In this document: in pieces, positions 1 to 33,533 of the stretch
Layout of the letters: each line of letters begins with the position of its first letter
Numbering within the stretch: position 1 is the stretch's first letter
Source of the DNA: a virus
Taxonomy: Duplodnaviria > Caudoviricetes
IMG/VR virus record: IMGVR_UViG_3300025838_000091
Span: 1-33,533 of that record
DNA: 33,533 bases
Direction: 5' to 3' (one strand)
The notes under the pieces: generated by a model
The model's input: the letters and a program-made list of their open reading frames with translations, nothing else
Told to the model about the DNA's origin: nothing
Database searches by the model: none
Program-made: the position numbers and the translations under genes

Positions 1-1
1 T

Positions 2-1273
2 CGTTGGTGGGTGCGTCCGTTAGTTGGGACGATTGTTGCTGGCGCAACGACGATTACAAGCGGCACCGGAGCGGGAACGTCTACTGCGGTGACGACAGGT
101 GAATCGCTGTTTTCAAACCTGTACTCCCTTGGCTCACCACTTCAAGCTGGCACGCAGCTATACATCAGCCAAGGTGCTAACACCTTGGTGCCGAGCTACT
201 GGCCTACTGGTCACGTCGATTTAGTTATTCCAGTTAAGCGGTCTGGCGCAATGCTTAACTCTGGGCAAGTCACCGTTTACGCGCGCGAGTATGGAAACAC
301 GTTTAACGTTTACACAATTGACCTGAGCTTCGGTGGCAGAAACCCGGTCCCGCTTTCAACGTCGGTTGACACATCAATTGTTGACTCTGCCGCAACCGTC
401 TCTGGATGGACAACTGTACCGAATTTGACGTATGGAACAGTATCCAAAAATCTGAACAACGGCAATGGGGCAAAATCCTACGATCTCGTTATTGACTGCG
501 CCGGACTTCCTGTGCTGAAAGTATACGAGTGGCTGCAATATCAAGCCTCTCGCGGCAAAACAGCGACGACCTATACCAACGGTACCCAAGGCCAGTTTTA
601 TCTCGGTCTGACCGGGTATACGCCTCTGCCAACTGCGCCGTTCGGTACGTTTGCCGGTGGAAAGTTTTTTGCCGCGCAGGGGATTTGGTTGCAGAATATG
701 GCGACCGCAGACATCCAGAATTACCAGCTGACAGCTGACGATGCAACGACTCAAACACCGCCAAACACTCAATACGTGACCGTTAGCTCACTTGTTGCGG
801 GCGATCAGGTATTGGTGGCCCGCACTTCCGGATCTGGAAGCACAGCCATTAACACGGCTCAGTACACGCTAGCATCGTCTGGTAATGGGATCGGAAGCGG
901 TACCGTAACAGTCAATGGGTCGATTAGCTCTGACGAGCCATCATCCGGTACGCTGCGAATTAAAAACGCAGCCGGTACTTATGACCGTTACTCGTATACA
1001 AGTTGGTCTGGATCGACGTTTACGCTGTCAGGAACTCTGAGCGCAGCCTACAACAATTCGAACATGTTTGTGCCTATCATCGACGCAACGGCAACGGGTA
1101 CGAGTATCACTACATCGTTAATTCAATCGGTAACAATCAACGTTGTAATTCGAGTCCGTAAATACGCATCTGGATCTGGAAATTCAATCCAGCCATTTGA
1201 AACGGCGGGAACTATTACTCCAACTGGTCTGTCTGTATCTGCTATACGGACGACTGACACAATCGCAGTTTAA
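2..1273 (+). CDS. Virion structural/tail-associated protein, Thr/Gly/Ser-rich; probably 5'-truncated by the window edge
   Basis: Frame is open from position 2 (before the GTG at 11). Beta-rich T/G/S composition; sits just before the lysis region, where tail genes end. Confidence 0.6.
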   Translation, partial: RWWVRPLVGTIVAGATTITSGTGAGTSTAVTTGESLFSNLYSLGSPLQAGTQLYISQGANTLVPSYWPTGHVDLVIPVKRSGAMLNSGQVTVYAREYGNTFNVYTIDLSFGGRNPVPLSTSVDTSIVDSAATVSGWTTVPNLTYGTVSKNLNNGNGAKSYDLVIDCAGLPVLKVYEWLQYQASRGKTATTYTNGTQGQFYLGLTGYTPLPTAPFGTFAGGKFFAAQGIWLQNMATADIQNYQLTADDATTQTPPNTQYVTVSSLVAGDQVLVARTSGSGSTAINTAQYTLASSGNGIGSGTVTVNGSISSDEPSSGTLRIKNAAGTYDRYSYTSWSGSTFTLSGTLSAAYNNSNMFVPIIDATATGTSITTSLIQSVTINVVIRVRKYASGSGNSIQPFETAGTITPTGLSVSAIRTTDTIAV

Positions 1274-1284
1274 GGACTGAGAAA

Positions 1285-1722
1285 ATGTCATTCTCCTTTG
1301 ACCATGTAAAGAGTCTGATTAACGTTGACCCCTCACAAACGTCTGTCGATTGTCAGGCTCTTTACAGCGCAATCTCGCAACATCAAGCGAGTGCTGGAGG
1401 GGTTATTTATGACAAAATCGCAGTCGCCACAGGACTCAACCAGCTCGGCCCAAACGTTCAAACGGGTATCACCGTCGAACTATTGGGGGATTGGCAACTC
1501 AAATTCGCTGACGGGCAATATGTCGCCTCAGTCCTCGCCGGAAATCTCATCGGAGGACTCAACGGCGATCCAATCGCATACAGCGCCGGTGTCCAAGTCC
1601 TCTTAGTGCAGTCCGCATCGTCGACGGTGGTTACATCGTCATCGAGCGGATTGACTGACGCGCAGGCTGCCCAGCTGTCATCGATTCAAAATAACTCTGC
1701 GCTTATTCCCGCTCTTTTGTAA
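1285..1722 (+). CDS. Hypothetical protein, probably virion-associated
   Basis: 145-aa ORF with AGGA RBS 11 nt after the previous stop; followed by a terminator. Confidence 0.6.
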   Translation: MSFSFDHVKSLINVDPSQTSVDCQALYSAISQHQASAGGVIYDKIAVATGLNQLGPNVQTGITVELLGDWQLKFADGQYVASVLAGNLIGGLNGDPIAYSAGVQVLLVQSASSTVVTSSSSGLTDAQAAQLSSIQNNSALIPALL

Positions 1723-1744
1723 AACAGACCGTATATCAACGAAT

Positions 1745-1766
1745 GCCGCCTTTGGGCGGCTTTTTT
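1745..1766 (+). terminator. Rho-independent terminator
   Basis: GCCGCC-TTTG-GGCGGC followed by TTTTTT. Confidence 0.8.
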
Positions 1767-1780
1767 ATGAGCTGAATATT

Positions 1781-2944
1781 GTGATCCTCGACGTTAGGCT
1801 AAAAGAGTTTGGAACTTCTCAGCAAGGCGAACGTCTTGACGCGGTAAATAAATATGGGACATTTCTGGCGGCAGCGAAAGCGCTTGGCGTGTCCAGGACT
1901 GCAATCAGTCAATCGATTGACATCCTGAGGCGAAATGCGGCGCTTCGCGGATATTCGCCTTTGCACGATATGACCAAAACCGTGCCCGATGGTTTCAAGG
2001 TCAAAGGTGTAAGCACCTATTACGACAAGGACGGAAAAACCAGAGGTCAGTGGGTCAAGTCAAGCGCAGACGAAGAGCGGCGGCAGCAAATTATCAAAGA
2101 CACGTTTGTTGCTATGGCAAGTGAGTTGCCTCGCATTGCTCCAAGCGTTGCGCCGAAGGTAAGTATTGATGCGCTATGCAATTTATACACGCTCACCGAT
2201 ACCCATGTCGGAATGCTGGCGTGGCACGAAGAGGGTGGCGCGGATTGGGATTTAAAGATTGCCGAAAAGACGCTGACCGGATGCTTTGAGCAAATGGTTG
2301 TTTCGTCCCCACCTGCAAAAGTTGGATTTGTTTCGCAGCTGGGTGACTGGTTGCATTTTGATGGCATGAAAGCGGTCACACCTACGCACCAGCACATTCT
2401 TGACGCAGACGGTCGTTTTAGCAAGATCGTACAGGTCTCTGTTCGAATGCTCAGGCGACTAGTCGATTTTGCGCTGAGCCATCACGAGAGGGTCGTTGTG
2501 TTGATGGCTGAGGGCAATCATGACCTTGTGTCCAGTATTTGGCTGCGGACAATGTTTAAGGCGCTCTATGAAAACGAGCCAAGAGTGGAAGTGATTGATT
2601 CTGCTTTGCCTTACTACGTCTATGAGCATGGAAAAACAATGCTTTGTTTTCACCACGGGCACTTAAAAAATAAAGATAGTTTGCCGCTACTTTTTGCCGC
2701 GCAGTTTCCCGCAACGTGGGGTGCAACGACTAAACGATATTGCCACACTGGTCACCTGCATCACTTGGACGAGAAAGAACACTCGGGAATGATCGTGACT
2801 CAACATCCCACGTTGTCGGCTAGAGACGCGCACGCGGCTAGGGGAGGTTGGATAGCCGAGCGTCAAGTCAGCGCAATCACATATCACAAGGATTTTGGTC
2901 AAGTGGCAAAGATAACGATCACTCCTGAAATGCTATTGAAATGA
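1781..2944 (+). CDS. N-terminal HTH fused to calcineurin-like metallophosphoesterase
   Basis: HTH-like 'FLAAAKALGVSRTAISQSI'. Metallophosphoesterase motifs DTH, LGDWLH, GNHD, HHGH and GHLH. Confidence 0.8.
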   Translation: MILDVRLKEFGTSQQGERLDAVNKYGTFLAAAKALGVSRTAISQSIDILRRNAALRGYSPLHDMTKTVPDGFKVKGVSTYYDKDGKTRGQWVKSSADEERRQQIIKDTFVAMASELPRIAPSVAPKVSIDALCNLYTLTDTHVGMLAWHEEGGADWDLKIAEKTLTGCFEQMVVSSPPAKVGFVSQLGDWLHFDGMKAVTPTHQHILDADGRFSKIVQVSVRMLRRLVDFALSHHERVVVLMAEGNHDLVSSIWLRTMFKALYENEPRVEVIDSALPYYVYEHGKTMLCFHHGHLKNKDSLPLLFAAQFPATWGATTKRYCHTGHLHHLDEKEHSGMIVTQHPTLSARDAHAARGGWIAERQVSAITYHKDFGQVAKITITPEMLLK

Positions 2945-2973
2945 AACTTAACTTTTTATTAAAGGTCTCACAA

Positions 2974-3306
2974 ATGGATTGGGCAACCGTAATACCACTA
3001 ATGATTTTTGTTGGAACCCTTGTGACTTCCGGGTTTGCCTATTTGTGGCTGAGAGCGGAGAAAAACTTGGATAAATTGTTGTCTGGCCATGACGATGATA
3101 TTTCATCGCTAAAAAGGGAACTAGGCGAGCATCGACTTCATGTGGCCGAGTCATACGTCACGCAGAGCGAGCTAGCCCGCACAATTCAAAGCTTCGAGAA
3201 AACCGTCGAGCGATTGCTCGATGCAATTAATCAAATGTCTCGTGATTCTAAAGAGGCATTTGCTGAGCTGCATCGTCGTATTGATGGCAAGGCAGACAAA
3301 CAATGA
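2974..3306 (+). CDS. Membrane-anchored coiled-coil protein in lysis module (holin/antiholin-like)
   Basis: One N-terminal TM helix (WATVIPLMIFVGTLVTSGFAYLWL) plus a helical coiled-coil; ATGA overlap with the endolysin. Start may be 2941. Confidence 0.55.
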   Translation: MDWATVIPLMIFVGTLVTSGFAYLWLRAEKNLDKLLSGHDDDISSLKRELGEHRLHVAESYVTQSELARTIQSFEKTVERLLDAINQMSRDSKEAFAELHRRIDGKADKQ

Positions 3307-3758
3307 CGCCACAAGAGTTTGTTTCTGCAGTAGGCAAGGCTGCGCGGCAGTCGATGGCGTCTACAAATATTCCGGCATCGTTTGTTGTTGCTGATGCTGC
3401 GCTCGAGAGTGGGTGGGGCAAATCTTTATTAACCGTGCAGGGATTTAACTTGTTCGGCGTAAAAGCAGATTCGTCTTGGAAGGGCGCAACCCTTACCATG
3501 CAGACCAGAGAATTTTTAAACGGCCAATGGATTATGGTTCCCGCTTTGTGGCGCAAGTACCCGGACTGGCTCGCTTCAATCAATGATCATGCTCAGTTTC
3601 TGCTTACAAATGCAAGATACAGCGGTTGTTTTTCGCACAAAGATGGGATTGGATTTGCTCAGGCCGTACAGTCGGCTGGATACGCAACCGATCCTTTATA
3701 CGGTGAAAAAATAATCTCAATCATCAATCAGTACAAGCTGTCCAATCTGGACGATTAA
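3303..3758 (+). CDS. Endolysin, GH73 glucosaminidase (FlgJ-like)
   Basis: Motifs ALESGWG (catalytic Glu), NLFGVKA and GYATDP. Confidence 0.9.
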   Translation: MTPQEFVSAVGKAARQSMASTNIPASFVVADAALESGWGKSLLTVQGFNLFGVKADSSWKGATLTMQTREFLNGQWIMVPALWRKYPDWLASINDHAQFLLTNARYSGCFSHKDGIGFAQAVQSAGYATDPLYGEKIISIINQYKLSNLDD

Positions 3759-3778
3759 CAAATACTCAACCGATCAAC

Positions 3779-3801
3779 AACCGCCTACGGGCGGTTTTTT
3801 T
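3779..3801 (+). terminator. Rho-independent terminator
   Basis: AACCGCC-TACG-GGCGGTT followed by a T-run. Confidence 0.75.
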
Positions 3802-3814
3802 ATGGGCGCTCGAT

Positions 3815-4174
3815 ATGTCAATAATTAAACATTTAGTTGATGCCGCACAAGGCAAACATCCCCTCGGTACAGCCCGCTCCGGCAAGTGGCCGACTGTTCG
3901 CAAAAATTATCTGGCTTTGCATCCAGTCTGCGAGGTCTGTGGCGGCAAAGAAAAGCTAGAAGTGCATCACAAAAAGGTCTTTCACCTTAATCCACAGCTT
4001 GAGCTTGACCCAAACAACCTGATCACCCTTTGCGAGTCAGGAGCAAACGGCATCAATTGCCATCTCGCGGTTGGTCATTTGGGAAATTTCAAAAGTTTCA
4101 ATCCAAGCGTCGAGGCAGACGCAAAAGTTATTCGCGCGCGAATTCAAAACCGTCCAACTTCAGCTAAGGAGTAA
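3815..4174 (+). CDS. HNH endonuclease
   Basis: CEVC...LEVHH...NLITLC...CH pattern. Confidence 0.85.
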   Translation: MSIIKHLVDAAQGKHPLGTARSGKWPTVRKNYLALHPVCEVCGGKEKLEVHHKKVFHLNPQLELDPNNLITLCESGANGINCHLAVGHLGNFKSFNPSVEADAKVIRARIQNRPTSAKE

Positions 4175-4176
4175 CC

Positions 4177-4377
4177 ATGCAAGATAAAAAAAACTGGCCG
4201 CTGTTTTTGTCCATTTTGATTGCGTTTTCAACTTGGGCTGTATTTTGTTATTTGCAGCCACAAGCCGCTCCTATATCTGACCTAGTGTCAACTATCAAGC
4301 TATATCTTGCGGGCGCTGGGGCGGCGTTTTTGGCCTTGTATCAGCCTCCGAAACCACCATCAGGCGGTGCATCGTGA
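4177..4377 (+). CDS. Small two-TM membrane protein, holin candidate
   Basis: 66 aa with two hydrophobic segments, AAGGAG RBS, inside the lysis module. Confidence 0.55.
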   Translation: MQDKKNWPLFLSILIAFSTWAVFCYLQPQAAPISDLVSTIKLYLAGAGAAFLALYQPPKPPSGGAS

Positions 4378-4700
4378 TTCGCGCTCTTCTAGCCGGGCTT
4401 TTGATTGCCTGTTTATCTGGCTGCGCAAATCTTTACGCAGGAATAGCCGAGTATCGGGTGACTCTGTTTTATGACCCCGGCGCGCAAAAGTGGGAATGCT
4501 GTACGGCCGAGGTTATCTCCGGCAAAAACGTAGCTGGGTTGACTTTTCACATCACCAAGCACGGTGACGACTGGGATGTTTCTTTGGTCGAACAGGCCGT
4601 AAACGGATCTCAAGCGATTCAGAGTTTTGCAGAAAGCGTTGCAAACACAGCTGGCGACATCACCAAAGCGGCCATCGATGCCGCACAACTTATCAAGTGA
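4374..4700 (+). CDS. Lipoprotein
   Basis: Signal peptide MIRALLAGLLIACLSG|C with LSGC lipobox; GTGA overlap with the previous gene. Confidence 0.7.
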   Translation: MIRALLAGLLIACLSGCANLYAGIAEYRVTLFYDPGAQKWECCTAEVISGKNVAGLTFHITKHGDDWDVSLVEQAVNGSQAIQSFAESVANTAGDITKAAIDAAQLIK

Positions 4701-4707
4701 GGGTTTT

Positions 4708-5085
4708 ATGAAAAAGCTAATTTTATTGGCAGTTTTAACGCTGTCTGCGTGCACGACCGCACAACAACAAACCGCAACATCCAGCGCGGCTCAGGCTCAA
4801 AAACTGCTGGCTGCGGCCTGTCCACAAATCAATGCGGCGATTGCTCAATTGTCTGCGCTTCAATTGCCAGATCAAGTCCAGGCTGATCTTAATGCGGCCA
4901 ATCCTATTGTTCAGTCCGCATGCTCTGTGAGCGGTCAAGTGGATGCGACCAGCGTTAAAGCGCTTGGCATTACCGCGATCCCAGTCATCATTTCGGCAAT
5001 CCAAGCTTCAAGTATGAGCGACACGGCAAAACAAGACATTACGTTGGGTCTGGATGCTGTTTCAGTTGGGCTGGCTTTGCTATGA
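4708..5085 (+). CDS. Lipoprotein, Ala/Gln-rich helical, hydrophobic C-terminus
   Basis: True start is the ATG at 4708 (GAGGG RBS): MKKLILLAVLTLSA|C lipobox. Confidence 0.75.
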   Translation: MKKLILLAVLTLSACTTAQQQTATSSAAQAQKLLAAACPQINAAIAQLSALQLPDQVQADLNAANPIVQSACSVSGQVDATSVKALGITAIPVIISAIQASSMSDTAKQDITLGLDAVSVGLALL

Positions 5086-5870
5086 AACAGGTGCGCCTAG
5101 CCTTGTCGGGGTCGGGATTTCTCGCCCCAATTCATGCAGGCGCGGTCTGCTCTCTTATGGATAACGGCGTTGAGATTGTCGAGCTATCCGGATCGAGCGG
5201 CGGATCCATCATTGCCGCATTGGTTGCGATCGGCATGGATGCCAAAGCAATCAAAGACTTGGCTATGTCTGATATTCCTAAAGGGATTATCAGTTTTCAG
5301 CCGCTAGCATTGCTCAAGAAAGCGTACAACTCGGGCGAGATTTTGCATAAATGGCTTCAAGACGTAATCGGCGGTCATACGTTTGCCAGTGCAAAAGTGC
5401 CCGTTACGGTAATGGCGACCGACATCGAGGCCGGAAAGCCGTATGTCTTTAACCAAAGCCTGACCCCAGACGTGCAAATTGCTGACGCTTGCCGAGCCTC
5501 TGCGAGCGTGCCGTTTGTCTGGCAGCCAGCAATCGTGAATGGCCGCGCACTGATCGATGGCGGGACCTGCAATAACATCCCTGTCGATCAATTGATTGAC
5601 GACAGCACGCCTCGAGTCGGCATTCAAGTAAAAGATGGTTCCGGATCTGGCAAAATCGACACAGTATTTCAATTCGCTGGGCAGGTTTTAAGCACCATGC
5701 TCGATGCGAATGAGGGAAACATTGACGTCTGGGCTCAGCGCACTGGCGCAAAAATTGTCGAAGTCAGTGCGGATCCCTACGGTTTCTTAAATCCAAACCT
5801 GACCACGGATGAGAAAACCGATCTGTTTAGTCGCGGTTATTTTTCGGTGACGACGAAACTTTTAGCTTAA
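5082..5870 (+). CDS. Patatin-like phospholipase
   Basis: LALSGSG glycine-rich loop, GSSGG nucleophile elbow, ASASVP and DGG catalytic motif. Confidence 0.9.
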   Translation: MKQVRLALSGSGFLAPIHAGAVCSLMDNGVEIVELSGSSGGSIIAALVAIGMDAKAIKDLAMSDIPKGIISFQPLALLKKAYNSGEILHKWLQDVIGGHTFASAKVPVTVMATDIEAGKPYVFNQSLTPDVQIADACRASASVPFVWQPAIVNGRALIDGGTCNNIPVDQLIDDSTPRVGIQVKDGSGSGKIDTVFQFAGQVLSTMLDANEGNIDVWAQRTGAKIVEVSADPYGFLNPNLTTDEKTDLFSRGYFSVTTKLLA

Positions 5871-6060
5871 ACAGCTCCCACAATCCCGGGTGCATTCGAC
5901 GATCTCCGGCTTCCCATTGCTGCCACGCGCGACACGTCGAATAAACGACGTGCGCAGCGGACGTTTGAGTCAGCCCGACCTGCTCGCGTTTGGTGCGAAT
6001 CTCATCTGGTGTTGGATTTGAATGCGGCCCTTTCGAACCACGGTTAGGATGATTAGCCAT
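5827..6060 (-). CDS. aca10: XRE HTH regulator, Aca10-like anti-CRISPR-associated repressor
   Basis: GLTQTSAA...WQQWEAGDRRMHPGLWELF is nearly identical to the Aca10 C-terminal half as I recall it. Last gene of a small operon with a palindromic operator. Confidence 0.75.
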   Translation of the reverse strand: MANHPNRGSKGPHSNPTPDEIRTKREQVGLTQTSAAHVVYSTCRAWQQWEAGDRRMHPGLWELFKLKVSSSPKNNRD

Positions 6061-6526
6061 TTGTAAAGCAATCTCGCAAAATTTTCACTGACTCAGGTTT
6101 TTTGTCGATGGCTTCAATTGCTCGCACCTCAAAAACAATATCTTCGTTTGGGGCAGTGTTGTTTGCTGTTTGTTCAATCCGCTGAATCCAAATATCGTGA
6201 TTTTGATTTGCAAAGTCACGCACCACCGACTCTAGCCACTGCATCATTTGGTCTTTGCCGATTTCGGTAAGTGTTAGCCATTTTGAATCTGCACTTTCGT
6301 CTGTAATTTTGCACTCGCGTAACACAATCTGTGCAGTGAATTCGTTGTTGATCGGCGCGCCATCACAATCCACAACCGATTTTGTTGTGCCGTCATCGAC
6401 GATGCCAAACATTTCGTTATTAAAAGTTTTGTTTGAGCCGTAATCTGTGCCGCTGAGCGTGAACCAGTACGTTGTTGCTCCATCCATCGAATTGTGGTCT
6501 TTACTACTAAAATTTGCTGTAATCAT
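6053..6526 (-). CDS. Candidate anti-CRISPR: AcrIF18-like N-terminal domain plus unknown C-terminal domain
   Basis: SKDHN.DGATTYWF...EMFGIV...VVDCDGAP resembles AcrIF18 as recalled (SKDQN.DGTTTYWF..ETFGVV...VVDCDGAP). Acidic (26 D/E vs 14 K/R); directly upstream of the aca10-like gene. Confidence 0.65.
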   Translation of the reverse strand: MITANFSSKDHNSMDGATTYWFTLSGTDYGSNKTFNNEMFGIVDDGTTKSVVDCDGAPINNEFTAQIVLRECKITDESADSKWLTLTEIGKDQMMQWLESVVRDFANQNHDIWIQRIEQTANNTAPNEDIVFEVRAIEAIDKKPESVKILRDCFTNG

Positions 6527-6543
6527 TTTATTTTCCTATCCGT

Positions 6544-6563
6544 TGTTCTCGATGTGCGGTTGT
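6544..6563 (-). repeat. 20-bp leader motif, copy 2 (ACAACCGCACATCGAGAACA)
   Basis: 17/20 identical to 6880-6899; ends 17 nt before the ATG at 6526. Confidence 0.8.
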
Positions 6564-6564
6564 T

Positions 6565-6861
6565 TTAGATATTAGATAAAACAACATTGTTGATTTCTGC
6601 AATTTCATTTTTCATTAAATATAGCGGAGCACAAATATCTGATAATTCACAGCCCGCCATCAATGCGACCTCGTTTCGAATCGCGCGCTGCTCTCTGCTG
6701 CTCAATTCCGTATCAATCAGAGCGTCAGCGATCGCCTCGTATGCAACTGCGTTTACCATTGATTCTGGATTCTCGACTGCTGCCCATTTGAATCCGCCAG
6801 CACCGATTGATTTGCGAACGATTGCTACTGATTCGTTAAAAATTTTAGTTGCGTTTGTCAT
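6565..6861 (-). CDS. Small acidic hypothetical protein, candidate anti-defence/anti-CRISPR
   Basis: 98 aa, 13 D/E vs 8 K/R, AAGGA RBS; first gene of the aca operon. Confidence 0.55.
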   Translation of the reverse strand: MTNATKIFNESVAIVRKSIGAGGFKWAAVENPESMVNAVAYEAIADALIDTELSSREQRAIRNEVALMAGCELSDICAPLYLMKNEIAEINNVVLSNI

Positions 6862-6879
6862 TTTTCATTCCTTGGCCCC

Positions 6880-6899
6880 TGTTCCCGAGGCGCGGTTGT
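6880..6899 (-). repeat. 20-bp leader motif, copy 1 (ACAACCGCGCCTCGGGAACA)
   Basis: 17/20 identical to 6544-6563; ends 18 nt before the ATG at 6861. Confidence 0.8.
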
Positions 6900-6916
6900 C
6901 TGTGTTGACAATTTAA

Positions 6917-6944
6917 ATTATACGCTCATTGTTCGTATTTGCAA
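6917..6944 (-). promoter_or_regulatory. Sigma70 promoter of the acr-aca operon with an inverted-repeat operator in the spacer
   Basis: -35 TTGCAA (6944-6939), 16-bp spacer, perfect -10 TATAAT (6922-6917). Palindrome ATACGCTCA-T-TGTTCGTAT at 6920-6938 (7/9 arm match). Confidence 0.8.
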
Positions 6945-6977
6945 GTGCTTTTTGCAATTATTTTCTAGGTATTTTCT

Positions 6978-7958
6978 TTAATGTCTGATTCTGGCCGCAA
7001 TCTGAGAAGCGCTCGGGTTGTAATACGTCATCGCTTGGGCTGGATTGGACCAGCCGAACATTTTGCACATGTCTAGCACATCCATACGCGGCGCAAGCCA
7101 AGTCGCAGCCGTGTGTCGGCTATCGTGAAACGTAAAACCCTCTAGCCCGGCTCGCGCTCGAGCACGTCTAAAGAGTGCGTCCAGCGTTTCTTTTTTGAGC
7201 GCAAAAACGGATGTCGAATCAAACCCCCGCATTTTCGCAATGAGCCTTGCAGCCTTCTTGGTGATCGGCACGTCCCTTGGTTTTGTCTTGGTAATCGGCA
7301 AAATCACATAGTCTGGCCGGACGCAAGCCCAATTCAATCCTGTCAATTCCCCCGCCCGCATCCCCGTTCTAAGCGCCAGCAAAAAACATACAGCCACGCT
7401 CTGAGTAATAGAGCGAACCGGTCCACCGTACTGCAGAGCCCTAAGCATTTTTCGGATCTGGCTCGACGTGATAACCGTCGTTCGATGCTCTGGTGACTTC
7501 GGCTTGCGCACGTCGCGCATCGGGTTTTCTGCAATCCAGCGCCATTCTCGTCTGGCTACCTCAAAGACGCCACCTAATAATGAACACTCGCGAATCACGG
7601 TGCCTGGACTCGTGGCCGCCAGCCGAGCGTCACGCCACTTGCCCAGCTCGTCTGGTGTAAAGTTACCGAGCAATCGACTGGCACTTAGATTTTCGTCGCG
7701 GATAAACGCTTTGATCCTGACTTGTTCCCATTTGTTACCGCGCTTAGTCGGGGAAATTTCTAGGGCATAGCGTTCGAGCGCGGCCTTGAGCGTGTACTTG
7801 GTGCCAATCGGTTTCTTGTTCTCGGTGCGTAATTCTGTTTCTCGCGCAGCTCCCCACGATTCGGCCTCTCGTTTGGTGCGGAACACCTGAGAATCGCGCA
7901 CTCCTTTGACGTAGACCTGTGCTCGGTAGCCTGTCTTGGTCTTGGTAACGGATGACAT
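6978..7958 (-). CDS. int: Tyrosine recombinase/integrase
   Basis: TGMRAGEL (catalytic R), TKT (K), FHDSRH (HxxR), FGW and MTYY (Y); adjacent to attP. Confidence 0.92.
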   Translation of the reverse strand: MSSVTKTKTGYRAQVYVKGVRDSQVFRTKREAESWGAARETELRTENKKPIGTKYTLKAALERYALEISPTKRGNKWEQVRIKAFIRDENLSASRLLGNFTPDELGKWRDARLAATSPGTVIRECSLLGGVFEVARREWRWIAENPMRDVRKPKSPEHRTTVITSSQIRKMLRALQYGGPVRSITQSVAVCFLLALRTGMRAGELTGLNWACVRPDYVILPITKTKPRDVPITKKAARLIAKMRGFDSTSVFALKKETLDALFRRARARAGLEGFTFHDSRHTAATWLAPRMDVLDMCKMFGWSNPAQAMTYYNPSASQIAARIRH

Positions 7959-8159
7959 GGGGAGTTGTTGTGGGGAAATTACGGGGAGTTGAGTGTAGAT
8001 TAGATTGTATTTTTAGGTCAATTTAATCTAACCGATTGCCTGAGACGCTACTAAATACGTCGTTTGGTCAAATTTGATTTTACTTTTGGTGCCTCCGGCG
8101 AGAATCGACAGCCCCGATTTTATTGGCTCTTAGGCCGAATGGGGAAATTTTGGGGAGTG
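7958..8159. other. attP: tRNA-3'-end core flanked by arm-type direct repeats
   Basis: Core 8087-8108 reads TCGATTCTCGCCGGAGGCACCA on the minus strand (T-loop half, T-stem, acceptor strand, CCA). Repeats TGGGGAAATT-N-YGGGGAGT at 7971-7989 and 8140-8158, plus TGGGGAGTT at 7958-7966. Confidence 0.8.
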
Positions 8160-8426
8160 TCAATCAAATCCAGCCAGCCGATCGATTTCCAAAATGGGAA
8201 TCATGCCCACCGAATTCAAGCGAATTGAGCCGTCCCTGACTCGTCGAGAAACTGTTGTTTCGCACAAACCCAACATTTCAGCGGCCTGCTTTTGCGTGAC
8301 GCATACCGGCCTTGGTTGACCTGTTTTAGGGAATTTTCGGATAGCCTCGGCAACAGTTTGACGCGCCACGTTCTCAAGCATTTCGTTCAGCTCATCTTTG
8401 CTCAAAGTAACGACTTGATTCATCAA
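8160..8426 (-). CDS. Excisionase-like HTH DNA-binding protein
   Basis: VTQKQAAEMLGLCETTVSRRVRDG (HTH_17/MerR-like); last gene of the left operon, abutting attP. Confidence 0.75.
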   Translation of the reverse strand: MMNQVVTLSKDELNEMLENVARQTVAEAIRKFPKTGQPRPVCVTQKQAAEMLGLCETTVSRRVRDGSIRLNSVGMIPILEIDRLAGFD

Positions 8427-8704
8427 AAATCCTTTAGCGCATAGTTGAGGAAATCGCGGAGCTGCTTGGCTTCATTAATTTCCAAATAGCAACCAAACAC
8501 ATGATCAACGTAAGAGATAGTGTTTATTTTTACTTCATCGTCATCTTTGTGCTTTTTGACTTGGATTAGCAGAGCCTCGTCATCATCAGCATGCAACCCA
8601 ATACGAAACTTTAGGCCGCACTCGGAACGAAGATAAGGGTGAGGTTCGTCAGACGAAATCTCTTCATGGTTCGTTGTATCAAAAGAAATTGCAGAATAAC
8701 TCAT
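8423..8704 (-). CDS. Hypothetical acidic protein
   Basis: 93-aa ORF with ATGA coupling at both ends. Confidence 0.6.
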   Translation of the reverse strand: MSYSAISFDTTNHEEISSDEPHPYLRSECGLKFRIGLHADDDEALLIQVKKHKDDDEVKINTISYVDHVFGCYLEINEAKQLRDFLNYALKDF

Positions 8705-8973
8705 GTGTTTTTCTCCTTGAGCTTGGCTTCGATTGCACGAGCGATTACATAGATATAGTCATCAGCCGTTTGCATGTCCTCAAATGGCGCACTATTGGCG
8801 GCGTTAATTATTTCGACATCCGTCAACCCTACCCATTGACACTTTAAGTTTCGATATGCCTGACTGTATTTACTGTTACCAGTGGTAATAAATTCGTGAC
8901 AAGGGGCGCACAAAGAACCAAAAAACACACCTTGATGATCTTTGTTGGTGCAGTTCTTAACGATACATTTCAT
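8701..8973 (-). CDS. Hypothetical protein (Cys-rich N-terminus, 'WVGLT..EI...ARAIEAKLKEKN' module)
   Basis: Coupled ORF; the C-terminal module is typical of phage early genes. Confidence 0.65.
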   Translation of the reverse strand: MKCIVKNCTNKDHQGVFFGSLCAPCHEFITTGNSKYSQAYRNLKCQWVGLTDVEIINAANSAPFEDMQTADDYIYVIARAIEAKLKEKNT

Positions 8974-9341
8974 GCGTTTAACTCCTTGATCTTGGCCTGA
9001 ACAAGTGCACCAAAAAACAATACGCCTTCAGACTCCGTAAATTTGTTTTTATCGACCTCGTGAATCGTTAATTTGAGCAATTCTTTAAATTGGTCAACTG
9101 ATAAATCAATCCATTCTTTGCGCGAGTTTTCTTTTGGCTTGGATAATTCAATCGCCGCATTTTGCATTTGAAAAAGACAATCTTTGAGGCGCTTTATTTC
9201 TGCTTCAAAGTCTGGCTCAGTTTTCGGCTCAGGCTTGGCTAGCTTTGCCTCATACTCAGCGCGAGTAATAACGATACGGTCAACCTCAACGAAATTGCCT
9301 GATTTGAATTTATCGTGAATCAACTGGGATAGTGTGCTCAT
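8970..9341 (-). CDS. Hypothetical protein (same C-terminal module family)
   Basis: Coupled ORF ending WIDLS...QAKIKELNA. Confidence 0.65.
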   Translation of the reverse strand: MSTLSQLIHDKFKSGNFVEVDRIVITRAEYEAKLAKPEPKTEPDFEAEIKRLKDCLFQMQNAAIELSKPKENSRKEWIDLSVDQFKELLKLTIHEVDKNKFTESEGVLFFGALVQAKIKELNA

Positions 9342-9706
9342 GCTGTCATCCCCTTACCAATCTCAGCGGCGCACCTAACGATTGCTCGGCGGGTTGCACT
9401 GTATGGGTCGTTACTTACACGTTCAACCTTATACTTTTGTCGGTAATTGTCTTTGACGTCAAAGTATCCGGCATATATGGCTACGCCGTCGTCCTCCCCC
9501 GTGTAAAAGTCAATACTTAACTTCACCGCCAGCCGCAACGCATCGCCGTCATCGGTTAGTGGATTCCATAATTCAGTCCAACAGTGGTCGTTTGGCGGTG
9601 AACCGACAGATTCATAATAAAACCAATTGCCGCTCTCAAAACGACCTTGATCGAACGGTTGCCCTGCCGCCTTAGCCGCATACTCTAATAGTTCTTGGTC
9701 AGTCAT
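9338..9706 (-). CDS. Conserved phage hypothetical protein
   Basis: MTDQELLEYAAKAAG...WNPLTDDGDALRLAVKL...ATRRAIVRCAAEIG is a widespread phage family; ATGA coupling. Confidence 0.7.
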   Translation of the reverse strand: MTDQELLEYAAKAAGQPFDQGRFESGNWFYYESVGSPPNDHCWTELWNPLTDDGDALRLAVKLSIDFYTGEDDGVAIYAGYFDVKDNYRQKYKVERVSNDPYSATRRAIVRCAAEIGKGMTA

Positions 9707-10332
9707 TTCGTTACCCCAAAATTAAAAGCAATTAGCTGACAAAACAGGCGATATTGTTCCAGATATTCTTGGTTGTTTTTATGGGCTTCCTCAATAGCGT
9801 CTGAAAATTCTTTGACTGTCCCTGAAAAACATCCACAATTAACCCTAACGCCGATTTTTTTATCAATATGTGCAGTTGTAAATCGGCCAGATGATTTAGA
9901 AGGTCCAATTTGTAATATATCTGCGGATTTCAACACCTGAGCATCACCGGACACCCACGCATCACCGGACACCCACGCATTGCCGGACACCCAAGCATTG
10001 CCGGACACCCGAGCATCACCGGACACCCGAGCATTGCCGGACACCCGAGCATTATCGAACACCCGAGCATCACCGGACACCCAAGCATCACCGGACACCC
10101 ACGCATTGCCGGACACCCAAGCATTGCCGGACACCCGAGCATTATCGAACACCCGAGCATTATCGAACACCCACGCATTGCCGGACGTTGACAGGTTTTT
10201 TTCTGTTTCAATATACCCGCCTAAATCACCAGCAGCCACCGAAGAAATTGCAACTAAAGCACGTATTCGATAAAGTGTTTTATCTCCCAATTGTTTTGCA
10301 TCGTTTGCAAGCAATTCATATTTTTCGTTCAT
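9703..10332 (-). CDS. Hexapeptide-repeat (left-handed beta-helix-like) phage protein
   Basis: LYRIRAL..GDLGGYIE N-terminus, 14 x [SF][GD][ND]A[WRQ]V repeats, CGCF C-terminus. Confidence 0.8.
   Translation of the reverse strand: MNEKYELLANDAKQLGDKTLYRIRALVAISSVAAGDLGGYIETEKNLSTSGNAWVFDNARVFDNARVSGNAWVSGNAWVSGDAWVSGDARVFDNARVSGNARVSGDARVSGNAWVSGNAWVSGDAWVSGDAQVLKSADILQIGPSKSSGRFTTAHIDKKIGVRVNCGCFSGTVKEFSDAIEEAHKNNQEYLEQYRLFCQLIAFNFGVTK
9934..10185 (-). repeat. 14 x 18-bp coding tandem repeat
   Basis: Units such as GCATCACCGGACACCCAC / GCATTGCCGGACACCCGA on the plus strand. Confidence 0.9.
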
Positions 10333-10577
10333 TTCGTCACCTCGTCTAGTCTATATAAAGGTATTACATAAGTATTGGATGGGCAGTCTTGTACATATAA
10401 CTCAATGGAATCTTCCATCCATGCAACGGGCTCGCTTGGTTTGAGCGATTGAATCGTGGCAAGTGCCTTTACCCAATTTGACCAAGGTTGTTCTTTAAGC
10501 AATTTAGAATCTTTTATTTCTTGAAGCGCATCCTGAATCTGCTTGATCTGTTCCTCGCTGATTAGTGCGTATTTCAT
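10329..10577 (-). CDS. Hypothetical protein (PVAW module)
   Basis: ATG at 10577 with GGAGG RBS; EPVAWM...IPLY motif. Confidence 0.6.
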   Translation of the reverse strand: MKYALISEEQIKQIQDALQEIKDSKLLKEQPWSNWVKALATIQSLKPSEPVAWMEDSIELYVQDCPSNTYVIPLYRLDEVTK

Positions 10578-10618
10578 GGTTTCACCTCCGATATTGGCTA
10601 ACGATTCACGACAATCAA

Positions 10619-10933
10619 TCAACAGGTCACGAACGGCTTCATGTCGAGGGCGTAGAGCTTTGTGCCAATATGTTTATCCATACGAAAAGCATTACCTGAT
10701 CCGTCATGCATAAAAATTTGACCAGCTTCGTTTCGTGAAATTTCGCAAACAGGTTTCATATCTCGCAGCGCACGGGCGGCTTCGAGGGCTTGAGGCAATT
10801 TGCAACCGGGGTGGTGCCCTGAACCAAATTCAACTCCACAGCACGTATGGTAGGAATATGCATGCGGATCTGTTGCATACATTTTGCAGCTTTGTTCAAG
10901 TGCTTCAATAATCAAATCGAGTTTGTCTTTCAT
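10619..10933 (-). CDS. Hypothetical protein
   Basis: 104-aa ORF with a GAGG RBS in the left operon. Confidence 0.6.
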   Translation of the reverse strand: MKDKLDLIIEALEQSCKMYATDPHAYSYHTCCGVEFGSGHHPGCKLPQALEAARALRDMKPVCEISRNEAGQIFMHDGSGNAFRMDKHIGTKLYALDMKPFVTC

Positions 10934-10936
10934 GGC

Positions 10937-11257
10937 CTATTCCTCGATCTCAAGAGGCCATGCTTTGTTGCCGATGCGACTAGAGCCTGCGTAACGATTC
11001 GCTTCATCTTCTGTGTGGTAGATATAGCCATCAGTACTGTAATCTAGATTTATATTCAGCCACACGTTTCGTTTTTTGGGTGCCATGCGAAGGTCATCCG
11101 CCCATCGTGTGTAATACAACACGCCGCATCCCTGAATAACATATTCGCCAAGTCTATTAACGCCGATGAAATGGACAGCTTCTTTCAAGTGCATGTCGTA
11201 AACCGGATCGCCAGCTTTGGCGCGTTCTAGGTTAAAGGGCTTTAATGATTCGCTCAT
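10937..11257 (-). CDS. Hypothetical protein (KPFNLERAKAG family)
   Basis: 106-aa ORF with GAGG RBS; KPF.LE.A.AG.PV...DL.MAPKK is a common phage motif. Confidence 0.65.
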   Translation of the reverse strand: MSESLKPFNLERAKAGDPVYDMHLKEAVHFIGVNRLGEYVIQGCGVLYYTRWADDLRMAPKKRNVWLNINLDYSTDGYIYHTEDEANRYAGSSRIGNKAWPLEIEE

Positions 11258-11264
11258 TTCTTCC

Positions 11265-11525
11265 TCAACTCAAAAAGTTAAATTCTTTTAATCTGATCTT
11301 GGCGTGAAACTTGCCGATTCGAATATCGGCAAAATCACCCTGTACCGTCCAGCATCCCTGCATGCGTGAATAAAACGTATCTTGATAAGCGATAAACTTT
11401 GTCTTGGTCCTGCCGCATCTTGAATCGGTTAAAACAATTTTTACGCCTAGGTAATCGGCCTCACCGATCACCGCGGCGCTACAACTTCCAGATAACAAGA
11501 ACATCAATAAAAGTTTTTTCATCAT
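11265..11525 (-). CDS. Small exported protein
   Basis: Signal peptide MKKLLLMFLLSGSCSA|A; two further Cys in the mature part (C..., GCW). Confidence 0.6.
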   Translation of the reverse strand: MMKKLLLMFLLSGSCSAAVIGEADYLGVKIVLTDSRCGRTKTKFIAYQDTFYSRMQGCWTVQGDFADIRIGKFHAKIRLKEFNFLS

Positions 11526-11534
11526 TCAACTAGG

Positions 11535-11666
11535 TTGTGAGCCGCCTCGCATAAAGCAGCGTTTGTTACCCAAGGAGACAAAATCTTTAGGCGGCTAAGA
11601 CCTGTTGCGGCTCACATGAAAATGTCTCAATACTTTCATGTAAGCCCTCGGACTTTCACCGAGGCT
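11535..11666 (-). ncRNA. Candidate structured non-coding RNA in the early-left operon
   Basis: Three stems on the minus strand: CTCGG-TGAAAGT-CCGAG, CTTACATGAAAG...TTTTCATGTGAG, and AGCCGCCT...AGGCGGCT enclosing UUUUGUCUCCUUG. Confidence 0.4.
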
Positions 11667-11704
11667 GCGGATTTGATCGCTGGTAACGCTATGCAATAAC
11701 TCTG

Positions 11705-11824
11705 CTAAATTTCTTTGTCATGAAACCTCGAATCGCTCACATGATCTTCTCCTTCAAATTTCGCGCCGTAAATAGCGAGACGACGCACTCCTTCAAATAC
11801 GACTGCAAAGACTAAAGGGGTCAT
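11705..11824 (-). CDS. Possible 39-aa hypothetical protein
   Basis: ATG at 11824 overlapping the end of the upstream gene (MTPLVFAVVFEG...DKEI). Confidence 0.25.
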   Translation of the reverse strand: MTPLVFAVVFEGVRRLAIYGAKFEGEDHVSDSRFHDKEI

Positions 11825-12092
11825 GCGCTCGGATAAGAAAATCGACCGAGACTTTTTCAACCGGTTCGGCTGCCTTTTTGACAGGCTCAACACTTGCACC
11901 AGTCGCTTGGAAATAAACGATTTGGGCTCGCTTAGATCCAACTACCCACCGACGCAACAGGCCTAATTCGATCATCTGCTTTTTTTGTAAATCAATCGAT
12001 TTTCTGAGCACGCCAATATGCTCTGCTATCTGGTGAGCGGTTCTTGGTTGTTCGCAAAACTTCAATATCTTGTCGCGTTGGCTTGGTCTCAT
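11793..12092 (-). CDS. Winged-helix DNA-binding protein
   Basis: ILKFCEQPRTAHQIAEHIGV...MIELGLL wHTH pattern; GAGG RBS. Confidence 0.65.
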   Translation of the reverse strand: MRPSQRDKILKFCEQPRTAHQIAEHIGVLRKSIDLQKKQMIELGLLRRWVVGSKRAQIVYFQATGASVEPVKKAAEPVEKVSVDFLIRAHDPFSLCSRI

Positions 12093-12170
12093 GTTGGCCT
12101 CGGTTAACGTTGACTGGGAACTTTGCTTAAACTGTTGGCAGTGGCTTTGTTTAAAATATTTGCCCGCTTT

Positions 12171-12368
12171 TTATTTCGAGTTTCCCGACGAGAGCAGCGC
12201 CTCTAATGCGGCTGCGTCCCACAAAAGGCGGCGATTCGGCAGCTTTATGGGGCGTAGCCCTAGGTAGTGCCCATCGCGACAAAGTGCGGCGCGAATTGTC
12301 TGAGGCTTGATTTTCAGGTGCTCGGCTAACACCTCGGTTGATAAACGTGTTTGCATTTCATGCTCCAA
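12171..12368 (-). CDS. Small HTH DNA-binding protein (AlpA/Xis-like)
   Basis: LSTEVLAEHLKIKPQTIRAALCRDGHYLGLRPIKLPNRRLLW; start probably the ATG at 12362 or 12356. Confidence 0.7.
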   Translation of the reverse strand: MEHEMQTRLSTEVLAEHLKIKPQTIRAALCRDGHYLGLRPIKLPNRRLLWDAAALEALLSSGNSK

Positions 12369-12406
12369 TAAAATTAAAATAAATTACGTGCGATCTTTCT
12401 AAATTA

Positions 12407-13018
12407 TTAAATTGATAATCTGCGGACCGCGCGAGCGCGCCACTCAGCGGACTTGATGTCGCTGCTCTGGTAGCCATCGCCGAAACCCTGATACCAAGCG
12501 TCGTAGGAGTTCGAAGCGTGCTGCGTAGACGACCAGTAGCACCCCTCTTCAAAAGCCTCGCTACCGCCCGTCTGAAAAACCTTGGCAGGCGTTTGAACTG
12601 GCAACTCAGGCGCGTAAGGTCGAGTTGGGTTGACGGCTGAAAGATTAATACCTGACCGAGCCCAGCAAGAATTTTTCCAAGTGCCGGGTTTCAAGTTCCG
12701 GTACAAGATTTCAAGTTCGTCTTGCGACGGCAAATACCAATCACTAGTCTCACCAATCGTTAAATCAAGCGCCCATTGAGCCAGCTTGCTACCAGCTTCT
12801 GCCATGGCTTGCGTATTTGCCACCCCGTCGAAGTAAGATTTTGCGCCAGTTACATCTTTGTTCCGACCGTTCCACTTCTTTCCTAAGCACTCGCCCAACG
12901 ACTTGGGAGCGACGATCAAAGCAAAAATTTGTTGATCAATCAAAATACGGCCGGCATAGAATCCGCCTCCCATCGAGGTGCCCAAAATGGGTGCGATTTC
13001 TGTTGTTGATGATTTCAT
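12407..13018 (-). CDS. DUF1566 (Lcl C-terminal / C-type-lectin-fold) protein with DGR-like variable C-terminus
   Basis: GGGFYAG, DWYLPSQDELE, YWSSTQ, AW.Q.F..G.Q and RARAVRR motifs; ATG at 13018 with AAGGA RBS. Confidence 0.8.
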   Translation of the reverse strand: MKSSTTEIAPILGTSMGGGFYAGRILIDQQIFALIVAPKSLGECLGKKWNGRNKDVTGAKSYFDGVANTQAMAEAGSKLAQWALDLTIGETSDWYLPSQDELEILYRNLKPGTWKNSCWARSGINLSAVNPTRPYAPELPVQTPAKVFQTGGSEAFEEGCYWSSTQHASNSYDAWYQGFGDGYQSSDIKSAEWRARAVRRLSI

Positions 13019-13040
13019 ATAAATTCCTTTTGTTACTTTG

Positions 13041-13793
13041 TTAAAAGTCAATGTCCGTTAAGACTGGTGCATGGCTAAACGTCATGCGTCGATAAACCTC
13101 TCGGCAGCGATCAACGTCACCGCCGCAATACGTGGCAACATCGGCAACTCGCCCGGCCAAAACAAAGTCGTAAACTTTGCTGCCATCAATCTCGTCGCCA
13201 ATCTCTGAACCCTTGGTGGCGATTCCAAGAATTCTGCAAAGTTTGTCCAGGCTGACCATCTTCCCGACACCCGCCCATTGAGTCATCGTGTCGTAAACGT
13301 CCTCCCCCCATGGCTTGGCGTTAAACGGAATAATTGCTGGCGGTTCGATGCCAAGCAAAATTGACCGATGAAAAATAAACCTAAGGTCAAAGCCAACAAT
13401 GTTGTGACCAACAAAGACGGGCGGCCTATTTGACGTTGTGTTGTATGAGTCTTTGATAATTGAAAACAAGTCAGTCAGAATTTTTGGTTCCGCGCTTTTC
13501 CAATCTTCGCTATATAGGTTGATCGGCGCATCGTCACCAATAGCGATCGATGCAGAAACAATCTGCCCATACGCACCGTCAAACGATGTTTTGCGGTGGC
13601 GCTCGTCGATTGCGGCATCTATTTCTGCCATTTTTTCTTCGACATACGAATTGATCTTTTCTTGATCTTTGTAATTGCCCGGTGCCTTGATTGCGGCCTT
13701 TTGAACTGCGGCATCCGCCTGCAGCGCACTCATTACACTTGGGTGCTGTCCGGGGATCGTTTCAATATCTAAAAAATATGGGATTCGTTTCAT
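13041..13793 (-). CDS. DEDD 3'-5' exonuclease (PolB-exo/DnaQ-like)
   Basis: LDIET, GHNIVGFD and YC..DV motifs; coupled to RecT. Confidence 0.85.
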   Translation of the reverse strand: MKRIPYFLDIETIPGQHPSVMSALQADAAVQKAAIKAPGNYKDQEKINSYVEEKMAEIDAAIDERHRKTSFDGAYGQIVSASIAIGDDAPINLYSEDWKSAEPKILTDLFSIIKDSYNTTSNRPPVFVGHNIVGFDLRFIFHRSILLGIEPPAIIPFNAKPWGEDVYDTMTQWAGVGKMVSLDKLCRILGIATKGSEIGDEIDGSKVYDFVLAGRVADVATYCGGDVDRCREVYRRMTFSHAPVLTDIDF

Positions 13794-14731
13794 GCGGCTA
13801 CCTTTTCGCGTTTTGCTTCTAAATTTTTAATGATGCTTTCGTAGGCTAATTTCGGAATAAAACTCAGCGCGCTAACTTTGTATGCCGCTGTGATTTTTGA
13901 AATTGGGCAATCAACCTCTTGCGCAAGCGCTTCGATTTCATCAATGTCTTTTTGATTAAGCATCGGTTGATTTTGAGTGGCCGGAGCTGGTGCCTGATCA
14001 CGTTGTTCGATAATCGTTGGCTCGTTGACCAGTTCAGCAAGGCCCTCGTCGCTGTCGGTGTTGAGCAAGTGAATCGCTTTTTCAAGTCGGTCAACTTTCG
14101 GCCAATATTTGTATGCCTGTTTAATCACCGTTTTGCGGATCATTTCGATTTCGTCAGTCACCCAAGGGCAAGTCACCTTTTTTGCCAAATAAGCGCGATA
14201 TGCCGATGATCGATCTCGTATGTCATAGATGGCCTTGATTGGCACAGCGTGACTCAAGTAATCACCGTCGGCGGTTTTAACAACTGCATAACAACCGACA
14301 ATCTCTCCGCGATCCGTTGCAAAAGGGTTGTATTGATGCGTAGGCTGGCGATCAATCCCGTTTAGAGAAAACGTATCAGCCTCTCGAACTATCGCGGCCT
14401 GTGCCCATTTAATCGATCCTGTCGCGGTTGCGAGATCAATAAGCCCCATGTAACTAATGTCAAGGCAGATTTTTTTATCTCGCGGCACCAGATACGCTTG
14501 CCTCTTTGCTGGTGACAAACTCAGTCCAATCGCTGAAACATTGCTGACTGCATTGATCACACTTTGCTTATTGCTCATGGCAATCCCAATCGCGTAATCA
14601 GATTGGGTAAGCTGCTGCAGAGCAAATACAGACTCACGCTCAAAGTTGATCGATTCATCGACCGAGCGCTGTTTGAAGTCTGCTTCAACAGACATGATTG
14701 TCTGTTCGATCATTTGAAGCGCATTACTCAT
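13790..14731 (-). CDS. recT: RecT-family single-strand annealing recombinase
   Basis: GLSLSPAKRQAYLVP, ISYMGLIDLA, PWVTD..EM.RKTVIKQAYKYWP. Confidence 0.88.
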   Translation of the reverse strand: MSNALQMIEQTIMSVEADFKQRSVDESINFERESVFALQQLTQSDYAIGIAMSNKQSVINAVSNVSAIGLSLSPAKRQAYLVPRDKKICLDISYMGLIDLATATGSIKWAQAAIVREADTFSLNGIDRQPTHQYNPFATDRGEIVGCYAVVKTADGDYLSHAVPIKAIYDIRDRSSAYRAYLAKKVTCPWVTDEIEMIRKTVIKQAYKYWPKVDRLEKAIHLLNTDSDEGLAELVNEPTIIEQRDQAPAPATQNQPMLNQKDIDEIEALAQEVDCPISKITAAYKVSALSFIPKLAYESIIKNLEAKREKVAA

Positions 14732-14749
14732 GCTTTTAATCTCCGTTGA

Positions 14750-15094
14750 TTAGTAATCACATGTCGGGCAACCAGACCCGAAACATTTTTGACAGCCGTT
14801 GTCGATAATCTGAATGGCTTGGCAAATGGCTTTTTGCTTCCAGTAAAAAATCACTTGCACGGCTAGACTCACGCCAGCGCCGTGAAAATCGTTTGCTTTG
14901 AGCTGCGCGGCCAATTTGTCCTTGTCGATTTCGCACATTGCGTCAGACAAGTTGGCCAAGTCGAATGGGTAATGAGGCTCGCCGGCTGCCATAAGTTCAC
15001 GAGCCTTTGCGTCGATTGCGTCGTGATAAGCGTCGGCATCACCTTGCGAGGCTTTGTAAACGGTAAGGTCTTGAGTGACTGAACAGGTATTCAT
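14750..15094 (-). CDS. Hypothetical protein with C-terminal CxxCxGxGCxxC motif
   Basis: ATG at 15094 (TGATG overlap, GAGG RBS); ends CQKCFGSGCPTCDY. Confidence 0.6.
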   Translation of the reverse strand: MNTCSVTQDLTVYKASQGDADAYHDAIDAKARELMAAGEPHYPFDLANLSDAMCEIDKDKLAAQLKANDFHGAGVSLAVQVIFYWKQKAICQAIQIIDNGCQKCFGSGCPTCDY

Positions 15095-15279
15095 CAGAAA
15101 TACCTCGCGCCAATAAAGAACAGCGCAAACCAATAAGCTACAAACAAGGCGGCCAGCAACCATGAGTAGGGTGAAATGCGTTGCGCTTGTTTAGGCTGGC
15201 AGTAGTGGCCACGATCCCAGCTGGATTGCCGAGTAAAGCGGCTTGTCCAGTTTGATCCTGTGTAAGTTGATTGCTTCAT
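15094..15279 (-). CDS. Small membrane protein, first gene of the pL operon
   Basis: GGAG RBS; C-terminal TM helix. Confidence 0.55.
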   Translation of the reverse strand: MKQSTYTGSNWTSRFTRQSSWDRGHYCQPKQAQRISPYSWLLAALFVAYWFALFFIGARYF

Positions 15280-15309
15280 TTCGATTATCTCCGTGAGTAG
15301 ATAACCAAG

Positions 15310-15367
15310 ATGTTACCCAAAGGTAACGGTTTACACAATACCCAAAGGTAACTATTTTTGTAGGTAC
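15310..15367 (-). promoter_or_regulatory. pL promoter with OL operators
   Basis: TTGTGT (15338-15333), 17 bp, TAACAT (15315-15310). Operators TTACC-CAAA-GGTAA 15313-15326, ATACC-CAAA-GGTAA 15338-15351 and a degenerate copy at 15354-15367. Confidence 0.75.
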
Positions 15368-15469
15368 TTTCCCTTATGTTGTTTTTTTTAGTGAAATTGG
15401 GTGTTTAATCGCTGAAAAAGCGCGGCCATTGCGGTCGACTATTAGCAAATAATTTTTTAAATCGAGCTC

Positions 15470-15832
15470 GTGATGAATGAAGATGCAAAGCTTTTAGATG
15501 CCCAGCGCAAGCGCTTGCAAGCCTCGCATGATCATGCGATTTACATGGCCACACATAAGGGCAAAGCGATTATTGCGCCTCAAAGTAACGTGACTTACAC
15601 GGCGTTTTCGATGTTGATTTGCGGAGTTGGCGTCACACGATTAACGTGGCGTTTTATTCATTCTTTGCATTGGAATGATTTGTATACTTGGCTGGTTTTT
15701 GCTGTCGTGTTTGTTGTGGGCGCGTTTCTTGGATTGTGCTTGGTGTCGTTGGTTTTTTGCGTGGACGACAGTTTGGATTTGAGCGTGCGTTACTTTGATC
15801 CAGACTGGCAGTCGACTCGTAGCAAGCAATAA
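15470..15832 (+). CDS. Two-TM membrane protein in immunity region
   Basis: 120-aa ORF with two hydrophobic segments, convergent with cI. Confidence 0.5.
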   Translation: MMNEDAKLLDAQRKRLQASHDHAIYMATHKGKAIIAPQSNVTYTAFSMLICGVGVTRLTWRFIHSLHWNDLYTWLVFAVVFVVGAFLGLCLVSLVFCVDDSLDLSVRYFDPDWQSTRSKQ

Positions 15833-15834
15833 TT

Positions 15835-16545
15835 TTACAATTTGCCGCCAGTCTGATACTCAATCACAACGCCGATTACCCGCATCGCTGGGTCGTCAAT
15901 TTCTTTGGTTGGGTAAGCTGGGTTTAACGGTTTCAAATACCATGCAGATCCATCAGTTGTAAGCTTTTTGAACGTGGCTTTTTGATGGATCACGTCTTTT
16001 GCGACAACGTAATCGCCGGCTTTGGGTGCTCGCTCAGGATCCACGATAATAATGGTGCCTTCTGGAAAGCTTACACCAGCTCCGGTGCTGGTCATGCTGT
16101 CACCCTCCACCCGTAAAGCAAAGCTGGATTGAGAAGGGCTGGTGTGCAATGGGCTCGCCCACGTTTCGGCTTCGCCTGGCAAATTGAAATCTATCACGTC
16201 CCTTAATCCTCCGGCTTGAACCCACGAAATGATAGGTATTTGCACCAGCGGAATAGCAAAACTGGAAACATTTGATTCGTGGCGAAACATTGGTTTATCT
16301 GTCTGAGCGTCTAACCATCCTGGACTTAGGCCTAATTTATTTTCTATTAGGTCTTTCATATCTTCACCAATACGCTTAGCACCCTTCTTGCCTTGCTCAA
16401 AAATAATCCGAGCAATATAAGACGGGTCTTTGCCAAGCGCCCTTGCAATAGCGGCATTACTTTTTTCAAAAAATTCATCGCGCAAGAAAATAAATCTTGT
16501 GCGACGGAGTTCGTATTTGTCCATAGTTAGATCGTATGTGTTCAT
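15835..16545 (-). CDS. cI: CI-like repressor (HTH + S24 peptidase)
   Basis: N-terminal HTH, VQAG cleavage site, GDSM (Ser), TFKKL (Lys) and LKPLNP. Confidence 0.93.
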   Translation of the reverse strand: MNTYDLTMDKYELRRTRFIFLRDEFFEKSNAAIARALGKDPSYIARIIFEQGKKGAKRIGEDMKDLIENKLGLSPGWLDAQTDKPMFRHESNVSSFAIPLVQIPIISWVQAGGLRDVIDFNLPGEAETWASPLHTSPSQSSFALRVEGDSMTSTGAGVSFPEGTIIIVDPERAPKAGDYVVAKDVIHQKATFKKLTTDGSAWYLKPLNPAYPTKEIDDPAMRVIGVVIEYQTGGKL

Positions 16546-16565
16546 AGCTAAATTGTCCTAAATAA

Positions 16566-16622
16566 TTACTTGTAGGTAAATTCCCCAAAGGTATTGACAA
16601 AGTAGTTACCTACGGGTAATCT
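16566..16622 (+). promoter_or_regulatory. pR promoter with three OR operators
   Basis: TTGACA (16594-16599), 17 bp, TAATCT (16617-16622). TTACC-N4-GGTAA-like sites at 16566-16579, 16581-16594 and 16606-16619. Confidence 0.85.
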
Positions 16623-16650
16623 GTTTCAAAGATTTGAGGAAATCGCCGAA

Positions 16651-16890
16651 ATGGATAAGCTTTTAAGCCTACTGAATTCACTACCAGTCGAAGAACAAAG
16701 AGATCTCGCGCGTCGCTGTGGCACGTCTGTCGGCTACTTACGCAAAGCTCACAGCGCCAAGCAATTACTAGGCGCTGCGCTTTGTGTATTGCTCGAGAAC
16801 CAATTATCAGGGGCAGTAACCCGGCAAGACCTTCGTCCCGACGACTGGTCTTTGATCTGGCCTGAGCTGATTGAAAAGGTGAATTCATGA
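16651..16890 (+). CDS. cro: Cro/YdaS-like repressor
   Basis: LARRCGTSVGYLRK...GAVTRQDLRPDDW..IWPEL; divergent from cI. Confidence 0.85.
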   Translation: MDKLLSLLNSLPVEEQRDLARRCGTSVGYLRKAHSAKQLLGAALCVLLENQLSGAVTRQDLRPDDWSLIWPELIEKVNS

Positions 16891-17195
16891 GCGAAGTATC
16901 GGCCGCCCAGCTTGATTGCGCACGCAAGATCCACACACAGATCTTGAAGGGGCTTTCAACGGTGGGACAAGTTGAAATCGCAGCTCGCACAGGATCGAGC
17001 GAGTCGACTATTTCGCGACTGAAAGACGGTCAGTTGGATTTGCTATCGAACGTGCTGGCTGCGGCCGGTTTGAAAGTGGTGCCAGCTCAGTACAAATGTA
17101 TTGATCCTGCGATTGCTCAGGCCATGATGTTGATGTATCAGTCGGCCATGAAGCATATCGAAAATCCAGCCTCGCTTCTGTGGGGTGATGAATGA
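16887..17195 (+). CDS. cII: CII-like activator
   Basis: ARK....IL..L..VGQ..IA...G.SESTISR.K...LAAAGLKVVP; follows cro. Confidence 0.8.
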   Translation: MSEVSAAQLDCARKIHTQILKGLSTVGQVEIAARTGSSESTISRLKDGQLDLLSNVLAAAGLKVVPAQYKCIDPAIAQAMMLMYQSAMKHIENPASLLWGDE

Positions 17196-17590
17196 TTTTC
17201 AACCTAATCAACGAGGCTGTGAAACAGCGTGCTTGCGAAGCAATTATGCAAGCTGCCGAAGGCATGCGCGTCGAGATCAAAGAGCGTAAGAGATCGTTAG
17301 ATCAAAACGCTGCGCAGTGGCCCATCTTAGATGCCTTCTCGAAACAATTGAAGTGGCCTGTAAATGGCGAATTAACGGCGCTTACCCCCGAAGAGTTTAA
17401 AGACATTTTGACAGCTGCGTTTTATGGCGAAACCGTGAGGCTAGCCGCTGGGTTGAACGGTGGGGTTGTCATGCTTGGCAAGCGCACAAGCAAATTTAGC
17501 AAGAAGCAGTTTAGCGAGTGGCTTGAGTTTTTGAATTTTGTTGCGGCAGAGCGAGGCGTTGTTATTTATCACGACAAGAGGGCAGCATGA
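17192..17590 (+). CDS. ninB: NinB-family recombination protein
   Basis: RSLDQNA..W...FSKQ..W...G.RTSK...FSEWLE......AERGV. Confidence 0.85.
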   Translation: MIFNLINEAVKQRACEAIMQAAEGMRVEIKERKRSLDQNAAQWPILDAFSKQLKWPVNGELTALTPEEFKDILTAAFYGETVRLAAGLNGGVVMLGKRTSKFSKKQFSEWLEFLNFVAAERGVVIYHDKRAA

Positions 17591-18114
17591 ACGATCAGGT
17601 TGAATGGCGGTCAATTAAGGTCTATCCGCATTATCAGGTAAGCAACACTGGGCTTGTAAGAAGCGCAAACACAGAGTTGAAATTGATTCTGAAATCAACC
17701 GGATATATGTGTTGTTCTCTTAGTGGACATCAATTTTTAGTACACCGACTGGTTGCCGCTGCCTTTATTCCAAATCCTTTGAACAAGCCTCAGGTAAATC
17801 ACATCGACGGAAATCGGTCAAACAATTTTCTCGCAAACTTAGAGTGGACGACGGCTAGCGAAAATCAGCAGCATTCATGGGATTGCCTAGGAAGAATAAA
17901 TTACTTTCAAGGGAAGTTTGGCAAAGAGCATGTCACTAGTAAGGCTGTAATTGCGACCTGCATGAAAACTGGTAAAGAAACTTTTTTTCATGCTGGCATG
18001 GATGCCGTTAGGCTGGGGTTCAGAAGCGACAGTATAAGCAGAGCTTGTAACGGCGTTATTCGTCATCACGCCAAGCATTATTGGCGCTTTGCGGACGAAA
18101 GGATGGCAGCATGA
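17587..18114 (+). CDS. NUMOD4-HNH homing endonuclease
   Basis: EW..I..Y..YQVSN.G.VRS (NUMOD4), VHRLVA...VNHIDGNRSNN..NLEW (HNH_3), C-terminal NUMOD1-like ISRAC. Confidence 0.88.
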   Translation: MNDQVEWRSIKVYPHYQVSNTGLVRSANTELKLILKSTGYMCCSLSGHQFLVHRLVAAAFIPNPLNKPQVNHIDGNRSNNFLANLEWTTASENQQHSWDCLGRINYFQGKFGKEHVTSKAVIATCMKTGKETFFHAGMDAVRLGFRSDSISRACNGVIRHHAKHYWRFADERMAA

Positions 18115-18449
18115 TCGCAAAAGAAAACCCGTTGCGATCTGTGCGGCACCGGCGAGTAATTGCGTCGCTCGGATGCTCGATGTGTGGCATGGAAGGATTC
18201 ACACAAGCGGCGCATGTCAATTACGGCAAAAGCATTGGTCAGAAGGCGTGCGACTCGTTGACTTTTCCTATGTGCCAGTGGTGCCATCAGTTTTTAGACC
18301 AGAGCGGCAAGCTTTCAAAAGTAGCCCGCAGAAACTTAGAGGCTAGTTACGTCAACAGAACCAGATCCCTGCTGATTCGTCGCGGGATGTGGCCGGAGTT
18401 TGTTGAACAGGCATATCAAAGAGCAAAAAAATGGGAGATCACGGCGTGA
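18111..18449 (+). CDS. DUF968/DUF1364-like Zn-binding HNH-type nuclease
   Basis: CSMCG...QAAH....G.K.CD...P.C..CH; ATG at 18111. Confidence 0.7.
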   Translation: MIAKENPLRSVRHRRVIASLGCSMCGMEGFTQAAHVNYGKSIGQKACDSLTFPMCQWCHQFLDQSGKLSKVARRNLEASYVNRTRSLLIRRGMWPEFVEQAYQRAKKWEITA

Positions 18450-19195
18450 GGGTCGAAAAGATTGGAGACGCAACGCTTTACTTAGCCGATTGCAATGATG
18501 TTTTACCGCTGATCAAGGGGGGGGTGGATGCTGTGATTACTGACCCTCCTTACAGCGAAGTGACTCACAAAAATGCAAAAAGCAATCGGACTGTCGGTTA
18601 TGGAAATAAAGCGATTGATTTTTTACCAATAACTGCCGGTGAGCTTTCCAAAATCATTAGCGACTGTTCCTCAATATGCTCGGGCTGGTTTGTAGCAACG
18701 ATGGAATGGCGGCATATTGCAGAGTTCGAACAATCGCCTCCTTGCGGATGGGAATTTGTCCGGTTTGGAGTGTGGGTAAAGACCAATCCAATGCCGCAAA
18801 TTAGCGCAGACCGTCCGGCGCAAGGATGGGAAGGTATTGCTTATCTCTATTCCAAAAAAGGTGAAACCAAAAAGAGTTGGAATGGCGGCGGCTCTCATGG
18901 AAATTATGTAGGGGCTTTGGTTTCAGATGGCCTACACCCAACGGGCAAGCCTCTTGGATTGGTTCGCGGCTTTGTGGATAAATTTACAAACCCACTCGAA
19001 TTGATCCTGGATCCGTTTATGGGATCTGGTACCACAGGGGTTGCCGCGATTGAAATGGGCAGAAAGTTTATAGGCATCGAGCGGGAGGCCTCCTATTTTG
19101 AAATTGCGTGCGAACGAATAGAAAGGGCGACAAAGCAGATCGGCCTTTTCGACGAACCTAAACAAATCAAATTTGAGCAAGGGGCTTTGTTATGA
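18446..19195 (+). CDS. Orphan N6-adenine/N4-cytosine DNA methyltransferase (beta class)
   Basis: TDPPY, HPTGKP and LDPFMGSGTTG; GTG start at 18446. Confidence 0.9.
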   Translation: MRVEKIGDATLYLADCNDVLPLIKGGVDAVITDPPYSEVTHKNAKSNRTVGYGNKAIDFLPITAGELSKIISDCSSICSGWFVATMEWRHIAEFEQSPPCGWEFVRFGVWVKTNPMPQISADRPAQGWEGIAYLYSKKGETKKSWNGGGSHGNYVGALVSDGLHPTGKPLGLVRGFVDKFTNPLELILDPFMGSGTTGVAAIEMGRKFIGIEREASYFEIACERIERATKQIGLFDEPKQIKFEQGALL

Positions 19196-19479
19196 GAACC
19201 CAAATGGCAGAAACGTCCGTAGCCGCGTTTCATTCCTTCCGAATACCGGAGTTGCAGAATAAAGAAATAGAGGTTCTGGCGGCGATTCAAGAGGCTGGCA
19301 AATCCATGACTCGCGAGCAGATTGCTCAGATGTTGAATTGGAAAGAGTCAGCTGTTTGCGGTCGCGTAAATAGCTTGGTGTCAAAAGGTGTACTCGAAGA
19401 GTCTGGAACCGTTAAGACATCAAGCGGTCGGTCGGCAAAGTTGGTTGGGTTGCCAGTGATTCAAAGGAGTTTGTTTTGA
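19192..19479 (+). CDS. Winged-helix DNA-binding protein
   Basis: MTREQIAQML...SAVCGRVNSLVSKGVL. Confidence 0.75.
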   Translation: MRTQMAETSVAAFHSFRIPELQNKEIEVLAAIQEAGKSMTREQIAQMLNWKESAVCGRVNSLVSKGVLEESGTVKTSSGRSAKLVGLPVIQRSLF

Positions 19480-20390
19480 GCGAGTTGCCAACACCATTAA
19501 CTTCGCTCGATTGCGATTTGCGCGATTTTGCTTTTATGCCGCTTGATGTTGTTCGTTTGCGCGATAGTGATTTGTCCGCAGTATCAAGTGGGGACGAGTT
19601 CCGTTGCGCCGTTCTTTTGTGGTGTGCGAGTTGGCACCAGGTACCCGCAGCCAGCCTGCCAGATGATGATGTCGTTCTATCTCAGTTTGCGGGGTACGGG
19701 AGGGTTATCAAAGAATGGTTAAAGGTAAAGGAAGGATCTCTGCGCGGCTGGATTAAATGTTCAGACGGAAGGCTGTATCACCCTGTAATTGCCGAAAAAG
19801 CCAACGAAGCGATGGCCGGAAAAATCAAATATAGGACAGCAAAGGAGGCAGAAAGACAGCGTAAAGAAAAATCAAAACAGAAAAATTCCGGCGGAAAAAT
19901 GGAAATTTCCGGCGGAAAAGATGAAATTTCCGACGGAAAAAGTACAGATAGACAAGAACCATCCGGCGGAAATCCGGCGGAAAACGCTCTTATAGGGACA
20001 GTGGACAGGGACAGTGGACAGGGACAGGGATGTAAATCGTCGGCAAACCCGCCGATTTTCGACGATGACGAAATTCCCGCTGACCGGCAAAGGTGGATCG
20101 AGTTTTTCAGGGACGAGTGTGCAGTCGATGTCGATGCCTACAGCATTCACGACAGAACGAAGTTTTTCCCGTTGACTGCTCAGTGGATCAAATCGGGCGT
20201 TTCGATTGGGCGAATGAGAAAGGCGATTAGCTATGCCTACGCAAATGCAAAAGAGGGATTTGGCTACCTTCCCGCCTACGTTGACCGTGTTTTGGCAAGC
20301 CAATCCAGACCACCTCGCGAAAACAAGCAGGAAGCTCTCGAAGCTCGAAATCAAGCCATCGTTGATGAAATGATGAGGACAGTCCAATGA
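19476..20390 (+). CDS. Replication initiator, DUF1376/YdaU family
   Basis: DLRDFAFMPLDVVRLRDS, WHQVPAASLPDDD and DGRLYHP motifs; contains internal iterons. Confidence 0.8.
   Translation: MSELPTPLTSLDCDLRDFAFMPLDVVRLRDSDLSAVSSGDEFRCAVLLWCASWHQVPAASLPDDDVVLSQFAGYGRVIKEWLKVKEGSLRGWIKCSDGRLYHPVIAEKANEAMAGKIKYRTAKEAERQRKEKSKQKNSGGKMEISGGKDEISDGKSTDRQEPSGGNPAENALIGTVDRDSGQGQGCKSSANPPIFDDDEIPADRQRWIEFFRDECAVDVDAYSIHDRTKFFPLTAQWIKSGVSIGRMRKAISYAYANAKEGFGYLPAYVDRVLASQSRPPRENKQEALEARNQAIVDEMMRTVQ
19886..20030. repeat. Replication origin iterons within the initiator gene
   Basis: TCCG(G/A)CGGAAA x5 (19886, 19907, 19928 at a 21-bp period; 19961, 19972), then GGACAG-type repeats at 19994-20030. Confidence 0.75.
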
Positions 20391-21040
20391 TTGATTCTGA
20401 CAAAAAGAATTTTTTATCTTTGATCTCGAACGTTTATGCGTTTTACCGACAGGATTTTTCGACTTTTGCCGGATTGGTCTGGTGGGAGGCAATGAGGCCG
20501 TTTGATTTTGCCGCGGTAAGCGACGCATTAAATCGCCATTGCATCAACCCCGACAACGGCCAATTTATGCCCAAACCCGCCGATGTCGTCCGAATGCTTC
20601 AAGGGTCAAGCAAAGATGCTGCCTTGATTGCTTGGTCAAAGGTTGATCGTGCTGTTCGGGTTGTCGGCACATATGAGAGCGTAATTTTTGATGATGCTCT
20701 GATCCACCGGGTGATCACGGATATGGGTGGCTGGATTCAACTTGGTCATAAAAAGGAGGAAGAGTGGCCTTTCGTTAAAAACGAGTTTGAAAATCGTTAT
20801 AGAGGCTATTCCTTAAGACAAGAAAAACCGGAATATCCAAAGGTATTAATCGGGATTTCGCAGAGTCAAAACGATCAAATGGGGTTGTCATCAAATTTGC
20901 CTCGACTGATCGGCCATCCAGCGCGTGCGCAACTTGTTTTTGATAATGGCGGCATACAGGCCGAGCCCATCCTCAGGTTGAATGAATCTTTGACAAGTTT
21001 GTCGATTGCGACGGATGACAGCCATAGGGTGGCTGCATGA
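20387..21040 (+). CDS. Replication-associated protein (DUF6475, helicase-loader-like position)
   Basis: QFMPKPAD, AW.KV..AV..VG.Y.SV.FDD..IH..I..MGGW; follows the initiator. Confidence 0.75.
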   Translation: MIDSDKKNFLSLISNVYAFYRQDFSTFAGLVWWEAMRPFDFAAVSDALNRHCINPDNGQFMPKPADVVRMLQGSSKDAALIAWSKVDRAVRVVGTYESVIFDDALIHRVITDMGGWIQLGHKKEEEWPFVKNEFENRYRGYSLRQEKPEYPKVLIGISQSQNDQMGLSSNLPRLIGHPARAQLVFDNGGIQAEPILRLNESLTSLSIATDDSHRVAA

Positions 21041-21216
21041 CTCACAAACACGGTCCCGTTTATCAACTTAAAACCTGCATCGATTGCGCTGCCGCTTTGA
21101 TTCGATCTGCAAGGCCAAACCGAAAACTGCAGGACACACGCATTTATTTTTTAACTCGGTACCGAGGCTGGGATAGAGAAGTGCTGATTAACCATTTGAG
21201 GGCAACCAATGTTTAA
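21037..21216 (+). CDS. Hypothetical 59-aa protein (CxxC), absent from the ORF track
   Basis: ATGA overlap; MTHKHGPVYQLKTCIDCAAALIRSARP...; fills the operon gap. Confidence 0.6.
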   Translation: MTHKHGPVYQLKTCIDCAAALIRSARPNRKLQDTRIYFLTRYRGWDREVLINHLRATNV

Positions 21217-21442
21217 CGAAATGTTAAAGGAAGCAGGAAAGGCGGCAGGCGAGGCTCGTCGAGTTTATGGAGTCGATTCTCATGAATACAAAGCTGCGAT
21301 CGACAAAATTGACGAGATCAATCACTACTGGAAACAGAGCGCACCAAGGATGTTTATTGCGCCGGACGATCCAGACTTGCTCGAGAGACTGGCGGCGCTG
21401 GATGCTCGTAATGCTCTAGCCAAGGCGCAGAAAATTCAATGA
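21209..21442 (+). CDS. Hypothetical protein
   Basis: 77-aa coupled ORF with GAGG RBS. Confidence 0.6.
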   Translation: MFNEMLKEAGKAAGEARRVYGVDSHEYKAAIDKIDEINHYWKQSAPRMFIAPDDPDLLERLAALDARNALAKAQKIQ

Positions 21443-21831
21443 TTATTGTCGTGACCCCGTTCCCACCGAGCGTCAATCATTACTACGGTATTGGTCGCGG
21501 CGGTCGCAAGTTTATTAAACCGGCTGGGGTTGAGTATCGGGCGGCTGTGTTGAATTACGTCACTAGATACAGGATCAAGGCACCGGATGGAAGGTTGCAG
21601 GTCGGCATTCACCTGTACCCGCCAGATAAGCGGCGACGCGACATCGATAATCCGTGCAAAGCAGTTTTAGATGCGCTAACCCATGCCGGAGTCTATCAAG
21701 ATGATTGTCTGATCGATGATCTAAGAGTGACCAGAATGCCCGTCGTCGAGGGCGGGATGCTCAGAATTTTTATTTCTCAATACATGCCAATCAAAGAGGT
21801 GGAATATGACCAAGCAAAAATCAAACGATAA
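21439..21831 (+). CDS. rusA: RusA Holliday junction resolvase
   Basis: PFPPSVNHY, PPDKRRRDIDN..K...DAL..AGV..DD..I. Confidence 0.9.
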   Translation: MIIVVTPFPPSVNHYYGIGRGGRKFIKPAGVEYRAAVLNYVTRYRIKAPDGRLQVGIHLYPPDKRRRDIDNPCKAVLDALTHAGVYQDDCLIDDLRVTRMPVVEGGMLRIFISQYMPIKEVEYDQAKIKR

Positions 21832-21970
21832 AGTCGCAACGGCACGTCAGCTTTTTATCAATCGACCATATAAGCCTGATATGGCGTTGAAAGTAGCGGC
21901 AAAGCGGGCACAAATTCAGCCAGAGCTGGTGTCGGTGACAAGTCGAGTTCCAGAGATTCGCCGCCCGTGA
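21806..21970 (+). CDS. Hypothetical basic 54-aa protein, absent from the ORF track
   Basis: GAGGTGG RBS, ATG at 21806; GTGA overlap with the next gene. Confidence 0.55.
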   Translation: MTKQKSNDKVATARQLFINRPYKPDMALKVAAKRAQIQPELVSVTSRVPEIRRP

Positions 21971-22374
21971 AAATTAGCTATTCAAAACTCATCAAGATAC
22001 GCGACAGCGCAGGCTATTTGTCGAATGACTTTTTGAGTGCCTGTGCCGAGCATGCGGAAACTAGTCCAGATCTGGTTTTTAAGGCTTATTTCTCAAAGTT
22101 TAAAAAAACTTATCACTTATCTAGCGATACCGTACCCATCGGCGGCGCAGTTTACGAAGAGTTGCGACAGCGTTTTTTTAAAGAGATTTTGAATCACAAG
22201 CGTTTGGTTGCTCTTATCGAATGCCCGGTTGACGGCGTTACTCCGCTGCACGAGTTGGGCGATCAGATCGGCCTGACGAAGGAAAGGGCTCGGCAAATCG
22301 AAAGAAATGCTTTGAGGCACATCGCAAAGGTGATGAAACGCACGTTCAAGGCATCAGATTTAATGGAGGCATAA
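21967..22374 (+). CDS. Sigma70 region 4-like HTH protein
   Basis: PLHELGDQIGLTKERARQIERNALRHI resembles sigma70 region 4.2. Confidence 0.7.
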   Translation: MKISYSKLIKIRDSAGYLSNDFLSACAEHAETSPDLVFKAYFSKFKKTYHLSSDTVPIGGAVYEELRQRFFKEILNHKRLVALIECPVDGVTPLHELGDQIGLTKERARQIERNALRHIAKVMKRTFKASDLMEA

Positions 22375-22605
22375 ATGGCATACGAATCTTGGATGTATGG
22401 CGACCCTGAGTTTGTTGCGCTTCGTAAAGAGGCTGAGCGGCTGCGCAAGGATGCGGCTTGCGGTGAGTGTGTTCATAAGCGCTCAATAGAAATTAACCGA
22501 GAGGTTCACAACGCCTGCGAATTTAAACGTCGAGTTTATGGCAAGCGCTGCGAACTTTTCAAGCGCGACCAATCTGTCGTTTATTTTGAGGATTCGTGCA
22601 AATGA
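22375..22605 (+). CDS. Hypothetical Cys-rich protein
   Basis: GGAGG RBS; YGDP...CGECVH...C...YGKRC. Confidence 0.65.
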   Translation: MAYESWMYGDPEFVALRKEAERLRKDAACGECVHKRSIEINREVHNACEFKRRVYGKRCELFKRDQSVVYFEDSCK

Positions 22606-23009
22606 CCCGCGACCAATCGGAACAAATCGAAACCTTATTCACAATCTGGTGGGAACAACAGAATTCGTGGCGCATGCGCCTCGGTGCTCCGACTTCGGCC
22701 ATTTATTCACGTCACGCTCAATCGACAGATATTTATACAGATGGCGACGATATTGACGCGCGAATCGATAAAGAAACGGCAAACGCTGTTGAAAAAATTA
22801 TGCGCGACACGCTTAGCTTCGCCCAGTACAACGCCATTGAAATTCACGCACGAAACAGAGTTAACAAAATATCAGTGTTCCGCAGTGGTCGGGTCAAGCC
22901 AGAAGAAGCGCATGCCGTGTATACCGAGGCAAAAGAGACTTTATGTCCACACCTAATTCGCGGGGGGCTAGTAAAAAGAGTTGAACAGGAGCAAAATCGG
23001 TGGAAGTAA
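22602..23009 (+). CDS. Hypothetical protein, probable late-gene regulator (Q position)
   Basis: Last large gene of the early-right operon before the terminators and packaging genes; ATG at 22602. Function inferred from position only. Confidence 0.45.
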   Translation: MTRDQSEQIETLFTIWWEQQNSWRMRLGAPTSAIYSRHAQSTDIYTDGDDIDARIDKETANAVEKIMRDTLSFAQYNAIEIHARNRVNKISVFRSGRVKPEEAHAVYTEAKETLCPHLIRGGLVKRVEQEQNRWK

Positions 23010-23053
23010 TTGCAATACAAAACAGTGATTTTTCATTTAAAAGGGAGTTGATA

Positions 23054-23212
23054 GTGGAATCGATATTTGGCGGATTCATTTTTGTATTGATTTTGTTTTT
23101 GTTTGGCCGAGAGATTTTTTGCTGGTACTTCAAGATCAATAAAACGATTGCTGTGCTTGAGCGTATTGAGAGCGAGATCAAGTATCTCAACGACACCAAT
23201 GTTGCTCAGTAG
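23054..23212 (+). CDS. Small single-TM membrane protein
   Basis: GGGAG RBS, GTG at 23054; hydrophobic N-terminus, then REIFCWYFKIN. Confidence 0.55.
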   Translation: MESIFGGFIFVLILFLFGREIFCWYFKINKTIAVLERIESEIKYLNDTNVAQ

Positions 23213-23348
23213 AGACAAAATATTTTTATGTTGTTTTTGAATAAAAATCCTTCATAATAATTACAGGTCGGGAAAGTTGCGCCCGATTGAAACGTAATTG
23301 CCGCTTCGCAAAAAGCTGCCATCCAGGTGCGATTCGTTAAAACCAATT

Positions 23349-23380
23349 AAGCTCGTAGATTAAAAGTCTGCGGGCTTTTT
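23349..23380 (+). terminator. Rho-independent terminator (tR'-like)
   Basis: AAGCTCGTAGAT-TAAAA-GTCTGCGGGCTT followed by TTT. Confidence 0.65.
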
Positions 23381-23415
23381 ATTTTGTCTCCTTGTTTGAG
23401 TGTTTCTCAAACCTT

Positions 23416-23440
23416 GACCGTCTCGCAGGCGGTCTTTTTT
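23416..23440 (+). terminator. Rho-independent terminator
   Basis: GACCGTCT-CGC-AGGCGGTC followed by TTTTTT. Confidence 0.65.
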
Positions 23441-23444
23441 ATAC

Positions 23445-24293
23445 ATGCCAGCCAGACCTAAAAGCACTTGCCGAAAAGATGGTTGTGTTGTTCTGCTGGA
23501 TAGGCCGGGCTTCTGTTCCGATCACAAGCCTCAGGCATTCGCCAACAAGTCGGTGCGTGGCGCTTATGGCTACGATTGGTCCAAGCGGATCCGGCCAGCC
23601 GTGATGCGGCGAGATAATGGCCTGTGCCAAGTATGCAAGTCCAGGGGTATCTTGAGCCCAGCACAAGAGGTTGATCATATCGTCAATATTGCAGAGGGCG
23701 GCTCGGACAGCTTCGATAACCTGCAAGCCATCTGTATTGAATGCCATCGCGCCAAGACGAACAAAGAAAAGAAGGGCTCGCATAAAGGGCAGCCGTTGAC
23801 CGATGATCTGATACATCCCAACTGGATACGTCGGGCGGCTATGCCCGTCACGATAGTCTGCGGTGCCGCTGGCTCAGGTAAGTCGACCTACGTCGCTACG
23901 CACTTGAGCGATGGGGACATCGTCATTGACCTTGACGCCATTCGTCTATCTCTCGGCCTATCCCTAGATGACAAGTCGACCGATGCCATAGGGGAGTGCC
24001 TAGCAACTCGTAATCGAATGCTGGATGCCCTCCACACAAAAATCACAGACAAACAAGCGTGGTTCATCGTATCGGAGCCTGTCGGGTTATTTCGAGAGGA
24101 CTGGGCAAAGATGCTCGGTGCCGAGAAGGTGCTTGTAATGATGACACCGTTAAACGAATGCTTAAGCCGCATCAATGCGACTCGGTCAGGTTTTCATAAG
24201 GTCAAAAGCCTTCATGCAGCACAGGTCTGGTGGGATAAATATGAGCCATCCTCGATTGATACGGTCATATCGGTGGGCGCACGGGGTCTCTGA
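23445..24293 (+). CDS. Terminase-associated HNH endonuclease fused to a P-loop NTPase/kinase-like domain
   Basis: RD..LCQVC...EVDHI...GG....NLQAIC..CH..KT, then VCGAAGSGKSTY...VIDLD. Confidence 0.85.
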   Translation: MPARPKSTCRKDGCVVLLDRPGFCSDHKPQAFANKSVRGAYGYDWSKRIRPAVMRRDNGLCQVCKSRGILSPAQEVDHIVNIAEGGSDSFDNLQAICIECHRAKTNKEKKGSHKGQPLTDDLIHPNWIRRAAMPVTIVCGAAGSGKSTYVATHLSDGDIVIDLDAIRLSLGLSLDDKSTDAIGECLATRNRMLDALHTKITDKQAWFIVSEPVGLFREDWAKMLGAEKVLVMMTPLNECLSRINATRSGFHKVKSLHAAQVWWDKYEPSSIDTVISVGARGL

Positions 24294-24295
24294 AG

Positions 24296-24395
24296 CAGGG
24301 CGGGGGTGGTTGAATCTCTGCAAGATGACCGAAGATAACCGAATTTGCAGCTCTTTTTTTACAGCCGCGTTTTAAAGTAGGGTGGGGTTTCCCCG
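24296..24395. other. Probable cos (packaging) region
   Basis: Non-coding gap between HNH and terS with a G-run, AATCTCTG and TTTTTTACAGCCGCG, as at cos sites of HK97-like phages. The exact cut site cannot be determined. Confidence 0.5.
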
Positions 24396-24409
24396 TTTTG
24401 GAGCATTAC

Positions 24410-24856
24410 ATGGCAGGACGCAAGCCAAAACCGACGACGTTAAAGCTTATTCAGGGCAATCCGGGCAAGCGCCCGATCAACAAGTCAGAGCCAGTTGCAA
24501 AGGGCGAAGTTGAAATGCCGGATTGGTTAAGCGACTCGGCAAAATCACAATGGGAAATTGTCAGTAAGACGCTGAAACAGTCTGGGCTTTTGACTGCGCT
24601 TGATAGTCAGTCACTGGCTTTGTATTGCGAGGCTTTTGCGCGATTTAAAGAAGCGTCCGATGCGCTAGCTCGAGACGGGGCGATGATCGTCACACCTAAT
24701 GGGATGACAATGCAATCGCCGTGGCTTGCGGTCGCAAACAAAAGCCACGATCAAATGGTCAAGTTGTTGGCTGAATTTGGTATGACGCCAAGTTCACGGA
24801 GCAAAGTGACCGCAACCAAACAAGACGAAGTTAATCCTTTTGCGAGATTCAGTTAA
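24410..24856 (+). CDS. terS: Terminase small subunit, P27 family
   Basis: MAGRKPKPT.LK...GNPGKRP...EFGMTPSSRS. Confidence 0.92.
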   Translation: MAGRKPKPTTLKLIQGNPGKRPINKSEPVAKGEVEMPDWLSDSAKSQWEIVSKTLKQSGLLTALDSQSLALYCEAFARFKEASDALARDGAMIVTPNGMTMQSPWLAVANKSHDQMVKLLAEFGMTPSSRSKVTATKQDEVNPFARFS

Positions 24857-24858
24857 GT

Positions 24859-26550
24859 GTGTCGAGCCATATTGATCGCTGCAATGACTATGCCCGAGGT
24901 GTAGTCGCGGGGAAAATTCCTGCTGCGAAATACATTAGGCTCGCCTGTCAGAAGCACATCGATGACCTGAAATTAAGTAAGAAGAAGGAATTTAAATACA
25001 AGTTTGATAACGATGCGGCATCCAAGGCTTGCGAGTTTATTGAACTATTCCCACACGTTAAGGGAAAATGGGCGAGGACGTTAGAGCGGATTGTTTTAGA
25101 GCCGTGGCAATGCTTCATCCTTTGTAATATTTTTGGTTGGCTGAGAAAGTCTGACAAACGACGGCGGTACCGATCGGCGTACATCAAGGTTCCTCGAAAA
25201 AACGGCAAGTCGATGCTGGCCGCTGGAATCGGTTTGTACATGCTGCTGGCAGACAAAGAGCCGGGTGCCGAGATTTATTCGGGCGCGACAACCGAGAAAC
25301 AGGCGTGGGAGACGTTTAGGCCGGCCAAGGATATGCTGGTAAAAACGCCTAATGCATTGCAATATTTTGGCGTTGAAGTTTTTGCTAAATCGATTTCGTC
25401 GGCAAAGACTGGATCCCGCTTTGAGCCTGTGATTGGCAAGCCTGGAGACGGTTCCAGTCCGCATTGTTGTTTAGTCGACGAGTATCACGAGCACGATACG
25501 CCTGATCTGTACAACACGATGGAAACTGGGATGGGTGCGCGAGAGCAGCCATTGATGTTGGTGATTACGACTGCCGGTTTTAACCTTGCAGGTCCGTGTT
25601 ATGAGAAAGAAACCGAGTTAAAGCGGGTTCTTGATGGCGTGGTCGACAACCCCGAGTTGTTCGGCATGATCTACGGTATTGATGACGAGGACGACTGGAG
25701 CGATCCGGCGTCGCTCAGGAAGGCCAATCCGAATTATGGTGTTTCCGTCGATGCCGAGTTTTTGGAGTCAGCACAGCGTCAAGCTTTACAAAATCCAGTT
25801 CAACAAAACAGATTTAAGACGAAGCACCTAAACGTATGGTGCTCGGCTCGAGCCGCGTGGATGAACATGCAGCTCTGGCACCTTGCGGGTGATCCGCTGC
25901 TGACGATTGATGAGTTGGCTGGTGAAGAATGCTGGTTTGGTATTGACCTAGCGTCTAAAACCGACCTTTGCACTTTGCAGATTTTGTTTCGTAAACAGCT
26001 AGCTGGTGAAGATCACTATTACTTGTTTGGTCGGTATTGGTTGCCAGAGGATACGGTTAACGAGCCCGGCATCAATCACGCGTCATATGTGAAATGGCAA
26101 AAGCAGGGTGTATTGACCGTGACGGACGGTGCCACGGTGGATTTTGAACAGGTAACCGAGGAAGTCGTTGAGTTGATGAAAAGACTCAATCCCGCCGAGG
26201 TGGTGTTTGATCCATTCAATGCTACGCAAATGAGCCAGAATTTAATGGCTGCAGGTGGCACAACTGTTGAGTTTACGCAAACGCCTCAGAACTTTGCGCT
26301 ACCGATGGATGAGATTTTGTCGATGCTTAAAGCCAATCGGTTGCATCACGACGGTAACGAAATGACAACGTGGTGCATGAGTAACGTGGTTGGGCGAATC
26401 GCTCGGAAGGGCTTGTTGGCTCCAACCAAAGAACGGCCAGAAAACAAAATAGATGGAGCGGTGGCGGCAATTATGGCTATGAGTCGCCCAATTTCAAGCG
26501 ATCCGAAGCCCTTTGTGATCGACTCAACGTATCAAATTTTAATGGTCTAG
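24859..26550 (+). CDS. terL: Terminase large subunit
   Basis: PRKNGKS Walker A, VDEYHEH Walker B, ITTAG, GIDLAS and KIDG. Confidence 0.95.
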   Translation: MSSHIDRCNDYARGVVAGKIPAAKYIRLACQKHIDDLKLSKKKEFKYKFDNDAASKACEFIELFPHVKGKWARTLERIVLEPWQCFILCNIFGWLRKSDKRRRYRSAYIKVPRKNGKSMLAAGIGLYMLLADKEPGAEIYSGATTEKQAWETFRPAKDMLVKTPNALQYFGVEVFAKSISSAKTGSRFEPVIGKPGDGSSPHCCLVDEYHEHDTPDLYNTMETGMGAREQPLMLVITTAGFNLAGPCYEKETELKRVLDGVVDNPELFGMIYGIDDEDDWSDPASLRKANPNYGVSVDAEFLESAQRQALQNPVQQNRFKTKHLNVWCSARAAWMNMQLWHLAGDPLLTIDELAGEECWFGIDLASKTDLCTLQILFRKQLAGEDHYYLFGRYWLPEDTVNEPGINHASYVKWQKQGVLTVTDGATVDFEQVTEEVVELMKRLNPAEVVFDPFNATQMSQNLMAAGGTTVEFTQTPQNFALPMDEILSMLKANRLHHDGNEMTTWCMSNVVGRIARKGLLAPTKERPENKIDGAVAAIMAMSRPISSDPKPFVIDSTYQILMV

Positions 26551-26553
26551 CGA

Positions 26554-28083
26554 ATGGGTTTATTGAGTTTCTTAACGGGTCGCAAAGCGTCGATGGATGA
26601 CCGCTCGGCGTATGGCTCGTTCTGGTTTAACCCTCTTGGTTTTGGCAATTCCGCAGGCATGCGCGTCTCGCCTGACACCGCCATGCGGATCGGTGCGGTG
26701 TATGCGTCGGTTCGCGTGTTGTCGGAGACCATGGCATCGTTGCCATTTTGCCTGACCAGACCTCGCGCCGACGGCGGCAAAGATCGAGTAACCGATCACT
26801 GGGCATATCGGTTGTTCAATCGTCGGCCTAACGAGTTTCAAACGCCATTTGAGTTCAGGGAAATGCTGCAAGGTCATTTGGCATTGCGCGGAAATGCTTA
26901 CAGTCAGATTTTCACTAATCAAAAAGGTGAAATTACCGATTTGCTGCCAATCTCACCAGATGCAATCACGGTTGAGATTTTAGAAAACGGTGATTATCGG
27001 TACCGGGTGCGCCTACGAAACGGCGACACGACAGTATTGAGTCGAAGCGAAGTTTGGCATTTGCGTGGGCTGTCGAGCGACGGAATTTTAGGTTTGTCGC
27101 CGATTGCGATGGCTCGCGAGAGTTTCGGGGCGGCGCTCGCCGCTCAAGATTACTCGAACCGATTTTTTAGCAACGACGCAAAGCCGACTGGCGGCTGGCT
27201 TGAAATGCCCGGAGTTTTTAAGGACGCCGAGGCCAGAAAAGTTTTTCAAGAATCGTTACAAAATGCTCAGTCCGGCTCAAATCGTCACAAGCTGATGGTT
27301 CTAGACAATGGCATGAAGTATCACGAGGTCGGCATAAACAACCGTGATTCACAATTTCTGGAACTTAGACAGTATCAAGTTACAGACATTGCAAGGATTT
27401 TTAGGATTCCGCCGCACCTGATTGGTGACTTGTCCCGAGCGACGTTTACAAACATCGAGCAACAATCGCTTGAGTTTGCAACGTACACGATGACTCCGTG
27501 GGCCGAGCGATGGGAGTCATCTATTGAATCTCAACTGCTGCTTGACAGCGACAACCTAGAAGTAGAGTTTGACTTTGACAACCTCTTGCGAGGCGATCAG
27601 GCCGCACGTGCCGCGTTTTATTCGTCCGGTATTAACGCAGGCTGGCTAACCAGAAACGAAGCCCGTGTTGCCGAGAATTTGAACCCAATCGAGGGCTTGG
27701 ATGAACCGCTTGTTCCTCTGAATATGGTCGAGGATGATGGCGAAACTGAGGCCAGCGAAACGAGCGAATTGCCGCCGCAAGACACCGCGAGCGCAAGGTA
27801 TCAAGCGCGATTAAATGCGATCTTGCAGTCAAGCGTTGATCGCTTGGCTCGTCGCGAAATCGGAATGATTGCGGGTTTCGTTAAATCATCGACCCCTCAC
27901 GATCAGGTTAAAGAACAGTATTTGGCGTTTGGTCAGATTGTGTCGGACGCGCTAGGCGTCGATGCTTCGCTTTACGTGGCTGATCGATGTTTGCAATTCT
28001 GCGCCCTGCAGTCGGGCGAGATTGAATTATTTACTAGGTCGGCTGCGACTGAGTTGGCTCGATTGGCCGAATTGGAGAAATAG
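26554..28083 (+). CDS. HK97-family portal protein
   Basis: AVYASVRVLSE..ASLP, G.SPI, IARIFRIPPH.IG, NIEQQ and T.NEAR..ENL.P. Confidence 0.95.
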   Translation: MGLLSFLTGRKASMDDRSAYGSFWFNPLGFGNSAGMRVSPDTAMRIGAVYASVRVLSETMASLPFCLTRPRADGGKDRVTDHWAYRLFNRRPNEFQTPFEFREMLQGHLALRGNAYSQIFTNQKGEITDLLPISPDAITVEILENGDYRYRVRLRNGDTTVLSRSEVWHLRGLSSDGILGLSPIAMARESFGAALAAQDYSNRFFSNDAKPTGGWLEMPGVFKDAEARKVFQESLQNAQSGSNRHKLMVLDNGMKYHEVGINNRDSQFLELRQYQVTDIARIFRIPPHLIGDLSRATFTNIEQQSLEFATYTMTPWAERWESSIESQLLLDSDNLEVEFDFDNLLRGDQAARAAFYSSGINAGWLTRNEARVAENLNPIEGLDEPLVPLNMVEDDGETEASETSELPPQDTASARYQARLNAILQSSVDRLARREIGMIAGFVKSSTPHDQVKEQYLAFGQIVSDALGVDASLYVADRCLQFCALQSGEIELFTRSAATELARLAELEK

Positions 28084-28085
28084 AC

Positions 28086-29012
28086 ATGAAACGTGAATTG
28101 TTAATCAGCGAGTTTTTATCGACCCCTTGGGCATTGATGCCAGAGCGTCTAAACGCGATGACCGCTGTATTGGCTCGTTGGAATTTAGGTATTCCGGCAG
28201 GCCAAAGCACCATGGCGAATATTGAGGCCGCGAAAGAGGCCAGAGCAGCCCGAGCCGCGTCTGTTCCGACTCAGGGCGGTATTGCCGTTCTGCCTTTGTA
28301 TGGAATCGTGACTCAGCGCGGCAATATGGCTGATGACGTGTCGGGTCCAGGCTCGGTGAGCACACAGCAATTCGGTTCTGCCCTGACAAACCTGATTAAC
28401 GACGACTCGGTCGGTCAAATTCTGATCGATATTGACTCACCCGGCGGATCCGTCTACGGGGTGTCTGAGCTTGCCGATCAAATTATTGCGGCACGCGCAA
28501 AAAAGCCAATCGTGGCCATCGCCAATTCCCTTGCTGCATCTGCGGCCTATTGGATCGGATGTTCTGCCTCAGAGTTTTACGTCACGCCGGGCGGTGAGGT
28601 CGGGTCAATCGGGGTATGGCAAGCACATAACGATTATTCAAAAGCCCTTGCAGATGAGGGCGTTGTGACCACGTTGATCTCGGCCGGAAAATTTAAGGTT
28701 GAAGGAAATCCTTATGAACCTTTGGATGAGGAAGCTCGCGCTTTCATGCAGTCTCGTGTTGATGATTATTACTCGGCATTTACCAAGGCCGTCGCAAAAG
28801 GTCGAGGTGTGCCCATTGATACGGTTCGAAACGGTATGGGTCAAGGTCGAGTATTGGGTGCAGACGAAGCGCTTGCCAACAAAATGGTTGATGGTGTCGC
28901 CACGTTTGACGATGTTTTGTCGCAGATGAAGAAAAAAGGACAGGCAACACGCATGCCAGCTAAGGCGAGCCGTCTGTCTGCCGCTGCAAACGAGTTGAAA
29001 TTGATTGCTTGA
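28086..29012 (+). CDS. Prohead maturation protease, S49 family
   Basis: IDSPGGSV, AASAAYWI, GSIGV and AGKFK. Confidence 0.92.
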   Translation: MKRELLISEFLSTPWALMPERLNAMTAVLARWNLGIPAGQSTMANIEAAKEARAARAASVPTQGGIAVLPLYGIVTQRGNMADDVSGPGSVSTQQFGSALTNLINDDSVGQILIDIDSPGGSVYGVSELADQIIAARAKKPIVAIANSLAASAAYWIGCSASEFYVTPGGEVGSIGVWQAHNDYSKALADEGVVTTLISAGKFKVEGNPYEPLDEEARAFMQSRVDDYYSAFTKAVAKGRGVPIDTVRNGMGQGRVLGADEALANKMVDGVATFDDVLSQMKKKGQATRMPAKASRLSAAANELKLIA

Positions 29013-29074
29013 ATCGGGAGTCCGTTGACTGCCAAAAGTAGTGAGGCTATCCGTCGATAGCTAAAAAATCCGAT

Positions 29075-29096
29075 GCGCCGAAAGGCGCTTTTTTTT
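29075..29096 (+). terminator. Terminator-like hairpin upstream of the capsid gene
   Basis: GCGCC-GAAA-GGCGC followed by T8. Confidence 0.6.
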
Positions 29097-29145
29097 ATGC
29101 CCAAAGCCACCCGTTGAGGTGGCTTTTTTATTTGGAGTATTCAAA

Positions 29146-30474
29146 ATGAGTAAAAAAATCCGCGAACTGCAGGCCAAACGAGCCGCTGCCGCACAAGCCA
29201 AAAATGAAAGCCTGAAAAGCGCAGGCGCAATTTTGGAAAAAGCCAACACCGAAGCCCGTGATCTAACGGACGACGAGCAGGCACAATTTGACTCATACAA
29301 GGCATCCGCTGACGCAAAAGGCGCGGAAATGTCTCGTATTCAAGCGCAGATCGATATTGAGCAAGACATCGCCGCTCAATCCGCTTTTGTTGAGCCTGTT
29401 GCAGATGCCTACATTTCGGTGACAGAAAACGCTGACAAAGACGAAAAGCGCGGTTTCAAATCTTTTGGCGACTTTATGTCGTCAGTGCATCAGGCAGCAT
29501 TGCCTAATATGCGCCCAGATCCTCGCTTGGCTGCAACGCCGTCCTTATATTCTGGCGAATCGACAGGCGCCGATGGTGGCTTTTTGGTTCCACCTGAGTT
29601 CAGTAAAGAAATTTTTACGCTGTCTTTGACAGAAGATTCTTTGTTGCCTCTGACCGATACGGCCGAGATCAGCTCGAACTCAATGGTTATCCCAAAAGAC
29701 GAGACCACTCCTTGGGGAACCAATGGCATTCGCGCTTATTGGCAGGGTGAATCAAGTGCTGCGACAGGTACCAAGCCTGTTCTCGGCGCAATGGCTCTGC
29801 GTCTGAAAAAGTTGATGGCACTCGTTCCGGCATCCGATGAAATGCTTGAGGATTCGACGATGTTGACCAGCTACTTGCCAAACAAGATTGCTGACTCGAT
29901 TCGCTGGAAAACCAACGAGGCGCTGTTGTTCGGTACTGGCGGACCCGTGCCTTTTGGCGCGTTTTCCGGTAACGCAGTAATCACTCAGTCAAAAGATACC
30001 GGCCAAGCGACTAAGACGCTCACAGCAACCAATTTGGCGAACATGATCGCTCGGTTGCCTCCCGCATCATTTGGCCGCGCTGTCTGGCTGATTAACAATG
30101 ACGTGCTGCCAGCACTCTTTACCCTGACGCTCGGCAATTACCCAATTTATTTCCCCATGGGTAATCAACAAACCGGCGCAATCCAGACGAGCCCCTACGG
30201 AACGCTTTTAGGTCGCCCTGTAATCGTTACTCAACACGCCAATACGTTTAGCTCGCAAGGAGACGTTCTGCTGGCCGACATGAGTTATGTCCAAACGATC
30301 ACCAAGGCTGGCGGTTTCCGCACCGACACATCGATGCACATTTATTTCGATGCCGATGCGACAGCCTTCCGCACTGTGTTCCGTCTCGATGCACAGCCAA
30401 AGATCACGGCTGCAATCAGTCCTGCTAAAGGCGCGAACTCTCTGTCACCTTTTGTCCAGCTAGCCGCGCGCTAA
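29146..30474 (+). CDS. HK97-fold major capsid protein
   Basis: N-terminal coiled-coil delta-like domain, DGGFLVPPEF, LLGRPVI; ATG at 29146 with GGAG RBS. Confidence 0.93.
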   Translation: MSKKIRELQAKRAAAAQAKNESLKSAGAILEKANTEARDLTDDEQAQFDSYKASADAKGAEMSRIQAQIDIEQDIAAQSAFVEPVADAYISVTENADKDEKRGFKSFGDFMSSVHQAALPNMRPDPRLAATPSLYSGESTGADGGFLVPPEFSKEIFTLSLTEDSLLPLTDTAEISSNSMVIPKDETTPWGTNGIRAYWQGESSAATGTKPVLGAMALRLKKLMALVPASDEMLEDSTMLTSYLPNKIADSIRWKTNEALLFGTGGPVPFGAFSGNAVITQSKDTGQATKTLTATNLANMIARLPPASFGRAVWLINNDVLPALFTLTLGNYPIYFPMGNQQTGAIQTSPYGTLLGRPVIVTQHANTFSSQGDVLLADMSYVQTITKAGGFRTDTSMHIYFDADATAFRTVFRLDAQPKITAAISPAKGANSLSPFVQLAAR

Positions 30475-30486
30475 TCGGACAGCCTC

Positions 30487-30510
30487 GCTCGGGTTCGCCC
30501 GAGCAGTTTT
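30487..30510 (+). terminator. Hairpin/terminator after the capsid gene
   Basis: GCTCGGG-TTCG-CCCGAGC-AGTTTT. Confidence 0.5.
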
Positions 30511-30536
30511 CAAATTTAATTGTTTAGGAGAAACGT

Positions 30537-30968
30537 ATGTTTCCAAATGCAAAAGGATCCGAGTTGGTCGGAGTAGTTGGCAATATTCCGGCTCAGGCCG
30601 TGGCTGGTGCCTCAGTTACGTCCGGCTGGATTTCAATGGCTCAGTTGTTTTCACTTTTGGCTTTGATTGAAGTGGCTGCGCTTGGTGCTAGCGCATCGGT
30701 TGCTGCCTCTATTAGTCAGGCTATCGACAATCAAGGCACCAGTGCAAAAGCTTTGAAATCAATTGCACCCATCACCAGCTCGAATCAAATCGCGCTTGCT
30801 GATGTGCTGGCCGATAGCTTGGATGGTGCCAATGGCTTCTCGTATGTCCAGCTAACACTGACGGTTACTGGCGCATCCAGCATCGTTGGCGCAAAACTGC
30901 TGGCCACTACTGATCGCTATTACCCAGCGAGCTCGCAGAATATTTCTGCTGTTTCGCAAATCGTTTAA
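30537..30968 (+). CDS. Probable head decoration/cement protein
   Basis: AGGAG RBS; 143-aa Ala/Ser-rich beta protein directly after the capsid gene. Confidence 0.55.
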   Translation: MFPNAKGSELVGVVGNIPAQAVAGASVTSGWISMAQLFSLLALIEVAALGASASVAASISQAIDNQGTSAKALKSIAPITSSNQIALADVLADSLDGANGFSYVQLTLTVTGASSIVGAKLLATTDRYYPASSQNISAVSQIV

Positions 30969-31023
30969 CAGCTGAAAACAAGCTAGTGGCCTCACAAGGG
31001 CCACTAGCCTTGTGGAATTCAAA

Positions 31024-31644
31024 ATGTCGCTTAAACAATTATCTGTATCGACGGATGAGCCAGTCACGCTTGCCGAGGCGAAGTTGCACCTTCGCGTGGA
31101 AACGGATGACGACGACACCTTGATTGCGTCGTTAATCACGGCTGCGCGCCAAGGGGCAGAGACAATGACACAACGTCAGCTTATGACGGCTCGGTGGCGT
31201 CTTTATCTCGACTCGTTTCCTGCAGGCCAAATGTTTGCGCCTTTTGGGGCGGCATTTTCAATTCCACAAACTGCAATTTTGTTGCATAAACCTCCGCTTC
31301 AATCTGTGGATTCAATCAATTATCTGGATATGAGCGGGGCGCAACAAACGCTAGACTCGTCGAAATATACGGTTGACCTCTCATGTGAGCCTGCTCGCAT
31401 TACGCCGATATTTGGAACGGTTTGGCCTCCAACATTGCCTCAGATCAATGCTGTGTGGGTTGATTTCACGGCAGGCTATGCCGACGCTTCGAGCGTGCCA
31501 GACGGCATCAAGGCTTGGATAAAAATACGCGTCGGATCGCTGTATATGCACCGAGAGGAAGTTGCCATTTTGCCTCGTGGGAAAATGGAAGAGCTGCCCT
31601 TCGTCAATACTTTGCTGGATCCGTATCGAGTGGTGACGATGTGA
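31024..31644 (+). CDS. Head-tail connector (gp6/SPP1 gp15-like)
   Basis: EPVTLAEAKLHLRV..DDD.LI..LI.AAR...FTAGY...VP..IK...Y.HRE...LLDPYR. Confidence 0.9.
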   Translation: MSLKQLSVSTDEPVTLAEAKLHLRVETDDDDTLIASLITAARQGAETMTQRQLMTARWRLYLDSFPAGQMFAPFGAAFSIPQTAILLHKPPLQSVDSINYLDMSGAQQTLDSSKYTVDLSCEPARITPIFGTVWPPTLPQINAVWVDFTAGYADASSVPDGIKAWIKIRVGSLYMHREEVAILPRGKMEELPFVNTLLDPYRVVTM

Positions 31645-31985
31645 TTGCGGCAGGCGAGCTTCGGCACAGAATATCTGTGCAAGAGTTGTCCAGGACACCT
31701 GATTCTCTTGGGCAACTTACAGACACGTGGACTACGGTCTTAGATAACATTTCCTGCGTAATTGAGGATTTGTCCGGCAAGCAATTAGAGGCCGCACAAG
31801 CGATGAGTAGCGAAATCAATACTTTGATACGTCTAAGGTACAACGCTGCGATCACAAACCGCATGCGAGTGTCGTACCCAGCGAAGAATCAAACGTTTAA
31901 GATTGTTGCGGTGTTAAACGTAGACTCAATGAATGTTGAACAGCATTTAATGTGTTCGCGCAACTTGGTGAAGATGTCCACATGA
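31641..31985 (+). CDS. Head closure / head-tail adaptor (SPP1 gp16-like)
   Basis: GTG at 31641; AGELRHRI..Q...D..G....W...IR.RY...I...MRV. Confidence 0.85.
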   Translation: MIAAGELRHRISVQELSRTPDSLGQLTDTWTTVLDNISCVIEDLSGKQLEAAQAMSSEINTLIRLRYNAAITNRMRVSYPAKNQTFKIVAVLNVDSMNVEQHLMCSRNLVKMST

Positions 31986-32341
31986 CGAATGACGATCAAG
32001 TGGCGGCGGCACTGGCAACAATTTCTGCTATTTCGTCGTACCCGATTCGACCTGACGTGGCAGATTACGAAGACGTGCCACCCTACATCATTTATCAAGA
32101 GGTGTCGCAACCGAATGGTGGCTATACCTTAATGGGCTTGGCGTCTCTTAGCCCCAGTCGCTATCAGATCGACGTGTATTCGCTGACTCGATCTGAGGCC
32201 GCAAGGCTGGCGGACGCAATATGCGTAGGACTGTATACGGCGATAGGTGCTGTTAAGCACTCTCGTTCTAGCCATTACGACGCAAGCACTCATTTAAGGC
32301 GCGTCACGCTAGATTTTTATATGTGGCTACCCAACACTTAG
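31982..32341 (+). CDS. Tail completion/terminator protein (DUF3168-like)
   Basis: PPYIIYQ.VS...RYQIDVYS.T...A..LA...R.TLDF; ATG at 31982. Confidence 0.75.
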   Translation: MTNDDQVAAALATISAISSYPIRPDVADYEDVPPYIIYQEVSQPNGGYTLMGLASLSPSRYQIDVYSLTRSEAARLADAICVGLYTAIGAVKHSRSSHYDASTHLRRVTLDFYMWLPNT

Positions 32342-32359
32342 TTTTGCAGCAATTAACCC

Positions 32360-32387
32360 ATCCCGTCTTTATGGCGGGATTTTTTTT
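32360..32387 (+). terminator. Terminator-like hairpin
   Basis: ATCCCGTC-TTTAT-GGCGGGAT followed by T7. Confidence 0.55.
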
Positions 32388-32397
32388 GGAGTAAACA

Positions 32398-32895
32398 ATG
32401 AGCAATGCAATTCGATCTGATGGCACAACCATCGCCTTTGGTGGGTCGTTTACCAAAACCGATCCATTAACCGCGGCTGCAATTACCACTGCTGCCGCTG
32501 CCATATCAACATGGGACGCATTTGAAGAGGTTACGGAAATCAAGCCGTCCGGTCAAAAAGTCGACGAAATTGATGTCACGCATCTTGCTTCCGCATCCAA
32601 AGAATTTGTGCTGGGTTTGGAAGATTCAGGGATGATCGACGTCACCATGAATTTCACTGGTGCAACCGCTCAACAGGCTGTTCTTACTGCCAAAACCGCT
32701 AAAACCTTGGCTTTGTACAAAATCAGCCTCGGCGCAAATCAGCTTACCAATCCAGCAACGTATACGTTTGCTGCCTACGTGACGAAAGCTGAAATTCCAG
32801 ACGCAAAGGTCAACGGCAAAATCGAGCTGAACGTGACGCTTCGCATTACTGGTCCTGTCGTTCTCGCCCTCGGCTCCTTGACCTCTACAGAGTAA
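32398..32895 (+). CDS. Major tail tube protein
   Basis: IDVTHL.S..KEF..GL.D.G...NF...F.AYV...LRITG; GGAG RBS. Confidence 0.88.
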   Translation: MSNAIRSDGTTIAFGGSFTKTDPLTAAAITTAAAAISTWDAFEEVTEIKPSGQKVDEIDVTHLASASKEFVLGLEDSGMIDVTMNFTGATAQQAVLTAKTAKTLALYKISLGANQLTNPATYTFAAYVTKAEIPDAKVNGKIELNVTLRITGPVVLALGSLTSTE

Positions 32896-32902
32896 TCACA
32901 AA

Positions 32903-33229
32903 ATGTCTGAAAAAGCACAATTGTTCTTTGCCGCTGCGCAACTTAAAACCGTCGATTTCGAGTTGCCCGGCCTGGGTGTGGTGCAGGTGTCGGAGTTATC
33001 CGAGGCGAGCGTTTCGGAAATTCGCGCTATTGCTGATGCGCTTACTGATGAAAATCAAAAGCGCAATGCGATGACCGAGGGCATGATTGTTCGCTCAATC
33101 CTGCAGGACGGTGCGCCTGTGTTTACCGATGACGATGCCAAAAACCTGCATACGGCCATTGGTAACGCCCTGTTCCAAACAATCGCTGAAAAAGTCTTTA
33201 GCGTTAATGGGTTTGGCACGGGAAACTAA
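32903..33229 (+). CDS. Tail assembly chaperone (gpG-like)
   Basis: Follows the tail tube gene; ends in the slippery heptamer GGGAAAC before TAA. Confidence 0.8.
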   Translation: MSEKAQLFFAAAQLKTVDFELPGLGVVQVSELSEASVSEIRAIADALTDENQKRNAMTEGMIVRSILQDGAPVFTDDDAKNLHTAIGNALFQTIAEKVFSVNGFGTGN

Positions 33230-33533
33230 CTCCCGAGCGTCGGTTTAAGCATCGGCTGGCGCTCGGTTTAGGCAGGACGGTTGCAGAGCTCGAGGCAAGT
33301 ATCTCAAGCGCTGAATTTCAGGATTGGATTCGATACTACAACGTCGAGCCGTGGGGAACGCCTGTGCTGGATGCGATCTCCGCGCAGCATTTGAGTATGT
33401 CTGCAAACATCAATCGGAATGCCAAGGAACGATCGGAGCCGTTTAGACCGAAAGAGTTTTTATTGTTTACTCAGCCGGCCTCGGACGACAAAAAAGACGT
33501 TTCAACGGTTCGATTAAAAGCGTTTTTGGACGC
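33220..33533 (+). CDS. gpT-like extension of the tail chaperone via -1 frameshift (runs off the window)
   Basis: The -1 frame from G GGA AAC reads GKLTPERRFKHRLALGLGRTVAELEASISSAEFQDWIRYYNVEPWG..., which is typical gpGT/DUF4035. Confidence 0.8.

Follow-up and report, generated by a model that had tools for sequence, protein, structure and literature searches.

Proteins of the Aca families repress their own promoters (PMC9410906). For Aca10 (PDB 7XI5) the operator, whose minimal extent was defined by EMSA, is bound by a dimer, and the described operon is acrIC7-acrIC6-aca10 of P. citronellolis (PMC9410881). In PMC13551039, RNA control by Aca1 and Aca2 in Aca-repressed operons involves a structured 5′ UTR element beside the first ribosome-binding site, and Aca2 binds RNA with its HTH. 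For aca10 a covarying leader motif was predicted there in 2026, purified Aca10 did not bind RNA and no protein-RNA co-evolution was found for Aca10; the sole aca10 probe given in it is from P. citronellolis, whose Aca10 is without the N-terminal arm described below. AcrIF18*, a 69 aa protein of a Serratia marcescens prophage, inhibits type I-F and I-E systems upstream of DNA binding (PMC7648647).

The window analysed is the whole 33,533-nucleotide stretch of IMG/VR record IMGVR_UViG_3300025838_000091, from a virus of the Caudoviricetes. Two cargo genes, g1 and g2, are followed on its minus strand by an HTH gene (Table 1). With the RNA step left out, there is good reason to regard this as a temperate-phage operon of the aca10 type, with an Aca10-like repressor acting on its own promoter and cargo that would counter host defence. 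The acr-aca10 layout is already known; the proposed module of arm and pseudoknot was not found in print, the literature searches (which covered few subscription journals) yielding no description of an NHPNR arm or of its pseudoknot. The word 'pseudoknot' is absent from the main text of PMC13551039 and 'NHPN' from the text of its supplement.

Table 1. Positions of the features of the operon in the window
Feature	Coordinates	Strand	Basis or details
Sigma-70-type promoter, TTGCAA-N16-TATAAT	6917..6944	-	Promoter scan; -35 box 6944-6939, spacer 16 nt, -10 box 6922-6917; -35 and spacing as in the acrIC7-acrIC6-aca10 promoter (PMC9410881)
Aca10 operator filling the promoter spacer	6920..6938	.	Half-sites perfect and 7/9; matches the minimal site of PMC9410881 at 17/19
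Predicted 5-bp hairpin at transcript start	6896..6911	-	MFE fold
Conserved leader element, predicted H-type pseudoknot	6875..6895	-	CM 40.4 bits, the covariance model itself built with this copy; S1 covariation
g1, acidic four-helix orphan, candidate anti-defence	6565..6861	-	98 aa, pI 4.6; one homologue at 47%; AF2 pLDDT 87
Decayed second leader copy ahead of g2	6526..6563	-	38-nt direct repeat, 71%
g2, whole ORF	6053..6526	-	157 aa, pI 4.4
g2 N-half (aa 1-77), AcrIF18*-like domain with 11-aa insert	6296..6526	-	Stand-alone relatives of 69-109 aa; profile bridge via L056
g2 C-half (aa 79-157), unnamed alpha/beta domain	6053..6292	-	Stand-alone in 6 relatives, 78-105 aa
Aca10-family XRE HTH repressor	5827..6060	-	77 aa, pI 10; 37/56 identical to 7XI5, E 5.5e-22
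Repressor N-terminal arm, MANHPNR plus linker; candidate RNA-binding tag	6019..6060	-	Absent from P. citronellolis Aca10

The repressor, its operator and the genomic setting

The initial annotation had called the HTH protein Aca10-like, and a protein search with 5827-6060 bears this out: identity to 7XI5 is 66%, the next PDB match has an E of 0.042, and Aca2 and Aca3 are matched merely at E 0.17-0.32. All the DNA-reading residues of Aca10 (Q22, Q37, R44) are retained together with R34, Q38 and the dimer residues G49, E52 and K57, the exception being dimer residue H30, which is Y here. The palindrome of 19 bp noticed earlier in the promoter spacer is also real, and it proves to be a near-copy of the minimal Aca10 operator, occupying the same promoter position as the published one (PMC9410881). 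As a bare palindrome, with arms matching at 7/9, it is ordinary, as 48 such 9-1-9 repeats are present in the window; as an Aca10 operator it is the sole match in the window at ≤3 mismatches (it has 2), and 0/100 shuffles gave one. An operator at ≤4 mismatches is found upstream of 48/73 related HTH genes and downstream of 0/74. That the 77-aa protein would repress the promoter is very probable.

The proposed near-consensus leftward promoter stood up: of the 5 promoter-like sites found over the scanned interval 5400-7600 it scored highest, at 10/12. The description of the unit as 'stand-alone' did not: the integrase gene (6978-7958) is on the same strand, its end is 34 nt ahead of the -35 box, and no terminator-like site was found between the two. 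At the other end the HTH gene and a convergent patatin gene overlap by 44 nt. The closest relatives of the integrase, at 53-60%, are from Zoogloeaceae and Nitrogeniibacter MAGs and have no aca10 operon downstream, and therefore give no support for a fixed hotspot beside the integrase.

With Aca10 homology and the operator, the canonical acr-aca layout, two cargo genes and then the repressor as last gene, is upheld. The P. citronellolis operon has in common with the present one the HTH core, the operator, the TTGCAA-N16 promoter and the acr-first, aca-last order. It differs in its cargo, and the present repressor has an N-terminus that is 10 residues longer and contains NHPNR.

The cargo genes

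The acidity that had been claimed for the two small cargo ORFs holds for both, but g2 is not one small protein: it is a fusion of two domains, relatives of whose halves occur as separate proteins. Fused Acrs such as AcrIE4-F7 likewise have two small domains in one gene. The GC content of g1 and g2 together is 42%, that of the surroundings ~48-53%.

The N-half of g2 (aa 2-58) is identical to AcrIF18.1* at 27/46 aligned residues by hand count, is acidic and keeps both AcrIF18 motif blocks. Its profile, A1, matches the L056:2000-2218 protein with E 8.5e-16 and 99.3%, and that protein, which is the AcrIF18-family member encoded by the first gene of the aca10-type operon L056, strongly resembles by eye a listed AcrIF18 homologue. 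The same profile found no Acr structure in PDB and no family in Pfam or NCBIfam, and searches of annotated phages and plasmids with g2 found nothing; one candidate relative, P0012, was rejected as a spurious repeat-protein match. When P0050 was the query, one unnamed plasmid protein matched. Identity, acidity and aca linkage are what this half shares with AcrIF18*. It differs by the insert, by the fused second domain of 79 aa and by linkage to Aca10 where AcrIF18* has Aca5. Because it is part of a 157-aa fusion and carries an 11-aa insert, it is filed as an AcrIF18-like domain and not as an AcrIF18* member, and for the same reasons its activity may differ. By analogy with AcrIF18*, blocking of type I-F/I-E CRISPR-Cas is the predicted function of the N-half, and g2 has a reasonably good chance of having Acr activity.

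The C-half of g2 is modelled well (AF2 pLDDT 91.5) and its fold matches unnamed viral proteins with TM 0.72-0.81; it is weakly linked to cargo of other aca10-type operons. Foldseek against PDB returned none for it, the best VIA Z was 4.6, Atlas leads were below 0.8 and no known Acr was matched by sequence. For g1, Pfam, PHROGs, NCBIfam and PDB sequences gave no family match, the ESM Atlas nothing usable, BFVD a blank at E 0.001, and the best VIA Z was 5.0. These structure-search blanks do not make either a new fold. Searches for the genomic context of g1 and g2 relatives yielded at most copies of the present phage, nearly identical to it. The earlier proposal of an anti-defence function for both cargo genes is sustained by homology for the N-half of g2, and for g1 and the C-half it draws on position, acidity and low GC only; an anti-defence role for g1 is somewhat favored. 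By itself the operon yields an AcrIF18-like fusion and, in g1 and the C-half of g2, two new inhibitor candidates, a useful if routine result. The second leader copy just before g2 scores 10.4 bits with the covariance model (E 1.2), which is not significant, and no pseudoknot was found in it.

A predicted leader pseudoknot and a seven-residue arm

The leader element, which the initial annotation had overlooked, immediately precedes the SD of the first ribosome-binding site (6873-6869). In the predicted pseudoknot 6895-6894 pair with 6885-6884 (S1) and 6891-6887 with 6879-6875 (S2). Over 82 element copies, S1 is paired in 80/82 at pair 1, 82/82 at pair 2 and 55/82 at pair 3, S1 in this window being of 2 bp only. 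The pairs swap among CG, GC, AU and UG/UA, 0/2000 shuffles of the 82 copies reached the same score, and S1 covariation is also present in alignment A5. S2 is invariant by construction of the search patterns used, and therefore its pairing gets no support from covariation. A plain hairpin (an S2-only model) showed no compensatory change, and it was after this that the pseudoknot was tested. An Rfam search of the window and 20 loci gave only snoRNA matches at chance level, and exact matches to the RNA pattern in IMG/VR are estimated at ~370. GG...CC hairpins at the transcript start, like that of Table 1, are also visible by eye in related leaders.

The aca10 5′ UTR motif of PMC13551039 probably overlaps the element at 6875-6895. 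The element's placement, next to the ribosome-binding site that comes first in an Aca-repressed operon, is as described there for Aca1 and Aca2; as a predicted pseudoknot the element differs from the leader RNAs of those two. In contrast to Aca2 with its HTH, the candidate binder here is a separable arm of 7 residues that is also present on non-HTH proteins. The leader of P. citronellolis aca10 is without the invariant GCGCCUCG...CAGGGGC core present here.

Arm and element tend to occur together. Both are present in 31 of 51 non-redundant HTH loci and neither in 16, with 3 having the arm only and 1 the element only; the independent arm-element pairs on supported tree branches number only 3 (sign test p 0.25-0.5). 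A scan with the RNA pattern gave 64 new loci, 35 of which have an arm ORF ≤1200 nt downstream, against 1/64 antisense and 1/66 upstream; 29/64 are without an arm ORF inside that distance. More than half of the arm proteins found in this way (18/35) are not HTHs. Conversely, scanning with the arm pattern gave 75 new loci, and the element is ≤300 nt upstream in 36/75, compared with 0/10 where the motif is protein-internal. The arm is also borne by homologues of AcrIC8 (E 2e-11) and AcrIE9 (E 3.8e-12), whose genes are directly behind the element. In self-regulating Acrs such as AcrIF24 and AcrIIA1 a regulator module is also attached to the Acr, namely a DNA-binding domain.

From these distributions arm and pseudoknot are likely to form a portable peptide-RNA autoregulation module. 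That the NHPNR arm binds the pseudoknot and so represses translation may be given about an even chance, and slightly short of that is the fuller proposal that MxNHPNR would be a portable RNA-binding tag with the GCGCCUCG/CAGGGGC pseudoknot as its operator, the pair having been put on Aca10 and on dozens of unrelated anti-defence proteins. The pairing offers a candidate binder for a published covarying leader motif that is without a known one. If correct, any tagged protein, including the AcrIC8 and AcrIE9 homologues, would shut off its own translation with no separate repressor, and, in an arm-less Aca10 like that of P. citronellolis, a lack of RNA binding would be accounted for. A 7-residue tag and a 21-nt RNA would then be an unusually small feedback module, and RNA pattern and tag together would flag anti-defence genes that have no neighboring aca gene. 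There would be a likeness to lambda N and boxB, where a short basic N-terminal peptide reads an RNA element; lambda N differs from the arm in having several arginines and in antiterminating transcription.

In the sequence of events envisaged, entry into a repressor-free cell would allow the strong promoter to produce g1, g2 and Aca10 in a burst, after which Aca10 dimers would occlude RNA polymerase at the operator in their own promoter, and binding of the arm to the predicted pseudoknot, next to where ribosomes first bind, would silence existing mRNA. Meanwhile the cargo would counter host defence, with the N-half of g2 predicted to block type I-F/I-E CRISPR-Cas.

Alternative readings

The operon reading can be kept while the pseudoknot acts alone in cis, on mRNA stability or for strong initiation, and the arm is linked to it by descent only; variants have leader, SD and MxNHPNR moving together onto many genes by recombination, as a 5′ cassette, or have the arm as a tag serving some other purpose, for example packaging or turnover. 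This has a considerable, if less than even, probability. Element and arm start codon are within ≤25 nt, as one contiguous block, in 36/107 arm loci, and one block swap would explain why L020 and L035 have a common promoter and differ over leader, cargo and arm. The published RNA EMSA with Aca10 was negative (PMC13551039), and for 8/16 leaders of arm-less loci a pseudoknot with a different sequence is possible, yet not above shuffles, which often equal these leaders. Against a cis-only role, aca10 operons retain both arm and element across ~200-1000 nt of unrelated cargo, conservation of the arm is at the protein level (its codons vary synonymously, and NHPNR is the sequence in 29/35 of the arms to which the RNA pattern led) and the invariant core is lost in 16/17 arm-less loci.

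Rather unlikely is an Aca10-regulated operon whose cargo is aimed at defences other than CRISPR-Cas, or whose fusion has no Acr activity. The lack of any sequence match of g1 and the g2 C-half to a known Acr fits with it, as do the many non-acr genes of Aca-regulated operons noted in PMC13551039, the RadC in the cargo of L041, and an AcrIF17 homologue at 39% that was inactive on one system; the acidic N-half of g2, with its two motif blocks and a family member opening the L056 operon, argues the other way. Decay of the operator, with DNA-level autorepression lost in this copy, is suggested by the two mismatches falling in one half-site, but is very improbable as the ACGAAC form of the half-site is seen again in L002, L010 and L055, the operators of most relatives carry 2-4 mismatches and the DNA-reading residues of the HTH are intact. 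Least probable of all, with hardly any chance of being right, is a HigA/MqsA-type antitoxin with an upstream gene as toxin: the HTH does have weak matches to MqsA and HigA-2, but these score under the curated cut-offs (27.8 vs 61.8 bits) and are ~20 orders weaker than that to Aca10, g1 and g2 are both acidic and match no toxin family, and relatives have freely varying genes in the cargo slot.

Related operons

The expectation that relatives of the HTH gene would be found next to known acr genes was confirmed by AcrIF11, present in 3/49 non-redundant related loci (L043, L064, L065), and by the AcrIF18-like gene of L056. Matches to Acr models among the 84 candidate cargo ORFs of these 49 loci are 3 only. 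An AcrIE9-like identity for the third L056 gene was not supported. In L040 the leader is that of probe PF9678, from P. citronellolis aca10, and the second gene of this locus has an N-terminal match in PDB, to AcrIF25 only.

Operon and repressor

The window is a single contig from a temperate tailed phage, of which IMG/VR holds a second copy of the region (L075, 99.4% identical). The closest integrases in species genomes (53-60% identity) belong to MAGs of Zoogloeaceae and Nitrogeniibacter, a hint of a betaproteobacterial host. The promoter, its palindrome and the three ORFs of the acr-aca operon lie where the initial annotation placed them, and the unit has its own promoter as was claimed, but it does not stand alone since 34 nt separate the end of the same-strand integrase gene from the -35 box. 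GC content is 42% in the cargo genes and 53% in the HTH gene. The latter is convergent with the patatin-family gene that ends the lysis cluster, overlapping it by 44 nt, and is followed 3′ only by a weak hairpin (-3 kcal/mol).

Features of the phage genome and of the operon
Feature	Position	Strand
Lysis genes and patatin gene	up to 5870	plus
Patatin-family gene	5082-5870	plus
HTH repressor gene (aca10)	5827-6060	minus
Second cargo gene, g2	6053-6526	minus
First cargo gene, g1	6565-6861	minus
Leader element (predicted pseudoknot)	6895-6875	minus
Promoter	6917-6944	minus
Operator	6920-6938	
Integrase, RecT, exonuclease, CI-like repressor	after lysis/patatin genes	minus
YdcK beta-solenoid hexapeptide repeats (early-arm gene)	9703-10332	
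Lcl C-terminal domain protein	12407-13051	
N6/N4 DNA methylase	18431-19195	
HNH nuclease and AAA/kinase-like domain fusion, directly ahead of terminase genes	23445-24293	
Replication, terminase, portal, capsid genes	beyond minus-strand arm	

With 48 comparable palindromes in the window, palindromy by itself is not rare, and what counts for the promoter-spacer sequence is its identity with the Aca10 operator. The accessible part of PMC9410881 gives a minimal 19-bp operator set by EMSA within a TTGCAA-N16 promoter; the phage site agrees at 17 of 19 positions, equally placed in the promoter, and is the sole match in the window, with none in 100 shuffles. Of 74 viral loci fetched with the HTH protein, some being near-duplicates and one being this phage's copy, 73 include upstream DNA, and 48 of these have a site with at most four mismatches on that side; downstream, none of the 74 does. 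The 77-aa repressor itself proved to be the Aca10 relative it was taken for, sharing 37 of 56 residues with PDB 7XI5 (E 5.5e-22; next PDB match, E 0.042), which is Aca10 according to the same portion of PMC9410881, and retaining, H30 excepted, the DNA-reading and dimerisation residues described there. Aca families repress their cognate promoters, as stated in the available text of PMC9410906.

Cargo genes

Both cargo ORFs are present, but g2, read initially as one small protein, is a fusion of two domains. Among 62 representative relatives at E 0.001, six match residues 74-156 only (78-105 aa long) and nearly all others residues 1-82 only (mostly 69-109 aa), with one further full-length fusion (P0002, 67%). 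By hand count the N-half shares 27 of 46 aligned residues with AcrIF18*, as given in the part of the PMC7648647 supplement available, and has an 11-residue insert relative to it. In agreement with this, its profile reaches L056:2000-2218 (E 8.5e-16 and 99.3%), a gene that opens another aca10-type operon and whose protein by eye closely resembles a listed AcrIF18 homologue. The accessible part of PMC7648647 has AcrIF18* blocking types I-F and I-E ahead of DNA binding, with DNA mimicry as a proposal rather than a demonstration. In a 154-aa relative, P0043, the AcrIF18-like domain occupies residues 76-151, and the N-terminal extension may reflect a miscalled start.

The g2 C-half has a confident predicted fold (pLDDT 91.5) resembling unnamed viral proteins (TM 0.72-0.81) and is weakly linked to cargo of other aca10-type operons (L027, 73.6%; L122 and L217, E 0.004-0.007). 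For g1, with a single homologue (47%) and a predicted four-helix model, position, acidity and GC make it an anti-defence candidate. Cargo ORFs of relatives (84 candidates from 49 non-redundant loci) include three matches to AcrIF11 and one to RadC; the remainder match no NCBIfam family and Pfam adds only a winged HTH. In one aca10-type operon a RadC/JAB gene is the sole cargo (L041:2420-2926).

A predicted pseudoknot in the leader

Between promoter and g1, directly 5′ of the Shine-Dalgarno site, is the element CC-GC-GCCTC-G-GG-AACA-GGGGC, and a decayed second copy precedes g2. As a simple hairpin it shows no compensatory change. In 82 distinct copies anchored on the 8-nt core alone, the bases flanking the core pair mutually (pairs 1, 2 and 3 in 80/82, 82/82 and 55/82 copies), with swaps among CG, GC, AU and UG/UA; 0 of 2000 shuffles, which ignore relatedness, scored as high, and pairs 4 and 5 of this outer stem, S1, fall within the shuffle range. 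A 32-row alignment has 11 cells in which both sides changed, compared with 2.4 in shuffles that likewise ignore relatedness, and slid controls are lower. With a second stem, S2 (GCCUC with GGGGC), an H-type pseudoknot is predicted, S2 having been fixed by the search patterns rather than shown by covariation; three loci (L014, L020, L048) have S2 variants that keep pairing. S1 is only 2 bp in the window copy. Rfam has no match for the element. Some operons (L016, L026, L148, L089) have two or three pseudoknot element copies, each 5′ of a cargo gene.

The accessible part of PMC13551039 describes a predicted RNA motif, with covariation, across 139 aca10 leaders; the element was probably already noted there as a motif, and figure S6 of that paper may show it. 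The same portion reports neither protein-RNA co-evolution for Aca10 nor RNA binding by purified Aca10, does not name the Aca10 that was purified, and lists the P. citronellolis leader as its sole aca10 RNA probe. P. citronellolis Aca10 lacks the N-terminal arm described below and its leader lacks the invariant core, whereas the window operon has both. One relative, L040, shares its leader with the P. citronellolis probe PF9678, and its HTH is identical to the aligned stretch of 7XI5. The part of PMC7391736 available has no sequence for comparison.

Co-occurrence of arm and element

The repressor begins MANHPNR, ten residues ahead of the start of the Aca10 alignment. The NHPNR codons vary synonymously in 26 loci, and so constraint acts on the peptide. 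After omission of duplicates and of loci without usable operator or upstream DNA, 51 of the 74 HTH loci remain: 31 have arm and element, 16 neither, three the arm only (those with variant S2) and one, L049, with a degenerate extension, the element only. The 54-column tree has poor resolution and yields just three independent pairs (p 0.25-0.5), so this set alone proves little.

Stronger support comes from two HTH-independent scans. The RNA pattern alone found at least 122 loci, of which, after removal of nine met earlier and three duplicates, 64 had 1200 nt downstream. Among the matches listed, a sense arm ORF follows the element in 35/64 (17 HTH, 18 non-HTH) and is absent within 1200 nt in 29; controls gave 1/64 antisense, and upstream 1/66 sense and 0/66 antisense. 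Of 107 non-redundant loci from a back-translated arm scan (120 loci, 300 nt upstream each), 50 have the element 5′ of the arm ORF, 36 of them within 25 nt; control strands or regions show it in three loci. Restricted to contigs new to the analysis, the figure is 36/75, and in a family with the motif internal to the protein 0/10. The 77 non-HTH arm ORFs form 42 clusters, 28 with the element, and Pfam named three DUF families among the 30 scanned. Picked by eye were arm-bearing homologues of AcrIC8 (L293:301-561, E 2e-11) and AcrIE9 (L262:301-585, E 3.8e-12), the element being 11-12 nt ahead of their starts.

On phage entry a burst of inhibitor expression would likely be shut off by Aca10 at the promoter, and a second shut-off would probably come from the arm binding the predicted pseudoknot next to the ribosome-binding site of g1. 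For this last step the main rival is a leader-plus-arm cassette of shared descent, its RNA acting in cis, which fits loci where element and arm are contiguous but less well operons with changing cargo between them. Operons of the acr-aca10 kind are already known; the arm-pseudoknot pairing makes this one a variant. In the literature searched, including the accessible part of PMC13551039, no description turned up of the pseudoknot reading, of the arm or of the occurrence of both with non-HTH proteins. That the pairing is a portable regulatory module is a serious possibility, toward which we remain slightly on the doubtful side.

All ten DUF6948 members (L215, L216, L225, L226, L240, L268, L277, L281, L297, L308) begin with the arm, 12-17 nt behind the element, and this family is a good anti-defence candidate. 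Many element loci among L077-L198 have promoter-spacer palindromes other than the Aca10 operator, which suggests that repressors of several specificities work alongside the element.

Follow-up and report, generated by a model that had tools for sequence, protein, structure and literature searches.

An AcrIF18-family domain fused to an unnamed acidic domain in a phage acr-aca10 operon: a candidate two-headed anti-defence protein

We interpret the 157-aa product of an ORF that runs without internal stop from position 6526 to 6053 (minus strand) of a phage genome as a two-headed anti-defence protein, a reading to which we give a probability of roughly 0.5. Its N-terminal head would block the Cascade of type I CRISPR systems, while its C-terminal head would be a second inhibitor, likeliest one directed against a CRISPR-Cas effector. 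The window, i.e. the whole stretch of 33,533 nucleotides that was analysed, is one 33.5-kb virus record carrying a phage tyrosine integrase, and the head, tail, lysis and regulatory genes that can be recognised by eye in its ORF lists are presumably those of a temperate tailed phage.

Natural fusions of Acrs have been described before, and the two-head architecture is in itself no surprise. Like AcrIE4-F7 of Pseudomonas citronellolis, as presented in PMC8887544, the window protein is a head-to-tail fusion of small domains that each also exist as stand-alone proteins. It differs from AcrIE4-F7 in its partner families and in its uncharacterised second half, whereas both halves of AcrIE4-F7 are proven inhibitors with known targets. 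The literature searched reports neither a fusion of AcrIF18 nor the C-terminal family (C family), although the supplement of PMC7913775 might list a tested member. As a candidate for a new family of inhibitors, the C family can be tested directly, with many natural stand-alone variants at hand.

Two unrelated domains in one ORF

A phmmer search with the 157-aa protein against 1.84 billion cluster representatives gave 62 matches. Judged half by half, 54 of these cover residues ~1-80 alone (53 of the 54 being 69-109 aa long) and six cover residues ~79-156 alone, while a single match covers the whole protein and another is a spurious repeat protein. When profiles of the two halves were compared, hhalign gave a probability of 0.25%, indicating that they are unrelated and ruling out an internal duplication of one domain. 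The sequence-only reading, which had seen two unrelated domains in one ORF, is thereby confirmed, each half also occurring on its own.

The fusion cluster has six members (five full-length and one N-truncated record), and the exact fusion sequence is found on 44 contigs. A second fusion cluster, 163 aa long and 67% identical, has a linker that is six residues longer. A frameshift or assembly artefact is ruled out by three other records at 100% identity, by variant full-length members and by the second fusion with its different linker. Between the two fusions the C halves are 73% identical compared to 68% for the N halves, and the C halves are sisters in the tree (support 86/87). The N-half tree lacks resolution, and the stand-alone protein P0004 is closer to the window N half (76% identity) than the other fusion is (68%), so that the fusion may have formed once or repeatedly. 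The junction lies where proteins of the N-terminal family (N family) naturally end and where the closest stand-alone C proteins naturally begin. Two neighbouring cassette genes were therefore probably joined when the stop codon and the spacer separating them were lost. It is unlikely that the C domain is also made on its own from a start codon within the gene, as codons 40-93 contain no in-frame ATG; the internal GTG codons 52 and 68 have no obvious ribosome-binding site by eye.

The AlphaFold model of the full-length protein (pLDDT 93, pTM 0.57) shows a confidence dip at residues 71-80 and fits two domains with free orientation, the low pTM being partly due to an alignment made up mostly of half-length rows. 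Fold searches with the full-length model found no known fold (best E 0.33, best Z 4.7; AcrIF13 at Z 4.6, rmsd 3.3 with 54 aligned residues, lies within background), and the fused full-length proteins gave no match in NCBIfam.

The N-terminal domain and AcrIF18

The N-terminal domain (residues 1-78; 6293 to 6526, minus strand) is small and acidic (78 aa, pI 4.21, 12 D/E against 5 K/R), and is predicted to form a four-stranded meander with a short strand and helices in addition. A scan of viral contigs with an N-family member as query yielded five loci in which a 69-aa protein is followed by a small HTH gene. One of these proteins, P0075 (L003 copy, IMG/VR), agrees by eye at every position with WP_060431798.1, a row of the AcrIF18 table of PMC7648647 that is labelled AcrIF18.2*. 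BLASTP aligned the N domain to P0075 with 27/59 identities (46%) and a pairwise E of 5e-13 over AcrIF18 residues 4-51, the window protein carrying 11 additional residues as an insertion. When 45 N-half homologs, AcrIF18 not among them, were made into a profile, P0075 was recovered over AcrIF18 residues 4-67 of 69 with 61.7 bits (for 1.8e9 sequences, E 4.5e-12), as against 12.7 bits for the top-scoring of 5000 shuffles; reciprocal phmmer between the N domain and AcrIF18 gave 40 bits (E 3.1e-5 at library scale). Judged from these alignments, the N domain is an AcrIF18 homolog. The AcrIF18-type motifs named in the sequence-only reading are present in residues 1-78, and the likeness that it drew from them has a significant alignment behind it. 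The insertion, which it had put at about 12 aa, is real; its length, however, is 11 residues, and it is not peculiar to the window protein. It is common to most N-family members, so that AcrIF18 itself is the short form.

The supplement of PMC7648647 gives seven AcrIF18 homologs, all about 68-72 aa and unfused. With the present searches the family widens from the seven in the original table to more than 50 clusters at 50% identity, most of them with the insertion that is absent from the assayed protein. P0045 (154 aa) carries the N-family domain at its end, behind an apparently mis-called start, while P0014 (2285 aa) was rejected as a homolog, the match being a spurious one to repeats. Sequence searches of the PDB gave no solved relative for the N domain, and the N half had no match in GenBank phage records.

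The window domain resembles AcrIF18* from Serratia marcescens prophages (Pinilla-Redondo et al. 2020, PMC7648647), to which it is homologous over the beta-meander core, also in being small and acidic (pI 4.2 compared to 4.05 for P0075) and in lying directly before an aca gene. In contrast to AcrIF18, the window protein has the insertion, a longer C-terminal helix region and a fused second domain, and its partner gene is Aca10-like instead of aca5-type. According to PMC7648647, the Serratia proteins inhibit the I-F and I-E systems upstream of DNA (target) binding, and DNA mimicry is suggested there as a hypothesis. In the available text of a preprint (bioRxiv 10.64898/2026.01.15.699771), AcrIF18 belongs to a DNA-mimic panel tried on PUA-Cal-HAD and does not figure among the proteins given as active. 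By analogy with AcrIF18, we consider it probable on balance that the N head inhibits type I Cascade at a step prior to DNA binding. The identity of 46% over 59 columns together with the 11-aa insertion counts against such activity; a homolog of AcrIC7 at 37% identity is described in PMC7913775 as having lost I-C activity.

The gene in its operon

The locus reads, in order, integrase, promoter, a 98-aa orphan ORF, the 157-aa fused ORF, a 77-aa HTH gene and a convergent patatin gene, and the operon region is slightly AT-richer than the window (G+C 44% against 48%). Its last gene (5827 to 6060, minus strand) encodes a 77-aa HTH protein that matches PDB entry 7XI5 by phmmer (E 5.5e-22), an entry identified as Aca10 in PMC9410881. 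The fused gene and that of this Aca10 homolog share 8 nt, in which the stop of the one overlaps the start of the other. Upstream, a sigma-70-type promoter (6917 to 6944, minus strand; TTGCAA-N16-TATAAT) agrees with the consensus at 10/12 positions and is the best of five promoter-like sites. Its spacer is filled by an imperfect palindrome resembling the Aca10 operator (6920 to 6938), which overlaps the -10 box and differs from the published 19-bp Aca10 site by two and three mismatches on the two strands. This is the only site in the window with three mismatches or fewer, and 100 shuffles gave no match. Based on the AcrIF18 homology, the overlapping Aca10 homolog and the near-copy of the Aca10 operator in the promoter, the 157-aa gene is placed in an acr-aca10 operon, for which repression by the Aca10 homolog is predicted. 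By analogy with Aca10, Aca1 and Aca2, the operon would be strongly transcribed upon phage entry or induction, whereupon a dimer of the Aca10-like protein would bind the operator and shut the operon off.

The arrangement is similar to the acrIC7-acrIC6-aca10 operon as reported in PMC7913775 and PMC9410881 (7XI5), in which two cargo genes are followed by an Aca10 homolog, and the promoter described in PMC9410881 has the same -35 hexamer, a 16-nt spacer and an operator palindrome that agrees with the window at 17/21 bases. Unlike in that operon, the cargo in the window consists of the 98-aa orphan and the AcrIF18 fusion, and the operator is imperfect in one half-site.

Each cargo gene is preceded by a leader/ribosome-binding segment, and the two segments form a 38-nt direct repeat of 71% identity. 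Copy 1 (6862 to 6899, minus strand) precedes the 98-aa ORF and folds into a small hairpin, whereas copy 2 (6526 to 6563, minus strand), immediately before the fused gene, hardly folds. The presence of a similar leader ahead of both cargo genes suggests that the cassettes were added each with its own leader. The first gene, the 98-aa orphan ORF (6565 to 6861, minus strand), gave no match of note in Pfam, PHROG, NCBIfam, the PDB or GenBank phages, and is a second anti-defence candidate.

The operon is flanked by the tyrosine integrase gene (6978 to 7958, minus strand; PF00589 E 7.8e-20, phrog_1 E 4.9e-51) and by the patatin-like phospholipase gene (5082 to 5870, plus strand), which follows the lysis cluster. 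Elsewhere in the window, a 387-aa ORF (1781 to 2944, plus strand) before the lysis cluster looks by eye like a metallophosphoesterase, and a 209-aa ORF (9703 to 10332, minus strand) contains tandem hexapeptide-like repeats.

The C-terminal domain: family and predicted fold

The linker and C-terminal domain (residues ~79-157; 6053 to 6292, minus strand) belong to an unnamed acidic family; this part of the protein has a pI of 4.7 and a predicted beta-alpha-alpha-beta-beta-beta fold. A profile search gathered 81 proteins of this family, 70 of which are at most 124 aa long, while two are the AcrIF18 fusions and nine are longer with other partners; the N-family domain occurs in none of the 72 newly found C-family proteins. 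Modelled alone with AlphaFold, the C half reached a pLDDT of 93, in line with a domain that folds independently. The proposal of the sequence-only reading that this half is an independent small domain thus finds backing both in the stand-alone homologs and in the separate model, as far as a predicted fold can tell.

The family had no match in Pfam (42 members), in PHROG (8 members) or, by sequence, in the PDB. It should be underlined that PHROG and NCBIfam lack many Acrs, AcrIF18 itself getting no match there, which limits the negative results for the C family; given this incomplete coverage, the C domain may belong to an unlisted Acr family. Fold searches with the C domain gave no solved match either (Foldseek best E 0.88, VIA best Z 4.3). 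The model is therefore a confident one for a fold for which we found no solved relative, although for neither domain does a missing fold match prove a new fold. In the ESM Atlas the C half had a look-alike, a phage SU10_adaptor, with recognition below the threshold, whereas P0148, a member of a distant branch of the family, had no match, and GenBank phage records gave one weak match to the C half (E 0.4).

Six BFVD proteins (A0A6G5XUJ1, A0A6G5Y0E1, A0A6G5Y1L7, A0A6G5Y054, A0A6G5XYN9 and A0A6G5XVJ8) have the C-domain fold at TM 0.67-0.82. They are unnamed viral proteins of 138-277 aa with 13-19% identity and similar accession prefixes, and may have arisen by expansion of paralogs within a single phage group. 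Neither family was found in 401 genomes of one bacterial order; as the C profile also missed the known carrier G003, this search was insensitive and says little.

Neighbourhoods of stand-alone C-family genes

Stand-alone C-family genes were examined at 29 loci (L009-L034 and L036-L038), leaving out L035, a false match, and L039, which duplicates L012. Many of these loci come from related phages and are not independent, and some of the neighbours were compared with libraries. The distant branch accounts for 15 of the 29; its member P0148 gave no direct BLASTP match to the window C half, but profile comparison ties the distant branch to that of the window (hhalign 96.4%, E 1.3e-9, 74 columns). 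An Aca10-like gene lies within ~0.5 kb downstream of the C-family gene in four loci, namely L012 (66.9 bits), L030 (60.2), L034 (41.1) and L010 (24.6). Stand-alone C homologs next to aca genes, a check named beforehand, thus do exist. Three of these four loci belong to the distant branch. L012 has no cargo other than the C gene, which overlaps the aca gene just as the fused gene does in the window; in L034 the C gene comes first behind an operator-like site with three mismatches, and L030 has the order C homolog, AcrIIC1-matching gene, aca10. The middle gene of L030 matches AcrIIC1 (E 2.9e-21) and the N terminus of AcrIF25 (E 1.2e-9). The C family is thus associated with anti-CRISPR genes in three independent ways: by fusion to an Acr, by its place before aca10 and by an AcrIIC1 neighbour.

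Several terminal genes were kept outside the aca count. L032, L033 and L037 represent one element, whose terminal HTH gene has a weak likeness to Aca1 (for L033 the only Aca match, E 0.58); L031 ends in a gene with a weak match of BrnA-antitoxin type, and L026 (Acidovorax phage Alfacinha1) has an annotated HTH gene at its end. In L010, the identification of the HTH gene as Aca9 was ruled out by eye against the Aca list. An 82-aa family has one member each in L010 (2743-2991) and L034 (2727-2975), placed after the C-family gene and before the aca-like gene. The two proteins share 43% identity (E 8e-19) and link the distant branch to the window's branch; this family, without a natural PDB match and present in two unrelated loci, is another Acr candidate. 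The AcrIIC1-matching gene of L030 (2733-3167, plus strand) encodes a 144-aa natural fusion of an AcrIF25-N-terminus-like segment and an AcrIIC1 homolog, and adjoins phage lysis genes.

Judging from its neighbours and fusion partners, the acidic C head would act as a second, separate inhibitor. We hold it likely that it is anti-defence of some kind, and put its being an anti-CRISPR at just short of even odds. The sequence-only interpretation of a possible two-headed anti-CRISPR is supported in part, namely in the AcrIF18 homology, the fusion, the separately predicted C fold and the aca neighbours of stand-alone C homologs; a second CRISPR system is a candidate target beside other defences. The target could alternatively be a non-CRISPR defence (restriction-modification, BREX or another nucleic-acid-binding system), with the inhibitor coupled to an anti-CRISPR, which we consider unlikely. 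In the close branch an Aca10-like neighbour is found in only one of 14 loci, and the other 13 are small co-oriented phage gene clusters without such a gene, as this alternative would have it. It also agrees with the anti-restriction-like ORF that follows the C-family gene in L020 (phrog_7245, E 2.6e-4; the same ORF is seen by eye in L024), with the annotated antirestriction protein three genes downstream in L027, and with the argument of PMC7648647 that anti-defence genes of several kinds collect at aca-linked loci. The characterised inhibitors found beside or fused to the C family are, however, all anti-CRISPRs (AcrIF18, AcrIIC1 and, weakly, AcrIE3).

Fusion partners and possible function of the C domain

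The nine C-family proteins longer than 125 aa carry several unrelated partners. In P0120 the C domain lies behind a segment of ~60-65 aa, whose sole PDB matches are to AcrIE3 (E 0.033) and whose sole PHROG match is to a type I-E Acr (E 0.025); the evidence that this segment is AcrIE3-like is weak but concordant. Across P0120, P0131 and P0113 the AcrIE3-like N segment shrinks (about 65, 33 and 22 residues) before a conserved C domain. In five further clusters (P0114, P0118, P0119, P0127 and P0130), an unnamed acidic domain of ~100 aa is fused before the C domain; that of P0114 had no match in PHROG, NCBIfam or the PDB.

Small cassette genes often fuse with unrelated partners, and the variety of partners is what would be expected if the C domain were a non-inhibitory early phage protein, serving host takeover or merely a passenger, that was taken up into acr cassettes, became fused by chance read-through and left the N domain as the sole anti-CRISPR. 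The 25 of 29 C-family loci without an Aca10-like neighbour and the finding of only two AcrIF18 fusion clusters point in the same direction. On the other hand, the two fusions agree as well in their C halves as in their N halves (73% and 68%), and a C gene is the only cargo before the Aca10-like gene in L012 and the first gene behind the operator-like site in L034, so we regard a non-inhibitory role as improbable. That both domains act on one target (by avidity, or at two sites on one Cascade) and form a stronger single-system inhibitor is more doubtful still: two diverged lineages with sister C halves have both retained the fusion, but their linkers differ by six residues, an N-family gene is found near none of the 29 C-family loci, and both halves occur mostly stand-alone.

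Within our preferred reading of a two-headed anti-defence protein, the C domain may tentatively be seen as a new, widespread anti-CRISPR family with a fold still absent from the PDB that serves as a plug-in module. If so, it would be used alone before Aca10-like repressors, in one operon with an AcrIIC1 fusion and, through separate fusion events, joined to AcrIF18-like and to AcrIE3-like domains, and the window protein would be a multi-system inhibitor combining a dual I-F/I-E head with a new head.

Two further loci with distant C-family genes deserve description. In the phage Alfacinha1 (L026, 2380-3458, gp19-gp22), three small genes, the third of them a distant C-family gene, and an HTH gene lie among tail genes, and by eye the cassette is preceded by a leader similar to those of the window (about 2340-2380). 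Alfacinha1 is a cultured phage and therefore offers a ready test system. In the Citrobacter plasmid NZ_LC589514.1 (L025, 4923-5691), a conjugative resistance plasmid, a distant C-family gene lies with an 80-aa and a 58-aa gene between transposon genes, and a near-identical C-family gene (92%) is found in a Sideroxydans MAG (L028).
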